A stretch of DNA of 64,000 nt from Capsulimonadales bacterium (GTDB lineage Bacteria; Armatimonadota; Armatimonadia; Armatimonadales; Armatimonadaceae), in the NCBI GenBank assembly GCA_033762295.1, contig JANRLW010000064.1, positions 109,214 through 173,213 on the forward strand. Reading direction: 5' to 3'. Positions 1 through 64,000 of this stretch are shown one piece after another. A program made the translations under genes and the position numbers. The first letter of the stretch is position 1. Each line of letters opens with the position of its first letter. The notes below the pieces were generated by a model. That model did no database searches. It worked only from the letters and a program-made list of their open reading frames with translations, and had not been told where the DNA came from.

Positions 1-43
1 TCTTCGGGCACGCGATCCGCGTCCCCTCCGGAGCCGAACCGGT

Positions 44-652
44 ATGAGCGATACCGAGCCTCGCCGGGTCTACCACGGACAGGACTTTCTCGGTTTCCTG
101 GAAGCCCCCGGGCCGGACGCTTCCGGTTTTCTGCGTATCCGCACGGAAAAGGGCGATTTCCTGCGCGTTCCCGCCTCTCTGTTGAAAACGAGCGCCGATG
201 GCCGGGTGCAATCGCCGATGTCGCTGCGCGAGCTGGAAATGGTGTACCGAACGGACGGTGCCGAAGTCGGGCAGGGAATCACGGTTCCCGTTGTCGCCGA
301 GCAGGTACGGGTCGAAAAACGGACGGTCGAAACCGGAGTGATTCGCGTTCGGAAAACGATTCGGGAGGAGGTGGAGACGGTCGACGAACCCCTCCTGCAG
401 GAACGGGTTTCGGTGGAACGTATACCCGTCGACCGAATCTGGGAAGGTCCGTTGCCGGAACCGCGCCAGGAAGGGGATACCCTGATCATTCCCGTCCTCG
501 AGGAGGTTCTGGTCGTTCGCAAGGAACTCCGCCTGAAAGAGGAGATCCGGATTCGCCGTGAGCAGGAGGCGGTAAGCCGGCCGCAGCAGGTGGTTTTAAA
601 ACAGGAGAACGTGACGATTGAGCGTTCCTGGAACGCTTCGGAGGGATCGTAG
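44..652 (+). CDS. YsnF/AvaK (DUF2382) domain protein
   Basis: C-terminal VPVVAEQVRVEKRTVETGVIRVRK...IPVLEEVLVVRKELRLKEEIRI pattern typical of DUF2382. Confidence 0.85.
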   Translation: MSDTEPRRVYHGQDFLGFLEAPGPDASGFLRIRTEKGDFLRVPASLLKTSADGRVQSPMSLRELEMVYRTDGAEVGQGITVPVVAEQVRVEKRTVETGVIRVRKTIREEVETVDEPLLQERVSVERIPVDRIWEGPLPEPRQEGDTLIIPVLEEVLVVRKELRLKEEIRIRREQEAVSRPQQVVLKQENVTIERSWNASEGS

Positions 653-696
653 GTTTGCCTGCGATCCCGGAACTCTCATCCGGAAGGAGAAAAACA

Positions 697-1746
697 TTGA
701 AGACAGTTATCGGAGCCTTTGACGATGCCAATCAGGCGGAACGCGCCGGGCAGGAACTGGTCGCGGCAGGAGTACGTCGGGACGACATCAGCATCGTCGC
801 CAATAACGAGGGGGGCCGGTATGCTCCCGTCAACGAACGAACTTCGGGGACGACCGATCGTGACTCCATGGGCGAGGACGTCGGTCATGGCGCCGGAGTC
901 GGCGCCGGCTGGGGCGCGGGGGTCGGTTTCCTGGTCGGCCTGACGGGATTGGCGATTCCCGGTCTGGGGTGGATCGCCGGCGCGGGCTGGCTGATGGGAA
1001 CCGTTCTCGGAGCGGCGACCGGTGCGGTCGTCGGTGGTCTGGTCGGCGCATTGACCCATGTCGGCGTGCCCGAATCGGACGCCAATACGTATAACGAAGC
1101 GGTGCGTCGGGGCAGCACGCTGGTCGCGGTTCGCGCGGCCGACGAGGAGGCTCACCGTATCGCCCGCATTCTGGACGACAACGGCGCGATCGATATCGAC
1201 GAACGCGCGGCGCGTTTCCGAACCGAGGGCTGGATGCCCGGGTCCGCGACCGGTATCGCGCCCGCCGGGATGGGCGGAACCGCCGCACCGCTCAGCACCT
1301 CCGCCGAGTTCGCCGACACCCACACGACGGAACGCACGACCGACCGCACGAACGACCGGTCGGGCGATATGGTGCTTCCGGTTACCGAGGAGCAGGTCGC
1401 GGTCGGCAAACGCGCGGTGGAACGGGGTGGAGTTCGCGTCTACACTCACGTAACCGAACGACCGGTGCAGGAACAGGTGACGCTGCGCGAGGAGCATGTC
1501 ACCGTCGAACGCCGGCCGGTCGATCGCACGGTCGATCCGAACACCCTGCGGCCCCTCCAGGAAGGCGTCGTGGAAATCCGCGAGACCGCCGAGGTACCGG
1601 TCGTTTCCAAGGAAGCCCGTGTCGTCGAGGAGGTCGTTGTCGGCAAGACGGCGACTCAGCACACGGAAACCGTCCAGGAAACGGCGCGCCGCACCGACGT
1701 CGAGGTCGAGGAGATTACCGACCGAAATCGGCCGGCCCGTCCGTAG
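697..1746 (+). CDS. General stress protein (Gly-zipper membrane segment) fused to YsnF/AvaK (DUF2382) domain
   Basis: TTG start at 697 after AGGAG (685-689); KTVIGAFDD...GLAIPGLG...GALTHVGVPE N-domain; LPVTEEQVAVGKRAVERGGVRV C-domain. Confidence 0.85.
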   Translation: MKTVIGAFDDANQAERAGQELVAAGVRRDDISIVANNEGGRYAPVNERTSGTTDRDSMGEDVGHGAGVGAGWGAGVGFLVGLTGLAIPGLGWIAGAGWLMGTVLGAATGAVVGGLVGALTHVGVPESDANTYNEAVRRGSTLVAVRAADEEAHRIARILDDNGAIDIDERAARFRTEGWMPGSATGIAPAGMGGTAAPLSTSAEFADTHTTERTTDRTNDRSGDMVLPVTEEQVAVGKRAVERGGVRVYTHVTERPVQEQVTLREEHVTVERRPVDRTVDPNTLRPLQEGVVEIRETAEVPVVSKEARVVEEVVVGKTATQHTETVQETARRTDVEVEEITDRNRPARP

Positions 1747-1769
1747 TTTTTGCCTTCGAGTCGTCAGCC

Positions 1770-1807
1770 CCGTCCCTCTCCGGTTTTCGGAGGGGGACGG
1801 ACCTTTT
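1770..1807 (+). terminator. Probable intrinsic terminator
   Basis: 13-bp stem CCGTCCCTCTCCG/CGGAGGGGGACGG, then ACCTTTT, directly after the stop at 1746. Confidence 0.6.
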
Positions 1808-2030
1808 CCGAAGTCCCCGGCAGGCCAGGATTTACGCTTTTCCTTGACAGAGCAGACGAGCTTGTGGTAATAATCATACGAAGCGAGCATTCGTAAGGAA
1901 TGGGGATAGCGTTGGGCAGTGGCGTTATTCCGAGAGAGAAAGATTCAAGGAGACAATATCCAAAATAGTATTATGGAAAGCTGCCACAGATCAACTTTTT
2001 TCTCGTAGCCCTTACGAAGTAGGTAGCATA

Positions 2031-2447
2031 ATGTATCAAAATTTTGTCTGGCGGAATCTTCGGAAGCAGTGGAAGGCGTCCTTCAGCGCCCTGGAATCGG
2101 AGTTGTCGGAGTACGGACTGGAAGCGTACGACATGGACCGGGAGTTCCCGAAACGATTTCGGCTCTCCCCCCTGCTCGACGAACTGGCGGACGAGGAGGA
2201 ACTCTGCGGAGTGTATCCGTTCGCCTCACAAAATTATTTGCGTTTCAGTTTCACCCCCGAGGGGATGCACCCCGGAAAAATGAGCCACACGTGGGTGGAA
2301 GCCGATAACGACGGGAATTTTCATGTCTATCAGTATCGCCGGACGACGGACCGGACGGTCGACCTGATACCGGTTGTGGAAGGGGACGCTCCGCACGTGG
2401 CCGAAACCGTGGTCCGATTGTTGCGCGAGGAGCAGCGGGAGCGTTAG
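2031..2447 (+). CDS. Hypothetical protein, DUF6193-like
   Basis: 138-aa ORF; L..VYPFASQNYLRFS and C-terminal GDA..VAETVVRLL resemble DUF6193 proteins (from memory). Confidence 0.6.
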   Translation: MYQNFVWRNLRKQWKASFSALESELSEYGLEAYDMDREFPKRFRLSPLLDELADEEELCGVYPFASQNYLRFSFTPEGMHPGKMSHTWVEADNDGNFHVYQYRRTTDRTVDLIPVVEGDAPHVAETVVRLLREEQRER

Positions 2448-2526
2448 GCCGCAAAGGCATCGGAAGAGGGGCGGGACCGTCCGTAGTCGGACGATTTCCC
2501 CCTCCGCCTTGCCATCCCCGTGACAT

Positions 2527-2554
2527 GGGCGACCACGGGCGACCGTGGTCGCCC
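2527..2554. repeat. REP-like palindrome
   Basis: GGGCGACCACGG-GCGA-CCGTGGTCGCCC, perfect 12-bp inverted repeat in intergenic DNA. Confidence 0.6.
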
Positions 2555-2676
2555 GTCGATGTCGCGCCGCCATTGCCCGTATCACCGGTTTTCCCTCGCT
2601 TTTCCTTCTCTTCCTTCCTCAATTAACGGAACTTCCCGGACCGTTTCGGTATTCTTAACTCGGGAAACGAGAGAAA

Positions 2677-3516
2677 ATGGCGAGGATCTATTTGCGGCGA
2701 CGGGTGACGTTCGCCGCCGGACATGCCTACTGGCTGCCGAACAAAACCGAGGCGGAGAACCGGGCGTTGTTCGGTCGGTGGGCCGGTCGCTACGGACACG
2801 GGCACAATTATGCGGTGGAAGTGACGGTCGTCGGGACGGTCGACGAGCGCACCGGCATGGTCGTGAATATCACCGATGTCGACCGCGTCCTGAAACAGCA
2901 GGTGACCGGGCCTCTCGCCGACCGTCACCTCACCTATGAAGTGCCGCATTTCGCCGATACGCCGCCGACACTCGAAAACATCGCGCGGTATGTGTCCGAA
3001 CGTTTCACCACCCAATTTCAGGACGAACGCGCTCGCCTGGCGCGGGTCGTTGTCGAGGAGTCGCCAACGTTATGGGCGACTCTCGATCAGGAGAAACATC
3101 TGGAGATGATTGCCCTTACCCGCGCCTTCGATTTCGCCGCCGCCCATCGCCTGCACGCGCCGGCTCTCTCGGAGGAAGAGAATGTCCGCGTTTTCGGCAA
3201 ATGTAACAATCCGCGCGGACACGGACATAACTACGGGGTCGAGGTGACCGTGCTCGGTACTCCGGACCCGGTCACCGGGATGATCGTCGATCTCGCGGCA
3301 CTGGACGAAACCCTGGAGCGCGAGGTGATGCAGCGGTTCGATCACAAGCATTTGAACGACGATACGCCGGATTTCGCCACGGTCAACCCGACCTCCGAAA
3401 ACCTGACGATCGCCATCTGGAAGCATCTGGAGGGAAGGATTCCCGCGCCCGCCCGCCTCTACCGGGTCGTCGTGCGCGAGACGGAACGCAATTTTTTCGA
3501 GTACTACGGGGAGTAG
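2677..3516 (+). CDS. queD: 6-carboxytetrahydropterin / 6-pyruvoyltetrahydropterin synthase with two tandem T-fold domains
   Basis: Two repeats of FAA(G/A)H...GHGHNY.VEVTV.G.....TGM...D..HL...PT.EN; second has KCNNPRGHGHNY. Confidence 0.85.
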   Translation: MARIYLRRRVTFAAGHAYWLPNKTEAENRALFGRWAGRYGHGHNYAVEVTVVGTVDERTGMVVNITDVDRVLKQQVTGPLADRHLTYEVPHFADTPPTLENIARYVSERFTTQFQDERARLARVVVEESPTLWATLDQEKHLEMIALTRAFDFAAAHRLHAPALSEEENVRVFGKCNNPRGHGHNYGVEVTVLGTPDPVTGMIVDLAALDETLEREVMQRFDHKHLNDDTPDFATVNPTSENLTIAIWKHLEGRIPAPARLYRVVVRETERNFFEYYGE

Positions 3517-3524
3517 ATCGAGCC

Positions 3525-3730
3525 TATAATGGAGTTGGCGCCGGTGCGCTCCGTGCCGACGGAGAGGCCCACACTTCTGACGACGGACGGAGAGCGCACG
3601 GGTCCGGTATCGGATCATCCGGGTCAGCTAAGCAGGGAAACGGCGTCCTGCCTACGGTTATCGTCCCAACCGCCTGACCGGGAGCGGCCAGCGCAGAGGA
3701 ACTGCCTGCCGCTGAAAGAGGAAAAAACGA
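3525..3730 (+). ncRNA. Candidate structured leader RNA upstream of folE2 (class not recognised)
   Basis: TATAAT at 3525-3530, then several stems including a three-way junction at 3618-3683. Confidence 0.4.
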
Positions 3731-3734
3731 GCAT

Positions 3735-4733
3735 ATGGTCGCGACAAAGAAGAAAATGTACCTCCACCGGACGGCGGATGCCTCCGGTGTACCGACGGCG
3801 GAAGCCTTTTCCCTGAAGCGGGAATACGATGCGGATTTCAAACCGGACCTCCTTTATAAGGAGAGCCTGCCGGACATGCAGGAGTCGGTCAAGGCGATCG
3901 AGGGAGCCAACGTGCCGATTCAGCAGGTCGGCGTCTCCAACTTCCGTCTGCCGTTGAAGTTCGCCGCGGAAGACGGGGAACCCATGACCCTGGAGGCCAG
4001 TGTCACCGGCACCGTCTCGCTGGAGGCCGATCAGAAGGGCATCAATATGTCCCGGATCGTCCGCTCCTTTTACGAGTTCAAGGACGAGATTTTTACGCTC
4101 GACACCCTGACGCGCATCCTGACCGCCTACCGGGAGCAGGTAACGGGGTTCAACGCCCGGGTGCGGGTGGCCTTTTCCTACCCGATGTTGCAGGAGAGCC
4201 TGCGCAGCGGGCTGGCCGGGTACCAGTTCTATCAGGTCGTCTTCGATGCGGCGATTGATCGCTACGGTCGTCCGCGGCGTTTTGTCGAGTTTGATTTCGT
4301 CTACTCATCGGCCTGTCCCTGCTCGGCGGAACTGGCCGAGCATGCGCGGGACATCCGCAATGTCTACGCGATTCCGCATTCGCAGCGCAGCCGCGCACGA
4401 ATCAAGGTCGAGGTCGCGGAAGGGCGAACGCTGACCGTGGAGGATCTACAACGGCACTGCAGCAACGCCCTGAAGACCGAAACGCAGGTCATGGTCAAGC
4501 GCGAAGACGAGCAGGCGTTCGCCGAAATGAACGGCGCGTATATCAAGTTCGTCGAGGATGCCGCCCGACTGGTCTTCGAACAACTGAATGCCGATCCGCG
4601 TATCCGCGATTTTGAGGTCGCCTGCGCCCACCTGGAATCGTTGCACTCGCACGACGCCGTTTCGGTGATCTGCAAAGGGGTCCCCGGCGGATTCGTCGCC
4701 GATTTCATGGACTTCCGAAGCCTCGTCTGTTAG
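3735..4733 (+). CDS. folE2: GTP cyclohydrolase I type B (FolE2)
   Basis: LPDMQ...[45 protein letters not shown] motifs. Confidence 0.93.
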
Positions 4734-4895
4734 GCCAAAACATCAGGTCAAAACGGCTCGTCAGGCCAGGTACCGCCCCGGAAATTCCGCTTTCCGGGGC
4801 GGTTTTCGTTCGGAACGGTTCCGAAAAGGGGCCGATTGGAGTAAGATACGACCATACCTCACCCGGAGTAATGAAAGTCGAGTATCCGAACGGAG

Positions 4896-7691
4896 ATGGC
4901 TTTGAAAATCGATCGCAAGGCCGCGCTTACGCTGGCCGCCTGTCTGGTTCTCGCCCCCGCGACCCTCGCCGAGAACGCCGAAACCCCTGTTACCCTGTCC
5001 GTGCCCGTCGATGAGTTTCGCCTGCCTAACGGACTGCGCGTGATTCTGCATGAGGATCGTAGCACCCCGATCGTCGCCGTGAATATCTGGTACCACGTCG
5101 GCTCCAAAAACGAAGTCGTCGGACGGACCGGGTTCGCGCACCTGTTCGAGCACATGATGTTCCAGGGATCGAAAAACTACGACGCCGACTACTTTACGCC
5201 GCTGCAGGAGGCCGGGGCGACCATCAACGGTTCCACCAACGCCGACCGAACCAACTACTACGAGGTCGTTCCGTCCAACTTTCTGGAACTCGCCCTCTTT
5301 ATGGAGGCCGATCGGATGGGCGGTCTTCTCGAAGCGATGACCCTGCCGAAGCTGAACAATCAGCGCGATGTCGTGAAGAACGAACGGCGGCAGAACTATG
5401 ACAACCGGCCGTACGGAACCTCGTTTGAGAGGATGTCAGCGCTTCTGTACCCGGAGAACCACCCGTACCGCTGGCCCACGATCGGCTCTCTGGAGGATCT
5501 CACCGCCGCGTCCGAGGAGGACGTCAAGGCGTTCTTCCGACAATACTACGTCCCTGACAACGCCGTACTGACGATTGCCGGAGACTTCAAAAAGGACGAC
5601 GCCCGTCGCTGGGTGGAAAAGTATTTCGGCCCGATTCCGCGCGGCGTTCAGCCCATCGTCCGCCCGGACCCGCCAGCGCCGAAACTCGATCAGGAGGTAC
5701 GGGTAAGCTACCGGGACAATGTCCGGCTGCCACGAATCTTCATGGCCTGGCATACGGTGGCCCAGTTCGCTCCGGACGATGCCGCCCTTGATATGCTGGC
5801 CACGGTGCTCTCGTCGGGGAGAGGGTCGCGTCTCCAGTCAAGCCTGATCTACGAAAAACAGATCGCGCAGGATGTCGGCGCGGGACAGCAAAGTCGGGAG
5901 ATTTCCGGAGTGTTTCAGGTCCAGGCGACCGCACGTCCCGGTCAGTCCATCGAGGCGATCGAAAAGGAGATTCTGGACCAGATCGAGCGGATCAAAAACG
6001 CGCCTCCGACCGCCGACGAGATGGAACGCGCCCTGACCCAGACGGAAGCCGGGTTCGTTTTCGGACTGCAAACCGTCCTGGGCAAGGCCAACCAGCTGAA
6101 CAGCTACGCGATATTCCGGGGTCGCCCCGACTTCTTCTCCGAAGACCTCGCACGGTATCGCCGGGTGACGGCGGCGGAGGTGCAGCGAGTCGCCCGCCAG
6201 TACCTGAATCAGAATCGGGTGGTCATGACCTACCTCCCGCAAACGGACGAAAAAGTCCGCTCCGTCACCGATGCGGCGGCCAACCAACCGACCTCCGTCG
6301 AATCGGAACGCGGACGCCCGGCGGACGCCTCCCGCCTGCCGAAACCGGGACCGAATCCGAAACTCAACCTGCCCCGGATCGAGCGAAGCAAACTTCCCGG
6401 CGGTCTCGAGGTGCTGCTTGTCCGGCAGACCGAACTGCCGGTCGTCTCGATGAATCTGGTGCTGAAGACCGGAGGGACGGCTGACCCGACCGGTCGGGCC
6501 GGACTCGCGCTACTGACCGCCGACCTGCTGACGGCCGGTACGGAGAAACGCTCGGCGCTGGAGATCTCCAATCAGTTGCAGGCGATCGGGGCGGGGCTGA
6601 ACGTCGGGGCGAACTGGGACTCGTCCTCGGCTTCTCTGACAACCCTTACCAAAAACCTGGATACCGCGCTCGATATCTTCTCCGATGTCGTGGTCCGTCC
6701 GGTCTTTCCCGAAATCGAACTGGAAACGCGCCGCCGTCGCCTGCTGGGGGCGATCCTGCAACGACGCGATAACGCCGATGCCATCGCGTCCATCGCCTAT
6801 GACTCGGTGCTATACGGCGAAAAACACCCCTACGGACAGGTCCTGTCCGGCGATGAAGCCTCGATCAAAGCGATCAACCGGGCCGATACGGAGACGTTCT
6901 ACCGGACTTACTACCGGCCCAATAACGCCGTCCTGATCGTCGTAGGAGACGTCACCATGAAAGAGATTGCCCCGAAACTGGGACGCGCCTTCGCTGACTG
7001 GAAAGCGGCGGACGTGCCCCGGACGGCGGTTCCCGCCACCTCGCCTCGCGACCGGGCGGTTCTCTATCTGGTGGACAAGCCCGGCGCGGCACAGAGCGTG
7101 ATCCGGATCGGACAGGTGGGGGTCGCCAGGGATACCCCGGACTACTTCCCGCTGGTGGTGATGAACGCCATTCTCGGAGGGCAGTTCTCTTCGCGGGTCA
7201 ATATGAACCTCCGGGAGAACAAGGGGTATACGTACGGAGCCAGAACCGGCTGGGAGTTCCGACGGGGCGCAGGACCGTTCACGGCCAGCGCGGGAGTCCA
7301 GACCGCCGTCACGAAAGAGTCCGTCGTCGAGTTCCTGAAGGAGCTGCGCGGCATTCGCGGCGACATCGCCGTGACCGCTCCGGAACTCGAATACAACAAG
7401 CAGAGCCTGATCCGCCGCTTTCCGTCGAACTTCGAGACGGTCGGGCAGGTCTCCGGACAGCTTGCCAACCTGGTGATCTACAATCTGCCGGACACCTATT
7501 TCAACGACTACATCGCTCGAATCAACGCCGTCACGTTGCAGGATATCGAAAGGGTGGCGAACCGTTACCTCGATCCGTCGACAATGGCGATCCTGGTCGT
7601 GGGCGACCGCACGGTCATCGAACCGAAGTTGAAGGAGATTTCCGGCCTCGATATCCGTTATCTGGATACCGAGGGCAAACCGATCCGATGA
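4896..7691 (+). CDS. Secreted M16 family zinc metallopeptidase (pitrilysin-like)
   Basis: Signal peptide; inverted Zn motif HLFEH in GFAHLFEHMMFQGS; second half with LRENKGYTYG. Confidence 0.93.
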   Translation: MALKIDRKAALTLAACLVLAPATLAENAETPVTLSVPVDEFRLPNGLRVILHEDRSTPIVAVNIWYHVGSKNEVVGRTGFAHLFEHMMFQGSKNYDADYFTPLQEAGATINGSTNADRTNYYEVVPSNFLELALFMEADRMGGLLEAMTLPKLNNQRDVVKNERRQNYDNRPYGTSFERMSALLYPENHPYRWPTIGSLEDLTAASEEDVKAFFRQYYVPDNAVLTIAGDFKKDDARRWVEKYFGPIPRGVQPIVRPDPPAPKLDQEVRVSYRDNVRLPRIFMAWHTVAQFAPDDAALDMLATVLSSGRGSRLQSSLIYEKQIAQDVGAGQQSREISGVFQVQATARPGQSIEAIEKEILDQIERIKNAPPTADEMERALTQTEAGFVFGLQTVLGKANQLNSYAIFRGRPDFFSEDLARYRRVTAAEVQRVARQYLNQNRVVMTYLPQTDEKVRSVTDAAANQPTSVESERGRPADASRLPKPGPNPKLNLPRIERSKLPGGLEVLLVRQTELPVVSMNLVLKTGGTADPTGRAGLALLTADLLTAGTEKRSALEISNQLQAIGAGLNVGANWDSSSASLTTLTKNLDTALDIFSDVVVRPVFPEIELETRRRRLLGAILQRRDNADAIASIAYDSVLYGEKHPYGQVLSGDEASIKAINRADTETFYRTYYRPNNAVLIVVGDVTMKEIAPKLGRAFADWKAADVPRTAVPATSPRDRAVLYLVDKPGAAQSVIRIGQVGVARDTPDYFPLVVMNAILGGQFSSRVNMNLRENKGYTYGARTGWEFRRGAGPFTASAGVQTAVTKESVVEFLKELRGIRGDIAVTAPELEYNKQSLIRRFPSNFETVGQVSGQLANLVIYNLPDTYFNDYIARINAVTLQDIERVANRYLDPSTMAILVVGDRTVIEPKLKEISGLDIRYLDTEGKPIR

Positions 7692-7716
7692 ACGGGGGGC
7701 GGCCCTTACGGCCGCC

Positions 7717-10068
7717 TCAGAGCAGGTCCCCGCTGATTTCGGCGATCCGGTCGTCCTCGATCCGATACCAGAGGACCCGCCCGATCCGGTCGTCCTCGAC
7801 GAAAACGTCGATCTTCCGGTCTCGCGGGTCCCGGTTGGCGGAGATGCAACCCGTCGTGTCGAGCCAGGTGGTCAGGTTGGCCCCGACCGCGCCCGGCTTG
7901 ACGGTCCCCAGCAACAGTCCGTCCGACGTATAATGGTAGATGATATCGGACGCGCCGCCTCCGATCAGTAGTCCGCCACCGGGCACGTATTCCAGTCCGA
8001 CGCTGACCTCCGGAAGACGCCGGATCCAGCGAAGGCGACCGGAGGCGTCGAAGCATGCCAGCGAAGTGGCTCCCATCCAGAACGGATTGTTTTTCGGAGG
8101 CGGCCAGCGACGGTTGGGACCGATCACATAGAACAGACCGTTCTCACCGACCGCGACCGAGATCGGATTGATCCGGGCGGGCGGCCCCTCCAGCGAGGCG
8201 GACCCGGTGACATTTCGGACTTTGGCCCAATCGTAAACGGGATTCCCCCGTTCGTTGACTCCCTGACGCGGAAGATGCCAGATCGATCCGTGGAACGCAA
8301 ACCAGAAATCCCCCCGGCGATCGACATGCATCCCCGGTGTCGCGTATTCCGACCATTTTCTCGGCTCCGGCTGCTCCGACGGATAAATCCGGATTTCCGA
8401 CGGCTCCGGATTCCCATCCCCCTCGGTATCGTGCCATACCCATTTATCCGAGAGGCGTTTGGGATCGGTCTTGCCGTCGGGGCCGGGCGAACCGCCGCCG
8501 ACGAGCGCCGCCAGCATCAGGACGTTCCCCTGAACACGGTACACCTGAACGCCGTCCCCGGTGGGATGGAAAACAAAGTCCGCGCCGCTCAAACGAAGCA
8601 CCCGCAGGTTCCCGTGTGGGTGGGGATCGTGGTAGTCGGGCGGCGAGAACATGTTGCCCCGATAGGTCCATTCCCCTTTCTTTCGGTCACCGAGGGCGTA
8701 GCGATGGAAACCGAAGGAGTACAGCGTATCCGGGTCGTTTTCGCCATAGTTGGCTCCCGACATGGTTTCTCCACCGAAACGCTCCCAGAGAACGCGGCCG
8801 TTCGGCTTGAAGCGGGCGATTCGCGCGCCGACGGGCTTCTCCGTCTGGATCGTCACGAAACTGCCGTCCGCATCCACCGCGACGCCGCGAAGGAAGAAAT
8901 ACCGATCCGGCGCGACATCACCGGGAACCGCCTTTCGCCCGTAGGTCCGAAGCGCGGTCTTGCCATCGGGGGAGAAGACGCGGACCTGGCCCTTCTCGCT
9001 ATCGGCGATAAACAGCTTGCCGTTTCGGGCGATTGAGATCGACTCGATCATGCCGATATCGCTCCGAACCGTTCGCACGGTCGGGTTCTCGGCGAGCGGG
9101 TTTTCGATCCGTCCCAGTTTATGCAGATCGTAACCGACCCAGAGCGATCCGTCCTTTGCCGGGGCGAACGTTTTCGGGTAAGGCAAAGGAAACCATCCCT
9201 TCGCCGCGCCGGTTTCGCGATCGAAGCGATAGACCCGATCGTTCAGGGCATCGCCGACGAGCAGGAGGTCACCCACCGTCGCTATGGCATGCAGAGGCTG
9301 CATTCGGAGGCCACGGGGGCGTCCGCTCACCTGTTCCGAAACCTGGCGACTCGGCCACTCCATGAACGCAAGGTGGCCGTTGACGGCGTTCGGCGCGGTA
9401 AAGGGGGCCGGTTTGCCGTCCGAAAGACGGAACCGGCGAACGTATTGCCGTTCTTTCGAGCGTTCGTTGGACCAGGAAGTGGTTCCGAAGTACAGGTAGC
9501 GGTCGTCGGAAGCCACCGCGTAGGCATGCCCGTTGGGATTGCCGTTCCGGATCGCGAAACGACCGTCGAATACCGAATTGCCCTTCCGGTCCCACTTTTT
9601 GAAATCGGCTCCGGCCTCATCCCAGGCGTTGGCGGTAAAGGCATTGCCATCGCGGTCCATCGTCAGACCGCCCATGAATGCGGGCGTGTGTCCGTCGATA
9701 TCCGGCGCGTCGCCGAGGTTGCCGATGGCGGCGACATGTTCATAGGAACCGGGATTCCGGACGATCTTGAAACGGTACGGGCCGCTCGGAGCCGCCTCCC
9801 CCACCTCATTGAGACCGTCCCAGGTTTCCGTATGTTTGCCCGCCGTCTGCGAGCGCAACGACCAGAGGACGCGAACCAATCGCCCCTCCCGATCGAAAAT
9901 GCCCGCGCTCGTTCGGCCATCGTCCGGCAGCACATAGGAGAAGGTGCGGGGCGACGCGGCCGGTGGCGCCTCCGGCGGTTCGGCCCCGAGCGCACGAACG
10001 CCCGTCAGCAGGCAAACAGCGAGAACCAGGACCGGGAGCGAAACCGGAACGCCGGGGGAGTTATACAT
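7717..10068 (-). CDS. Secreted protein with FlgD-like Ig domain and NHL/beta-propeller repeats
   Basis: Signal peptide; SAGIFDREGRLVRVL...GKHTETWDGLNE.GE.APSGPY (FlgD Ig); FIADSEKGQVRVF and GVAVDADG NHL-like blades. Confidence 0.7.
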   Translation of the reverse strand: MYNSPGVPVSLPVLVLAVCLLTGVRALGAEPPEAPPAASPRTFSYVLPDDGRTSAGIFDREGRLVRVLWSLRSQTAGKHTETWDGLNEVGEAAPSGPYRFKIVRNPGSYEHVAAIGNLGDAPDIDGHTPAFMGGLTMDRDGNAFTANAWDEAGADFKKWDRKGNSVFDGRFAIRNGNPNGHAYAVASDDRYLYFGTTSWSNERSKERQYVRRFRLSDGKPAPFTAPNAVNGHLAFMEWPSRQVSEQVSGRPRGLRMQPLHAIATVGDLLLVGDALNDRVYRFDRETGAAKGWFPLPYPKTFAPAKDGSLWVGYDLHKLGRIENPLAENPTVRTVRSDIGMIESISIARNGKLFIADSEKGQVRVFSPDGKTALRTYGRKAVPGDVAPDRYFFLRGVAVDADGSFVTIQTEKPVGARIARFKPNGRVLWERFGGETMSGANYGENDPDTLYSFGFHRYALGDRKKGEWTYRGNMFSPPDYHDPHPHGNLRVLRLSGADFVFHPTGDGVQVYRVQGNVLMLAALVGGGSPGPDGKTDPKRLSDKWVWHDTEGDGNPEPSEIRIYPSEQPEPRKWSEYATPGMHVDRRGDFWFAFHGSIWHLPRQGVNERGNPVYDWAKVRNVTGSASLEGPPARINPISVAVGENGLFYVIGPNRRWPPPKNNPFWMGATSLACFDASGRLRWIRRLPEVSVGLEYVPGGGLLIGGGASDIIYHYTSDGLLLGTVKPGAVGANLTTWLDTTGCISANRDPRDRKIDVFVEDDRIGRVLWYRIEDDRIAEISGDLL

Positions 10069-10126
10069 GTGAATACCTCTGTCTTCCCTCTGCAATATGG
10101 GGAAACCCCGGCGTTCGAGTTCCGGT

Positions 10127-11380
10127 TCAGTTCGATTCCAGGTAAATTCGTCCGTCCGCCGTCCGTCGAACCGTGCCGGTGATGACGATCGCGCTGCCGA
10201 CCTCCGCCAGCGGTGTCTTTCCGGTGACGTACAGGGTGACGCCCTCGGAAGCCAGAACCCAATCGTTCCGGGTCACGGGCGGGGCGCCGTTTCCGCCCTG
10301 CCGACCGTTGAACCGTCCGACCAGAGTGACCTGGCGTCCGACGAAGGTCGCGCCCGCCGGTGAAACAAGAACCCGCGCGCTGACCTGGGTCGCCCCGCCG
10401 GTCGGCGGTTTCAGGGAATCTCCGGTGCCCGGCGCCGGTCTGCCGACGGTGAGGACCGCGGACGCCGGAAGGTACGGGCGGCCGCGCGACTCCATTGGGG
10501 TCAGGAAGGCGTTGAGCGAATAACGGCCCACGGCGGCGTCGGGGGGGACGGTCCAGGTAGCGGTGAAGGTGCGTGTCTCGCCGCCGGGAATGACCACCTG
10601 TCCGAGCGCCTGCGTGAACATCATGCCGCGCGATAACTGCCAGATCGGGAGGCGTTCCGGATTGGTCGCGATCGCATCGAACCGCTGCCCGCTGGAAAAT
10701 CGAAGGGTGACCGGAGCGGACGATCCGTTTCGGACGCTGTAGTTCAGCGTTACCTCCGATCCTGCGGCGACCACCGAAGGGGTGACCGCCAGTGCGGACG
10801 TAAGAGCGGTCTGCGGTTGTCCCGGGCGTGGCGGTTGTCCGGGCAACGTCGGCGGTTCCTCACCCGGCTCCTCCGGGGGATTGCCTGAATCCGCGCCGCC
10901 CAGGTAGATTTGAACGGCGACGCTGTCCTGGGGGAAAAGCCGGGCTTCGAGTACGTACACGCCGGAGGGGAGCGGCTTTCCGCTATCATCGGTCCGGTCC
11001 CACAACTCACGGTAGGTCCGGGATGCGCCGCCTTCCAGCGTGAACGACCCGTTCGGCAGACGAGGCCAGTTACGTGAGAGCGTGAAGACCGCTTTCCCGG
11101 TGCGGGCGTTGCGTACCAGGAAATCGTATTGCCATTTTCCGCCGGTGTTGACGGAGTGACGACGGTCGCTGAGGTTGGTCAGGGTCATGGTCACGCGCAC
11201 CGCGCCGCGCGACCCGTACTGTGTTCGGTCGGTGGACAGCGCGGCTTCGAGCGTTCGAATCGGCTGGCGGATCTCATTTCGATTGCCGCCGCGATCGTTC
11301 TGTGCGTGAGCCGGGTGGGTTCCCCACGGCAGGCACGATAACACCGCGGACAACAGCGCGGTCAGGAAGGGGTTTCGCAT
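10127..11380 (-). CDS. Secreted protein with two BsuPI-like (proteinase inhibitor) Ig domains
   Basis: Signal AHA-Q; VTLRFSSGQRFD...WQLSRGMMFTQAL signature plus a divergent upstream copy, joined by a Pro-rich linker. Confidence 0.7.
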   Translation of the reverse strand: MRNPFLTALLSAVLSCLPWGTHPAHAQNDRGGNRNEIRQPIRTLEAALSTDRTQYGSRGAVRVTMTLTNLSDRRHSVNTGGKWQYDFLVRNARTGKAVFTLSRNWPRLPNGSFTLEGGASRTYRELWDRTDDSGKPLPSGVYVLEARLFPQDSVAVQIYLGGADSGNPPEEPGEEPPTLPGQPPRPGQPQTALTSALAVTPSVVAAGSEVTLNYSVRNGSSAPVTLRFSSGQRFDAIATNPERLPIWQLSRGMMFTQALGQVVIPGGETRTFTATWTVPPDAAVGRYSLNAFLTPMESRGRPYLPASAVLTVGRPAPGTGDSLKPPTGGATQVSARVLVSPAGATFVGRQVTLVGRFNGRQGGNGAPPVTRNDWVLASEGVTLYVTGKTPLAEVGSAIVITGTVRRTADGRIYLESN

Positions 11381-11389
11381 CGATCTTTC

Positions 11390-12895
11390 TCATTCCGCGA
11401 CGGCTCGTTCCTGCCGTTTGGCCTCCTGCCACCAGACCTCCATCCGGTCGGTCGGAACCGATTCCAGCGGAGTTCCCTCGGACCGGGCCTGAACCTCGAT
11501 AAAACGAAAACGTCGCTTAAATTTGTCCAGCTGACGTCGGAGTGCGTCCTCGGGTTCGATTCCCAGGCGGCGTCCGACGTTGACGACGGTAAACAGCAAG
11601 TCCCCCAGTTCGTCCGACAGGCGATCCTTCGAGGCGTCGGCGATCATCTCCGCCCGCAGTTCGGCCAACTCCTCCTCCACCTTCGCAAAAACGCTGTCGG
11701 TGTCCGGCCACTCGAAACCGACCCGAACCGCACGTCGGCTTACTTCCAGAGCGGCGGCCAGGGCCGGGAGACTGGTCGGAATGCCATCGAGGATGGAGAC
11801 ACGATCGGCGTTTCCTTTCTCCGCCGCCTTTATCGCCTGCCAGTTTTTTAAGACCTCCTCCGGGTTCGCCGCCTTCACCTCCCCGAAGACGTGCGGATGA
11901 CGGCGGATCAGCTTTCCGACGATGGCGGCGCAGACGTCGTCGCTGTCGAAGTCGCCCGTCTCCGCTCCCAGTTGGGCGTGAAAGACGACCTGCAGGAGCA
12001 GGTCGCCCAGTTCCTCGCACAGCTTTTCCGGGTCCTCCCGATCGATCGCCTCGGCAACTTCGTAAGCCTCCTCCAGCACGTAACGCCGCAGGCTGCGGTG
12101 TGTCTGTTCCAGGTCCCAGGGACAGCCGCCATTCGGATCGCGCAGTCGGGCCATCACCCGGACCAGATCGTAGAAGGTCGGTTTTCGAAGGTCGGCGGGG
12201 AGGGGAGGAACCCAGACGGAGGTCAGATGATCGTGTTCGTCGGATCGATCCAGTTCGAACAGCGGTAAGGAAAGGACGCGCTCCGCATTGGGGATGCCGG
12301 CCCAGCGAACGACCGTCACGGAGAAATCATCGGGATATCCGGCTCGCATCAGGGCCAGTTTGGCATCGGACGCCGCCTGTCGGGAGTGGACCTGGTACAG
12401 CAGGATCGGCCCTCCGGTACGCAGGGATTCGGCGGGCGCGGCCTCCGACGGGTTGAGCGAGAGCGCGTCGACCAGATGCAGATCGTCCGTAATCGCCTCG
12501 CCGAGGGCCTCGAGGCAGGCATCGACAAACGACGGTGCGGCGACGATCCGGAACGGGATATTTCGCTCTTTCAGCCGGGGCAGAAGCCGGGCGACGGTGG
12601 TTTCGCCGATCAGGGGATGTCCGGGGACCGCATAGATCAGGTCGGTCTCCGAGGCCGCGCGGAGGACCCGTTCGACGATGGCATCGTAGGTGGCGTCAAA
12701 CGAGACACCGCTTTCGTACTCGTCGTCGAGCGCGGTCAGCGGGACGGACCCCGGAGCGAACTCCGGAGACTCCTGATGAAAAATCGGATGCCGCGCCGTT
12801 CGTGCGTACACCGGCAGGCCGGAGGTCAGCAAGGAAAAAGCCTGAGGCGGGAGACGTCGAATGTCCCCCGGCCCCAGGCCCACGATGTGGAGCAT
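11390..12895 (-). CDS. mazG: Tetrapyrrole-methylase-like/MazG nucleoside triphosphate pyrophosphohydrolase (YabN type)
   Basis: IVGLGPG...YAVPGHP N-domain; GCPWDLEQTH.SL...EEAYE...EELGDLL and a second MazG domain. Confidence 0.93.
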   Translation of the reverse strand: MLHIVGLGPGDIRRLPPQAFSLLTSGLPVYARTARHPIFHQESPEFAPGSVPLTALDDEYESGVSFDATYDAIVERVLRAASETDLIYAVPGHPLIGETTVARLLPRLKERNIPFRIVAAPSFVDACLEALGEAITDDLHLVDALSLNPSEAAPAESLRTGGPILLYQVHSRQAASDAKLALMRAGYPDDFSVTVVRWAGIPNAERVLSLPLFELDRSDEHDHLTSVWVPPLPADLRKPTFYDLVRVMARLRDPNGGCPWDLEQTHRSLRRYVLEEAYEVAEAIDREDPEKLCEELGDLLLQVVFHAQLGAETGDFDSDDVCAAIVGKLIRRHPHVFGEVKAANPEEVLKNWQAIKAAEKGNADRVSILDGIPTSLPALAAALEVSRRAVRVGFEWPDTDSVFAKVEEELAELRAEMIADASKDRLSDELGDLLFTVVNVGRRLGIEPEDALRRQLDKFKRRFRFIEVQARSEGTPLESVPTDRMEVWWQEAKRQERAVAE

Positions 12896-12905
12896 AGGTT
12901 CCCCT

Positions 12906-14018
12906 CTACGGAGTTTTCGGAGCGGCGACCGGCGCGGATTCCGGCGCGGTTCCGGCGGGCGGGGCGGTCAGTGCGCCACCCGTCAGGGGCGCGACCGGCG
13001 CGGTTTTGCCCGCGCCCGCCTCCTCGGCGTTCTTGCGCAGCGCGTCCCAGACGACGGAGTAGGTCTTGTCGGTCGGCTCGAACTTCGCCGCCAATTTTTT
13101 CGCCACGATCTCGTTGCGGGCGTTCTGGTTCGCGGGTTCGGCCAGCTTCAGCGTTACCAACTGGCGCTTGATCAACGGAACGGCATCATCCGGGTTGATA
13201 TTGTAAGCCGGGATTTTGTGTTCGATCTTGACCCAGGCGACCGCTTTCGGCTGGTTGGGAAGGGCGAAATCGACCGGTCCGAAGAACTCGCCGTCTTTCC
13301 TCTGTTGCACCATCGCCTGATACTTCTGCCCGAGGGAACTGACCGGCTGGGGCTGGGCGATCAGACCGCCGGTCGCCCGGAGGGCGGGCGGGTTGATCTG
13401 TTTGGCGACCTCGTCGAAGGGCGTGCTCTTGATCAGCTCCTGAGCTTGTTTGAAGTCGGCGGAATTGGGCGCGACCAGAATCAACCGGAGCTGAACCCGG
13501 GCCGGAAGCCCGACATTTCCGGCGCGCTGATAGGCTTCACGGACTTCCTTATCCCCGATTTTCAGCTTCTGGGCGTAAAGGTTTGCCTCGGCCAGCTGAA
13601 ACTTCATATCGGCTTTGACCTCTTCGGGCGAGGTCCCCTGCTCTTTCATCGAGGCTTCGTAGGACTTGCCGGGGGCCTGGTTTTCGAAGAGGCTCTTCTG
13701 CAGGTTGTAGTAGCTCTCCACTTCCTTATCGGACGGAACGGCATTGGCTTTGGCCGCTTCCGAGAGGATCACCTGCTTACCGATCAGCTGATCGATAACC
13801 AGCCGTTCGGCGTTAATGGCCTGCCCGTTGGGCAGCGCGACATTCTGCCGTTCCAGCGCGTGGATGTATTCGGCCTGGGTGACGGTGACACCGTCGATCC
13901 GGGCGAAGGTCGGTTCCGTAGCGCAGCCGAACGTGGAGAAAGCGCCCAGCGCGAGCGCTCCACCCAGAGCGACCCGCAGACCGACAGGTTGGCTGATGTT
14001 CCGATTAAACTTCTTCAT
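12906..14018 (-). CDS. PrsA/SurA-like peptidyl-prolyl isomerase, probable lipoprotein
   Basis: Lipobox-like STFG-C; SurA_N helical region; parvulin-like VQLRLILV...FDEVAK...TGGLI. Confidence 0.75.
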   Translation of the reverse strand: MKKFNRNISQPVGLRVALGGALALGAFSTFGCATEPTFARIDGVTVTQAEYIHALERQNVALPNGQAINAERLVIDQLIGKQVILSEAAKANAVPSDKEVESYYNLQKSLFENQAPGKSYEASMKEQGTSPEEVKADMKFQLAEANLYAQKLKIGDKEVREAYQRAGNVGLPARVQLRLILVAPNSADFKQAQELIKSTPFDEVAKQINPPALRATGGLIAQPQPVSSLGQKYQAMVQQRKDGEFFGPVDFALPNQPKAVAWVKIEHKIPAYNINPDDAVPLIKRQLVTLKLAEPANQNARNEIVAKKLAAKFEPTDKTYSVVWDALRKNAEEAGAGKTAPVAPLTGGALTAPPAGTAPESAPVAAPKTP

Positions 14019-14125
14019 TTCTGCCCCCACCCGGTTCCCACCGGGTGTACAATACCTGATAATGTCCGTTCAGGGATAGGAATAATTGGGAATCAAGATC
14101 TGAGGACGCGAGAAAATCATCCGAT

Positions 14126-14141
14126 AAAGTTCGGTCGCGGC
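14126..14141 (-). promoter_or_regulatory. 16-bp motif containing GAACTT (ECF-type -35-like), copy 1
   Basis: AAAGTTCGGTCGCGGC, identical to 15485-15500. Confidence 0.5.
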
Positions 14142-14235
14142 CTCCGCTTCATGTACGGGATCGTTTTGCGGAGAATTCCCAAATAGGGACTATTTGCTCG
14201 GGAAAAGATAACTCCGATCGCCATTCGACCGCGAC

Positions 14236-14265
14236 ATCCTACCATGCGGTCCCCGGACGTGTCAA
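14236..14265 (-). promoter_or_regulatory. Sigma70-like promoter for the prsA-like operon
   Basis: Minus strand TTGACA-N18-TAGGAT with TG extension. Confidence 0.5.
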
Positions 14266-14302
14266 CGCGGGACCGCCCGGTCGGACGGTCCCGCGTTGAC
14301 AC
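14259..14302. terminator. 17-bp inverted repeat downstream of the DM13 genes
   Basis: GTGTCAACGCGGGACCG / CGGTCCCGCGTTGACAC. Confidence 0.5.
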
Positions 14303-14349
14303 CGGTGGAACTCCCGGTTCCCGGTTCCCGGGGCTGTTTCACGGGGCGA

Positions 14350-14850
14350 TTACATCAAGTTGGCCGCGCCGAAGTTGACGGCGAACCGTTTGCACCAGAT
14401 ACTGACCGACCGGTAGCGGGCCAGGTCGACGTCCGCCGGAAGTTCGTAGTTCTGATCGCCGATATTGCCCTTGATCGTTCCGAGATCGAGGTAATTTCCG
14501 GCATTGATGGTTTTGTTGTCCTTACCGTCGGCTCCGGCGACGAGGTAAACCCGGACATCCGGGCCGTTGGACGTATGAAAATCGGTAAAACGAAGGAATT
14601 TTTTGCCCCCGACCTCGACGACCTCCGCTTTGCCGGCGGTTTGATGGGCCAGCGCGGTGAAAGAACCGGTGAGCAGCGCTTTCGGTTCGGCGGCGACCGC
14701 AGCGGCGGGCGGCAGCGATTCGTTCACGGTCCGATTGACGAAAAGCAGTTCGGGGCGGAACAGAGCCCAGAGAATCGCCAGAACCGGAAGGGCAAGAACG
14801 ATCAGAAGGCGACGATTTTTGAACGGCGAGACTTGGTTGGTATTTTCCAT
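14350..14850 (-). CDS. DM13 domain protein, membrane anchored
   Basis: N-terminal TM; GPDVRVYL, DLGTIKGNIGDQNY, SVSIWCKRFAVNFG. Confidence 0.9.
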   Translation of the reverse strand: MENTNQVSPFKNRRLLIVLALPVLAILWALFRPELLFVNRTVNESLPPAAAVAAEPKALLTGSFTALAHQTAGKAEVVEVGGKKFLRFTDFHTSNGPDVRVYLVAGADGKDNKTINAGNYLDLGTIKGNIGDQNYELPADVDLARYRSVSIWCKRFAVNFGAANLM

Positions 14851-14952
14851 GGAATTTCCCCTTGGCGTTCGGTACGGATGCGTGAGGTCGTGAAATCGAG
14901 GCGGGAAGGTGAGGCAGGGGCCTTTTCCGGTCCCCTGCCGCGGGAATCGTGG

Positions 14953-15414
14953 TTACTGTTTGGCGGCGAGCGGCGCGGTGCCGAAGTTGACGGAGAACTT
15001 ATCGCACCAGATGGTCACGGCACGATACTTCCAGAGATCGATGTTTGCCGGAACCGCGTAGGTCTGAACGCCTTTCCGCATCTTGAGTTTGCCAAGGTCC
15101 AGGAATCCCGACTTCTTGACGCTGGCATTGTCCCGGGCATCACCGGCCGCGACGAGGAAAACATGCAGGGCCGGGCCATCCGCCGTGGCGAAGTTTTCGA
15201 GCTTCAGCTCCCGCGTTCCGTCCGGCTTTTCGAAAATGGTCGCAGTTCCGGACGTTTTATGCGTCACCATCCGGAATTTTCCGGTGGTAACGAGAACGGA
15301 GCTGCTCATTTTCGAAGTGTTGGACATTTTATCCTGGGCATTCACCGGCGCATTCACCATCAGAAGCGCGGAAAAGAGGCCGAAGATCGTTGCGGAGAGA
15401 AGTTTCTTGTTCAT
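14953..15414 (-). CDS. DM13 domain protein, secreted
   Basis: Signal peptide; GPALHVFL, DLGKLK..KG.QTY, AVTIWCDKFSVNFG. Confidence 0.9.
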   Translation of the reverse strand: MNKKLLSATIFGLFSALLMVNAPVNAQDKMSNTSKMSSSVLVTTGKFRMVTHKTSGTATIFEKPDGTRELKLENFATADGPALHVFLVAAGDARDNASVKKSGFLDLGKLKMRKGVQTYAVPANIDLWKYRAVTIWCDKFSVNFGTAPLAAKQ

Positions 15415-15484
15415 TTTCAATTCCTTTTGTTGATTTTTTGAGGATTTATCCTCGCACGCCGTATCAACGAATGGCGATATGGAA

Positions 15485-15500
15485 AAAGTTCGGTCGCGGC
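15485..15500 (-). promoter_or_regulatory. 16-bp motif containing GAACTT, copy 2 (probable ECF promoter)
   Basis: Minus strand GAACTT-N16-CGTT upstream of the DM13 gene. Confidence 0.5.
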
Positions 15501-15590
15501 AAAAATCAAAAGGAAAATTTCCCGGTCAGGAATCCGTTGCCGAGTGTCGTTCGAACGGAGTTCTCTAACCGAACGGAGGCTATGCGGAAA

Positions 15591-16265
15591 ATGAGGAATG
15601 TCAGTGAGAAAACGAAGGGCGGTTACCTGAGCGTGCCGACATCGGGGGGCGGGCCGGGCCTGATCGTCCTGCCGTCGTGGTGGGGGTTGAATGCGTTTTT
15701 TACGGGTCTCTGCGATCGTTTCGCCGAGGCCGGCTTTGTCGCCCTGGCGCCCGACCCCTATGATGGGGCGGTTGCCGTGACGATCGAGGAAGCGGAGAAA
15801 CTGAAGGACTCGCTGAACGAGGAGGCGACCTTAGGGCAGATTCTCGCGGCGGCCGACCATCTGCGAGGACATCCCGCGGTCGAAGGCGATTACCTGGGCG
15901 TCGTGGGCTTTTCTCTGGGCGCGCACTTCGCTTTACAATTCTCGGCGTCTCGCCCCGACGACGTCGCGGCGGTCGTGCTGTTCTATGGCCTGGGGGAGAC
16001 GGACTTCACGGCGGTGCGGGCGGCCTTTCTCGGTCACTTCGCGGAGAACGACCCGTGGGAACCGATGGAGCACGTTCGCTGGCTGGAGGGGCAACTCCGC
16101 GCCGCCGGGCGGGAAGTGACGTTCCACATCTATCCGGGCGTAGGCCACTGGTTCCCGGAGGCGGACCGGCCCGACGCCTTCGATCCGGACGCCGCCCGGC
16201 TGGCCTGGGATCGGACGGTCGCGTTTCTGAACGACCGTCTCAAATCCGCAGACCGGGCCGGGTAG
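15591..16265 (+). CDS. Dienelactone hydrolase family protein
   Basis: WWGLN, GFVALAPD, GVVGFSLGA (Ser in place of the usual Cys), YPGVGHWF, AWDRT; start uncertain. Confidence 0.88.
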   Translation: MRNVSEKTKGGYLSVPTSGGGPGLIVLPSWWGLNAFFTGLCDRFAEAGFVALAPDPYDGAVAVTIEEAEKLKDSLNEEATLGQILAAADHLRGHPAVEGDYLGVVGFSLGAHFALQFSASRPDDVAAVVLFYGLGETDFTAVRAAFLGHFAENDPWEPMEHVRWLEGQLRAAGREVTFHIYPGVGHWFPEADRPDAFDPDAARLAWDRTVAFLNDRLKSADRAG

Positions 16266-16277
16266 CGCGGGTCGATT

Positions 16278-17786
16278 CTACTTGGCCGGGGACCAGGCAA
16301 GGTCGAGTTGCCGGGCGGCGGCGGCTTCGTCCAGACGGCGAACCGGGGCATGGTGAGGCGCATCCAGGATCACCTGCGGGTTCGTCTCCGCCTCTTCCGC
16401 GATCTTTTCGACGGCGGCGATGAAGGCGTCGATCGTTTCGCGGCTCTCCGTCTCGGTCGGTTCGATCATCAGGCACTCGGGAACGATCAGCGGGAAGTAC
16501 ATGGTCGGCGGATGGTAGCCGTAGTCGATGATCCGCTTTGCGACGTCCAGCGCCTTGACGCCCTTTGCCTTTAACGCCTTCAGGGTGAACACACACTCGT
16601 GCATGCAGAGGCGATCATAGGCGACCGGGAAGGTTTGGCCCAGCCGGACACGCAGGTAGTTGGCATTGAGAACGGCGTTCTCGCTGATTTCCCGCAGACG
16701 TTCCCGCCCGTAGTGCCGGATATAGGCGTAGGCGCGGACGACCGCAAGAAAAGCCCCGGCATACGGCCCGACCTTTCCGATGGTCAACGGGCGTTCCGCC
16801 TCGGTCGCCAGAGCGAACGAGCCGTCGTCCCGCCGAATGGCGAACGGAACCGGCAGGAACGGCTCGAGTATCGCCCGAACGCCGACCGGACCGGAACCGG
16901 GGCCGCCGCCGCCATGCGGCACGGAAAACGTCTTATGCAGGTTGACATGCATGACGTCGAAGCCCATATCGCCGGGACGCGCCGTGCCGACCAGAGCGTT
17001 CATATTCGCGCCGTCGCAGTACATCAACCCGCCCGCCTCATGAACCAGATCGCTGATTTCGCGGATATCCTCCTCGAACAGTCCGACGGTGTTGGGGTTG
17101 GTCAGCATAAACCCGGCGACGTTCCCGGCATGGGCCAGCAACTGCGCTTTCAGGTGCGCGACATCGACCAGACCGCGCGGGTCGGTATTGACATCGACGC
17201 ATTTATAGCCGCAGCGGGCGGCGGAAGCGGGGTTGGTGCCGTGCGCCGCGGTCGGAACGAGGACGATGGTCCGGTGACCTTCGCCCCGATGCTCATGGTA
17301 GGCGCGAATCAGCATCAGGCCCAGAAGTTCGCCATGCGCACCGGCGGCGGGCTGCAGAGAGACGGCATCCATCCCCAGAATCGCCGCCAGATTCGTCTGC
17401 ATCCGATAGAGCAGTTCGATCGCGCCCTGGACCGTCTCCTCCGGCTGGTACGGGTGAACCCGGGAGAAACCGGGCATCAGGACCGCCTGATCGTTGATCT
17501 TCGGATTGTACTTCATCGTACAGGAACCGAGCGGGTAGAAGCCCTTGTCGACATTGTAGTTCAGCGACGAAAGGTGCATGAAATGACGGACGACATCCGG
17601 CTCGGCCATCTCGGGGAGGGGCAGTTCGTCGCGGAGGGCGACGCCCGGAAGGAGATCGTCGATCGGCTGCTCGGGAACGTCACAGGCCGGCATCTGCGTC
17701 CCGACACGGCCGGGACGCGACAGTTCGAAAATCGTAGGCTCAATGGTCTTTTGAACGGGAGAATGGGTCGCGGGTGCGCTGCTCAT
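16278..17786 (-). CDS. gcvPB: Glycine dehydrogenase (decarboxylating) subunit 2
   Basis: YPLGSCTMKYNPK, QPAAGAHGE, AHGTNPASA, PLP Lys in NLHKTFSVPHGGGGPG, EPTETES. Confidence 0.95.
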   Translation of the reverse strand: MSSAPATHSPVQKTIEPTIFELSRPGRVGTQMPACDVPEQPIDDLLPGVALRDELPLPEMAEPDVVRHFMHLSSLNYNVDKGFYPLGSCTMKYNPKINDQAVLMPGFSRVHPYQPEETVQGAIELLYRMQTNLAAILGMDAVSLQPAAGAHGELLGLMLIRAYHEHRGEGHRTIVLVPTAAHGTNPASAARCGYKCVDVNTDPRGLVDVAHLKAQLLAHAGNVAGFMLTNPNTVGLFEEDIREISDLVHEAGGLMYCDGANMNALVGTARPGDMGFDVMHVNLHKTFSVPHGGGGPGSGPVGVRAILEPFLPVPFAIRRDDGSFALATEAERPLTIGKVGPYAGAFLAVVRAYAYIRHYGRERLREISENAVLNANYLRVRLGQTFPVAYDRLCMHECVFTLKALKAKGVKALDVAKRIIDYGYHPPTMYFPLIVPECLMIEPTETESRETIDAFIAAVEKIAEEAETNPQVILDAPHHAPVRRLDEAAAARQLDLAWSPAK

Positions 17787-17902
17787 GAATGGTCGCTTTT
17801 CTAGGTCGTGCCTCGTCGCACCGGAAAGTAGGAATCGGATTTCGGAACGCTCGAATTATACCCGATTTCGTCCTTTCGCCGGAAGACCCTCCGGAACCGG
17901 GA

Positions 17903-20434
17903 CTACCGGGACTTTCGTTCGGCGTCCTCTTCGGAGCGAATCGTCGGAAACGGCCTTTTCCCTTTTGTCAGAGTGAACCAGTTGACGCGGTTGAGCCAGT
18001 AGTGATCCGGCCCGTCGATCCGGCTCCAGTCCAGCGCGACCGTCTTTTCATACCAGTACCGCTCCTGCGCCGTCATTTTCTCCGGTGACGGGTTCCTTTC
18101 ATCCAGGGGGATACGGTTGGGGACGTGCGTATAGGGTGTCAGGTCCGGCTTTTCGGCGAAACAGGTGGTGATCGGTTCCGCCATCGCGTCGAAGCGGTTC
18201 ATCGGCTCGAGTCCCAGCATCAAACCGATCGAACGAAGCATGCTGGCGGTCGTATACAGATGGGAATCGACGAAGCGTCGTTTCGTATACGGGCTGATCA
18301 CGAAGTAGGGGACCCGATGACCGTCCACATGATCCGGCAGCGCCTGCCCGTCATCCTCGATGACGAAGATACAGGTATCTTTCCACTGCGGCGATTTCGT
18401 GATCCCCTCGACGACCCGCCCGAGAGCCAGATCGTTGTCGGCATGCATGGCGCGGGGAGTCGGGTACTCGGGGTTCAGCCCTTCGGTGTGATCGGCGGGC
18501 AGGCAGAGGATCATGAGATCGGGAACGGTGTCGGTCCGACTGTACTCACGGTACTCCTTCAGAAAGGCATCCGCCCGCGCCTGGTCGCTCTGAATCAACG
18601 GCCAGTACTGAACGGACGGGCAGATATAGGGCTTGAGCCCGGCGACCGTCGTATCGGCGGTGTAGGTGAATTTCTGGCCGCCGTTCTTCCGGTCCTCCCA
18701 GGCTTCGAACCAGTCCTTCGGGCGATACGGGGCGTATTTGGCGAGCCGGTCGTCGCAGTACTCGCCGTAGACCCGGATCTTCTTGCCCTTTCGCGCCGCC
18801 GCGTCCCAGAGAGCGCCACCCGCCGAAAGGGACATGGCGCAGTCTCCGTCGTCGGGGTAGGTGCGATAGCTGACGTAGAAGTGCTCCATATAATCGTTGG
18901 CAAGGCTTTGCGTCGACCAGGCGTGTCCGTCGGCGGAGTTGGTCCCGCTCACATACCCGTTGTCGAAAAGCGTGAAGGTGCGGGCCAGCGCCCAGTGATT
19001 CGGCATCCCCGTCTCGCCGATAACGCAGAGCGACGGATCGCCGTTTCCCTCCTTCATTTGACCAAATACCGAGTCGTATGTCTGGTTTTCTTTAATAATA
19101 TACAGAACATGCTTCACTGCGCCATTGTAGACAGGGTGCTTCGGGCGGTCCGTGCCTCGGTCCCAGCGGTTGTTGCGGGCGACGATCCGCGTTTCCGCCT
19201 TCAGGTCACGGCGCAGACCCAGCGTGGTGATCGTTCCCTGGAAGTCATGGGGACTGCCCGGATTGCCGTTGCGCGTGTTCTCAACCGAACCGTTGCCCTT
19301 GGAGTTGAGGACGTACGCGGTCCTTCCGTCACGGCTGAGCGTGATGGCGCACGGGAAGTACCCGGTCGGGCGAAAACCCTTCAGCGTGCCCGACGGCAGA
19401 TCGACCTCGGCGACCGCGTTATCGCCGCCATTGCAGACATACAGGGTTCGACCGTCCGGAGAGAGGGCGAGCGCGTTGGGCATCGCGCCGAAGAGCGGGG
19501 CGCCGCCGCCCCGGACGGAGATCGTTCGGATGGTTTTTCGCGCCGCCAGATCGATCTCGGTGAGCGTATCGCTCATGCCGTTGGCGACGTAGGCGCGGTT
19601 GCCATGGACGAGAAGGGCGTTGGGATGAATGCCGACCTCCAGCACGGTCGCCTGACCGGTCGCCCGGTCCACCAGGGACACGGTGCCGGTCGAAGCGACT
19701 CCCCGTTCGTCGGTGACGATATCCTCGTCGCCGCTTTTGGCCGTTCGGTCGTTCGACAGCGGTTTTCGACCGCCCCAGTTACTGACGATCAACGTTTTTT
19801 CGTCGCCTGAAAGCCGAACGTCGTAGGGCAGGACCTGAACCGGGAGTTCGCGCACCCGCTTGTGTGTCGCGAGATCGACCTCGACGACGGCGTTCAGTCC
19901 GGCGGCGGCGACGAAGAGTGTCTTGCTGTCCCGTGTCGCGCACATTCCGCCCGGATACGCATTGCGTTTGTCCCCTTCGGCGGCGACCGGTATCGTGGCG
20001 ACATGCTCCAACTGGAGGTCGGCGTACCGGTATTCGATCAGAGCGCCCTGGTCGTTGGTGACGACGACATGCTGGGCGTCCGGCCACCAGTTCGACCCGC
20101 TATGGTCGCCGGTCCAGAGGACGCCGTGAAAGCCCGCGCTCGCATTCCCGAGCGGGGTACGGGACCGGGCGATGATGCCGGTCGGCGAGCACATGAACAC
20201 CTCGCGTTGTGCCAGGACGGCGAAGACGTTCTCCGTCGGATGCAGCGCGAAATCGCTCGGTCGCCCGTTAAAGGCCAACCCGTCGCCTCGAATCCGCTGT
20301 CCGCTGCTGACGATGAAACTGCCGTCGGGCTGTCGGCCCATTTTCGGAGCGCGAAACAGAGCGGCGCCCACGGAAACGACGGCGCAAAGGGACAGGACGG
20401 CGTAAGCCGCCTTCGGGAACGGGCGACGGGGCAT
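17903..20434 (-). CDS. YncE/YVTN beta-propeller plus alkaline-phosphatase-superfamily phosphoesterase
   Basis: YVTN-type blades; HVLYIIKENQTYD, PNH.ALA..F.LFDN, SADGH, DNDLALGR.VE, IEDD..ALPDHVDGHR. Confidence 0.9.
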   Translation of the reverse strand: MPRRPFPKAAYAVLSLCAVVSVGAALFRAPKMGRQPDGSFIVSSGQRIRGDGLAFNGRPSDFALHPTENVFAVLAQREVFMCSPTGIIARSRTPLGNASAGFHGVLWTGDHSGSNWWPDAQHVVVTNDQGALIEYRYADLQLEHVATIPVAAEGDKRNAYPGGMCATRDSKTLFVAAAGLNAVVEVDLATHKRVRELPVQVLPYDVRLSGDEKTLIVSNWGGRKPLSNDRTAKSGDEDIVTDERGVASTGTVSLVDRATGQATVLEVGIHPNALLVHGNRAYVANGMSDTLTEIDLAARKTIRTISVRGGGAPLFGAMPNALALSPDGRTLYVCNGGDNAVAEVDLPSGTLKGFRPTGYFPCAITLSRDGRTAYVLNSKGNGSVENTRNGNPGSPHDFQGTITTLGLRRDLKAETRIVARNNRWDRGTDRPKHPVYNGAVKHVLYIIKENQTYDSVFGQMKEGNGDPSLCVIGETGMPNHWALARTFTLFDNGYVSGTNSADGHAWSTQSLANDYMEHFYVSYRTYPDDGDCAMSLSAGGALWDAAARKGKKIRVYGEYCDDRLAKYAPYRPKDWFEAWEDRKNGGQKFTYTADTTVAGLKPYICPSVQYWPLIQSDQARADAFLKEYREYSRTDTVPDLMILCLPADHTEGLNPEYPTPRAMHADNDLALGRVVEGITKSPQWKDTCIFVIEDDGQALPDHVDGHRVPYFVISPYTKRRFVDSHLYTTASMLRSIGLMLGLEPMNRFDAMAEPITTCFAEKPDLTPYTHVPNRIPLDERNPSPEKMTAQERYWYEKTVALDWSRIDGPDHYWLNRVNWFTLTKGKRPFPTIRSEEDAERKSR

Positions 20435-20442
20435 AGGTTTCC

Positions 20443-20775
20443 TTACGGTTTTTTCTTGAAATAGGTGACGGACGTTCCGTACTTTGCGGTGTGCGACGAG
20501 CCGTTCTTCCGATACCAATCCACCACCTCGGCGTCACGCAGGGAGCCGTCGGCATTGAAGAGAAAACCGGAATTTCCTTCTTTTCGCCGCAGTCGGGCCA
20601 GGTCCTCCGGAGTGGAATGGCAGCGGACGCAATAGGCGGTATCGATCACCTGCGGAGGGTTCTCGGCCTGCTCCCTGGCTTCCAGAACTTTGACCTCGAC
20701 GACGCCGATCACGACGGCAGCCAGCGTGAGGGTGATGATGACGGTGTGCGGGGCGAGCTGTTTGGCGGTTTTCAT
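20443..20775 (-). CDS. Small membrane-anchored protein with a CxxCH heme-c motif
   Basis: N-terminal TM helix; CVRCH; stop 8 nt before the phosphoesterase start. Confidence 0.65.
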   Translation of the reverse strand: MKTAKQLAPHTVIITLTLAAVVIGVVEVKVLEAREQAENPPQVIDTAYCVRCHSTPEDLARLRRKEGNSGFLFNADGSLRDAEVVDWYRKNGSSHTAKYGTSVTYFKKKP

Positions 20776-20829
20776 AGGGGAACATTTACCGGGGAGAAAC
20801 GCTGTTTCTCCCCGGTCCTCGGTCGGAGT

Positions 20830-21762
20830 CTAGTTGGTCCAGATACAACCGGCGCTGCTGGGACCGTCGCTGGCGGTACAGGCCCGGCTGAAGTTATCCT
20901 GAACGTACTGAGCGAGATCGCCGCAGCGGATGGCCGTCGGGATCGGAATCTCGTCCCGATAATCGTTGTCCTGGTACCGGATAATGTAATCCGGGTCGGC
21001 GCAGTAGTTGTTGATCAGGCTGGTAAGCGCAGGACGGGCCCAGCGGGCGTTTTCGCCGGAGGCCGCCCAACCGGCGATGTACTTGACCGACTTGGCATGG
21101 CCGTCGACAAAGGCGATGTTGAAGTTCTGCCGATGGCGCAGGGCGGAGGAAGTGGTGCCGTTGAAGGTGCAGAGCTGGGTCCACATGCCGAGGTTCATAC
21201 GCGGGGTATCGTAGGTGTCCCCGAACGCGAACATCTGTGCCGGGGCGACGATTTTGGCGAGGCGGATACCCGGAGCGTAATCGTCATCATTATTGACGCT
21301 GTCCGCGTAGATGCCTTTCTGCTCGGTCAGACCGCCGCCACGGGAGTTGGCCGGTCCCCAGTTGTAGGCATAGCCGGTAAGGCGGCAGTTGTTGTAGCTG
21401 CCATCGGCGTTCGGCGTGGGATCGCAGCCATGAGCGCCGGGGCCGCCGGCTGCGGCGACATCGAACCCGCCGCGTCGCGCCCGGTCGTTGCGTTCCGGGC
21501 ACCAGAGCAGATTGAAGGACTTGAAGTAGGGGACCAGACCGACCCACCAGTCCGTCTTGATGTGCGGGGTGGTCTCGTCGTAGTCCTGGACGTACATCGC
21601 ATAGGCCAGACCGACCTGGCGTACGTTGGAAAGGCAGGAGATGGCGCGGGCGCTGGCGCGGGCCTGGGCGAAGACCGGGAAAAGGATCGCGGCCAGGATG
21701 GCGATAATAGCGATGACAACGAGCAACTCGATGAGCGTGAAGGCGGATTTGAAGCTTCGCAT
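20830..21762 (-). CDS. Prepilin-type N-terminal cleavage/methylation protein, DUF1559 with H-X9-DG motif
   Basis: [30 protein letters not shown]...CLSN...[23 protein letters not shown]. Confidence 0.92.
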
Positions 21763-21864
21763 GCGGCAGTCTTTCTGAGCGCGTGGCTCGGTCCGAATTC
21801 AAATAACCAACGGCAATCTCGTTCACTCCGTCCGGTGGGTATCCGGGCCGTCCGACCGGGCGGA

Positions 21865-22026
21865 CTACAGTCCCTTCGCCTCCTTTTTGGCGATCCGGTC
21901 GTTGATGGTTGTCGAATTGACCGTGTCGCCGGAAGGCGCAAGGAATCTCCACGCCAGGAAACCGATCAACAGGACGGCGACGGCCGCGGCGGCGGCAATC
22001 ATCCAGGGAGCAGGCGTTTCTTTCAT
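21865..22026 (-). CDS. Small single-TM protein (53 aa), absent from the ORF track
   Basis: Manual translation MKETPAPWMIAAAAAVAVLLIGFLAWRFLAPSGDTVNSTTINDRIAKKEAKGL*, AGGA RBS, first gene of the operon. Confidence 0.65.
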   Translation of the reverse strand: MKETPAPWMIAAAAAVAVLLIGFLAWRFLAPSGDTVNSTTINDRIAKKEAKGL

Positions 22027-22056
22027 GATTCGTTCCTAACGGGGCCCGGAGCGATT

Positions 22057-22126
22057 TGTGACAAATTATTCGGTCACATTAACTAACCCGCGTATTGTAA
22101 CCATCGCATGTTAAGGCCACATTAAG
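22057..22126 (-). promoter_or_regulatory. Promoter with Pho-box-like direct repeats and a palindromic operator
   Basis: Minus strand CTTAATGT-GGC-CTTAACAT (11-bp period), TACAAT -10 at 22099-22094, TGTGAC-N10-GTCACA at 22057-22078. Confidence 0.55.
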
Positions 22127-22175
22127 AAAGTAGGGGATTCCGGGGAAAATTCTGCTTGTTGCAATTCGTTTGTTT

Positions 22176-22613
22176 TTATGTCACGGAATGCGTTCGCAAG
22201 CCGACCAGGATACAGGGACCGCCGCCGACCACGTGCAAACCCGCACGAAGCGCCTTTTCCAGGACGGCGGGTGATTCCGCCCCGGGTTGTATCCAAAGGT
22301 GGCGAATTCCGGCCGCGGCGACCTCATCCACGAGTTTCTCCGTGGCGGCCGGAGGAATGACCGCCACGACGACCTCCGGCTTCTCCGGTAACGCCGCGAC
22401 GTTCGGGTAGCACGGGTCCCCGTCGATGGTCGCCGAACCGGGGTTCACGGGCCAGACCGTTTTTCCGTGCCGTTTCAGGTCGTGATAGATGATGTTGCCG
22501 TACTTCTCCGGGTGGTTCGAGGCGCCGACCACCGCGAATGTCCGCGCGGCCAGCATCGTATCGATCGCTTCGTTCATATCTTCAAGGACCGCCCTTTCCG
22601 ACGCCGGGTTCAT
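22176..22613 (-). CDS. CoA-binding protein (YccU-like)
   Basis: FAVVGAS..PEKYG, VWPVNP, WIQPGAES, GPCILV. Confidence 0.9.
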   Translation of the reverse strand: MNPASERAVLEDMNEAIDTMLAARTFAVVGASNHPEKYGNIIYHDLKRHGKTVWPVNPGSATIDGDPCYPNVAALPEKPEVVVAVIPPAATEKLVDEVAAAGIRHLWIQPGAESPAVLEKALRAGLHVVGGGPCILVGLRTHSVT

Positions 22614-22663
22614 CTTCCGTTTTCACCTTGCATTTTCACCTTCCGTTCGTCCGTGTAGGAACG

Positions 22664-24052
22664 TCATTCCGGTTCGGCGCTGCCTTCCAGAATCAAGCCC
22701 TTCGTCGCCGGAAACCGTTCGTACCAGAGAGCGAGAATATCGCGCAGATGTCCGGCATAGCGGTAATGCGCGCCGACGCCGGTTCGCAGTTCGGCCTCGT
22801 AGATAAACTTATCGGCGGTGGTCGTGTGCTCGAACGGGAACTCCGTGCCGAGGAGCGTATGGTAGATATAGGTCGCTTCACCCGATGTCAGCAGACGGTG
22901 CGCCCGGTTCGTCGCCATCACGCCAACGCCGACCGGAATCCGCGCGGCGCGATCGGGCGAGGGAAGCTCGTCGAGGGCGGCGTAGAACCCCTGCGGCAGA
23001 AGCGGGCAGTATTTGGTGCCGGTCCGGTGCCGGTTCAGGTCGCGAATCTCGGCGAAGGCGATCCGGTTCCAACCGAATCGGACGGCGGTCCGCCGAAGGG
23101 TGGCCCCGATATACGAGTATCGGTTGTCGTGGAAGGCGAGCGACAGCGTTACCAAGGGATCGATCGTCTGCGGCGGGAGGAAGACCTCCAGCAGGAGTCC
23201 GTCCGCGTTCGCACCGAAGAGGACGCCGTCCAGGCGATCCTCCGCCCATTTCCGTACGGTCAACTGTTCGACCGCCAGCCCCTTTTGCAGCGATTCGAGG
23301 GGGCGCGCATGACGCAGCAGGTTCGGCGCGGCGAGCGCGAGTTCGTCGCGCAGGCGTTCACCGAGAAGGTTGGCTTCCCGGAGCGGGTGGGAGAGCAGGT
23401 ACTGGCAGACGTTCACCCAGGCGCGGGCCGACTGGACCAGCATGACGTTGGTGGTGGCGGCCACCGGCAGAAAATACCTTGCCCGGTCGAAGGCGTAGTT
23501 GCGCCGCATCCGGGCGACCGCCTTTTTCGACTTTTCGGACGGATCTTCGCGCAGGGAGCGGGGGATACGCGCCACATCCGGGTCCGCCCGGACGATTTCC
23601 TCCCAGACGGTGACGGCGGATTGGTAGGCGGCGAACGCCTCCTCCATGGCGGCGTTCCAGGCGGCGCGTTCGTTCTCCGGGATGCCGAGCGTTTCCGGGT
23701 CGGCCAGTCCTTCGGCATTGAGGCGAATATAGCGCGTCGACGACTCCTGACCGCCCGCCGTCGGACAGAGAGTCCAGAGATAGTAAGCGAGATAAAGGGA
23801 GATACCGTCGATGAAGAGGGCGACCGGGGCCATGTCGGCGATGGAGGCGTGTCCGTAGTCGACAAACCTGAAGATGCGTTCCACCGAGGCGTCGGCGTTC
23901 TCCGGATCGATCTTTTCCAGGATCGCCTCCAGCCCTTCGTTGTTGCGGGAGTAGCGGGCCCCGACGGCGGCGAGCAGTTCCGGAGTGAGGGCGGGCCGAC
24001 CGGCCTCCTGCGCGGCGTCGGTCGGACGGAGCGAGACCTGCGTCACTTTCAT
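22664..24052 (-). CDS. FAD-dependent thymidylate synthase (ThyX)-like protein, long two-domain type
   Basis: ARYSR, YGHASIAD, QESSTRYI, FDRARYFLP, RDLNRHR, ELRT...AH.RY. Confidence 0.8.
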   Translation of the reverse strand: MKVTQVSLRPTDAAQEAGRPALTPELLAAVGARYSRNNEGLEAILEKIDPENADASVERIFRFVDYGHASIADMAPVALFIDGISLYLAYYLWTLCPTAGGQESSTRYIRLNAEGLADPETLGIPENERAAWNAAMEEAFAAYQSAVTVWEEIVRADPDVARIPRSLREDPSEKSKKAVARMRRNYAFDRARYFLPVAATTNVMLVQSARAWVNVCQYLLSHPLREANLLGERLRDELALAAPNLLRHARPLESLQKGLAVEQLTVRKWAEDRLDGVLFGANADGLLLEVFLPPQTIDPLVTLSLAFHDNRYSYIGATLRRTAVRFGWNRIAFAEIRDLNRHRTGTKYCPLLPQGFYAALDELPSPDRAARIPVGVGVMATNRAHRLLTSGEATYIYHTLLGTEFPFEHTTTADKFIYEAELRTGVGAHYRYAGHLRDILALWYERFPATKGLILEGSAEPE

Positions 24053-24271
24053 ACACCGCAGATTCGCTTCCGGCGATGCCGTCTCCTTTTCAATGGCTCG
24101 ACGTGCCCGGATCGTTCAGGGGGTAGCCTCCTCGGCTAGCCGGCAGCCTTCGATTCCGGACCCCGGTTCGGTTATGGAAACGACCGAAAGATTCCGTTCC
24201 CGTTTTCGCGATGGAATGGAAACGTCCTGATAGCAAACCGCAATTGCTATCAGGGAGGAGGGGAGGGAAAA

Positions 24272-24344
24272 TGGACCTGAGGGGATTCGAACCCCTGACC
24301 TCTACAATGCGAATGTAGCGCTCTCCCAACTGAGCCACAGGCCC
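24272..24344 (-). tRNA. tRNA-Ala (anticodon CGC)
   Basis: GGGCCTGTGGCTCAGTTGGGAGAGCGCTACATTCGCATTGTAGAGGTCAGGGGTTCGAATCCCCTCAGGTCCA; cloverleaf, G3:U70 Ala identity pair, CCA not encoded. Confidence 0.96.
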
Positions 24345-24356
24345 GCAACGACGGTT

Positions 24357-24385
24357 AGTATATCACCCCCGGCCCGGGGGCGCAA
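24357..24385 (-). promoter_or_regulatory. tRNA promoter
   Basis: TTGCGC-N17-TATACT on the minus strand. Confidence 0.6.
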
Positions 24386-24560
24386 TTTCGCCGGAAGGGT
24401 TCGAACCGCCTATGGTCGCACCGAAGGAATACCCGATGGAATTACCTGTTTCTTTTAATCGTGTTTTGGCGTGGCAGGTTATCCATGAAAACGCAGGAAA
24501 ATACGTTTGAAAGGATTGCCGGACAAAGTGTAGACGGCAGCTATCACCAGGGAGGTGCCT

Positions 24561-26120
24561 TTGAGACAACGAACGTTTTCCCTTTTCCCCTTTCTCCTTG
24601 TCTTCCTTTGCGCTTTGGGGACCGAAGCAAAGGGGCAGGACTGGGAGCGATGGCGGGTCGGTAAGCCGTCCTGGAAAGTGACGGTTAAAGCGGTCGGTAC
24701 CGTTTCGGGAACGATAACCCAGGCCGGACGGACGACCTTTTTCAATCATGATGTGAACTCCTCGGATGCCAAGATGCTGTGTGAGGGCACGCCGGCGCTT
24801 TGGCGAATGCCCTGCGCAATTTCCATCCATCGGCAGGTCACTTACACCGTCCGAATGGAATGGGTCTACCCGGACGGAACGATCGGGGACAAACCGGCCA
24901 AGAACGTCGTCGTCAGGACGTCCGCCGGCGCATTTTGGGCAGGCCCGTCGGGGAAGACCACGGGTTCCTGCGACAATGGCATCGGCGGTTCCAAATCTCC
25001 CGTGCCTCCCGGCGCCGGGGAAGATCAATCGACCGACAAGTGGCAGGTGATGGATGGCTCGAAGGGGGCCATTCAGTACGACGTCAAAACGTCGGCCCGG
25101 GTCTCGGTCAACGGGACAGCGGCCTCCAAAGCCTACCGATGCAATACCGCCGTCGACGCGGTGGCCTTTCCGGTCGCTCTGGTCCTCCAGGGAACGACGA
25201 TCGACAAGGGCGGAAACCATCATCTGCTGATCGGTCAGGGACTGTCGGGATATGTGAATGTGAATTCGTATCCGTTTGAACCGCTCCAGCAGTCCGGATG
25301 GGCGTGGACCGTGCCGGGCTTGACGTTCCAATCGTGGACCGTTTCAAAGGATGCCACGTCGGCAACCGTTGTGAACGGACCCGGCCCCACCTATCTGTCC
25401 GGTTTTCATTGTTATTTCCGAAAAGCGGAGACGGAACAGATTCAAATCTCCTGTAATCTCAATGTCCTGACGCCGTCCGGACCGTTGGCGGTGATGGCGG
25501 TGGAAACCGTCAAGATCCATGAGCCGAATCATTCCCTGAAAGTCATCCGAATCGGACCCGTTTCCTTTCTGGTGAATGGGTCCGGGGTTCGAGCCGGGGG
25601 CAGTGCCGTCGCGGAGGCGGATCCGCCAGGAATTGAGTTTGAGGCGTGGGCCGACACCGACAAGATTGTCGATCAGGGCAATCAAAACTTACCGATATTC
25701 CAACGGGGGGTAGGGTATTTCGGTCAACTCTGTGCTCTGTACCGACAGAGGAAAAACCAATTACCGGGTTGGAACTGGGTCCGAAACACCGGCAAATTCG
25801 TCCTGGATAATCGGTGGCCCTACACGACGGGAATGCGGGGACCGGGAAGAAACTCTGCAAGCGACAGCCCGGAACTCGGGTTCCGGTATGGCGATTATGA
25901 ATGTGAGGTAAACGATCACTTCGTTATGTACTACATGTACACGCCGCCCGGAACCGACGTGCAGGATGTTCCCCTGGCAACCGTTGCCTGGGTCTGGACG
26001 GCGAAAGGGCGCTCCGTCGAGGGTGTCTGGGGACCGAATCCTCCCGGTAGGGTGACGGCGGGTGGATCGACTCGGTGTTACGACCATCCGGAATGGACCG
26101 ACAAAGTCGTTCTCGATTGA
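24561..26120 (+). CDS. Secreted hypothetical protein, beta-rich with several Cys
   Basis: About 520-aa ORF with signal peptide; GGAGG RBS before TTG at 24561 (GTG 24555 is an alternative start). Confidence 0.7.
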   Translation: MRQRTFSLFPFLLVFLCALGTEAKGQDWERWRVGKPSWKVTVKAVGTVSGTITQAGRTTFFNHDVNSSDAKMLCEGTPALWRMPCAISIHRQVTYTVRMEWVYPDGTIGDKPAKNVVVRTSAGAFWAGPSGKTTGSCDNGIGGSKSPVPPGAGEDQSTDKWQVMDGSKGAIQYDVKTSARVSVNGTAASKAYRCNTAVDAVAFPVALVLQGTTIDKGGNHHLLIGQGLSGYVNVNSYPFEPLQQSGWAWTVPGLTFQSWTVSKDATSATVVNGPGPTYLSGFHCYFRKAETEQIQISCNLNVLTPSGPLAVMAVETVKIHEPNHSLKVIRIGPVSFLVNGSGVRAGGSAVAEADPPGIEFEAWADTDKIVDQGNQNLPIFQRGVGYFGQLCALYRQRKNQLPGWNWVRNTGKFVLDNRWPYTTGMRGPGRNSASDSPELGFRYGDYECEVNDHFVMYYMYTPPGTDVQDVPLATVAWVWTAKGRSVEGVWGPNPPGRVTAGGSTRCYDHPEWTDKVVLD

Positions 26121-26138
26121 GAAAGCGAGGAAAAGAAG

Positions 26139-27077
26139 ATGAATTCCAAACATATGACGGTAATGTTGGTTGCCCTTCTCCTGATCGAAGGAGGCTGTCT
26201 GGCATTGGCGCAGACCGGTGATGTGCGGACGCGGAAAGACAGATGGGAGGCTCAGGATCGCTATGTCGCGCGTCAACGCGCGGAGATCGCGAAAGCGGAG
26301 GGGCATGCGGAAAAGGGATGGACGTCTCTGCACGCGGGCGACCTCCGGACAGCCGAGAGCGAATACCTGGAAGCGATTCGCATCCACAACGACGACCGAT
26401 ATCGCTTCGCCCTCGGTCGGATTTACGAACGAATGAACCGGCCTGCGGATGCCTTCCGGGTGTACGGCTCGGTTTTGAAACCGCAGGATGGTAGTTCTTC
26501 GACCGCTGAGAACGAGCCGGTATGGCTGCTTCGATACGCGGTGCTGGCCCGGAAGTTAGGTGACCTGGGCGAGGCCGAGTGGGCGGCCAACAAAGCCTGG
26601 GAAAACCGTGAACGACTGGACGACATTGGGGGGAACAATGTATTGGAGATGGTCCCCCGGTTCGGCGGTTCGATCGCCCGGTACCCCCTGAACGTCGTAT
26701 CGGAACTCGCCTTCGTGGCGGAATTTTATGGCGCACCGGATATCTATGAAGACGTCCCCGAAATGCCCAACGGCCATCTGGTAAATCATGAGTCGGATCG
26801 GAAGTCGTTTCTGGCCGCGTTGCGTGCCGCCGAAGCCGGGTCGAAGGACCCCCGAATCCTGGCGATCGTCCATTTCGTGTGGGCCGGAGTGTACAGTTCC
26901 CGGTTCTATGAAAGCGAACGCCGGGGCGAACCGATCGAAATGCGGAAGAAATGGCGCAAAGCACAGTACGACGCCTACCACCTGGTAGCCCGGTACGACC
27001 GCGCGAACAAGTACTTTTACTCCGCACTGAAAAGCTACTTCGGTCCCCCGGACCTGGCGGCGATGTACGGCGAGTAG
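26139..27077 (+). CDS. Secreted tetratricopeptide-like helical protein
   Basis: Signal ALA-Q; AESEYLEAIRI...RFALGRIYERMNRPADA TPR-like repeat. Confidence 0.7.
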   Translation: MNSKHMTVMLVALLLIEGGCLALAQTGDVRTRKDRWEAQDRYVARQRAEIAKAEGHAEKGWTSLHAGDLRTAESEYLEAIRIHNDDRYRFALGRIYERMNRPADAFRVYGSVLKPQDGSSSTAENEPVWLLRYAVLARKLGDLGEAEWAANKAWENRERLDDIGGNNVLEMVPRFGGSIARYPLNVVSELAFVAEFYGAPDIYEDVPEMPNGHLVNHESDRKSFLAALRAAEAGSKDPRILAIVHFVWAGVYSSRFYESERRGEPIEMRKKWRKAQYDAYHLVARYDRANKYFYSALKSYFGPPDLAAMYGE

Positions 27078-27156
27078 AGAGGCTTAGCGAGTAGTTTAGC
27101 GAGAGGAGAGACCACCTCGCTCCGGCAGGGATTCCGTGCCGGAGCGAGGGCAAATC

Positions 27157-28296
27157 CTAATCGAGGAGTTCGTAACGGGTGTTGCGGCGACGGGGGGTGT
27201 ATCCGGCATCGGTAATCAGGCGTTCGATGTCCTCCGGCGAGACGTGAAAGACACAACCGGCCGCCGACACGACGTTCTCCTCCATCATCGTGCTGCCGAA
27301 ATCGTCCACACCGTAGGACAGAGATAACTGGCCGATCTTCGGCCCCTGGGTCACCCAGGATGCCTGGATGTGCGGGAAGTTGTCCAGCATCACCCGACTG
27401 ACCGCGATCGTTCGCAGGTAATCGAAGGCCGTCGCGCGTGTCCCGCCCAGTTCGGTGCCGTCCGGCTGGTAACTCCAGGCGATGAAGGCGCGAAAATGCG
27501 CCGGGGAGGTCGCTCGCGACTCGTCCTGCAGATCGCGCAGTTTCATCAGGTGCTCGATCCGGTCCTCCGCTGTGTCGATCGAACCGTACATCATCGTCGC
27601 CGTGGAGTAAAGACCGACCCGGTGGGCGACCCGCATGCAATCCAGCCACTCCTCCGCCGTATCCTTGTAGGGCGAGATGAAGTTGCGGACGCGATCGGTC
27701 AGAATTTCCGCGCCGCCCCCCGGAATCGACGCCAGTCCCGCGGTCTTCAAACGAGTCAGCGTTTCCGCCATGCTCAGCTTGCTGATGTTCTTGATATAGA
27801 TCAGTTCGGCGGGCGAGAAGCAGTGAAGGATGACGTGCGGGAACCGCTCGCGCATCGACGACAGCAGATCCTCATACCATTCGATCTTGAGCTTCGGGTT
27901 CAGACCGCCCTGCATCAGCACCTCGACCCCCCCGACCTCGGTCAACTCCTGCAGCTTGGCGAAAATCTGTTCCTTCGTCAATACATAGCTTTCCCCGCTT
28001 TTATCACCGGGCGTACGGTAGAAGTTGCAGAACGAACAGCGGACCCAGCAGACATTGGTATAGTTGACGTTGCGCCCGACCACATAGGTGACGATCCGCT
28101 CCGGGTTCAGGCGGCGGCGAACGACGTCGGCGAGCAGGGAAAGGTCGGCCAGATTGGGATGCTGAAGGAGGCGCAAACCGTCCTCGGCGGAAAGGCGCAC
28201 CCCATCGAAGACCTTGTCCGCGATATCGGTGATATCGCTGTCGGGGCCGCGTCGGGTCGGAACGGTGACGGGCAGAACCGAATCGAGGAGGGGCAT
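27157..28296 (-). CDS. mqnC: Cyclic dehypoxanthinyl futalosine synthase (radical SAM)
   Basis: NVNYTNVCWVRCSFC.F, LMQGG.NP, IPGGGAEIL, HIQASWVTQG, DFGSTMMEENVVSAAG. Confidence 0.9.
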   Translation of the reverse strand: MPLLDSVLPVTVPTRRGPDSDITDIADKVFDGVRLSAEDGLRLLQHPNLADLSLLADVVRRRLNPERIVTYVVGRNVNYTNVCWVRCSFCNFYRTPGDKSGESYVLTKEQIFAKLQELTEVGGVEVLMQGGLNPKLKIEWYEDLLSSMRERFPHVILHCFSPAELIYIKNISKLSMAETLTRLKTAGLASIPGGGAEILTDRVRNFISPYKDTAEEWLDCMRVAHRVGLYSTATMMYGSIDTAEDRIEHLMKLRDLQDESRATSPAHFRAFIAWSYQPDGTELGGTRATAFDYLRTIAVSRVMLDNFPHIQASWVTQGPKIGQLSLSYGVDDFGSTMMEENVVSAAGCVFHVSPEDIERLITDAGYTPRRRNTRYELLD

Positions 28297-28342
28297 AACG
28301 GCGCCTTTCTAGTTTGTGCCGGAATTCACAATGTTATGCCGT

Positions 28343-28371
28343 AGTGTACTGCCGTGATTTCCGGTTGTCAA
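28343..28371 (-). promoter_or_regulatory. Sigma70 promoter of mqnC
   Basis: TTGACA-N17-TACACT on the minus strand. Confidence 0.7.
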
Positions 28372-28434
28372 GCCGGGCGGAAGATTCCCGTCGTCAAACG
28401 GGGATGTTCCGCCCGATTTCCGTGAGAAACCCGG

Positions 28435-30036
28435 TCAGGACAGTTCGACCGACAACGCCTCCTGGGTGATTTCGACGTTCCCGGAAACGGTGGAAACCGT
28501 CAGTTTGCCGGTTCCCGCGCCGATGGTGTCCGAAACGGTGATCAGCCCGGACGCCGACAGCGTCTTTTCCTTGCCGTCCGGTCCCCGGAAGGACGCCTTG
28601 ATATCGCCGCCCTTGGTCGTCACGTCGAGGGTGAGATCGGTCGCCTTCGGCAGACGGACGGCAATGTCGCCCGAAATGGCCGCCAGGAAGTACTTGCCGT
28701 TCGAAACGGATTTCCCCGGTTCCAGAGCGATGGTCCCGCTGACGGTTTCCAGGTTGGTATCCTGATCGAACGTGGTTTCGCCGACCTCGACATCCCCGGA
28801 AACCGACTTGACCCGCAGAGTCCGACCGGTGAGACTCCGGACTTCGGCATCGCCGGAGACCGTCTCCACCAGAACGGTCGGGATCGTCGCCGATGTGAGC
28901 GAAACGTCGCCGCTCTGTGAGGTCGCCTTGAACTGGTTTCCGGAGATACGAAGCGCCTTGATATCGCCGGACGCCGACGACGCCTGCACGTTGCCAAGGA
29001 TGCCTTCCACGGCGATATCCCCGGACGCGGTTTCGGCGGCGACATCGGCGGCGATTTCGGACGCGCGAGCGTCGCCGGACTGGGTCGCGACTACCACCGC
29101 CGCCTTCATCTGGCTGACCGAGACGTCTCCGGACGGCGAGAGAAGGGAGACACGCGCCGTTTTGGGGACGAACACTTTGAGGTGCAGCGAGACACGCCGG
29201 ACGCGCGGCGGATGCTGGACGGTGACGTTCGGGCCTTCCGGCGTCTGCTCCACCTGCAGCGAAATCTGGGAGGCCAGGGTTTCGGCGGTGGCTTTATCCT
29301 GCGCCCAGATCTTCAGAACCCCGGCGATACGCGCTTCGGGCACGTCCGCGCCCTGCGCCTCGATATCCCCCAGAGAGTTGCGAACGCGCAGCATCCCGCC
29401 CGAGGGGACCGGGGCGGTCGCTTCGCGCGGCGCGGAAACGGTCGGTTCGCCCTGCATGTCGGAAAGGTTGAGATGCAGGTCCAGATTCAAATCGCCGAGC
29501 GACGATCGGACCTGTCGGGCGACCCGTCGCGCCTGACGTCGAGCGGACGCCGCCAGCCGTTTCGGGTCGCGCAGCGCCTCCGCCAGCGTTCGTGCCGCCG
29601 GCACGTCCTTCAGCGCATCGGCGAGCGAATCCAGGGGATTGGGCGAGTCCTCGGCCTTGTTGATTTTTTCCTCGGCGGCATTGAGCTTTTCATGGACGCC
29701 GGCCACCTGTTCCTTGGCGTTGGCGATCCGGGCGCGTGCGCGCTCGAACGCCTCTCCGGTCGCGGCATCCGCCGGGGAGGGGGGCGCAGGGGTCGGTGGA
29801 ATCGGCGGGACGGGCGGAACCGGGGGGATCGGCGGTACGGGAACCTCGTCGAGTTCGACGCGGAACTGCGGAGGGGTAGGCACCCCGGCCGGCGGAGGCG
29901 GCGGAACCGGAGCCGGCGGCACGGCGGAACGTTGTTCGCTTTTATCGACCGCGCTGAGCAGTTCGGCTGCTTGCTCGGCGGTGATCGTGCCCTCCTGCAG
30001 CATCTTCAGAATCATCAGGTTTTCTTCACGGGCCAT
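28435..30036 (-). CDS. SHOCT-like N-terminus plus DUF4097 beta-strand repeat protein (YvlB/LiaX-like)
   Basis: EENLMILKMLQEGTITAEQAAELL; Pro-rich linker; many (T/S)xSGD(I/V) repeats. Confidence 0.85.
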   Translation of the reverse strand: MAREENLMILKMLQEGTITAEQAAELLSAVDKSEQRSAVPPAPVPPPPPAGVPTPPQFRVELDEVPVPPIPPVPPVPPIPPTPAPPSPADAATGEAFERARARIANAKEQVAGVHEKLNAAEEKINKAEDSPNPLDSLADALKDVPAARTLAEALRDPKRLAASARRQARRVARQVRSSLGDLNLDLHLNLSDMQGEPTVSAPREATAPVPSGGMLRVRNSLGDIEAQGADVPEARIAGVLKIWAQDKATAETLASQISLQVEQTPEGPNVTVQHPPRVRRVSLHLKVFVPKTARVSLLSPSGDVSVSQMKAAVVVATQSGDARASEIAADVAAETASGDIAVEGILGNVQASSASGDIKALRISGNQFKATSQSGDVSLTSATIPTVLVETVSGDAEVRSLTGRTLRVKSVSGDVEVGETTFDQDTNLETVSGTIALEPGKSVSNGKYFLAAISGDIAVRLPKATDLTLDVTTKGGDIKASFRGPDGKEKTLSASGLITVSDTIGAGTGKLTVSTVSGNVEITQEALSVELS

Positions 30037-30273
30037 AGTCAGGAATCCTTTCGGAAGGTTAACGGTAGGAGATCAACCCGAGCGGCGCGGGACGACCGAC
30101 CGGGACCGCGCCGCGCGAACCACGGTGTCGGACGGACTCGACGGGTGCCGCAGGGACCGCCGTCCCGGTTTCGGAGCGCGTTTCGGGAGAACGTCGGACA
30201 GGGGGAAGGGTGTTGACAGGCGGCGGAACCGGCTGTGAGGGTGTGTTTTCTTTCATCTTTCACCAGGTTAACT

Positions 30274-30666
30274 TCATAGGTGGCGCAGGCGTTCGGCGGC
30301 CTCCTCCGGCGAAAGGAGGCCCGACTCCACCTGCGTCAGCAACGTACGTCTCTGTTCCGCTGCCGTGTCATCGTTCGCTTCGTGGCGAAGCGCCGCTTCC
30401 AGCGCTTCCACCGCGGCATCGAGTCGAGCGCGGACCGTCGGATAGGAGATACCCAGCGCCCGCTCCACATCCCGTATCACCCCACGACAGAGCACAAACG
30501 TCTCAATAAACGCCTGATGCTCGGGCGCGACACGGGCCAGCGCCGTTGCGGAAAACCGTCCGGCTAGCCGGGTCCGGCACTCCGTGCAGGTCAACTCGGT
30601 AATCTCCAGCGATGCCTCACAGACCGGACAGGCGGTCAGGGAGCGTCGCTCCGCGCGTTTCGTCAT
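30274..30666 (-). CDS. DUF2089 protein (Zn ribbon, HTH, SHOCT-like)
   Basis: CPVC...CTEC, LGISYPTVRARLD, GLLSPEEAAERL. Confidence 0.88.
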   Translation of the reverse strand: MTKRAERRSLTACPVCEASLEITELTCTECRTRLAGRFSATALARVAPEHQAFIETFVLCRGVIRDVERALGISYPTVRARLDAAVEALEAALRHEANDDTAAEQRRTLLTQVESGLLSPEEAAERLRHL

Positions 30667-30787
30667 CTCAAGGACACCCTTCCTCCTCTCCACGTTACCA
30701 TCGATCCTTAAAAAAATTGAGTTCGACCTGAAAAAAATCAATACGATACGCGATTTTTGGTGCGGAACCGTTTATTGTTCGCTGTCC

Positions 30788-30815
30788 GTCGAACGATAAG
30801 GAAGTGAAGTTCGAC
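30788..30815. promoter_or_regulatory. Candidate operator in a divergent promoter region
   Basis: GTCGAAC-N14-GTTCGAC inverted repeat; further GTTCGAC at 30721. Confidence 0.35.
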
Positions 30816-30834
30816 ATTGATCTAAGGAGTTTTC

Positions 30835-31995
30835 ATGAAGTCCATCGAACCGAACGAGCGGCGTGTCGCCGCCCGGCGACAGACCGCCGTCCGACACCGA
30901 CATACCGGCGATTCCCTCCTGCGATGCCCCGGAACGACCCGTCTCGACGGCTCCGACGTCCCGTCGCTGGTCGGGATGTACCTGGGGCATCGATCCCCGA
31001 TCGACCTCCGAAGCGCCGATCTGCGGGGCGCGGACCTGACCGATGCGGATGTGACCGGACGGGACCTTTCGGATGCGGACCTGACCGGCTGCCGGTTGAC
31101 CGGGGTCCGGTACGATCGATTCACCCGCTGGCCCTCCGGGTTCGACCCGAGCCTGGCCGGGACGGTCTTCGTTCGCCCCGACCTCGGCGGGATTCGATGG
31201 GCGGGCCGCGACCTGTCGGGTGAGGATCTGACCGGGGCGAACCTGCGGGGCGCGGAATTGGTCGACGCCAACCTGCGGCACGCACTCCTGAACGGAGCGC
31301 AGATGAACGGCGCGAACCTCTGCGGCGCCGACCTGACGGGAGCCGATCTGACCGATGCCGTACTGGCCGGGATACGCTCCGACGAACGGACCGTCTGGCC
31401 GGACGGGTTCGATCCGAAAGCGGCGGAGACGCCGAAGGAAGTTCCGCTGACGCTGGATCGACTGACGGCCTTTCTGAAAACGATCGCCGATCCCGCTCGT
31501 CTGAAGATTCTCGGTTTTGTTTCGGCGGAGGAAGCGACGGTGGAGGAGATTGCCGATGCGCTCGAACTGGCCGAAGCGACCGTCTCCCACCATCTGGCCC
31601 GCCTGAAAGTGGAAGGACTGGTGACCGTTCGCCCGGACGGAACCCGGCGGCCGCACCGAACCGATACCGAACGCCTGAACGGAATGCTGTCGAACCTGCC
31701 GAAAGAGATCGTTCGCCTGGCCCGCGGCGGAGCGGACCCGGTCGTTTTCGAGAACAAAGTGCTGGAAACGTTCTTCGACGGAGAGCGACTGCGCGAACTC
31801 CCCGCCCGCAGCATGAAGAAACAGCGGATCGTCCTGCAGCGGATCGTGCGGAGTTTCGAACCGGGGGAGCGCTATCCGGAAAAGCAGGTCAACGAGATCC
31901 TGAAGAAGCACCATCCGGATTTCGCGACATTGCGGCGATACCTGGTCGATTACCGTTTCATGGCGCGAGAGAATAATGTCTACTGGCGTCTTTAG
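30835..31995 (+). CDS. Pentapeptide-repeat / ArsR-type HTH / DUF2087 fusion protein
   Basis: A(D/N)LxG repeats; LKTIADPARLKIL...EATVSHHLARL; YPEKQVNEIL...DFATLRRYLVDY. Confidence 0.85.
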   Translation: MKSIEPNERRVAARRQTAVRHRHTGDSLLRCPGTTRLDGSDVPSLVGMYLGHRSPIDLRSADLRGADLTDADVTGRDLSDADLTGCRLTGVRYDRFTRWPSGFDPSLAGTVFVRPDLGGIRWAGRDLSGEDLTGANLRGAELVDANLRHALLNGAQMNGANLCGADLTGADLTDAVLAGIRSDERTVWPDGFDPKAAETPKEVPLTLDRLTAFLKTIADPARLKILGFVSAEEATVEEIADALELAEATVSHHLARLKVEGLVTVRPDGTRRPHRTDTERLNGMLSNLPKEIVRLARGGADPVVFENKVLETFFDGERLRELPARSMKKQRIVLQRIVRSFEPGERYPEKQVNEILKKHHPDFATLRRYLVDYRFMARENNVYWRL

Positions 31996-32033
31996 GCGCG
32001 AAAAACGGCGGCGGCGGCGATAAAATACCGGAT

Positions 32034-33932
32034 ATGTCCATGCCCGAAACCTCGTCGCCGATCGCCGTCGCCATCGAATTGACGCTGAGCGAACGGCTCG
32101 CCACCCTCCCCCCCAACCCGGGCTGTTATCTCTACAAGGATAAGGACGGAACGGTGATCTACGTCGGAAAAGCCGTCCACCTCAAAAATCGCGTCCGGTC
32201 CTATTTCCAAAAGTCGGCCAACCACTCCCCGAAGACCAGGCGTCTGGTCGCCCAGATCGCCGACATGGAGATCATCGTCACCGATACCGAACTGGAAGCG
32301 CTGGTGCTGGAATGTAACCTGATCAAGAAATACCGGCCCAAGTATAATGTTCGTCTGCGCGATGATAAGCAATATCCCTACCTGATGCTGACCACCGCCG
32401 AACCGTTCCCCCGTCTCCTCGTCACGCGCCGCGTGAAACAGGGAGACGGAAACCGCTATTTCGGCCCCTACACCAACTCGTTCGCCGTCCGTGAAATGTC
32501 GCAGATGGCGCATACGCTGTTTCCTCTTGTGACGTGTAAAAAATACTGGACGAATCGCCAGGAGCAGCGCCCCTGTCTCTACCACCATATGGGGCGATGC
32601 CCGGAAGCGCCGTGTGCGGGAATGGCCGACCGCGAGCGGTACTGGGAAGGGGTTCGGGAAGCGGAGCAGTTTTTGGAAGGGCGGCACGATCGGCTATCGA
32701 AGGAACTTGAACGCCAGATGGAGGCCGCCGCCGAGGATCTTCAGTTCGAACGGGCGGCCAAACTCCGGGATCGGATGCAGGCGGTCCGCACGATCAGCGA
32801 AAAACAGAAGGTCGTCAGCACCCATACGGGGGATCAGGATGTCATGGCGGTCGTCGCCGATGATTCCGGCGCGGCGGTGCAGATGTTTTTCGTCCGCGCC
32901 GGAAAACTGGTCGGGCAGGAGACATTTCTGCTCGACGGAACCGAAGGGGAGAACGGCGTTCAGGAGGCGACCGCCGAGTTCCTGAAACAGTACTATCAGG
33001 ACGCCGCCTTCGTGCCCGCCGAAATCCTGTTGCCGACCTATGTCGAGGAGGCGGAGATCATCGAGTCCTGGCTCCGGCAGAAGAAGGGGACGAAAGTCGC
33101 GCTGACCGTGCCGAAGCAGGGCGAGAAGAAGCGTCTGATCGAGATGGCGGCGACGAACGCCCAGCTGGCGCTCGAACAGGTCCGCGCGACCGCCGCCGCC
33201 GAACAGAGTCGCATCGAGAGCGCATTGCGCGAACTGGCCGATGCCCTCGGGATGCCCGATAACCCCCTCCGGCGTATCGAGGCATACGATAACTCCAATG
33301 TTCAGGGACGTCATGCGGTTGGCGGCATGATCGTGTTCGAGCAGGGAAAGCCTAAAAAAAGCGAATACCGACGCTTCAAAATCGAGCAGTCGGAGGGCGA
33401 TCCGAACGACTTCGCGATGATGTTCGAAATGCTGACCCGGCGATTCAACCGGATGTCGGACGGCAGCGCCAAATTCGCCGCCGAACCCGACCTGATCCTG
33501 ATCGACGGCGGCAAAGGGCAATTATCGGCGGCGCAGGCGGCGATGAAACAGTTCGGCTACGATTTCCCGATGATCGGTCTGGCCAAACAGTTCGAGCAGG
33601 TCTTCCTCCCGAACGAACCCGAACCGATCGAGTTCGCCCGGAACTCGCCGGCGTTGTTTTTGTTACAGCGAGTGCGGGACGAAGTGCATCGTTTCGCCAT
33701 CGCGTACCACCGTAACGTCCGGGGCCGTGCCGCCCGGATGTCCGTGCTGGACGAAATCCCCGGAATCGGACCCCTTCGTCGCCGGGAACTGCTCCGCTTT
33801 TTCGGATCGGTAGAAAAGATGCGCCAGGCCTCGGTCGAGGACTTGATGAAAGCGCCCGGAATGAATCGGAAAGTCGCGCAGGACGTTTTTGAGCATTTGC
33901 AGGGGGCCGACAAAGGAAAGTCGTCGAAGTGA
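32034..33932 (+). CDS. uvrC: Excinuclease ABC subunit C
   Basis: GIY-YIG PGCYLYKD...IYVGKA..LKNRVRSYF; UVR domain; RIEAYDNS, LIDGGKGQ, RDEVHRFA; HhH. Confidence 0.97.
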   Translation: MSMPETSSPIAVAIELTLSERLATLPPNPGCYLYKDKDGTVIYVGKAVHLKNRVRSYFQKSANHSPKTRRLVAQIADMEIIVTDTELEALVLECNLIKKYRPKYNVRLRDDKQYPYLMLTTAEPFPRLLVTRRVKQGDGNRYFGPYTNSFAVREMSQMAHTLFPLVTCKKYWTNRQEQRPCLYHHMGRCPEAPCAGMADRERYWEGVREAEQFLEGRHDRLSKELERQMEAAAEDLQFERAAKLRDRMQAVRTISEKQKVVSTHTGDQDVMAVVADDSGAAVQMFFVRAGKLVGQETFLLDGTEGENGVQEATAEFLKQYYQDAAFVPAEILLPTYVEEAEIIESWLRQKKGTKVALTVPKQGEKKRLIEMAATNAQLALEQVRATAAAEQSRIESALRELADALGMPDNPLRRIEAYDNSNVQGRHAVGGMIVFEQGKPKKSEYRRFKIEQSEGDPNDFAMMFEMLTRRFNRMSDGSAKFAAEPDLILIDGGKGQLSAAQAAMKQFGYDFPMIGLAKQFEQVFLPNEPEPIEFARNSPALFLLQRVRDEVHRFAIAYHRNVRGRAARMSVLDEIPGIGPLRRRELLRFFGSVEKMRQASVEDLMKAPGMNRKVAQDVFEHLQGADKGKSSK

Positions 33933-34045
33933 GACAAAAGATGGATCGGTCGCCTTGAACTTTCCGGCGGTGACGTTTGTAGAACTGCCCGGAGGAACAA
34001 AGCGAAACGATGTTTGCTTTTGAAGGCCGTTTTTTCGGGAGGAAC

Positions 34046-34609
34046 ATGACGGAGCGAGAACGGTTTGCCCAGATCGCCAAGCAGTGCGAGGCGGCGTTGA
34101 TGCGCGCGGCGCTGCGTCTTTGTCGTGGCGGCAATGACTGTGCTCAGGAACTGGTACAGGAGGCGCTGGTCAGAGGATACGAGGCGTTTCGCGCCGGTAA
34201 GTTCCGCGAAGGGTTCAGTCCTTCCGCCTGGCTGACGCGGATCCTGACCAACAATTTCATCAACGAATATCGCCGGAAGCAAAAGTGGGACGCCGGGGTC
34301 GATGTCGACACCCTGACCGCGGGTGGCGAGGTGGGACCGGAAAGTACCCGCGCCCGCGCCTCCGAGGTGCCCGAATCGGCGCTCCTGGAGGGGGAGTTTG
34401 ACGAACCGCTCGAAAAGGCGCTCAACGCGTTGCCCGAAGGTTTGCGAATCGTGGTGCTCCTGGTCGACGTCGAGGAACGCTCCTATCAGGAAGCCGCCGA
34501 ACTGTTAAAAATTCCGGTCGGTACGGTCCGTTCGCGGTTGTCACGCGCCCGGTACGCTTTACAGGATATGCTGAAGGAATATGCGCGAAACCGAAGGATC
34601 ATCTCATGA
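34046..34609 (+). CDS. ECF RNA polymerase sigma factor
   Basis: AQELVQE...AWLTRILTN.FIN; SYQEAAELLKIPVGTVRSRLSRAR; GGAGG RBS. Confidence 0.92.
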   Translation: MTERERFAQIAKQCEAALMRAALRLCRGGNDCAQELVQEALVRGYEAFRAGKFREGFSPSAWLTRILTNNFINEYRRKQKWDAGVDVDTLTAGGEVGPESTRARASEVPESALLEGEFDEPLEKALNALPEGLRIVVLLVDVEERSYQEAAELLKIPVGTVRSRLSRARYALQDMLKEYARNRRIIS

Positions 34610-34935
34610 AAAACTGGTTATATCAATGGCTCGATTCTCTCTTTCCGCATACCAAGGACAGTGAAACGCCCTGCCCGCACATGAAGGGCGTGTTGAGCGA
34701 ACTCTCGGATGACACCGCTTCCGGCCCGAAACGCTGGTACGCGGTGCAGCATGTGGCCGGATGTCCCGGTTGTTCGCGGACACTCGAACGATTGCGCTTG
34801 CTGCGGCAGCGTCTGCAGGGATTGAACCGGGAAGCGGAACCGTCCGAGAAGGAAAAGGTGATGCCCCTGTCCCCGGAACGTCGTGCCGCCGTCGAGGCAG
34901 CCTGGGCAAAACTGGATGAAACCTCCCCGAGATAG
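34606..34935 (+). CDS. Zinc-binding anti-sigma factor (ZAS/zf-HC2), soluble
   Basis: HVAGCPGC (HxxxCxxC); ATGA overlap with the sigma stop; no TM. Confidence 0.75.
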   Translation: MKNWLYQWLDSLFPHTKDSETPCPHMKGVLSELSDDTASGPKRWYAVQHVAGCPGCSRTLERLRLLRQRLQGLNREAEPSEKEKVMPLSPERRAAVEAAWAKLDETSPR

Positions 34936-35099
34936 CCGGGGAAAGGAGGATTCCTCCGCATAACGGAAAACGGATGGAGGGCGGGACCGTCCTCGATCTT
35001 TCGCCGAACTGTCTGCAGAGGGACCGGTCGGCAGGAAGGCTTCCGTGCCGCGCCGAACCGTAAAGACGTTCATCTCCCCGAAAAGGAACGAAACGGATT

Positions 35100-36890
35100 A
35101 TGACGGGAAATCGGCTCAAAGGGCGCCTGCCAAAGATCGGCATCCGTCCGACCATCGACGGTCGCTACGGCGGCGTGCGCGAATCGCTCGAAGATATCAC
35201 AATGAATATGGCACGGGCGACCGCGCAGCTGCTGATCGATAACCTGCAGCATGCCTGCGGCCTTCCGGTGGAGGTCGTCCTGGCGGACACCTGTATCGGC
35301 GGCGCGGCGGAGGCGGCGGAGTGCGCCGAGAAGTTCGCGCGCGAAGGCGTCGGTGTCCACATCACCGTGACCCCGTGCTGGTGCTACGGTTCCGAGACGA
35401 TGGCGCTCGAACCCGACCTGCCGACGGCGGTCTGGGGATTCAACGGGACCGAACGCCCCGGAGCGGTCTACCTGGCCGCCGTCCTTGCCGGACACAATCA
35501 GAAAGGGCTGCCGGCATTCGGAATCTACGGTCGGGACGTGCAGGACGCCGGGGACGCCAATATTCCGGCCGATGTCGCGGCAAAGCTTCTTCAGTTTGCC
35601 CGCGCCGGTCTGGCCGTGGCGACCATGCGCGGGACCTCCTATCTGGCGATGGGCGGCGTCTCCATGGGAATCGCCGGGTCCGTCGTCGATCCGACCTTCT
35701 TTGAAACCTTTCTCGGAATGCGCTCCGAAACCATCGACATGACGGAGTTCATCCGGCGGATGGAGCGCGGCATCTACGATCGGGACGAGTACGAACGCGC
35801 TCTGGCCTGGGTAAGGACGAACTGCCGCGAAGGCAAGGATTGGAACACCGAGGACAAAAAACGTTCGCGCGAGCAGCTGGATCGAGAGTGGGAACAGTGC
35901 GTCCGAATGGCTCTGATCGCTCGTGACCTGATGATCGGAAACCCGAAACTGGCCGAGATGGGCTTTGTCGAGGAGTCGCGGGGGCATAATGCCCTGGCGA
36001 GCGGCTTCCAGGGACAGCGGCAATGGACTGATCACTTCCCGAACGGCGATTTTTTGGAAGCCATCCTGACCTCCTCGTTCGACTGGAACGGCATCCGGCA
36101 GCCGTATATGGTCGCGACGGAAAACGATGCTCTCAACGGTGCGTCCATGCTCTTCGGACACCTGCTCACCGGCGGAACCGCCCAGCTGTTCGCCGACGTT
36201 CGAACGTACTGGTCACCGGAAGCCGTCCGGCGGGTCACCGGACATGAACTCACGGAAAGGGCGGCGGGCGGCATCCTCCACCTGATCAACTCCGGCCCGG
36301 CGGCGCTCGATTGGACCGGCGAACAGACCGAGGACGGAAAACCGGCGCTCAAGCCGTTCAACCGGATCACCGAAGCCGAGGCGCAGGCGTGCCTCGACGC
36401 GACCCGCTGGTGTCCGTCGATGTCCGAGTATTTCCCCGGTGGCGGCTGGTCCACCGACTTCACGACCCGTGGCGGGATGCCCGTGACCATGTTCCGGATC
36501 AATCTCGTCAAGGGACTGGGGCCGGTTCTCCAGATTGCCGAGGGCTACACCGTCGATCTGCCGGAAGAGGTGCATCGCGCCCTGGACGAGCGGACCAACC
36601 CGACCTGGCCGACCACCTGGTTCGTGCCGAATGTCACCGGGCAGGGCGCGTTTACCGATGCCTACACGGTCATGCTTCACTGGGGCGCGAACCACGGCGC
36701 GATCTCCTACGGCCATATCGGTGGCGATCTCATCACTCTGGCCTCCATGCTGCGGATTCCCGTCGATATGCACAACGTCCCGACCGAACGGGTCTTCCGA
36801 CCGTCCGCCTGGATGCGGTTCGGTAGCGGAATGGACGAAACGGGCGCCGATTACCGGGCCTGCGCCGTCTACGGACCGCTGTACGGCTGA
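35100..36890 (+). CDS. fucI: L-fucose isomerase
   Basis: [62 protein letters not shown]. Confidence 0.96.
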
Positions 36891-36954
36891 ATACGACCGG
36901 GGACCGATCTTTTCTCGAACGGAGGCGGGGGAACGGTTCCCGGAAGGTGTGCAA

Positions 36955-36975
36955 TATACCCCCGGGTGGTATAAT
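36955..36975 (+). promoter_or_regulatory. CsoR-type operator overlapping an extended -10 promoter
   Basis: TATACC-CCCGGGT-GGTATA inverted repeat around a C/G tract; TG-G-TATAAT at 36967-36975. Confidence 0.7.
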
Positions 36976-36981
36976 GCCTCC

Positions 36982-37470
36982 GTGACACAGCGTGGATTCC
37001 GGTTCCGGCTCCCGATCGCGGTGATTCTGGCGGCTTTCCTTATCGGATCGCTACCATTGCCGCAAGTGCGGGCAATCTATCGCCCGCACCGGCCCGGTGC
37101 GACGACCGTTGGGACGACCGTTGCGACGACCGTTGCGACTCCCAATTCGGCCCGGTGCGCGATGAAGGCGGCCGGGAAGCCGTGCTGCTGTCCGTCGGCG
37201 CTCGCCGGGCCGACCGGGGACACCCCTTCCGAGGAGGTGGCATGTCCTTGCGCCCTGGGCTCCGGCGAACCCCTGCCACCCGACCCGACGACCTCCGTTC
37301 CGGTGTCTCCTTCCCCGGCGGACTCTCCGACGCGAAGTCACATCTGCACGCCGGCGAATCGGGGGCAGGAGCCTCCGCTTTCGCCGGCGACCAACTTCGA
37401 CCCCGTCCCCTTCCGATCCGGAGAGCGTCCGCCCGACGCCGGACGCGCCCCGCCTTCGCCTGACGCGTAA
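36982..37470 (+). CDS. Cys-rich leader protein with C-terminal RAPP motif (DUF2946/CruR/CutF-like)
   Basis: GTG 6 nt after -10; hydrophobic N-terminus; C..KPCCCP...CPC; Pro-rich tail ending GRAPPSPDA*. Confidence 0.7.
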   Translation: MTQRGFRFRLPIAVILAAFLIGSLPLPQVRAIYRPHRPGATTVGTTVATTVATPNSARCAMKAAGKPCCCPSALAGPTGDTPSEEVACPCALGSGEPLPPDPTTSVPVSPSPADSPTRSHICTPANRGQEPPLSPATNFDPVPFRSGERPPDAGRAPPSPDA

Positions 37471-37529
37471 CGTTGTCTCGGCGGCCTGTTTTCGCGCCGC
37501 CACCGTGTCCACGCTCAGGAGAGGTTTCC

Positions 37530-38705
37530 ATGCTACGTTCCTTTTGGGTTGCCTTGCTCGGCATCGCCCTTCTTTCGTTGCCATCGCCCGTCCGCGCGCA
37601 GGGGAAAAACCCTGTCGAATCGTCAGGACGATATCGTGTCGAACTGCGACTGCCTCCGGCCGGCGTCTATGCCGGAGAGGAGATCGATATCGAATTTCGT
37701 GTGACCGATACCGCAAAAGCCGACCCGGTTCTCGGTGCGCCCGGAGTCATCCGCGCGCGGATCAAAGCGGCGGTGACCATGCCCTCCATGGCCGGGATGC
37801 CGGCGATCGTTCCGAAGATCCATTCCGAAGGGGTGCCCGGTGACTACGGTCTGGTCGCGACCTATCCCCACGGCGGGGAGTACCGGATCGCCCTCAGTAT
37901 CACGCCGCCCGGGTCCGAAAGTCCGTTCACGGTGGCGTTCCTCATTGATGTCGGGGATGCGGACGCGCGGCCGAAAGGGCGACCTGTGAACGCTCCGTAC
38001 CGCCTCGACGTCAGGTCCAAACCCGAAAAGCCGACCGGGCAGCAGCCGGTCGATCTCGCTCTGCGGGTCCTCGAACGCGCCACAGGCAGGCCGGTTACCG
38101 CGTTCGAGATCGTCCATGAGCAGCCGATGCACCTGATCGTGGTTCGTGAAGACCTCGGGGCGTTCTTCCATGAGCACCCGACACGGAACGAGGACGGAAC
38201 GTTCACCCATCGCTTCACCTTCCCGTCCGGCGGGTTGTGGCGGGTGTTCGGGGATGTCGCGCCGGTCGGCGCGGGCAGTCAGGTACTGGCAACGACCATC
38301 AAGGTCAACGGACCGGTGCCGCCCAGAGCGCCGCTGACGACCGTCCGCGGACCGGTCACCGATCGGGAACTGACACTGACCTTTCCGACGGATCGCCTGC
38401 CGGAACGCACGCTGTTTCCCTGGACCTTCGACCTGAAGGACTCGGCCGGGATGCCGATCACCGATCTTCAGCCGTGGCTCGGCGCGCCCGCCCACCTTAT
38501 TCTGATTTCCGGGGATGGCGAAACGTTCGTCCATTCCCACCCGGATGAGTCCGACCCGAAGAACGGAACCAACGGCAAACTGACCTTTCTCGTCCGGTTC
38601 CCCCGATCGGGCATCTTCAAGGGGTGGCTCCAGTGCCAGCGGGCGAACGAGATCCGGACGCTGCCCTTTGTCGTGCGGGTGCAGGGGAAGGCGGCGAGCC
38701 GATGA
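37530..38705 (+). CDS. Periplasmic His/Met-rich heavy-metal-binding protein (YtkA/FixH-like plus two Ig-like domains)
   Basis: Signal peptide; MPSMAGMP; HEQPMHLIVV...FFHEHP; WLGAPAHL...FVHSHP. Confidence 0.75.
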   Translation: MLRSFWVALLGIALLSLPSPVRAQGKNPVESSGRYRVELRLPPAGVYAGEEIDIEFRVTDTAKADPVLGAPGVIRARIKAAVTMPSMAGMPAIVPKIHSEGVPGDYGLVATYPHGGEYRIALSITPPGSESPFTVAFLIDVGDADARPKGRPVNAPYRLDVRSKPEKPTGQQPVDLALRVLERATGRPVTAFEIVHEQPMHLIVVREDLGAFFHEHPTRNEDGTFTHRFTFPSGGLWRVFGDVAPVGAGSQVLATTIKVNGPVPPRAPLTTVRGPVTDRELTLTFPTDRLPERTLFPWTFDLKDSAGMPITDLQPWLGAPAHLILISGDGETFVHSHPDESDPKNGTNGKLTFLVRFPRSGIFKGWLQCQRANEIRTLPFVVRVQGKAASR

Positions 38706-40618
38706 GCGATTTTCGTTGCCGCTACCTGCCGTTCGTCGTGCTTCCGTGGGTGCTTCTGATTGCGCTGCTCGGAGGACCGAGCTCGGCGTCGGCGGCGCAT
38801 CCGCCGAAGAAGGGCGTGAAACGTCCTCCCTCAAAAGCGGCCGCGCAGATCCGCGCGGCCGGACAGCGGATCGACGCGGCGAAAAAGCGATTGCGTGCGG
38901 AGGGGAAGTACGGCTGCTGTCTCAAACCGGCAGCCGGTCGGACGGTCGGGGGCTGTGAGCATTGTCTGAAAACCGCGGGGGAATGCCGCTGTGCCGCGAA
39001 CCTTCGGGCGGGCAAAGGGGTGTGCGGACAGTGCGTCGCCGGGTGGAAAGCCGGACAGGGGGCCATCGCCGGCATCGACCGGGACCGGGTCCGATGGTCG
39101 CCGTCCGAGCCGTCCGAGTCGAAAAACGCGGCGACCGAAGTACCCGAACTGATCGAGGCCCGCGAACTCCTGACCATGGCGAAACGAACGATGGTCGCCG
39201 AGGGACGTTACGTCTGCTGTATCGGGGACGGCGGCTGTGACGAATGCGCCCTGGAGGGGGACTGCCCGTGCGGCATCGAACTCAACGAAGGCGCGGAAGG
39301 GCAGGGGGTCTGCGGTTCCTGCTACGACGGCTGGCATGCCGGTCACGGCAGCTTCGAAGGGGTGGAGATTGCGTCGGTACGACTCAACGTCCAGCCGGGC
39401 CACGGAAGCGGGGACGACCGGGACGTGTTCGGAATGTTCGGTGACTGGCGGATGAACCGCGAGGGGTCGGGAACCGCCTGGCTGCCGGACTCCTCGCCCC
39501 TGTACGCGCAAATGACCCGCTGGGGCGACTTCCGGACCATGCTCCACGGGTACGGCTACGGCGTTTACACCGATCAGAAAGCCCGGGGAAACCGGCGCGG
39601 CGACGATGGGACGTTCGTTGCTTCCCAGATCATGGGAATGGCCTGGCAGCGCAAAGGGAATGCGATCTTTGGTGGGCGGATGATGCTTTCGGCCGATCCG
39701 TGGACGATCGGAGATTCGGGCTATCCTCTCCTCTTTCAGACGGGGGAGACGGCGAACGGCCGGCCACTGGTCGACCGCCAGCATCCGCATGACCTGTTTA
39801 TGGAACTGGCCGCCGCCTATACGCAAAGGCTGACACCGAACGGTGGCGCGTTATCGCTATATCTGGCTCCGGTGGGCGAGCCGGCCATCGGTCCGCCCGC
39901 CTTCGCCCACCGACCGTCCGCGTTCGACAACCCCGAAGCCCCGATTTCGCATCACTGGTTCGACTCCACCCATATTACGTACGGCGTGGCGACGGTCGGA
40001 CTGGCGAATCGCGCCGTCAAACTGGAGGGAAGCCTGTTCACCGGGCGCGAACCGGACGAGAACCGGGAACGGTGGGACCGTTTCCGCTGGGACTCGACGT
40101 CCGTTCGCCTGGCGGCGAACCCGACCCGCGATCTGGCGTTTCAGATCAGCCAGGCGTGGCTCCGACGACCGGAAGCCCTGGAACCGGACACCGATCAGCG
40201 GCGATACACCGCCTCCGTCCTCTACAACCGGCCGCTGGCCGAGGGGCGCGCCAATCTTCAATCCTCCCTGATGTGGGCGCGTAATCGGAAGTATGCGCCG
40301 GACCATGCCCCGGCGAACAGCGATGCGCTTCTGTTCGAGACCGCCTTTCTCGCTCCGGAAGGGACTCTGTTCGGAAGGTGGGAACGAACGGACAAGGACG
40401 AACTCTTTCCGGGAATGGAGGACCACCGCGCTTTCCGGGTCAACAAGTTCACTCTGGGAGGCGTTCATAACCTTGCCGCAACGCGCGGAGCGGAACTGGG
40501 TATCGGAGGCAGCGTGTCCGCTTTCTCGATTCCGGCCGGGTTAAAGCCGGACTACGGTTCCTCACCGCTGACGTTCAACCTTTTCCTGCGGCTCCGGTCG
40601 GCGCGGATGATGCACTGA
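38702..40618 (+). CDS. Outer-membrane beta-barrel-like protein with N-terminal tandem 8-Cys domains
   Basis: Signal peptide; two CC..CxxC..CxC..CxxC repeats; REGSGTAWLP, DRQHPHDLFMEL, HHWFDSTHI; amphipathic strands; ATGA overlap. Confidence 0.75.
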   Translation: MSDFRCRYLPFVVLPWVLLIALLGGPSSASAAHPPKKGVKRPPSKAAAQIRAAGQRIDAAKKRLRAEGKYGCCLKPAAGRTVGGCEHCLKTAGECRCAANLRAGKGVCGQCVAGWKAGQGAIAGIDRDRVRWSPSEPSESKNAATEVPELIEARELLTMAKRTMVAEGRYVCCIGDGGCDECALEGDCPCGIELNEGAEGQGVCGSCYDGWHAGHGSFEGVEIASVRLNVQPGHGSGDDRDVFGMFGDWRMNREGSGTAWLPDSSPLYAQMTRWGDFRTMLHGYGYGVYTDQKARGNRRGDDGTFVASQIMGMAWQRKGNAIFGGRMMLSADPWTIGDSGYPLLFQTGETANGRPLVDRQHPHDLFMELAAAYTQRLTPNGGALSLYLAPVGEPAIGPPAFAHRPSAFDNPEAPISHHWFDSTHITYGVATVGLANRAVKLEGSLFTGREPDENRERWDRFRWDSTSVRLAANPTRDLAFQISQAWLRRPEALEPDTDQRRYTASVLYNRPLAEGRANLQSSLMWARNRKYAPDHAPANSDALLFETAFLAPEGTLFGRWERTDKDELFPGMEDHRAFRVNKFTLGGVHNLAATRGAELGIGGSVSAFSIPAGLKPDYGSSPLTFNLFLRLRSARMMH

Positions 40619-40623
40619 CCCGA

Positions 40624-40655
40624 TCGCCGGGATCGGAAGGCTTCGATCCCGGCGA
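40624..40655. terminator. Hairpin between convergent genes
   Basis: TCGCCGGGATCG / CGATCCCGGCGA 12-bp stem. Confidence 0.6.
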
Positions 40656-40662
40656 CGGTGAT

Positions 40663-41025
40663 CTACGGACGGGCGGGCAGGCCCCAGTTGCTCCGGGCGA
40701 TCTCGTTTTTCGTCATTCCGGTGTTACCCACTTCCGCCGCCTCACGATGCGGGTGGTGTTCGGCGATCCCTGCCGAACGATGAGCATAGCGGATGACACG
40801 TTGGGCGAAATCAAGATCGTCCTCGGTCCAGTTTTCCGACTTTTTGTCCAGCAGTTCGAGCACCCGTTCGGCGTGAAACCGACCCGACGGCGTCTCCTCG
40901 CCATCCTCCAGGCTTGCCATCTCCCGTACCTCCCGGTTCGCCGGGTCGATCCAGGCTCGAATGTTGGCCGGGGTATCGGTCAGGGAACGAAACTCCCGGA
41001 CGGTCTCCTTATCCTTCGTCTCCAT
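40663..41025 (-). CDS. DUF3140-like protein
   Basis: EF.....A.I..W...SG....RVLELL.K....WTEDDL.FA.RVI.Y..R...SNWG pattern; overlaps the DUF2945 gene. Confidence 0.65.
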   Translation of the reverse strand: METKDKETVREFRSLTDTPANIRAWIDPANREVREMASLEDGEETPSGRFHAERVLELLDKKSENWTEDDLDFAQRVIRYAHRSAGIAEHHPHREAAEVGNTGMTKNEIARSNWGLPARP

Positions 41026-41251
41026 CCTCTTCCTCGACTTTCCGAAGTTCCTCCGGACGGTGTGCCGCTTCCGCGCCGGTTTTTTCGGACGTAACGAGAT
41101 ATTCGGGGTTTTCCTCGGAAGCACGGACCTGATGTCGTTTGATTTGGGTGGGTTCGGTCAGCTTTTTCTCCACCTTGCCCCGAACCTCCCCTTGCGAGGA
41201 GTCCCACGCGACCCGATCGCCCTTCTCGAACGTTTTTTCGGACATGGTCAT
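41009..41251 (-). CDS. DUF2945 (Hva1 TUDOR-like) protein
   Basis: FEKGDRVAW....G.V.G.V...ASEENPEYLV.SEKTG..AAHRPEEL. Confidence 0.85.
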   Translation of the reverse strand: MTMSEKTFEKGDRVAWDSSQGEVRGKVEKKLTEPTQIKRHQVRASEENPEYLVTSEKTGAEAAHRPEELRKVEEEDGDEG

Positions 41252-41316
41252 TGTCCCTTTCCGTCCATCGGACGGGGAGGTTCCGGGATGGGTTCCGGGA
41301 GGGATTCCGGGGGGTG

Positions 41317-41892
41317 TCATTCTCGAATGCCGGTATAGGCGAGCGGAACGGCTCGACGGCAAAGCGGGCAATCGGCGGCGGGGAAGAGGGAAAACGGGGG
41401 CGGCATCAAAGAGTGGATCGGTACCCCGGCGATGCGGTCGCCCTGGCGGTTGACCCAGGCCGAAACCCCGAGAAATTCCAGTCCCGTCCCCGGAATGAAA
41501 TCCGCATGGCGACGAACCTCGGTTCCGGAGAAGACCAGGTCCTCCACGAGAATCGCCCGGTGGCCGGAAGCGGGGAGGTGCATTCTATGGAAGGACAACA
41601 TGTCACCCTCGGAGACGGTCAGAGCGATCGGAAGGTCCAGAAAGCGTGCCACTGCCGCCGCGACCACGGCGCCGCACTCGCCCGTGCACACGATCAGGTC
41701 GGCGTCGCGAAACCGGGTACGGATCGCTGCGGCCTGGCGTTCCGCGACCGTATCGAGCACGGCAACGTTTCGGATGATGGCTCCCTTCTCCAGCCAGCCA
41801 TCGCCATGCAGTCCGTTACGGAACGCCGTATGCCCGGCGAACCACCCCGCGTTTTGCCGGAAAAGAGAGGCAAGGTAAAGACTGTTGTCCAT
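41317..41892 (-). CDS. Type I phosphoribosyltransferase, orotate-PRT-like
   Basis: GH..F.NG.H...W.EK; PRPP loop ILVEDLVFSG; C-terminal CPLC. Confidence 0.75.
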   Translation of the reverse strand: MDNSLYLASLFRQNAGWFAGHTAFRNGLHGDGWLEKGAIIRNVAVLDTVAERQAAAIRTRFRDADLIVCTGECGAVVAAAVARFLDLPIALTVSEGDMLSFHRMHLPASGHRAILVEDLVFSGTEVRRHADFIPGTGLEFLGVSAWVNRQGDRIAGVPIHSLMPPPFSLFPAADCPLCRRAVPLAYTGIRE

Positions 41893-41946
41893 AGTCGTTC
41901 GGGATTATACACGGAAATGGGGACAGCCCGGCGGTATATTCGAAAC

Positions 41947-42402
41947 ATGCGCGTCAACCATCTCAATATCGTCGTCTCCGATATGGAGCGCAGCCTGGCG
42001 TTCTATGTCGGTCTGCTCGGAATGCGAATCACGTTCGAAACCGAGTTATCGGGAGAGTGGATCGATACCGTGGTCGGCTTGGCGGGGGTGCGGGCGCGGT
42101 GCGTCTTCGTGCAACCGGAGGGCGGTGGCTGCCGTTTCGAACTGCTGCAATACATCGAACCGAGCGGTGCCGCGATTCCGGAGAACCGTCTGGCCCATAC
42201 CCTGGGACTGCGGCATCTGGCGGTGGAGGTAAATGACCTCGATGCGGACTACGCCCGTCTGACCGCGGCGGGAGTCGAGGCGATCTCCGCCCCCGTCACC
42301 GTTCCGTTTCGTTTGATGGACGGCATTCGGAAGCGGCTTTGCTATCTTCGTGACCCGGACGGCGTCATTGTCGAAATCTGCGAGCATCGTCTGATGCCCT
42401 GA
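41947..42402 (+). CDS. VOC/glyoxalase family protein
   Basis: NHLNIVVSDMERSLAFY, ELLQY, HLAVEV.DLD, YLRDPDGVIVE. Confidence 0.9.
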   Translation: MRVNHLNIVVSDMERSLAFYVGLLGMRITFETELSGEWIDTVVGLAGVRARCVFVQPEGGGCRFELLQYIEPSGAAIPENRLAHTLGLRHLAVEVNDLDADYARLTAAGVEAISAPVTVPFRLMDGIRKRLCYLRDPDGVIVEICEHRLMP

Positions 42403-42486
42403 TCGGCCGGAAACGTCCGGTGGGGAATACCGGAACCCGGTGTCGGTAATACAGTCTTTTTACCGTCGATGTTTATGAGGTAAAAG

Positions 42487-43617
42487 ATGACACTGGCTTT
42501 CGCGCCCGACGCCTCCGCTGCGGCGGTTGAAAATGACGTTGATATTGACGAGGATGAAGTACCGGCAGGAAACGGGCGGCGTTGTGTAACGGTGATCTTC
42601 AACCCGGTTTCCGGTCAGACCGACCCGGACTGGCGTTCGCGTCAGATTTCGGAGGCGCTTGCCCGACACGGCTATACATGCCAGTTCATCGCGACGTCGG
42701 AGGAGCGCGACGCCGGGTTGCTGGCGACGGAAGCGATCCGCGACGGCGTCGACCTGCTTGCCGTCTCCGGCGGCGACGGAACCGTGATGGCCGCCCTGTC
42801 CGCCCTCGTCGGTACGGAGATTCCGATCGCCATCCTCCCGGCAGGAACCGGCAACCTTCTGTCGGTGAATCTCGGGATTCCGATGGGCGTTCCCGAAGCC
42901 GTGGAGGTCGCGCTGTCCGGAAGGCCGTATCGCCTGGACCTGGCGCGGACGCCGGAGGGACGCTTTTTCGCCGTCATGGGTGGGATCGGTCTGGATGGAA
43001 GGATTATTGAGGAGGCGGACCGTTCGGCAAAGAAACGACTGGGCGTTCTGGCCTACTTTCTGGCGGCCTTTCGCAATCTCGCCAACCGGCCCGCCTCGGT
43101 GTTGATCTATCTGGAGGACCGTCCGCCGATCCGGAGACGCGCCAAAAGCGTGCTGATCGGCAACATGGGGAAGATGACGGGCGGCCTGGAGGCGTTGCCC
43201 ACCGCTTCGCCGAATGACGGCCTTCTCGATATCGCGATTCTGAAACCGAACTCATTGGCGCAGTGGCTGCGGCTTTTTTGGTTCGCGCTACGCGGGCGTT
43301 CCCAGGAGGCCCCGGAACTGGAGGTTTACCAGGCTCGCCGTGTCCGTATCCGTGCGGTCTCTCCGCATCCCATCCAGTTTGACGGGGAGCAGGGGGGCTA
43401 TGCCAGCGAACTGGCGGCGGCGGTGGTGCCCCGGGCGGTATCCGTACTGCTTCCGGAGGAGTCACCGGCTGCGCGCGATGCGGTCGGCGCGCCGGCGCAA
43501 ACCGCCCGAAAGGCCGCCGACCGTCGTCTCATGGTCGCCGGAGGCGTTCTTCTTTTCATGGCGGCGGCAGGATGGCTGATTCGCGCTTTCGTCGGTCGTC
43601 AGCGTCCGATTGGATGA
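42487..43617 (+). CDS. Diacylglycerol kinase family lipid kinase (YegS/DgkB-like)
   Basis: IFNPVSG, GGDGT, LPAGTGN, PNDGLLD, QFDGE; C-terminal TM. Confidence 0.9.
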   Translation: MTLAFAPDASAAAVENDVDIDEDEVPAGNGRRCVTVIFNPVSGQTDPDWRSRQISEALARHGYTCQFIATSEERDAGLLATEAIRDGVDLLAVSGGDGTVMAALSALVGTEIPIAILPAGTGNLLSVNLGIPMGVPEAVEVALSGRPYRLDLARTPEGRFFAVMGGIGLDGRIIEEADRSAKKRLGVLAYFLAAFRNLANRPASVLIYLEDRPPIRRRAKSVLIGNMGKMTGGLEALPTASPNDGLLDIAILKPNSLAQWLRLFWFALRGRSQEAPELEVYQARRVRIRAVSPHPIQFDGEQGGYASELAAAVVPRAVSVLLPEESPAARDAVGAPAQTARKAADRRLMVAGGVLLFMAAAGWLIRAFVGRQRPIG

Positions 43618-43706
43618 CTCGGAAAGTAACTCAAGAAATGAACTAAATCTTCCGAAAATGCAGACATAGAGTCGACCTGTCATAGCATCTTTCGGGAGAA
43701 TCCGCA

Positions 43707-44909
43707 GTGCTTGAATTTCGTTCCGCCAACACGCGGGCGGTCAATCCTCACCGCGCGGTGATGGAAGCGTTCGATCTGGCGTACGGTGATACGTCCCCGG
43801 ATTGCGATCTGGTGCTGATGAATTCGGCCATGGGACACGACCTGACCGTCCTATCGGAGAACGTTCGCTCCCAGTGCCCGAACGCCCGGGTGCTGGTCGC
43901 CTCCTGTGCCGGAGTCGTCGGGCGCGACGGTCCCGGCGAGTCACTCCACGATATCGCGGCACTGTATCTGCGCGGGGACGGTTTTTCGGTCGCGCATATC
44001 GACGGTCTTTTCGGGTCCACCTCCTTTGAAAAAGGCGTCGAGCTGGCAACCGGACTTCTGAACGCGCCGTATCCGGTGCGAATGGTTTACCTCCTGGCGT
44101 CGGGTATCGATATCGCCAACGATCGGTTGATTGCCGGCATCGAGTCGGTCCTCGGCCCGGACGTCGTTCTGTTCGGCGCAACCTCTTCCGACCAGATGCA
44201 GGGAATCGCGACCTTCCAGTGTGTTGACGGCGTACGGTACCGGCATGGCGCGTTCGCCGTCGGGATCTGGGACCCTACCCTGACCGTCGATACGCAGGCG
44301 TCTCACGGGTTTGTCGCGGTCGGCGAACCCTTCGTCGTGACGAAGGCGGCAGGAAACCGCATTTTTGAACTGGATGGCAAGCCGGCATGGCCGACCTATA
44401 CGGAACGGTTGGGACTTTCGGCAACGGCGACTACCGGCGATACGATTCCCATCGGCGCGCTCGCCGAGCTTCTCCCCGGTAATCTCGCGGCGGAGTATGG
44501 CAATCCCCATATTTTGCGGGTTGTTACTCATTTTACCGAGGAGGGAGCCCTGGTCTATGCCACCGAATGCGAAAACGGTACTCAACTCTGGCTGACGGTT
44601 CGTGATGAGGATCGGATCTTTTGCGACATGGACCGGATGCTGGGTGCGATGACCGCGCGCTCACCCGGTGCGCCACCGGTCGTCGTTTTTCAGGCGGACT
44701 GCCTCGCTCGCGGACGTCGGCTTTTGAACCGCGTTATGAAGGAGGAACTCGTCCGCCAAATCCAGCAGCCGTTCGAGAGTTCCGGGGACGTTCCGCCGTG
44801 GTTTGGTATGTACGGGTTCGGCGAGTACGCCCGCCTGGGCGGACGAAACGCCTACCATAACTACACGACGGCGCTCGCCGCACTCTACCGTTCCGATCAG
44901 GAGTCATGA
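43707..44909 (+). CDS. FIST signal-transduction protein (NosP-like)
   Basis: LFGATSSD, SHGF..VG....VTKA.GNRI.ELDG.PA, DCLARG, GMYGFGE...HNYT. Confidence 0.88.
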   Translation: MLEFRSANTRAVNPHRAVMEAFDLAYGDTSPDCDLVLMNSAMGHDLTVLSENVRSQCPNARVLVASCAGVVGRDGPGESLHDIAALYLRGDGFSVAHIDGLFGSTSFEKGVELATGLLNAPYPVRMVYLLASGIDIANDRLIAGIESVLGPDVVLFGATSSDQMQGIATFQCVDGVRYRHGAFAVGIWDPTLTVDTQASHGFVAVGEPFVVTKAAGNRIFELDGKPAWPTYTERLGLSATATTGDTIPIGALAELLPGNLAAEYGNPHILRVVTHFTEEGALVYATECENGTQLWLTVRDEDRIFCDMDRMLGAMTARSPGAPPVVVFQADCLARGRRLLNRVMKEELVRQIQQPFESSGDVPPWFGMYGFGEYARLGGRNAYHNYTTALAALYRSDQES

Positions 44910-44916
44910 CCCAGAG

Positions 44917-47274
44917 ATGTCCGGCGAGGAGACGACGAAGCTTTCACCGCTAGAACTGGCTTCCCACAACCGCCTGCACCAGCGAATGATCTCGCTGAGC
45001 GGTCGACTGGACCGGCAGGTGGAGCAGTTGACACGACTGAACCGCCTTTCCAATCGGCTTCTGGGCAGTCTGTCGGGCAGTTCCGTCTCCGCGACGTTCG
45101 CTGAAGCGATTGCCGATGTTCTGGACGTGGCGATCGGCGCTGTCTGGGTTCTGCCTCATGAAGATCGGAAGGAAGGCGCGGATTTCTCCGTCTTTGGCGC
45201 GACCGGAACGCCCGCCGCCTGGGCGAAAGTCGGCGAGGCTCTGGCAGAAATGGCCGCAATGTCGCCTGACGCCGGGGTCTTTCGTCCGAGTGCGGATGTT
45301 TTGGGGCCGGTATCGGAGGTCGACCTCGTGAACCCGCTGGCGGGTCGCTGCGTTGGCAGGGATGGGGCGACCATCGCCCTGATTCTGGCGGCCAATACCG
45401 GCGCGACCGACCGCATGTGCGAAACCATCAATGACGAGACGGGGGAGATGCTGAAGGTTCTGGCGGAAAAGTGTGCGGCGCACCTGAATCATGCCGCCGA
45501 CCGACGGATGATCGAACATCAGCTTGCCCTGCTGCGTGAGTCGGAAGCCCGCCTGGAACTGGTGTTGAACGGGACGAACGATGGCTGGTGGGACTGGGAT
45601 GTTGCGGCCGATACGTGCTTTTTATCGGCACGCTGGCGGCAGATGGTCGGAGACATGGCCGGTCAGGGGATTTTTCAGAAAGGGTTCTGGCGGGATCGGG
45701 TTCATGAACAGGATCGACCGAGGTTCGACGCGTTACTGGAGGGCGTCCTGGGCGAGAGTTTCACCGGTTCGGAAATGGAGGTTCGGCTCCGGCGTGAGGA
45801 CGATACCTACATTCCGGTGCTGGTTCGCGGGACGGTTCTTCGGGACAGAACCGGTCGCCCGACCCGGTTCGCCGGTTCGATTCTCGATCTGTCGGAACGG
45901 AAGCGATACGAGTCGCACGTCCACCAGCTGGCTTTCTTCGATCCCCTGACCGATCTGCCGAACCGACGTCTTCTAAGCGACCGTCTGCGCCAATCGCTCC
46001 TGTCCTCCGCGGAGAACGGTCAGGCGATTGCCGTTCTGATGATCGATCTCGACCGATTCAAACGCCTGAACGACACCCACGGGCATGCCGCCGGAGACCA
46101 GCTACTCTGTGCCGTGGCCCGTCGTCTGCGCGACGCCGTTCGCCCGTATGATACCGTCGCGCGACTGGGAGGCGATGAGTTCGTGATTTTGCTCGAGCAT
46201 CTCGGCGGCGATCCGACGGCGGCAGTCGCGGCGGCCCAGGAGACGGCGCTTCGCGTGCTACATACCCTGGACGAACCCTTCGTCATCGATGTGGGGGTCG
46301 TGCACCATAGCGGAAGCGTCGGTGTGGCGGTCGCGCCGGCGGGCGTTCCGGTGACGGTGGACAGTATGTTGAGAGGAGCCGATGTCGCCCTTTACGAGGC
46401 GAAAGAGGCCGGGCGAAATATGGTGCGCCTGTACCAACCGGAGATGCAGCACCGGGTCGACCGGCGGGCGACACTGGAGGCCAGCCTTCGTCAGGCGTTC
46501 CGAAACGGTGAAGTCGAAGTCCATTACCAGGCGCAAGTGGACGCGTCGGGACGCCTCTTCGGCGCGGAGGCGCTGATGCGCTGGCGGCGTGCGGATGACG
46601 AACCGATCCACCCCTCCGAGTTCATTCCGGTCGCCGAGGAGTCCGGATTCATTCATGCTCTGGGCGGGTGGAGTCTGGAGACCGCATGCGCTCAACTGGT
46701 CACCTGGGGCGATCTCGTTCCCCCGGATTTCCGACTCGCGGTCAATCTGAGCGCGCCGGAATTCATGCACCCCGACTTCCCGAAGAGGGTCGTCGAAACG
46801 CTGGCGCAGACCGGGGTCAGCGGGCGGCGAATCCGACTGGAAATCACGGAGGCGACGGTGGTTACGGAAATGGATTTCGTCTCCGGTCGTATGAACCTGT
46901 TGCGTCGCCACGGGATCGAGTTCGCCCTGGACGATTTCGGGTCCGGGTTCTCCTCCCTGACCTACCTGCGTCGCCTGCCGGTGAACGAGGTCAAAATCGA
47001 TCGGAGTTATATCCGAAGGATACTGAGCGATCCGCATGACGCGGCCATCGTCCGGGCGATTCTGGCGATGTGCACGTCGCTGAACCTGCGGGTTGTGGCC
47101 GAGGGCGTGGAGACAAAGGAGCAGTACGGTCGTCTGCTGGACGACGGCTGCCGGTTCTTTCAGGGGTTTTATTTCGCGCGACCGAAGCCGGCGCCGGGGG
47201 ACCCCCGCCGACTGGTCGACCGTCCGGTGTCCAGGCGATTACCGGAGAATCGTTCCTCCCTGCAGGCGGCCTGA
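44917..47274 (+). CDS. PAS-GGDEF-EAL c-di-GMP cyclase/phosphodiesterase with GAF-like N-terminus
   Basis: DGWWDWD PAS; DPLTDLPNR, RPYD..ARLGGDEF; EALMRW, LDDFGSGFSSL, VAEGVET. Confidence 0.93.
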   Translation: MSGEETTKLSPLELASHNRLHQRMISLSGRLDRQVEQLTRLNRLSNRLLGSLSGSSVSATFAEAIADVLDVAIGAVWVLPHEDRKEGADFSVFGATGTPAAWAKVGEALAEMAAMSPDAGVFRPSADVLGPVSEVDLVNPLAGRCVGRDGATIALILAANTGATDRMCETINDETGEMLKVLAEKCAAHLNHAADRRMIEHQLALLRESEARLELVLNGTNDGWWDWDVAADTCFLSARWRQMVGDMAGQGIFQKGFWRDRVHEQDRPRFDALLEGVLGESFTGSEMEVRLRREDDTYIPVLVRGTVLRDRTGRPTRFAGSILDLSERKRYESHVHQLAFFDPLTDLPNRRLLSDRLRQSLLSSAENGQAIAVLMIDLDRFKRLNDTHGHAAGDQLLCAVARRLRDAVRPYDTVARLGGDEFVILLEHLGGDPTAAVAAAQETALRVLHTLDEPFVIDVGVVHHSGSVGVAVAPAGVPVTVDSMLRGADVALYEAKEAGRNMVRLYQPEMQHRVDRRATLEASLRQAFRNGEVEVHYQAQVDASGRLFGAEALMRWRRADDEPIHPSEFIPVAEESGFIHALGGWSLETACAQLVTWGDLVPPDFRLAVNLSAPEFMHPDFPKRVVETLAQTGVSGRRIRLEITEATVVTEMDFVSGRMNLLRRHGIEFALDDFGSGFSSLTYLRRLPVNEVKIDRSYIRRILSDPHDAAIVRAILAMCTSLNLRVVAEGVETKEQYGRLLDDGCRFFQGFYFARPKPAPGDPRRLVDRPVSRRLPENRSSLQAA

Positions 47275-47340
47275 CTCCGAGGACCCCGGAGACCGGGCGG
47301 ACCCGTTCGTCCTTTGCCGTGAAAACCCCGATGGCAAAAT

Positions 47341-47358
47341 AGATTTTCCGGAAAATCT
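47341..47358. promoter_or_regulatory. Perfect 18-bp palindrome, candidate operator
   Basis: AGATTTTCCGGAAAATCT upstream of a PEP-CTERM gene. Confidence 0.4.
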
Positions 47359-47491
47359 TAAAAAAGACGGCTTGGCGTGAAGGGGAATACATAAGTATCG
47401 GTGAAATCCCTGACGGTAGCCTGAAATTGGTTTCGGGCGGCAAACCGAATCGGGAGCGGACCACCGTTCTCGTTGGTGAAAGGAAGGACGT

Positions 47492-48250
47492 ATGTTTTCT
47501 TTTTCTCGTCTTGTCGGCATCACTCTGGCGATCGTTACCGGAATGGCGCTGTCATCGCCTGTCTTTGCGCAGACCACCGTGGGGGGTCTGACCATTCTGG
47601 CTCCGGGGTCCGTCGTGGAAGGGCGTACCATCGGGGAATGGACCACGGAATGGTGGCAATGGGCATTTTCGCAATCTACTCCCAACGATGCGTTCTCGGA
47701 TACGACCGGAGCCAATGCGGGAGTGAACCAATCCGGGCCGGTCTGGTTTGTCGCCGGAACCCTGGGTACGCTGGAAACGCGGACGCTTTTCGTTCCGACC
47801 GATCGGTATTTGTTGATTCCGTTGATTAATGTGGAGAACTCCGACCTGGAAATTCCGGGTGCCTCGGAAGCGGACCTTCGCCAGGCAAGTATTGATACGA
47901 TGAATCTGGTCGATTCCCTGAACCTCGCGATTAATGGAACCACGGTCACCAACCTCAACAGCTACCGTGAATTGTCACCGGCCTTCAGCTTTTCCTCCGC
48001 CGCCAACAATCCGTTCGGTGTGACGGCCGGTGTCGCCAATACGGCGGTCGCGGATGGTTTCTGGGTAATGCTCGCGCCGATCGGAACGGGAATCCATACG
48101 GTGACCTTCGGAGGGGGCGTCAGTTCCTTCGGATTTTCCACCGGGGTTCAGGCGACCCTGGTCGCCGCCCCCGAACCGGCACCGCTCGGTCTGCTTCTTG
48201 CAGTGATTGGCGGAATGGGTATCGTCGTCAGGAAACGACGGATCGGATAA
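47492..48250 (+). CDS. PEP-CTERM sorting-domain protein
   Basis: Signal VFA-Q; WWQWA...GPVWFVAG...AVADGFWVML; APEPA, TM, RKRR. Confidence 0.85.
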   Translation: MFSFSRLVGITLAIVTGMALSSPVFAQTTVGGLTILAPGSVVEGRTIGEWTTEWWQWAFSQSTPNDAFSDTTGANAGVNQSGPVWFVAGTLGTLETRTLFVPTDRYLLIPLINVENSDLEIPGASEADLRQASIDTMNLVDSLNLAINGTTVTNLNSYRELSPAFSFSSAANNPFGVTAGVANTAVADGFWVMLAPIGTGIHTVTFGGGVSSFGFSTGVQATLVAAPEPAPLGLLLAVIGGMGIVVRKRRIG

Positions 48251-48432
48251 GTTTTCGCCAGATTTATTCTGTTTTTGGGGTAAGGAAACGTCCTTACCCG
48301 CTTTTTCCGAACGGGCCATTCCCTCCCGGATGGCCCTCTTTGCCGCAGGCACGCAGGGGACGGCAGTTGAGACGGCGAACCCTTGTCTGACGGTACGCGG
48401 TTCTCGCCGGTCGGGGCGAGGTAAGGAGAAGA

Positions 48433-48834
48433 ATGAAGGTACGGTGGACCGAGGGAAGCGTTCGCTTCAGAATCACGCCGACGGAACTCGAACAACTGCG
48501 TTCCGGCGCGGCCGTTCGGGTGACGCTGCGCGTTCCCGGCGGCAAATGGGAAGCCACCGTAGCGCCCTCCGCCTCCGACGGGGCGAGCGACCTGTCGGCG
48601 GACGGGGAGGGGGGTCTCCGGATGACGCTGGGCCGTCCGGACCTGGACCGTTTGTGCGCCCCGGAGACCGAGGGCGTGTACTTCGGGACAAGCGAGGGGG
48701 AGATTCCGCTCCGATTCTTTATCGAGAAGGACTTTCCATGCGTCCACCCGCGCCCGTCGGAGGCGCAGGAGGAATCGGAGACGTTCGCGCCGCCGTCGGG
48801 TTTCAAGGACCGGCACCGGCCCGTTTGCGAGTGA
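48433..48834 (+). CDS. Conserved hypothetical protein
   Basis: AAGGAG RBS; MKVR...SVRFRIT..E and IEKDFPC pattern. Confidence 0.7.
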   Translation: MKVRWTEGSVRFRITPTELEQLRSGAAVRVTLRVPGGKWEATVAPSASDGASDLSADGEGGLRMTLGRPDLDRLCAPETEGVYFGTSEGEIPLRFFIEKDFPCVHPRPSEAQEESETFAPPSGFKDRHRPVCE

Positions 48835-49020
48835 CGCGGACCGCCGTGCCGGTGTTTTGGACGTCCTGTGTCGTGCTACCGATGTCGCCGGACATCGCTT
48901 TATGATTACCGGGGTTCAGGATAACCCTCCAATATGGACAGACAATGACGGGCCATCGTATTATTACATCCCGTTACGTTTTAAAAGTATTTGTTCGCCG
49001 AGCTACGAAAGGACGATACA

Positions 49021-49992
49021 GTGCGGACACCCTCTCCCGTACCGAAACTTTCGGTCACTATCACAAATTACAACTACGAGCGGTTTGTCGGTCGGGCTAT
49101 CGAATCGGTGCTCGGGCAGACGTTTACCGATTTCGAGTTAATCGTCGCCGACAACGCCTCCACGGACCATTCGCGCGAGATTATCGAGCAGTACGCTCGC
49201 CAGGACCCGCGTATTCGGGTGATCGCCAACACGGAAAACAAGGGACTGGTCGGAAATCTGGTGATCGCGATCGAAGCGGCGCGCGGCGAGTTTGCCGTCC
49301 ATCTCGATGCCGATGACTGGGTGTGCGCTCCCGATGCGTTCGAGCGTCAGATCGCCATGCTGGAGCAGGACCCCGAAATCAGCTTTGTCTGGTCACCGCC
49401 TTCTCTGAAATTCGAGGACGGCGGCGAAACCGTCATCCGCATTTACGATCGGGACCTCGTTCGTCCCGGCGCGGAGGCACTGGAAGATGCTCTGAAAGTG
49501 CGTATCATGCACAGTGGCCCCCTCTTTCGCATGAGCGCGTTCCGGGCTTTTGGTGGCTATGATCGGAATTTCCATCACTCGGTGGATACGCGTCTGGTCA
49601 GCGATCTCTGTACGCAGGGAAAGGTCGGCTACATCAATGATGCCCTGTATGCTCGCTACGAACACAGCAGCAATCTGAGTACGGTCTCCCGCCATCTCGA
49701 ACGGATCGAGGAACTGGTTCGCGCCGTCGAGGTCGCCTGCGACAGCCCGTTTGCCCGCCAGATTCCTCATATACAACAACTGCGGCGTAGCGCCCTCCGT
49801 CATGTGCTTTTAATGACGGTTACCAACCTGGTTTTCACCAACCGATATTCCGAGGCGCTCCGGGCGCTCCGGGCCAGCGTCCGGATGCGCCCGATCGAAA
49901 CGTTGTTCCAGCGTCAGATGGTGCTCCTGCTCGTGCGCGTCCTCATTGGGGGGTCGCTCTTTTCCCGGCTTCAGGGCAGTCGGAACGGGTGA
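49021..49992 (+). CDS. Glycosyltransferase family 2
   Basis: SVTITNYN.ERF...IESVL.QTF.DFELIVADNASTD; LDADD. Confidence 0.9.
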   Translation: MRTPSPVPKLSVTITNYNYERFVGRAIESVLGQTFTDFELIVADNASTDHSREIIEQYARQDPRIRVIANTENKGLVGNLVIAIEAARGEFAVHLDADDWVCAPDAFERQIAMLEQDPEISFVWSPPSLKFEDGGETVIRIYDRDLVRPGAEALEDALKVRIMHSGPLFRMSAFRAFGGYDRNFHHSVDTRLVSDLCTQGKVGYINDALYARYEHSSNLSTVSRHLERIEELVRAVEVACDSPFARQIPHIQQLRRSALRHVLLMTVTNLVFTNRYSEALRALRASVRMRPIETLFQRQMVLLLVRVLIGGSLFSRLQGSRNG

Positions 49993-50010
49993 ACAAAACA
50001 GGGAAAGACC

Positions 50011-51339
50011 TCACCCTCCCGCGGTCAGCTCGTTGCCGAAAAAGTGCGCCGTCTGTTCGGCGCGAAGACGGTCGATCAAGCGTCCTTCCGGGAGCGTGAC
50101 GTCGTCCAGGGTGAGAACCCGGTCTCTGGCAACGTTTCGGGTCAGGCGACCGCCTTCGGCCAATCCCATCGGCAATAATCGCTCCCGAAGAACGGTATCG
50201 ACGCGTTCCGCCAGACCGTAGGTGTGGTAGCCGCCGATCCCGTCGAGAACCGTTCCCTCGGAAAGGTCCGTTTTGGCCGCCGCCACCACGTCCACCGTCG
50301 GCGGCCCGGAGGTGGCCAGAGCGGCATCGCCGAACAGCGCCGCACGCGCGACCGTGTTATGAACCTCGAAGTGGCACAGATGGTACGGGGTATGAAACAC
50401 ATAGAGCGGGCCTTCGCCCAGTTTGTACAGATTCAGATAGTGCCTCTGACGCGGATGGTCATGCGTTCCCAGTACGAAAACACCCGGACCCGGCGTCGCG
50501 CCGACAACATAATCCACATAGCCCGGGGAACCGTCCAGCAGACGCTCCTGCGGATACCATTCCGTCGCCCTTTGGATGCTGTTGGCGTCCGGCGCAACCG
50601 TGGGGCCGAGCATCCCTCGTTGAAGTACGCTCATTCCGGTGGCGTTGGCGACGATGGCCTGTTCGAAGCTGATCTTGGTGCCGTCCGCGAACGAGGTGAC
50701 CATGTTTACGTTCTGGCCCCATTTTCGGGCGAACCCTTCCTGTGTTGTCGGATTCCGGTAGGGGTCATGCAATCCTTTGATATTGCCGCAGAGCACGGGT
50801 CGTACGCCGATTCCCCGGACGAACCGATACAGGTTCAGGATCACGCCCGGCTGATCTCCGTCGCTGACGGTGTAGACGACGCCCATGCGATCCGCCATCC
50901 GCTTCAGCCAGGCACCGACCGTGCCGTCCAGTTCGGCGTTCATCGTCACGTAGTGCTTGCCATGGGCAATCGCGGCGGTGGCGGTCTGCGCCCCGAACTC
51001 CGGCGCGCCGGTGATTTCGACGATCACGTCCAGGGGTCCTGCCTGGCAAAGCAGCCCGGCGTCCTCCGTTACCGTATACCGTCCGTCCGCGATGGCCCGC
51101 TCCAACTGGCTGACATTCCCCGCCACGTACAGGTCCGCCTCCGCGACCCCGGCCTCGGTGTAGGCCCGCCGTGCGTTGGCGAGCGTCCGGTTGGCAACCG
51201 CTGCCAGACGCATTCCCGGAACACCGGTCAGTATCCGAAGCGCAAACCCTCGCGCCATGAACCCCGCACCGATAAGACCGACACGGATCGGGTCGGCTGC
51301 CTGCGCCCGCTTTTCAAGCGCCTTATCTACGAGAATCAT
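50011..51339 (-). CDS. NAD(P)-dependent oxidoreductase with C-terminal SAF domain (homoserine dehydrogenase-like)
   Basis: GLIGAGFM; DGDQPG; SFADGTK; PYHLCHFE; AKTDL..G..LDGIGG. Confidence 0.85.
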   Translation of the reverse strand: MILVDKALEKRAQAADPIRVGLIGAGFMARGFALRILTGVPGMRLAAVANRTLANARRAYTEAGVAEADLYVAGNVSQLERAIADGRYTVTEDAGLLCQAGPLDVIVEITGAPEFGAQTATAAIAHGKHYVTMNAELDGTVGAWLKRMADRMGVVYTVSDGDQPGVILNLYRFVRGIGVRPVLCGNIKGLHDPYRNPTTQEGFARKWGQNVNMVTSFADGTKISFEQAIVANATGMSVLQRGMLGPTVAPDANSIQRATEWYPQERLLDGSPGYVDYVVGATPGPGVFVLGTHDHPRQRHYLNLYKLGEGPLYVFHTPYHLCHFEVHNTVARAALFGDAALATSGPPTVDVVAAAKTDLSEGTVLDGIGGYHTYGLAERVDTVLRERLLPMGLAEGGRLTRNVARDRVLTLDDVTLPEGRLIDRLRAEQTAHFFGNELTAGG

Positions 51340-51880
51340 CGAATCGTCCCTCCTGCTCCAGCAGCGGCCAGCGAGCATCCTTTTCGGAAATGACTCGAAC
51401 CGGAAGCGGCCATACGATACGAAAAGCCGGGTCGTCCCATCGATAGCCCTGTTCCGCGCCCGGCGTATAGAATTCGGTCACCTGATAGGTCACCTCCGCG
51501 CCCTCCGTCAGCGTTTGATATCCGTGGGCGAATCCTTCGGGGACATACAATTGCCGGCGGTTCTCCGCGCTCAGTTCCACGCCGTACCAGCCAAGGTAGG
51601 TCGGTGAATCGGGTCGCATATCCACGATCACGTCGTAAATCGCACCGGTGATGCACCGGACCAGTTTCGTCTCCGCCTGAGGCGCACGTTGCATATGCAT
51701 GCCGCGCAGGGTGCCCTTGTGATGGTTAAAGGAGTCGTTCGCCTGGGCAAGATCGGTTTTCAGACCATGCGCCTCGAACTCACGCCGGCACCAGGTCCGC
51801 GCGAAAAAGCCCCGGTCATCCTCTCGCTTCTCAAGGTCGAGCACATAGGCGCCTGAGAGCGGAGTTTCGGTAAAGATCAT
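51323..51880 (-). CDS. rfbC: dTDP-4-dehydrorhamnose 3,5-epimerase family
   Basis: DDRGFFAR, GTLRGMH, KLVRC, PEGFAHGYQTL, RWDDP. Confidence 0.9.
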   Translation of the reverse strand: MIFTETPLSGAYVLDLEKREDDRGFFARTWCRREFEAHGLKTDLAQANDSFNHHKGTLRGMHMQRAPQAETKLVRCITGAIYDVIVDMRPDSPTYLGWYGVELSAENRRQLYVPEGFAHGYQTLTEGAEVTYQVTEFYTPGAEQGYRWDDPAFRIVWPLPVRVISEKDARWPLLEQEGRFDDSRR

Positions 51881-52947
51881 GGTTGCGCCTGTCCTTCCTG
51901 CTTGTTCCGTGTGTTGGTTCTGTCCCGCCAGAAAAGGTCGGTATCCAGCTGCTCCGTTTCGATCAGGTGTTTGAGCATCTTGAGTCGCGTGTACGGCGGC
52001 GACTGGAAGAGTTCCGCCGTCATGCCGATTCGTTCGAAGACCGCCCGCAACTGTTCCGCACCGGCGCGAGCATCGTAGCGGCAGCGGAAAGTGGGCAGAT
52101 GCTCCCGGATTTTTTCGAAAGAAACCCGATAGCTGCGGTTGTCGCCATCGCTGTTACCGATGGTCAGAGCGCATCCGGGGAAGGTTTCGGCGACGATCTC
52201 GGCAATCTCCCGGACCCGGTAGTTCCCGTCGCTGTCGCCGACATTGAAGATCCGGTCATGGACCGACTGTCGGGGCGCTTCCAGGGTGCAGGCGACGGCT
52301 TCCGCCATGTCGAGTACATGCACCAGCGGTCGCCAGGGGGTTCCGTCGCTGGTCAATTTGATCTCCCGGGTCGTCCAGGCAAGACCCGAAAGGTTGTTCA
52401 GAACGATATCGAATCGCATCCGGGGCGAAGGACCGAACGCCGTCGCGTTGCGAAGGAACGTCGGCGAGAAATTGTCGTCGGCCAGAGCTGAGACATCTCG
52501 TTCCACCATCGCCTTGCATTCGGCGTAGGCCGTCTGCGGACGGACCGGACTTTCCTCCGTTTTGATCTCATCACCCTCGCCCACCCCGTAAACACTACAG
52601 GACGAGGCATAGACGAAACGGGGAACGCCGGCCGCTTTGCACTTCCGCGCCAGCGCGACCGAACCCTGATGATTGATCTCGAACGTGACCGTCGGATTCA
52701 GTTGCCCGAGCGGGTCGTTGGACAGTTCGGCCAGATGGACCACGGCGTCGAACCCTCGCAGTTCCTCGTCGGTGATCTCTCGAATATCGCGGTTCAGCCA
52801 CTCGGGCGCACCGGACACTCCGTGATACAGCCAGCCGGAACGATAGAAACCGGTATCGACTCCGGTTACCTTATGTCCGCGTTGCATCAGCGTGGGCGCC
52901 ATCATCGTCCCTACATAACCTTCCGTACCCGTCAGCAATATCTTCAT
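51877..52947 (-). CDS. NAD-dependent epimerase/dehydratase (extended SDR)
   Basis: TGTEGYVG; HLAELSNDP; SSCSVYG; YAECK (YxxxK). Confidence 0.9.
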   Translation of the reverse strand: MKILLTGTEGYVGTMMAPTLMQRGHKVTGVDTGFYRSGWLYHGVSGAPEWLNRDIREITDEELRGFDAVVHLAELSNDPLGQLNPTVTFEINHQGSVALARKCKAAGVPRFVYASSCSVYGVGEGDEIKTEESPVRPQTAYAECKAMVERDVSALADDNFSPTFLRNATAFGPSPRMRFDIVLNNLSGLAWTTREIKLTSDGTPWRPLVHVLDMAEAVACTLEAPRQSVHDRIFNVGDSDGNYRVREIAEIVAETFPGCALTIGNSDGDNRSYRVSFEKIREHLPTFRCRYDARAGAEQLRAVFERIGMTAELFQSPPYTRLKMLKHLIETEQLDTDLFWRDRTNTRNKQEGQAQP

Positions 52948-54176
52948 CCGTATTTCTCCATCCATGGAACCGATTTGGACACCTCTTCGACAATCGCCTT
53001 ACCGATCTCCAGCGAGGCAGTGGCCGCCGGAGACGGGGCGTTGCAGACATGAAGCCCCAGGTCGCTCCGGACGAAAAGAAAGTCATCCACCAGCGTGCCG
53101 TCCGGAAGGAGCGCCTGGGCACGGACACCCGCTTTCGAGGGGGTGATATCCGCTGCCGTGATCTCGGGAACGAGCCGCTGAAGACTGCGAACAAATGCTG
53201 CCTTGCTGAACGAACGGTAGATTTCCGAAAGCCCGTCGCGCCAGTATTTCAGGGCCAGCCGCTGGAAACCCGAATAGGTGAGCGTCTCCCGCAAATCACG
53301 CCAGTCCGCATCCGTTTTTTCGTAACCTTCGCGTTTCATGCTGAGAACGGCGTTCGGCCCGGCATGTACATCCCCGCCGATCATCCGCGTAAAATGTACG
53401 CCCAGAAAGGGAAAGTTCGGGTTGGGAACCGGATAGATCAGGTGCTTGACCAGATATCGCCGTTCCGGTTTCAGGTCATAGTACTCGCCCCGAAAGGGGA
53501 CGATCCGTGCGGGAACGTTTTCTTCGCCGACCGTCATCCGGGCGATCCGGTCACTTTGCAGACCGGCGCAGTTGATCAGATACCTCCCGATCAGGGTCTC
53601 GCCGTTTGTCTCCACCCGGACCCCGGTTCGCACCCCGAGTGGTTCCGGTCGTATCGAACGTACTTCGGTCGCCAGGCGGATCTCGCCTCCGTTTTGCTCA
53701 AACAAACGGGCGTAGGCAATGGCGACCTGCTGATAGTCCGTGATTCCGGTGGTCAGCACGCGAAGAGCGGCCCGTCCGTTGACATGCGGTTCGATCTCCT
53801 TCAGCTGCTCCGGACCGATCCGGCAGATCGGGATACCGTTCGCCACCCCGCGCTGGGCCAGATTCTCCAGCAACGGGAGTTCCTCGGGGGATGTCGCGAC
53901 AATCAACTTGCCGCAGATTTCGTGAGGAATATTCTGCTCCTCACAGAAACGAACGATCGAGCGACTGCCTTCTCGGGCGAACTGCGCTTTCAGGCTACCG
54001 GGCTTATAATAGATTCCCGAATGAATGACTCCGCTGTTACGCCCCGTCTGATGGCGGGCCGGAGTCGCTTCCTTTTCCAGAAGCGTCAGGCGGGCATCGG
54101 GGAAACGTTGCGCCAGGGTCATCGCGGCGGAGAGTCCGACGATCCCTCCTCCGACCAGAATAATGTCGTAGATCAC
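52944..54176 (-). CDS. lhgO: L-2-hydroxyglutarate oxidase
   Basis: [58 protein letters not shown]. Confidence 0.92.
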
Positions 54177-55051
54177 GGGGCACCTTTTTCATCTTTTCCG
54201 ATCAGGCGGACGTCCGGTAGCTTTCCGTGAAAGATCGCTTCCGTGCCGATCGTCGGCTCCGATCCTCCCACGGCGTTTTGCCGAACCTTCCAGGGCGCAT
54301 TTCCCGCAGACCAGAGGCTCTCCAGGTAATGCTTATCGCGCAGGGTATCCATCGGTTGCCAGAAACCTTCATGTCGGTAAGCGGCCAATTTCCCTTCCTC
54401 CGCCAGACGTTCGAGCGGTCCGCGTTCCCAGACCGTATCATCGCCTTCGATATACCGGAAGACTTCCGGCGTCAGAACAAAGAAGCCGCCATTAACCCAG
54501 GCACCATCCCCGTCGGGCTTTTCTCGGAACGATTCGATTCGCTCCTGGTCGGCGGAGAGGGAGAACGCCCCGAAACGTCCCGGAGGATGCACGGCGGTGA
54601 GGGTCGCAGGGACGCCCTTTCCACGGTGAAAGGCGATCAGCGCCGTAATGTCTACATCGCTGACCCCGTCGCCGTAGGTCATGCAAAACGGTTTGTCGTC
54701 AAGATAATTCCGGACGCGCCGCAGACGCCCGCCGGTCATCGTATTTTCGCCCGTATCCACGACGGTCACCCGCCACGGTTCTGTTTGCCGCGTGTGAACC
54801 TCGACCGTCTGTCGCGTCATGTCCACCGTAAAGTCCGAAGTATGGAGAAAGAAATTGGCAAAATACTCCTTGATCATGTAGCCCTTGTAGCCGCAACAGA
54901 TCACAAAGTCGTTGATACCGTGTGCGCTGTAGATTTCCATGATGTGCCGGAGGATCGGCTTTCCCCCGATTTCGATCATGGGCTTCGGACGAACCGCGCT
55001 CTCCTCGCTAATACGAGTGCCAAAACCACCTGCCAGGATAACGGCCTTCAT
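54173..55051 (-). CDS. rfbF: Glucose-1-phosphate cytidylyltransferase
   Basis: [45 protein letters not shown]. Confidence 0.94.
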
Positions 55052-55106
55052 TACATACCTCTTGATTTTCGTCAGTAAGAAGCACGGAAGCGGACGACGT
55101 CCGGCG

Positions 55107-56285
55107 TCAATCCGTGACCAATCTCGTTCGAGCGGCGGACGTCGTCAATGTGTCGTACGACGAGTTGCTCAGGGAGTAGCAACGGATATAGGCATCGATC
55201 ATTCGTTCGAGCGAGTAACCTTTCGACGTACGGCGGGCCTCGGCGGACAGACGATCTCGAAGGGCGGCGTCGCCCAGAAGGCGCTTCAATTGCCGGGCAA
55301 ACGCCTCGACGTCGCCGATCGGTGCGATCAGCGCATTCCGTTCCGGAAGGAGAACCTCGTTATTGCCCCGGCAGAGAGTTGAAAGGATCGGGCATCCGGC
55401 GGCCAGAGCTTCGAGGACGGAAAGGCTGAAGTTTTCCGCCTCCGTGGGCAAAATCCAGGCGGTCGCCGCGGCAAGCCAGTCGGGTATGTTCTTTTGCAGA
55501 CCGGCGAAGTGGACCCGGTCCGAAAGGCCTTTCGCGACGACCGCGGCTCGCAGTGGCTTTTCCAGGTTTCCCTGTCCGACGAACGCCAAGTGGGCGCTCG
55601 GATTTGCGGCGACAACCTGGTGAAAGGCCTCCAGCGCATCCATCGGTCGCTTTTGCTCATCCAGTCGTGAAGTGAAGACCACGAGTGGGGTGTCGGGAGC
55701 GAGACCAAGGGTGCCACGAGGAATATCGGGATCGCCGTGACGGAATCGCTCCACGTCAATACAGTTGTGGATGGTGGTCACGGTCTCTTCGGGTAGACCG
55801 AGAGAAACCTGCATCCTTCGACTATGATGGGAAGGGCAGATGACCTGATGAAAAACCCGGGGAGCCATCTTCGCCCAGGCGCGGGCGCGGGATGGCTCCA
55901 AAGTTTCCCGCGGGCTATGAATGGTGACAAAACTACGCGGCACCGACAACAGACGCATTACCTGCGGGACCGAACGCGGCAGGCAGACATCACCCGTATG
56001 AAGATGAAGGATGGAGGCGCGATACCGCATAAACAGACGGACCAGATTCCCAAAATCCTGATTCGAGTGCCGGGCATCGGATCGCACCCACGGCGTGCGC
56101 ACTACGGGCAGACCCCGGCGGCGGCACTCCTCCGCAAAGCCCACGGTCGTCTCCAGTTCGGGCACAATCAGTCGGACCGTTCGTCCCCGCTGCGCCATGC
56201 CGGTTGCCAATTCCAGCATCTGAACCGCATCGCCGCCATGCCCAAGCAGGAAACCGATGTAAAGAATTTCTGTCGCCGTTCTCAA
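55107..56285 (-). CDS. Glycosyltransferase family 4
   Basis: [23 protein letters not shown] (E-x7-E). Confidence 0.88.
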
Positions 56286-56409
56286 AGCGGTCGCTTCCCA
56301 TCCGATTCAGTTTGAAATCGGAAAGAGCATAAATCGTACCGTAGAGGCCCACATACATAAAATTGTACCATAAATTGTACATGGTTGCAGAGGGAAGTGT
56401 ACGTTCCTG

Positions 56410-56442
56410 CCGTCCGCCTACCTGACAGGGGACGGGGACGGT
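56410..56442 (+). repeat. 33-bp direct repeat, copy 1
   Basis: CCGTCCGCCTACCTGACAGGGGACGGGGACGGT, identical to 56907-56939. Confidence 0.95.
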
Positions 56443-56452
56443 CAAAGACCGG

Positions 56453-56587
56453 ATGTCCGCCCTCGACCGTTACCACCAATCCGTCGTTAACGCACTGATC
56501 AAAGACGGCTGGACGATAACGCATCAACCGCTCACCCTGACGGTCGAATTCCGCATGGTGCGAGTGGATATCAGGGCGGAACGCTGA
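56453..56587 (+). pseudogene. xisH: Truncated XisH-family protein (N-terminal 44 aa)
   Basis: Manual translation MSALDRYHQSVVNALIKDGWTITHQPLTL...VDIRAER*, matching the XisH N-terminus A.D.YH..V..AL.KDGWTIT..P. Confidence 0.75.
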
Positions 56588-56847
56588 GCCACTTCAGTAT
56601 CGTTGCCGTTATGGATCGTGACCAGGATCGGTACCTGTTGCAGGAAATCAGTGAGCGGAATAACCTGCAAATTTCACGAACACTCGCCCATTTGCAGATT
56701 GCCAACGGAAAGATCCGCATCGAATTCGACGCGACGGAACGCGGAATCGCCACCGATCCGGTCGCGGCGGGTATTCCCAAGGACCGGATCGTGCTTGCCT
56801 TTTACCCGCCTGCGCTCCGAGAGATGGGAGAATTTTCCGTGGCCTGA
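56588..56847 (+). pseudogene. xisI: 5'-truncated XisI-family protein
   Basis: DRDQDRYLL...HLQIANGKIRIE.D.TE.GIA...V.AGIPKDRIVLAF.PP..R....F.VA; normal N-terminus missing. Confidence 0.75.
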
Positions 56848-56906
56848 TCACGGAAACCGACGGAGGTCTCCGATGTTTCCTCCCGAGGGCGGTCCGGGCG
56901 TTTCGA

Positions 56907-56939
56907 CCGTCCGCCTACCTGACAGGGGACGGGGACGGT
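56907..56939 (+). repeat. 33-bp direct repeat, copy 2
   Basis: Identical to 56410-56442. Confidence 0.95.
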
Positions 56940-56947
56940 GGTATAAT
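56919..56947 (+). promoter_or_regulatory. Leaderless sigma70 promoter of polB
   Basis: CTGACA-N17-TATAAT with TG extension; ATG 6 nt downstream; no SD. Confidence 0.7.
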
Positions 56948-56953
56948 CGGGCG

Positions 56954-59221
56954 ATGCGCCGCCCCGCTCCTTCCGAACCCGCCGACGAGACCGTTCCCTC
57001 CGCCAAAGACCGGATGGAACAGGCGCTTTTCGGTCAGGACGCCACGCAACGCATCGTCGCCGTCGAGACCGATACCGACCCCGGCGAAACCGCCGTCCTG
57101 TTTCTCCGGCAGAAAAACGGCACGACGAAGCAGCAGGTCGTCGAATTCCGACCCTGGATCGCCCTGCGCGAGGAACGCGTCCTCCCCGAAGCCGAGGTCC
57201 GGCAACTCGATGGCAACGGATACCCGTTCCTCATTACGTTCGCCTCCTGGAAAGCCTATCAGAACGGCCGGCGTATCCTCTCCACCGAACAGCGGGACTA
57301 TCTGAATTACGGGTCCGCCGTCAAGCAATACCTGATCTCGACCGGGCAGACCCTGTTCAAAGGCATGGCGTTCCCTGATATCTGCCGGATGCAGATCGAT
57401 ATCGAGACGACCACCCTCTCACCGCAGAACCCGGAAGCCTGCATCTTTCTGATTGTCGCTTCGGACAACCGGGGCAACGAGGCGGTTCTAACCGGCGATG
57501 AGCGCGAGATTCTCGTCGAACTGACCCGACTGGTGCAGAAGTGGGACCCGGATATCCTCGAGGGACACAATATCTACGCGTTCGACCTGCCCTGGATTCG
57601 GGCGCGGGCGAAAGCCCTTGGCGTGACCCTGCTCTGGGGGCGGGAGGACGAGCGCACCGCTGAACGCCCGGAGGTGCAGGTCGGCTCGGAACGCAACTGC
57701 GCGATCGGCGCGAACTCCCGTCCGTTCCTGCCGCACTATATCTGGGGCCGTCACATCGTCGATACCCTGTTTCAGACACAACGGTTCGATCTGGCGCGGG
57801 GGGAAATCTCCTCCTACGGCCTGAAGGAGTGCGCTCAACACTACCATATCGCCGAACCGAACCGCGTCTACCTCGACCGGGCGCAGATTCTGGACCTGTA
57901 CCGTGACGACCCGGAGAACGTCCGCGCCTACGCCACCGCCGACGTTCGCGAGACGCGCCGTCTCGCCGAGATCGTTTGCCCGACGGAGTTCTACCAGACG
58001 CAGATGGTCCCCGATACCTATCAGAGCGTGGCCGTCACCGGCAGCGGCGAGAAAATCAACTCGATCTTCGTGCGCGCCTATCTGCATCGCGGATGCGCGG
58101 TCGCCCGACAGCAGGCGCCCGTCCCCTATGCCGGCGGATATACCGAGATGCTCCATGCAGGGGTCTTCCGGCGAATCGTCAAGGCGGACGTCGAATCGCT
58201 GTACCCGTCGATCATGCTACTGCACCGGATTACGTCGGCCTCGGACACGCTCGATCTGTTTCTCCCGATGCTCGACGAACTGAAACGACGGCGCATCTCG
58301 GCCAAGAAGCGGGCGCAACAGGCTGCGGAAGGGAACGATGCCCGCCGGGCCGCCTACTGGGACGGATTGCAGGGCTCGTATAAACTGCTCATCAACTCCT
58401 TTTACGGGTACCTCGGCGCGCCGTTCTATTTCAACGATTATGCCGCCGCCGCGAAGGTGACCGAGATCGGTCAGGATATCGTCAAGCGGATCGCCGCCGA
58501 CCTGCAGGAACGGTCGGCAAAGGTCATCGAGATCGACACCGATGGCGTCTACTTCGTCCCGCCCGACGCAGTGCACGGACCGGAGCAGGAGATCGCGTTC
58601 GTGGAGACGGTCGGAAAGACCCTGGAGGACGGCATCCGTCTGGCGTTCGACGGTCGTTACGATTACATGCTCTCGCTCAAGGCGAAGAACTACGTTCTCG
58701 TCTCCTACGATGGCAAAAAGACGTTCAAAGGTTCGTCGCTTCGCTCCCGCGCCGACGAGCGGTTCGGGCGTCGCTTTCTGACCCAGGCCGTCGATTGCCT
58801 GCTGGAAGGGGATGTGAACGGTCTATCCGGTCTGTATGCCGACCTGCAAGCGAAACTCGAACGGCGGGAACTCGGTATCGAGGAGATCGCGCGGCGCGAA
58901 CGCGTCACCGAGAACACATTCAAAAGCGATGCCAAGAAGCGAAACGCCGAGGCGATGAGGGGACTGTCCGTCGGCGATTACGCGATCCTCTATCAGCGCG
59001 AGGACAAGTCGCTCGCCCTGGCGTCGGACTACGCCGACGATGAGGATATCGAATATTACCAGACGAAACTTTATAAGTTCGCCGAACGTCTGAGGCCGGC
59101 CATCGAAGGACATGAGACGATTCGAGCCGGTTTTGAAACGCTGTTCCCGAAACCGTTGACCGGAGCGAGACGAAAGGCGAAAGAGGCCGCCAAACAGCAG
59201 ATGAGCCTCTTTGAAATGTGA
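56954..59221 (+). CDS. polB: Family B DNA polymerase with 3'-5' exonuclease (Pol II-like)
   Basis: IDIET, GHNIYAFD, Y..AD exonuclease motifs; DVESLYPS, K..INSFYG, IDTDG polymerase motifs; C-terminal QMSLF. Confidence 0.92.
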   Translation: MRRPAPSEPADETVPSAKDRMEQALFGQDATQRIVAVETDTDPGETAVLFLRQKNGTTKQQVVEFRPWIALREERVLPEAEVRQLDGNGYPFLITFASWKAYQNGRRILSTEQRDYLNYGSAVKQYLISTGQTLFKGMAFPDICRMQIDIETTTLSPQNPEACIFLIVASDNRGNEAVLTGDEREILVELTRLVQKWDPDILEGHNIYAFDLPWIRARAKALGVTLLWGREDERTAERPEVQVGSERNCAIGANSRPFLPHYIWGRHIVDTLFQTQRFDLARGEISSYGLKECAQHYHIAEPNRVYLDRAQILDLYRDDPENVRAYATADVRETRRLAEIVCPTEFYQTQMVPDTYQSVAVTGSGEKINSIFVRAYLHRGCAVARQQAPVPYAGGYTEMLHAGVFRRIVKADVESLYPSIMLLHRITSASDTLDLFLPMLDELKRRRISAKKRAQQAAEGNDARRAAYWDGLQGSYKLLINSFYGYLGAPFYFNDYAAAAKVTEIGQDIVKRIAADLQERSAKVIEIDTDGVYFVPPDAVHGPEQEIAFVETVGKTLEDGIRLAFDGRYDYMLSLKAKNYVLVSYDGKKTFKGSSLRSRADERFGRRFLTQAVDCLLEGDVNGLSGLYADLQAKLERRELGIEEIARRERVTENTFKSDAKKRNAEAMRGLSVGDYAILYQREDKSLALASDYADDEDIEYYQTKLYKFAERLRPAIEGHETIRAGFETLFPKPLTGARRKAKEAAKQQMSLFEM

Positions 59222-59391
59222 TCGCGCGTCACGCGCCCGCAACGATCGCTCCGCCGTGTCCGGTATAAATAAATCAGCAAAAAACAGTAAAATTACCGTG
59301 AAAATCGGCGAACCTGGAACCCATTCGACGAAACTTCTCAAAGGTACGATAGCTACAAGGCAATCCCCGGTCGCACCAAGGAGAATATCCC

Positions 59392-60045
59392 ATGTTCCTG
59401 TTCGCCCTCTCCCGGTTTCTTCGTCGGTTCCTGACAGCGCTTCCGGTCGGTCTCTTTGTCACTTTTTCCGTTCTTCCCGCCGTCGTCTTCGCTCAGGAGA
59501 CGGTCACCGAAACGACAACCACCACCACGAAAACGGTCACCCGCCGCCGTTTCACGTTCAACGATGAAAACGTGCGCTACCGAACCGGCAACTTGCGCCT
59601 GCGCGTCGGAGCGTTCGTGCCCTATCGTGAGGATGTCCGCGGGGCAACCAGTCACACCCACCTGGCCGGCGGTTTCTCGCTCGATCTGTTCCGGGCGCGC
59701 CTGCGAAAGCAGTCCTTCGTGACGGAACTGTACGCCGACGCGACCGACCGGGCGGAGGGAGGAAGCCGCCTGACCAATGTCGGGGCGGGCCTGGCCTTTC
59801 GGGTCTACACCGGTCCTGGCGATGCCGACAGCCGCGGCTACTTCGGATTGGGTGGTGGCGCGTACCGCGTTCGGTTCGCCGTTCCGAACAGCGGAACGGA
59901 CACCCGGTTCAAGGCCGGCGGAAAGGCGTTCCTGGGCGTCGACACGCCCGGTGGCGCGTTTCTCGAACTGAACTGGACGTTCCTCGAGAAGGAGCGAGGC
60001 TTTGATACCGGCGGAGGAATGGTCCAGGTCGGTTTCCGGCTCTGA
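59392..60045 (+). CDS. Small outer-membrane beta-barrel-like protein
   Basis: Signal VFA-Q, Thr-rich linker, amphipathic strands (YFGLGGGAY), ends QVGFRL; AAGGAG RBS. Confidence 0.65.
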   Translation: MFLFALSRFLRRFLTALPVGLFVTFSVLPAVVFAQETVTETTTTTTKTVTRRRFTFNDENVRYRTGNLRLRVGAFVPYREDVRGATSHTHLAGGFSLDLFRARLRKQSFVTELYADATDRAEGGSRLTNVGAGLAFRVYTGPGDADSRGYFGLGGGAYRVRFAVPNSGTDTRFKAGGKAFLGVDTPGGAFLELNWTFLEKERGFDTGGGMVQVGFRL

Positions 60046-60092
60046 TTGGTTCGGTATCTTTACATACCATGCTCGGACGGCGATAATCAGGT

Positions 60093-60506
60093 ATGAACGA
60101 TACCGAATTTCTCGCCGCCTTCGAGTCGGGAACGCTCCCCGGCGTTCTCTGGACCCATGAGGCCCATGTACGCATGGCCTATCTGTACGCGCGTGACCAT
60201 GCCGATTCCCGATCGCTCCTTGCCCAGGTTCGAGAACGTATTCGATTCCATAATGAGTCTCACGGAAACCGCACCGGTTACCATGAGACCATCACCGTCG
60301 CCTTTCTCGCGTTGATCGTCGAGCGTTTGCGAGCCGGGCAGGGAGCGGGGTCATGGGAGGAGTTCCGCCTTGCCCATGCGGACCTGGTTCGGCAGGGAAT
60401 GGAACCGCTTTACCGCCATTACACTCGTGACGTCCTGTTTTCGGAGGCGGCGCGCGCTTCGTTCGTTCCGCCCGATGCCGCGCCCCTGCCCGTCGATATC
60501 GTTTGA
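60093..60506 (+). CDS. Conserved hypothetical protein
   Basis: FL.AFE...L....W.HEAHVRMAY.Y...YHETIT...F.PPD pattern. Confidence 0.7.
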   Translation: MNDTEFLAAFESGTLPGVLWTHEAHVRMAYLYARDHADSRSLLAQVRERIRFHNESHGNRTGYHETITVAFLALIVERLRAGQGAGSWEEFRLAHADLVRQGMEPLYRHYTRDVLFSEAARASFVPPDAAPLPVDIV

Positions 60507-60523
60507 GAGTGTACGACAGCCAT

Positions 60524-61315
60524 TCATTCGTTTCCGTGGCAGTGATGCTCACGGCTCGCGGCGGTGCTGCCAAGGTCGTCGTTGCGACCGGCGGCGAGTC
60601 GGGCCCACTGCGGCGTCGGACGACCCTCCTTCCCGGACGGCGGCGCGCTTCCGTCCGCCAGCAGCCGGAACGCACAACCGTTGGGGCCGAAGGGTTGCGG
60701 CCAGCCCTCGGGCGAGTCCTCCCACCACTCCTGTCGTCCGTAGGCGGTCATGTCGAGCATCCCATAGGTGCCGCTCATCGGTTCGCAACCGCGACCGGTG
60801 GTCCAGTACGTCTCAAACACGCGGTCGCCGTCGCGCAAGTAACATACCTTCATCCCGAAATGACGCCCGGCGATCAGCCGCTCTTCGGAAGTGTCCGGCA
60901 CACCGTACCACGGCATTTCCCATCCCATGAACTCGCGGTAGCGGTTGCTCTCGTCGTACGGGCCTTCGCAGAAGACGGCGAACGTGACATCGCGCGAATG
61001 CAGGTAGGACAACTCCAGTACCTGGCCGGTGTTGAACGTGCAACCTTCGCACTGTCTGGCAGCAGGGAGGCCCGTATGCCACATGTGGTAGGAAACGAAG
61101 AGCTGGGATCGGCCCTCGAACGTTTCCAGGAGCGAAATCGTTCCGGTACCTCCGACAAGCGGCGTGGTCGGGTCTACCTCGACCATCGGGAGCCGGCGGC
61201 GTGCGGCAGCGATGGCATCGCCCTCACGGGTATGTGCCTTCTCCCGAACACGTAACTCGGAAATCCGCGCCATCCAGGTCTCGCGGTCGACAATCGGGGG
61301 TGTTGCTTTCATCAT
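60524..61315 (-). CDS. DUF899 thioredoxin-like protein
   Basis: EKAHTR..D.IAA.RRRLPMVEV, FEGRSQL, CEGCT, LDMT.YGRQE.WEDSPEGWPQ. Confidence 0.9.
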   Translation of the reverse strand: MMKATPPIVDRETWMARISELRVREKAHTREGDAIAAARRRLPMVEVDPTTPLVGGTGTISLLETFEGRSQLFVSYHMWHTGLPAARQCEGCTFNTGQVLELSYLHSRDVTFAVFCEGPYDESNRYREFMGWEMPWYGVPDTSEERLIAGRHFGMKVCYLRDGDRVFETYWTTGRGCEPMSGTYGMLDMTAYGRQEWWEDSPEGWPQPFGPNGCAFRLLADGSAPPSGKEGRPTPQWARLAAGRNDDLGSTAASREHHCHGNE

Positions 61316-61398
61316 CGTTTCCTTATCATCGGCGTCATTGGGGGTCCACTCACCCCGTAAGCGTCGATCCGGAACGCGGTTTCGAGATGCGCAATGAG

Positions 61399-61686
61399 TT
61401 AACCCGCTCCAAATATTACCGCACGCGTTACGAACGCCTCGCTGCCCGCCAGGATCGCCTGATAGAGGACGAACGGCAAAAGAGCCAGGAGAAGGATGGC
61501 ACAGAAGCGTCCTCGCTCAAGAATCGGGCGCAGCGACCGCTCCTGTCTGCCTCTCCTTCGGGAAACCTCCGCTATCCAGCGGCCCGAAGTGTTCAAGAGG
61601 ATGTTCAGGTCGTCAGAAAGGGTCAGGATTCCTTCGATCAGGACTTTCCGGTAACCGGTCGGTGGGGGAAGACGCAAAGTGGTCAT
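61399..61686 (-). CDS. Hypothetical small protein with one hydrophobic segment
   Basis: 95-aa ORF downstream of the ECF sigma; no recognised motif. Confidence 0.3.
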   Translation of the reverse strand: MTTLRLPPPTGYRKVLIEGILTLSDDLNILLNTSGRWIAEVSRRRGRQERSLRPILERGRFCAILLLALLPFVLYQAILAGSEAFVTRAVIFGAG

Positions 61687-61765
61687 GGTAAGCGTTTACG
61701 ATCCTTCCTGGTTTCGCAAGGTGGATTCGTCCCGGTTAAGCATGAACAGAATATCTGCTAGTTTT

Positions 61766-62317
61766 TTATTTGTTAATAGGTATTGTTGTCTCCGTCAAGA
61801 GACACCGTAGTTGGTTGAGGGCTCGTCTACAACGTTTACGTAGGGTGGCACTGGGAACCCCGGTCTTGTGGGAAATCTCATCAAACGTGAAGTGTTGTTC
61901 ATACCGTAGCATCAACAGGTGGCATGCCTGTTGTGGCAGAGATGCCATTGCCTCGTCAAGGGCGCACTGCTCGACCAGCGTCGCAAAGGAACAGGGCCTA
62001 TGGAGCGGGTACTCCGCCCGGCTGTTGCCTTCAACGGCGTGAAGCAGACGATAGTGTTTCCGCCACCTGTCCATCACCTTGTTACGGAGCATACGCAACA
62101 GGTACGGCATCGGTTGTTCGGGAAGCGGTTCACCTCGCACTAACGTTTCCTCCGCAAGATCCGCAAACACGTCCTGAACAACATCCTGAGCGTTCTCTTT
62201 TACCGGGTGTGGTAGACGCATTCGATGGCTACAGAACCACAGTAATACCGGACTATATTCTTCGTGCATACGCTCTAATTTTCTTAGCATATCCTCGGAA
62301 AATCGCCCCTTTTTCAT
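61766..62317 (-). CDS. ECF-type sigma factor, divergent
   Basis: AQDVVQDVF...YLLRMLRNKVMD..RK; LP.....LL.LRY....TFDEIS..TGVP.ATL. Confidence 0.8.
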   Translation of the reverse strand: MKKGRFSEDMLRKLERMHEEYSPVLLWFCSHRMRLPHPVKENAQDVVQDVFADLAEETLVRGEPLPEQPMPYLLRMLRNKVMDRWRKHYRLLHAVEGNSRAEYPLHRPCSFATLVEQCALDEAMASLPQQACHLLMLRYEQHFTFDEISHKTGVPSATLRKRCRRALNQLRCLLTETTIPINK

Positions 62318-62544
62318 CCGATATTTCCCCTTACTCGATTTCCATACACTTCAAGGTATCTCTGCCTATCCGCTCCGAATCGGCGAAATGGGGGAATCCA
62401 CCACGGTAAAAAAACTTGGTGACCTGTCACTATTTGGGCGTTCAAAACGAGTTCTTAGAAGAAGGACGAAACGGAATGCATGTTGTGTGTCGCCCGATTG
62501 GTGCGCAACCGTTGGGGCACGCAGAAAATTTGGAGGATAGCTCA

Positions 62545-63270
62545 ATGTATCGCTATGCAACGGGGTGGGTGAGGGCCTTTCTGTTCGTATTCGCAACTAT
62601 TGCTATTTTAGTCAGTGGTTCAACCACAGCAATCGCACAACGCACAGACTACGGTCCTGCACTCACCTTCACCGGAACTCGTTTCGGTTCCGGTTTTGCC
62701 GAAGGGAACTTTGGATGGACATTTTCGGTGGTTGAACCGGGCTTCATTATCAATCGGATGGGCGTCTGGGACGTCGACGCCGATGGACTGGTAAACAGCC
62801 ATGAGGTCGGGCTTTGGCAGGGAACCACATTGATTGCCACAACTACGGTTGGTCCCACTTCGACCTTAACCCTGGATAACGGGACCGATCTCTGGCGTGT
62901 GAACGAGATTCCCAGCCTGCTACTGACCCCCGGCGATTATACGCTTGCCGCACACTATCTCGGCGGGGATATGGACGATTTCGTCGCGCCAGCGAACGGC
63001 ATAGCAACGATTCCGGAACTGGTTTACGGAACGGCGGTACAGTCCGGCTTCAGCGGCATTATCACGACTCTGGAACTGGAAACCCTAGCACCGGATACTG
63101 GTCGCACTCCCGGATTCTTTGGACCTATCATCGGACACGTCAGCGCTACCGCCCCCGAACCGGGCACACTGGCCTTGGTCGGGTTGGGACTGCTCGGTGG
63201 CGTTCTGGGACGGTGTCGACAATCGTTTCTTCGCTCGTTCGGACGACCACAATTAGGACGACTAAAATAG
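62545..63270 (+). CDS. PEP-CTERM sorting-domain protein
   Basis: Signal AIA-Q; GWTF...MGVWD...GL...HEVGLW; APEPGTLAL, TM, basic tail. Confidence 0.85.
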   Translation: MYRYATGWVRAFLFVFATIAILVSGSTTAIAQRTDYGPALTFTGTRFGSGFAEGNFGWTFSVVEPGFIINRMGVWDVDADGLVNSHEVGLWQGTTLIATTTVGPTSTLTLDNGTDLWRVNEIPSLLLTPGDYTLAAHYLGGDMDDFVAPANGIATIPELVYGTAVQSGFSGIITTLELETLAPDTGRTPGFFGPIIGHVSATAPEPGTLALVGLGLLGGVLGRCRQSFLRSFGRPQLGRLK

Positions 63271-63282
63271 GAGGATAAATTT

Positions 63283-63919
63283 GTGAAGACATTCTCGGTA
63301 TCGACTATAGCCCGCGCCGCTGGGGGGGGGCGTTCTTGCCGTTCTTGCGCTGCTTCCTGTAACCGCTCACGCGCAATATGTCACCCCACGCTCGTATCTA
63401 ACCACACCTCCCGTCAACAGTCTCTATCCTGATGATACGGGCACTCAGCTCACGGATGGACTTCGTGCCACCGGCATATTCCCGACCGATACATACTCAT
63501 GGGTGGGTTGGGATAGCCGATTCGTTGCTGCTCCAGTTATGACATTTTCATTCTTGCCGGGAACGACGGTATCGTCGGTCGATATCGGTCTCAGCGTGAC
63601 GAAAAACGCCGGAATCGCTCTTCCAAGTAGCGTTACCATTAACGGCGAGATATTTAACCTGACAGGGAATGAGTTGGCGGATCAAACCCTGGGCACCGTC
63701 TCGTTTCCACTATCGACGCCATTCTTCGGCTCAGACTTGATAGTTTCTATGACGTATCCTGATCCTACGGGTGGCCCGGGTTTGACCTGGCTATTCGTTG
63801 ATGAGGTTCGGTTCATCGGGTCTTCTGCCTCTGCCGCGCCGGAACCGGGAACACTTGCCCTGTTGAGCAGCCTCGCTATTCCGGGCTTTGCGCTTGCTTT
63901 GCGCCGTCGTCGCTCCTAA
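63283..63919 (+). pseudogene. PEP-CTERM protein frameshifted at a G9 tract (phase-variable or sequencing error)
   Basis: AGGAGG plus GTG at 63283; removing one G at 63322-63330 restores signal ...VLAVLALLPVTAHA-Q in frame with the APEPGTLAL...RRRRS end. Confidence 0.8.
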
Positions 63920-63952
63920 CTTCGCAAACTTGATCTAGAAAGGCAAACATCC

Positions 63953-64000
63953 ATGCAAACAAAACGATTCCTGCCAGGCATCATTCTGGCACTCTTGACC
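63953..64000 (+). CDS. Partial ORF (signal-peptide-like start) running off the window
   Basis: AGAAAGG RBS; MQTKRFLPGIILALLT... Confidence 0.55.
   Translation, partial: MQTKRFLPGIILALLT

Follow-up and report, generated by a model that had tools for sequence, protein, structure and literature searches.

The window, that is, the whole 64-kb stretch of Capsulimonadales DNA analysed here, contains a predicted three-gene envelope operon in which a small leader gene, placed under a CsoR-type operator, is followed by genes for a secreted protein with metal-binding motifs (P0001) and for an outer-membrane barrel (P0002). The features of the locus are the following.

36955..36973, no strand assigned: predicted CsoR type-2 operator (TAC-N9-GTA with C/G tracts), from matrix score and consensus match
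36967..36975, plus strand: extended -10 promoter element TG-G-TATAAT, read from sequence, overlapped by the operator
36982..37470, plus strand: leader P0003, 162 aa, with a hydrophobic N-terminal segment, CCC and CPC motifs and a C-terminal RAPP, from sequence and comparison with relatives
37444..37455, plus strand: RAPP codons, predicted stall site, positioned by analogy with CruR toeprinting (PMC12992588)
37452..37524, plus strand: predicted mRNA helix in which the final codons of the leader are paired to the Shine-Dalgarno sequence AGGAGAGG (37517-37524) of P0001, judged from folding and from cognate versus non-cognate pairing
37530..38705, plus strand: P0001, secreted, three Ig-fold domains, namely a CrdA/YtkA-like domain 1 with MPxMxGM and two repeated His-motif domains, from domain profile and fold
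38834..39379, plus strand: two helical 8-Cys domains of P0002, probably periplasmic, from sequence and model, with no Pfam family
39452..40618, plus strand: 16-strand porin-fold outer-membrane barrel of P0002, with near-invariant His/Asp in the long loops 2 and 3, from the predicted model
about 40617..40663, no strand assigned: strong hairpin after the operon (z -5.3), lacking a U tract and facing a convergent DUF3140 gene; the stretch flagged by the sequence-only reading, which ends at 40655, reaches into it

The operator, TATACC-CCCGGGT-GGTATA, combines the TAC-N9-GTA dyad and G/C tracts of type-2 CsoR sites at a promoter; it is the sole match within the window, and none of 100 shuffles contained one. 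With a matrix trained solely on csoR/copA promoters, it scores 28.9 bits, compared to 27.5-33.5 bits for the three boxes of the csoR-copA locus (C16) and 16.0 bits for the next site; these four are the only strong CsoR boxes of the genome. The match to the Streptomyces lividans consensus extends to 16 of the 20 defined positions (PMC3902906). The right arm of the palindrome overlaps the TG-G-TATAAT element (36967-36975), an overlap that the sequence-only reading of this DNA had noticed; one of the two half-sites thus serves as the promoter itself. A consensus promoter scan of the window listed no promoter at the operator because there is no -35 hexamer. The leader begins 7 nt past the -10 element, and transcription probably starts at or next to its GTG (36982), making it leaderless.

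The genome has one csoR-copA locus, with the same box at the promoter of csoR itself and at copA. Judging from Cys36, His61 and Cys65, a fingerprint that we take to mark Cu(I)-type proteins, this CsoR is a copper sensor; the csoR homolog presupposed by the sequence-only reading is thus indeed encoded. CopA carries the CxxC, CPC, YN and MxxSS motifs, no multicopper oxidase was found in the genome (94% complete), and Omp85 matches are present, as expected of a diderm. Control of the operon by CsoR is very probable. The operator is of the same type-2 form, with G/C tracts, as those of the S. lividans and Bacillus subtilis regulons (PMC3902906), whereas here, in a diderm, the regulon has as its third member an arrest leader together with one periplasmic and one outer-membrane protein.

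Among 40 loci of relatives, 27 have a Cys-rich leader ending in RAPP or RGPP ahead of the barrel, against 0-1 of 40 in five controls. The window leader (GTG 36982 to TAA 37470) has all the traits ascribed to it from sequence, namely the hydrophobic N-terminus (residues 10-26, mean KD 2.4), the cysteine cluster (CCC68-70 and CPC88-90) and the RAPP end (GRAPPSPDA). It resembles RAPP-class arrest peptides (PMC12992588) in being a small ORF, first in its operon, with an N-terminal export signal and RAPP/RGPP near the C-terminus. The CCC and CPC motifs are located 85-87 and 65-67 residues before RAPP, respectively, and a Cys pair lies 57-71 residues ahead of the Arg in 24 of the 27 leaders of relatives. 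Assignment of the window leader to DUF2946 was rejected because it has no PF11162 match (at E 1; the 27 related leaders have none at E 0.1) and no CxxC at the CruR spacing of 46-49 residues before RAPP. Neither Pfam nor NCBIfam yielded a family for the window leader, and for the 27 related ones no family exceeded its cut-off.

The predicted helix over the ribosome-binding site of P0001 is conserved alongside the leader in relatives. In 22 loci, cognate pairs average -14.6 kcal/mol and non-cognate ones -8.9 kcal/mol; this locus-specific pairing was equalled in 0 of 100,000 permutations, in a test that counts related genomes as independent. In six of the 22 loci (L036, L039, L044, L062, L068 and L072), the cognate pair had a poor rank, and the helix of the window itself folds no better than shuffles (z -0.87). 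Stall-coupled translation of P0001 appears to be highly likely. In a rough look for a C-rich Rho site of the CruR kind, the C:G ratio reached 39:21 near 37382, and such a site may be present.

P0001 (391 aa) contains all three motifs reported earlier for a secreted His/Met-motif protein (MPSMAGM, HEQPMH..HEHP and H..HSHP). Only domain 1 is YtkA/CrdA-like, as indicated by the match to PF13115 (35.6 bits, cut-off 25.9), the CrdA fold and the Met loop; its closest structure is CrdA, a resistance protein with an MXXMPGM motif. Compared to CrdA of Helicobacter pylori (PDB 9LL2, for which a literature search found no paper; PMC9182242) and to YtkA/CtaK (PF13115), P0001 has two additional Ig domains with His motifs, and it is paired with a porin, not with an RND pump or a cytochrome oxidase. 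The suggestion that the envelope module is unlike known systems does not extend to P0001, because its domain 1 is CrdA/YtkA-like.

The gene of P0002 (38702-40618, 638 aa) overlaps that of P0001 by ATGA. The two 8-Cys repeats are 35% identical to each other, and the same domain family is also found as a stand-alone secreted protein; no named family was detected for it in the Atlas, and the fold search, dominated by the barrel, hardly covered it. The translationally coupled barrel described previously, with two 8-Cys domains and the HPHD and HHW motifs, is present as described; the terminal MMH is also there but is not a conserved site, given that at most 3 of 150 aligned barrels share any given C-terminal triplet of residues. 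In the predicted model, the antiparallel amphipathic strands of the 16-strand barrel superpose on solved porins; a porin fold is very likely, and the best fold matches are all diffusion or substrate-specific porins. Six near-invariant histidines are located in the long loops 2 (36 aa) and 3 (33 aa), and conserved Met and Glu sit on barrel strands. In such porins, loop 3 forms the constriction. PcoB/CopB, a smaller barrel of copper-resistance operons, is absent among the 50 fold matches listed.

No family for P0002 was found in Pfam and NCBIfam (Porin_4, BBP2, OprP and Porin_2 all lack a match above the curated cut-off), relatives score to Porin_4, BBP2 or Omp85 only below the cut-off, and PDB sequence searches with the barrel, both as a single sequence and as a profile, returned nothing. 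A TonB-dependent transporter was rejected since there are 16 strands, not 22, and no PF00593 match. The automatic name 'TonB-dependent receptor' carried by two Atlas clusters is not backed by the fold. With OprP, Omp38, DcaP and the copper-uptake porin RopAe (PF02530, PMC6011978), P0002 shares the predicted 16-strand barrel and long loops; it differs from them in showing 7-12% identity in structural alignments without any Pfam or PDB sequence match, and its family has the His cluster in loops 2/3 as well as fused Cys, YtkA, cupredoxin or heavy-metal domains.

The barrel family comprises at least 2,666 clusters at 50% identity, with members in Armatimonadota, Pseudomonadota, Acidobacteriota, Verrucomicrobiota and Bacteroidota, including the cultured strains Sphingobium baderi (WP_323810883.1) and Pontibacter akesuensis (WP_068840315.1). 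Ten of the scanned loci have a fusion of YtkA to the barrel, and barrels elsewhere carry cupredoxin or heavy-metal-binding domains as fusion partners. The distance between csoR and the barrel is no more than about 5 kb in 10 of 38 genomes; in the neighbourhoods scanned, copA, copZ or a multicopper oxidase adjoins. Both plasmid copies examined are near a heavy-metal or copper P-type ATPase; outside Armatimonadota, a named metal transporter, oxidase or chaperone is the nearest neighbour in only 7 of 65 loci.

The CsoR box precedes 6 of the 27 leaders of relatives (one with a mismatch) and is missing before the other 21; where present, it likewise overlaps a -10-like hexamer. The boxed leaders fall in several branches of a barrel tree covering 24 of 41 sequences. 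The expectation that the palindrome is conserved at orthologous promoters is thus borne out to the extent that it recurs in several lineages, but most leaders lack it, and the double gate is patchy. In G036, the only two perfect boxes are at csoR and at the leader. Two queries gave no csoR match in G175 (perfect box) and G234 (one-mismatch box).

Re-examination of the box, leader, P0001 and P0002 thus bears out the original observation as a whole, and its interpretation is supported by the presence of csoR, recurrence of the box and conservation of the leader. The locus is best described as an uncharacterised candidate copper porin placed under a variant of CruR/CutF-type control. The reading that we favor, with a probability of about 0.5, is that copper excess induces the operon via two serial switches and that its products capture periplasmic copper and pass it through the predicted His-lined porin. 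Apo-CsoR would cover the -10 element until cytoplasmic Cu(I) frees the operon together with csoR and copA. The leader would then be exported while being translated and, by analogy with RAPP peptides, would stall the ribosome; at that point, the Cys pair, located some 65 residues ahead of the Arg, would be outside the ribosome, probably across the membrane, and copper bound to it could prolong the stall, as in CutF. The stalled ribosome would cover the arm that hides the ribosome-binding site of P0001, so that P0001 and the coupled barrel are turned on. The operon is likely to be expressed only if copper levels in the cytoplasm and in the envelope are both high. The CrdA-type Met loop and the His sites of P0001 could take up the copper that CopA exports, the 8-Cys domains may act as a copper buffer where the pore opens, and selection of copper in the channel may fall to the His cluster in loops 2/3. 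Copper is probably the ligand of the pore, and a role in defence seems somewhat more plausible than one in import, with outward transport and copper sensing by the leader being presumed in this scheme. Copper could also enter through a passive pore produced under copper excess, which counts against this reading.

An opposite polarity would make the operon a copper supply system, in which CsoR permits transcription, copper bound to the leader ends the stall as in CruR and shuts off translation at high copper, and the porin imports copper that P0001 feeds to cuproenzymes in the manner of CtaK/YtkA. This band-pass arrangement is unlikely, even though copper switches off CruR, which has been studied best among the copper RAPP leaders and heads importers (PMC9426467), import is the function of known copper porins such as RopAe (PMC6011978), the genome encodes heme-copper oxidase subunit I, and the leader has no box in most relatives. 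YtkA domains also support CuA assembly, and B. subtilis YtkA functions in cytochrome oxidase assembly, not defence (PMC13344008), but the closest structure to domain 1 of P0001 is a resistance protein. Furthermore, genes with CsoR boxes are copper-induced, and among the proteins scanned, those that cluster with the barrel are CsoR, CopZ, CopA and multicopper oxidase rather than Sco or PCuAC.

The barrel might instead be a copper sink or metal-site protein without a channel, with loops 2 and 3 plugging the lumen and the His/Asp cluster and Cys domains holding or reacting with metal. The length of these loops, their six histidines and the often His/Met-rich N-terminal extensions (44 of 97 above 15%) would fit such a role, which is quite improbable given the porin nature of all best fold matches and the Met and Glu on the strands. 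Still less probable is a leader that does not sense copper and monitors secretion or disulfide formation, similarly to SecM, or another soft metal, leaving CsoR as the sole copper input where a box is present. The absence of the DUF2946 CxxC at the CruR spacing is compatible with this possibility, RAPP leaders are known ahead of non-copper genes (sec, dsbA and thioredoxin; PMC12992588), and similar leaders elsewhere in this genome head a YHS-thioredoxin cluster and a HupE/UreJ gene. Nevertheless, leader and barrel remain associated throughout the phylum, also where the box is absent, and CxxC/CC leaders precede the same barrel in other phyla.

Among known systems, cruR-crtA-crpH of Bordetella pertussis (PMC9426467, PMC12914433) likewise combines an exported, Cys-bearing upstream ORF ending in RAPP (CruR, Bp2923, DUF2946) with an outer-membrane barrel, and arrest by CruR was shown in vitro (PMC12992588). 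The window operon differs in its non-DUF2946 leader, with CC/CxC about 63 residues before the Arg rather than CxxC at 46-49, in the predicted unmasking of a ribosome-binding site in place of Rho termination, in a 16-strand porin instead of a 22-strand TonB transporter, and in the added CsoR box. CutF-CutO of Rhodobacter capsulatus, according to the abstract and discussion of the preprint (bioRxiv 10.1101/2025.02.05.636593), also has a secreted Cys leader in a copper-defence context, whose stall melts a stem over the ribosome-binding site of the next gene; unlike the window leader, CutF stalls on PPP, has CxxxC, belongs to DUF2946 and controls a multicopper oxidase, and these sections name no CsoR layer. 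RopAe, for its part, rises under copper shortage (PMC6011978). A literature search on CsoR, arrest peptides, copper in Armatimonads and copper porins found no description of such a system; the tables of PMC9426467 and PMC12992588 may list such leaders.

It is tempting to generalize further, although only tentatively: the operon might be the prototype of a widespread, so far undescribed family of copper-selective, TonB-independent defence porins, in which CsoR, reading cytoplasmic Cu(I), and a non-DUF2946 RAPP leader, reading periplasmic copper during its own export, form a two-compartment AND gate, with a CrdA-like shuttle and 8-Cys buffers feeding the pore. The copper response of CutF is opposite in sign to that of CruR; the presence of a CsoR box on the leader transcript offers an independent clue to the sign of the response and would make the operon a natural two-compartment sensor. 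Little is known of how copper crosses the outer membrane independently of TonB and RND pumps, and the operon provides a concrete candidate, with the six near-invariant loop histidines of the barrel family as targets for mutation. With such a pore, copper would have a new way across the outer membrane and, if this generalization is true, diderms would gain a path from CopA to the outside without CusCBA.

The three genes of the candidate copper operon lie on the same strand, and all the elements named in the sequence-only reading (palindrome, promoter and three ORFs) are present in the window:

36955-36973, the palindrome TATACC-N7-GGTATA, a CsoR-type box occurring once in the window and in 0 of 100 shuffles
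36967-36975, TG-G-TATAAT, overlapped by the right arm of the palindrome
36982-37470, same strand as the next two genes, P0003, the Cys-containing leader ORF ending in RAPP
37530-38705, same strand, P0001, a secreted His/Met protein
38702-40618, same strand, P0002, two 8-Cys domains and a predicted porin-fold barrel
outside the window, on host contig G000:C16 (L001:1813-4600), the csoR-copA locus, where two of three CsoR boxes stand in tandem ahead of copA

A GTG lies 7 nt past the -10 hexamer TATAAT. The operon is flanked upstream by an unrelated L-fucose isomerase gene, behind which a hairpin (window 36897-36943, z -2.3) may insulate the copper promoter, and downstream by a convergent DUF3140 gene. 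Omp85 matches in the host genome fit the presence of an outer membrane. The best-matching named relatives belong to Armatimonadota, from which the host is taken to be a member of that phylum.

The CsoR control proposed from the sequence has a candidate regulator in the host: the only csoR copy in the genome (PF02583) is found on contig C16, with a box between csoR and copA. This CsoR contains Cys36, His61 and Cys65, and CopA contains CxxC, CPC, YN and MxxSS, signatures that we take to be marks of Cu(I) proteins; no copZ is seen between the genes of this locus. Perfect TATACC-N7-GGTATA sites number two in the 5.16 Mb genome, one in the window and the other between csoR and copA, with two further boxes close by. 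A matrix built on six csoR/copA sites, with the window box left out, assigns 28.9 bits to the window box and 27.5-33.5 bits to the three C16 boxes, against 16.0 bits for the next-best site in the genome. The window box also agrees with the Streptomyces lividans CsoR consensus, as given in the available text of PMC3902906, at 16 of 20 defined positions.

A search of the 301 genomes of the phylum with P0002 yielded matches in 68, 54 of them strong across the barrel; from the 53 other genomes, 40 loci in 38 genomes were sampled, chosen mostly for high score. In 27 of the 40, an upstream same-strand frame has R[AG]PP at its end and Cys residues at fixed distances, by a rule drawn up after leaders had been seen; the controls gave 1/40 on the opposite strand, 1/40 downstream and 0/40 upstream with either control motif, and the expectation from the host genome is 0.002 per 6 kb. 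A Cys pair is located 57-71 residues ahead of the Arg in 24 of these leaders (a single Cys in the remaining three), whereas the CxxC of CruR is 46-49 residues ahead (available text of PMC9426467). DUF2946 matches none of the 28 leaders (that of the window and 27 from relatives), so the leader, although likened to CruR and CutF in mode of action, is placed outside their family.

Conservation of the palindrome in orthologous promoters, also expected from the sequence, holds in part: 5 of the 27 loci have a perfect ATACC-N7-GGTAT where the leader begins and a sixth has the box with one mismatch, these six being spread over several branches of the barrel tree, but the box is absent ahead of the other 21 leaders. 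Genome G036 has just two perfect boxes, one at csoR and one at the leader. Among the boxed genomes are G175 (94% complete) and G234 (96% complete), where the csoR search gave no match; the perfect box at the leader promoter of the one-contig genome G175 (L072, G175:C1:2448133-2448149) could be an orphan, reflect a gap, or be the site of another regulator. At the leader promoters of L052 and L070, variant G-rich sites, ATAGGG...GGGGTAT, take the place of the CsoR box of other relatives and score low (2.0 and 8.2 bits).

Folding prediction pairs the Shine-Dalgarno of P0001 with leader codons that begin at the stall site and run slightly beyond the stop. Since purine-pyrimidine bias could mimic such a helix, every arm was paired with every ribosome-binding region in a set of 22 loci, made up of the window and those 21 of the 27 leaders whose next start is clear. 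The mean energy is -14.6 kcal/mol for cognate vs -8.9 for non-cognate pairs, a cognate mean reached by 0 of 100,000 permutations in a test inflated by the relatedness of the genomes; the cognate site ranks first in 11 loci and poorly in 6, and the fold of the window alone has z -0.87. A ribosome stalled on Pro codons, as in CruR, where these occupy the P and A sites (available text of PMC12992588), would mask this arm and leave the ribosome-binding site of P0001 open, the logic described for CutF in the available text of bioRxiv 10.1101/2025.02.05.636593 and predicted here for P0003.

The host genome encodes further leaders. Two Cys-rich RAPP/RGPP leaders of the P0003 spacing class are found in L187 (G000:C21:1-6000, minus strand, stops at 4635 and 534): one, with an arm that could base-pair with the following ribosome-binding site, precedes genes for a secreted protein rich in Cys, an HTH_20 regulator and a YHS-thioredoxin; the second precedes a cut-off gene that, by eye, resembles an outer-membrane efflux protein. 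Two His-rich leaders on G000:C18 (L186, plus strand, stop 39941; L185, minus strand, stop 4358) have a CxxC 45-50 residues ahead of R[AG]PP, the CruR-like spacing; the HupE/UreJ protein encoded after L186 is a hint that this leader is of a nickel type.

In 10 of 38 Armatimonadota genomes, csoR lies within ~5 kb of the barrel, and copA, copZ or multicopper oxidase genes were confirmed alongside in the loci scanned. Across phyla, leader-like frames are flagged in 30 of 80 loci (7 in Armatimonadota, 20 plausible leaders among 71 other loci, and 3 that look spurious). Outside Armatimonadota, 4 of the 71 loci have a CsoR-type box no more than 620 nt from the barrel, and two of these four adjoin a P-type ATPase. 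The nearest neighbor is a named metal gene in only 7 of 65 non-Armatimonadota loci, so the barrel is often on its own; of three plasmid matches, the two examined are both near a heavy-metal or copper ATPase. Among the Verrucomicrobiota loci L103, L104, L123, L126, L130, L131 and L137, the barrels come with a leader of a distinct kind, which carries an SNHC motif and CCK and has HAPP at its end; others end in PPVPPPR. The 8-Cys helical domain, which matches no named family but has similar models in Acidobacteriota, also occurs stand-alone in a secreted Met/His-rich protein (L162-L182), in several loci adjoining what appears by eye to be an ECF-sigma-like gene.

The best reading, to which we give about an even chance (roughly 0.5), is a copper-induced defense with two switches in series, the CsoR box on DNA and then the leader stall on mRNA, in which P0001 and the 8-Cys domains would pass copper to a predicted His-lined porin. 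Copper would prolong the stall, a sign that was chosen for its agreement with the CsoR input and goes beyond what the sequence tells; that the leader senses no copper at all is improbable. The weakest step is the driver of export: a passive pore cannot pump, and export would therefore depend on CopA filling the periplasm. The same pore might instead serve band-pass import, the foremost of the alternatives albeit an unlikely one, or the barrel could be a metal sink and not a channel, which appears less plausible still, if slightly ahead of a leader indifferent to copper.

Each of the regulatory parts is already known. Among the papers searched, none was found to link CsoR with an arrest peptide or to describe the P0002 barrel family; the copper outer-membrane proteins CrtA and RopAe, as presented in the available texts of PMC12914433 and PMC6011978, belong to other families. 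The significance of the system rests mainly on an uncharacterized porin family and a testable two-input gate.

Follow-up and report, generated by a model that had tools for sequence, protein, structure and literature searches.

A short gene ending in an R-A-P-P motif stands ahead of two genes for envelope proteins in the 64,000-nucleotide stretch of DNA that we analysed (the window), and the end of this leader gene can pair with the next gene's Shine-Dalgarno sequence (SD). We consider it very probable that the pairing forms a switch, a stem that is opened by stalling of the ribosome on the leader, and copper is probably the signal. That copper turns the switch on is a closer call, which we put somewhat above even. 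The principle is familiar from secM-secA, in which a stalled ribosome melts a stem. The features are as follows.

36954..36974, no strand: CsoR-type operator by consensus match, a pseudo-palindrome with G/C tracts that overlaps the -10 box
36970..36975, + strand: TATAAT -10 box 6 nt ahead of the GTG, from the sequence and the layout at csoR
36982..37470, + strand: leader open reading frame of 162 aa with C-terminus RAPPSPDA-stop; the GTG at 36982 is the most likely start
36982..37074, + strand: signal-peptide-like N-terminus, basic residues and then a hydrophobic core
37183..37251, + strand: Cys cluster C68-C69-C70 plus C88-x-C90, from its conservation a putative metal or disulfide sensor
37444..37455, + strand: RAPP, putative arrest motif, with R155, P157 and P158 invariant and their codons varied
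37453..37468, + strand: anti-SD 5' arm, within the footprint predicted for a stalled ribosome, from the fold and the orthologue arm tests
37480..37501, + strand: inner hairpin of GGCGGC (37480-85) and GCCGCC (37496-501) in the fold, variable among orthologues
37511..37524, + strand: 3' arm with the SD AGGAGAGG (37517-37524), from sequence and fold
37530..38705, + strand: 391-aa protein, likely secreted, with three Ig-like domains (PF13115, E 1.5e-8)
38702..40618, + strand: 638-aa protein whose Cys-rich N-terminal domain is duplicated, with a porin-like outer-membrane beta-barrel, from a structure model and conservation

The leader and its RAPP motif

RAPP is encoded at 37444-37455, as in the original prediction, the codons in frame being CGC GCC CCG CCT with the stop at 37468-37470. 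The leader also has C59 and a Pro-rich linker ahead of RAPP, and its stop is 59 nt from the ATG at 37530. Searches of Pfam and NCBIfam gave no match for the leader protein. A longer TTG-started reading frame from 36535 was considered as the leader and rejected, as it overlaps a fucose isomerase gene.

We started the comparison from 71 non-duplicate loci with a match to the N-terminal domain; five had less than 600 nt upstream and were removed, which left 66. An adjacent leader with R[AG]PP and a stop is present in 29 of these, the window included. The remaining 37 comprise eight with an R[AG]PP leader farther upstream, five with a different Cys leader and 24 with neither in the available sequence, so that 29 of the 66 have no R[AG]PP leader in the upstream DNA available. 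The 29 adjacent leaders are 126-173 aa long by automatic start choice, and spacers across the orthologous leader loci are 55-165 nt. By hydropathy alone the best 12-residue value is 2.98 for the window leader and 2.07-2.98 for all 29.

In an alignment of 22 leaders, with mean identity of 25%, only C68, C69, C90, R155, P157 and P158 are invariant, with C88 nearly so. In all 29 the last CC or CxC is 62-71 residues before the R, and the motif is within 1-4 residues of the stop. The codons for R, for A or G and for both Pro residues vary (CCG is found at the second Pro in one of the 29 loci, against 15 at the first), and the constraint is thus on the protein. Conservation of RAPP, on which the original prediction depended, is therefore found at the protein level as RAPP or RGPP, and it is likely that the motif stalls ribosomes at the end of the leader. 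A search with a leader profile gave matches in 26 of the 31 other genomes of the family and, outside the family, in one of 39 genomes of the order, among them paralogues that precede other genes.

Several other features of these leaders are worth recording. A short tandem repeat at 37107-37139 of the window, coding for TTVG-TTVA-TTVA, is missing in the orthologues, and the leader segment upstream of the Cys cluster thus tolerates insertions. The same genome (G000) has five more RAPP/RGPP leaders, on contigs C18 (4378-, 12382-, 39921+) and C21 (554-, 4658-): those on C18 have a CruR-like CxxC and long spacers, and those on C21 are of the CC/CxC type of the window and precede a TolC-like gene and a gene for a small Cys-rich secreted protein. 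At L228 a CC-type RAPP leader is upstream of a prepilin-like gene (FTLIELIVVI). At L037, L039, L125 and L130 the leader heads a longer operon with long SD stems, the first gene of which encodes a protein of about 560 aa with repeated CPV modules; by our own reading of the sequence these modules are probably YHS-like, and the same operon type is probably present at L038 and L042. At L032, L041, L047, L048 and L122, which are of Acidobacteriota type, the orthologous gene is preceded by a different secreted Cys leader that ends in P-L-x-L-R-[IV]-stop or H-C-V-F-L-I-stop, with the end of the reading frame 107-144 nt before the match and a predicted SD-hiding stem that begins at or around the stop codon. 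This leader may be a termination-stalling replacement for RAPP.

The predicted stem over the Shine-Dalgarno sequence

The proposed pairing of 37453-37468 with 37511-37524, which holds the whole SD, is present in both the minimum free energy and centroid folds with small differences in register, and the SD bases pair with the footprint arm with a mean probability of 0.8. The inner GGCGGC/GCCGCC hairpin that had been proposed to close the loop is also in both folds, but its sequence is not conserved and the inner helices of the orthologues differ. No Rfam model matches 36800-37700 at E<=1, and there is thus no known riboswitch in that segment. A terminator-like hit at 37471-37483 was rejected, being below the shuffle mean of 3.1.

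Taken alone the window sequence is only suggestive with regard to the stem. As many as 141 of 200 shuffles fold equally well, and with a z of 0.57 the folding score was set aside as uninformative. Among 683 control gene pairs of the genome, which are roughly called pairs on the same strand, 30 do as well as the -18.7 kcal/mol of the arm duplex (4.4%, median -11.2). The evidence for more than chance pairing is thus the comparison of cognate with swapped arms in the relatives.

For the orthologues this comparison used 11 representatives of single-linkage clusters, one of which holds 19 loci. Cognate arm duplexes have a mean of -16.1 kcal/mol, against -9.3 (sd 3.8) for swapped arms, and in 200,000 permutations the observed cognate mean was never reached. 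A set of 23 paralogous leaders that precede other genes gave -14.3 for cognate and -10.7 for swapped arms. The p values, about 5e-6 for orthologues and about 1e-5 for paralogues, overstate the case, since the genomes are related and do not count as independent; we set the start codons of the orthologues, and reset those of four paralogues, by eye. The cognate arm ranks first or second in its row for 10 of the 11 representatives, the other being L003, where it is fourth, and the window comes first in both its own row and its own column of the matrix. Synonymous recoding equals the real energy in 10% or less of trials for eight of the 11 representatives, with a value of 0.101 for the window. The paralogues include three clear misses (L221, L230 and L233), all with long spacers.

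The 5' and SD arms differ widely in sequence among the orthologues but stay matched, and the conservation of the stem that was looked for is thus found, with matched changes in the arms. The CCTGA element of the window is likewise kept, in the orthologues as TCC-TGA in another reading frame, and its retention across differing frames again suggests constraint on the RNA. We conclude that the stem switch is likely to be a conserved regulatory element.

At L217 and L230, and also in the long spacers of L221 and L233, the anti-SD arm seems by eye to pair with an intermediate purine tract, and a second pyrimidine tract is opposite the true SD, a layout that suggests a four-segment relay switch. TCGTCG is found in 15 of 52 leader spacers (L002, L004-L008, L010, L011, L015, L113, L119, L195, L215, L230 and L235), against a mean of 1.5 and a maximum of 6 in mononucleotide shuffles, a count that relatedness inflates; it is absent from the window.

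Predicted opening of the stem by a ribosome

As described in PMC10951233, and for CruR by the toeprint in PMC12992588, arrest on RAPP peptides takes place while the P-site holds the first Pro, and this register would put the P-site at 37450-52 and the A-site at 37453-55. PMC12992588 also describes seven S. lividans RAPP/RGPP peptides, of which six yielded chiefly full-length product with E. coli ribosomes. Our footprint model has the P-site at the first Pro and an edge at +15, and covers about 37453-37464. The cost of opening the SD in the window is 9.8 kcal/mol for free RNA, 9.2-10.1 with the P-site on Arg, 5.1-5.9 with it on the first Pro, and 5.7 for a terminating ribosome. The modelled cost thus drops by about half at the first Pro with no drop two codons earlier, and the modelled switch point coincides with the arrest register given in those two papers. 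About 5 kcal/mol of SD structure is left in the stalled model, so the opening is partial, and a terminating ribosome opens the stem about equally well, so it is not unique to stalling.

The footprint takes over 2 kcal/mol off the opening cost in 26 of the 29 orthologous loci, with the median going from 7.4 to 3.0, and in 20 of the 23 paralogues. Just 19 of the 29 have an SD pairing with the footprint arm above 0.5. The proposal that a ribosome paused at RAPP would cover the 5' arm and free the SD thus gains support from the modelled, partial drop in cost, together with the conserved motif and the matched arms.

The promoter and the probable link to copper

The spacing of the TATAAT from the GTG suggests that the leader transcript is leaderless; a scan for sigma-70 consensus promoters, which requires a -35 box, found no promoter. 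The genome has a single CsoR-family gene (PF02583), on contig C16 directly upstream of a gene for a copper P-type ATPase (616.6 bits, against a cut-off of 397 for TIGR01511). This csoR has the same layout as the leader gene, with operator, TATGAT, 6 nt and GTG, and also looks leaderless. The C16 CsoR scores under the cut-offs for RicR, RcnR and FrmR, and its Cys-His-Cys ligand pattern fits what we take to be the fingerprint of Cu(I)-type CsoR proteins.

The csoR-copA region (G000 C16:4205-4600, L191) has three pseudo-palindromic operators. A 17-nt consensus made from them has four hits in the genome, the three themselves and the leader promoter, against one for the reversed control, a test that is partly circular. 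An earlier 16-bp pattern was of the wrong length and gave noise. The streptomycete CsoR consensus as given in PMC3902906 matches the window operator with four mismatches in 20, and in the 5.16-Mb genome its best site is that of copA (two mismatches), with the window site second (four) and seven sites with five, two of these being at csoR-copA. Operator-like sites precede eight of the 29 orthologous leaders, those of three genera and of the window; with the limit tightened to five mismatches, the 37 other loci have none.

CsoR is released from DNA by Cu(I). With the operator present, the leader operon is thus probably induced by copper, which favours a role in resistance and a switch of CutF polarity. 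It is likely that a stalling leader is here paired with a copper repressor, which suggests that the two types of control can be stacked on one operon.

The downstream genes

A TTG at 37473 was rejected as the start of the first downstream gene, as it has no SD and the orthologues start at the signal-like segment. The model of the 391-aa protein (pLDDT 92) has three Ig-like domains, the first of them Met-rich and YtkA/CrdA-like and the other two His-rich. Across 46 homologues M84, M87, M90 and eight His residues do not vary. The structure that the model matches best is H. pylori CrdA (9ll2), with Z 14.4, an rmsd of 2.2 over 106 residues and 10% identity, against Z 10.7 for the next; CrdA is described as a periplasmic Met-rich copper binder (PMC9182242). 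Foldseek found only generic Ig folds for the 391-aa protein.

The 638-aa protein has conserved Cys and His residues, and its modelled barrel (pLDDT 88.5) resembles OmpF-type porins with a target TM of about 0.65. Atlas look-alikes of this protein carry HMBD or Copper-bind domains, and those of the two downstream proteins together HMBD or cupredoxin-type domains, a shared fold that does not show function. NCBIfam has no name for the leader, the 391-aa or the 638-aa protein. Named homologues suggest a placement in the Armatimonadota. We consider the two downstream genes to be probable copper-handling envelope genes. Out of 8,000 scored candidates the homologue searches hit at least 1,001 in one case and at least 7,997 in the other, and for two such large unnamed envelope families the link to the leader points to a role in the handling of copper.

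Proposed mechanism and alternatives

We infer translation and export of the leader, its arrest, the ligand and the direction of the response from the features above, and suggest the following. Cytoplasmic Cu(I) would free the operator of CsoR, and a leaderless mRNA would begin at the GTG at 36982. The leader would be exported as it is translated, and the spacer of about 65 residues would put the CC/CxC outside the membrane when RAPP is at the peptidyl-transferase centre. By analogy with CutF, when copper is missing the chain would fold or be pulled through, and the ribosome would terminate and leave, so that the stem closes again over AGGAGAGG; if copper is present, arrest at RAPP would persist. 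The stalled ribosome would then lower the computed cost of opening the SD as above, and the CrdA/YtkA-like protein and the Cys-rich porin would be made, to bind or move envelope copper. This CutF-like reading, in which copper acts both by release of CsoR and by prolonging the arrest through the exported Cys residues, is the one that we prefer, with a little more confidence than doubt.

It has a more specific form, which we offer tentatively and rate at rather less than an even chance. The operon would then be a copper AND gate in two compartments, with CsoR reading cytoplasmic Cu(I) for transcription and the CC...CxC leader reading periplasmic copper for translation, and a leader family distinct from DUF2946 would be reused before many operons of these Armatimonadota. 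If so, an arrest peptide outside DUF2946 with a 65-residue ruler unlocks an envelope copper module, a triple-Ig CrdA-like protein with a Cys-rich porin, that has not been described before.

The direction may be the reverse, as in CruR, of the RAPP relatives the one studied best, which arrests at RAPP without copper and is relieved by it according to PMC9426467 and PMC12992588. Stalling would then keep the switch on by default and copper would turn it off, possibly with Rho, so as to damp or time the CsoR-induced operon or to gate copper uptake through the barrel. The genome has a Rho gene, 26 of the 29 leaders have more C than G ahead of RAPP (a ratio of 1.56 in the last 180 nt in the window), and some Atlas look-alikes of the barrel are auto-named 'TonB-dependent receptor'. 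But a CsoR operator speaks for copper as inducer, the first target is similar to the resistance protein CrdA and the spacers are short and structured, while the C>G skew could reflect the Pro-rich linker and is not diagnostic of Rho termination, and we consider this polarity unlikely.

Less likely again is a monitor of secretion or disulfide formation like SecM or ApdA/ApdP, stalling when its own Cys cluster is slow to be exported or oxidatively folded. It would suit the many paralogous leaders that precede small secreted CC-rich proteins, and disulfides are invoked in the CutF model itself as presented in bioRxiv 10.1101/2025.02.05.636593, while RAPP uORFs are listed before dsbA and thioredoxin genes in PMC12992588. 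However the window leader has no sec or dsb gene after it and does have a CsoR site, and the targets of other leaders are, by our reading of their sequences, TolC-like or YHS-like.

The near-equal costs of SD opening for ribosomes at the stop codon and at RAPP (5.7 and 5.1-5.9 kcal/mol) would be expected of plain translational coupling, in which any finishing ribosome opens the stem, RAPP slows it constitutively and CsoR provides all of the regulation; we think this very unlikely, as it leaves unexplained the invariant Cys cluster, the fixed spacing of 62-71 residues and an invariant motif that proteomes are described as otherwise avoiding (PMC12992588). A chance stem, from GC-rich DNA and Pro codons that complement any SD, is in keeping with the z of 0.57 and with the -9.3 kcal/mol still reached by swapped arms, but can be dismissed as highly improbable with cognate arms far above swapped ones in two separate sets and real codons better than synonymous recodings in eight of 11.

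Comparison with known systems

In the open-access literature, as covered by titles and the starts of abstracts, we found no paper about a RAPP leader under CsoR control or about this leader family in Armatimonadota, although published supplementary gene lists may include its members. A text search of the supplementary files of PMC12992588 (10 files, file 10 left out) found no 'Armatimonad', 'FixH' or 'YtkA'. The window leader falls within the broad class of RAPP/RGPP uORFs surveyed by that paper (Fujiwara et al. 2025), which are likewise small, with RAPP near the C-terminus and a gene of metal-homeostasis type downstream, and are secreted, as the window leader probably is; the paper's sections on them deal neither with covarying stems nor with control by CsoR.

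SecM-secA and ApdA/ApdP, as described by Morici et al. 2024 (PMC10951233), share the RAP/P arrest motif and differ in that they sense where proteins are localised and stand ahead of sec or yidC genes. With regard to transcription, the operator is of the sequence type reported for the CsoR regulon of Streptomyces lividans (PMC3902906), with sites before csoR and copA, a type-2 operator that appears to lie over the promoter and an apparent cognate Cu(I)-type CsoR gene in the genome; the difference is that one of the top sites of the present genome stands ahead of an operon that begins with a putative arrest-peptide leader.

The Bordetella pertussis leader CruR (Bp2923; Roy et al. 2022, PMC9426467), of the DUF2946 family, also stands at the head of a copper-related operon and has a C-terminal RAPP that keeps a fixed distance from a Cys motif, and it has an export signal where the window leader has a signal-like N-terminus. 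According to that paper CruR has its CxxC 45 residues before RAPP and a 162-nt spacer, and acts by Rho-dependent termination with copper turning it off. In contrast the window leader, although it does end in RAPP, lacks CxxC and has 64 residues separating C90 from R155, a spacer of 59 nt and a predicted stem that sequesters the SD. CxxC is present somewhere in five of the 29 leaders, and the DUF2946 spacing of 45 +/- 2 residues given in PMC9426467 is replaced by 62-71 in all 29. Pfam PF11162 (DUF2946) has no hit to the window leader, and its best score among 22 leaders is an E of 0.24, for one member. By Pfam score, Cys motif and spacing the window leader is not a member of DUF2946.

The closest system is CutF-cutO of Rhodobacter capsulatus (PMC9973294; bioRxiv 10.1101/2025.02.05.636593), in which there is, as proposed here, an exported Cys leader with a C-terminal Pro-rich stall motif, and a stem that hides the SD of a downstream copper-related gene and is opened by stalling (PMC9973294), as is predicted here. 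By the filter for CutF-like leaders as set out by Ozturk 2023 (PMC9973294), the window leader has PP in its last 15 residues, a same-strand gene within 1000 nt and a predicted SD-shielding stem with matched arms, but at 162 aa it exceeds the length limit of 150. As a candidate for the signal peptide that the filter also asks for, all 29 leaders show by hydropathy a hydrophobic stretch that comes after basic residues. CutF is described as having CxxxC, an EF-P-sensitive PPP, a stem that is intergenic and a multicopper oxidase as target (PMC9973294), whereas the window leader has CC...CxC, RAPP, an anti-SD coded in its last codons and a CsoR-type operator, with a CrdA/YtkA-like protein and a porin-like barrel as targets. 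The basic mechanism is thus already published for CutF-cutO, and our finding is only moderately surprising in that respect. CruR and CutF, the two copper-sensing arrest leaders that our literature searches brought up, act in opposite directions. The present leader family, with dozens of natural variants, matched stems and a fixed distance from sensor to stall site, allows a direct test of what sets the direction and of where the sensor sits.
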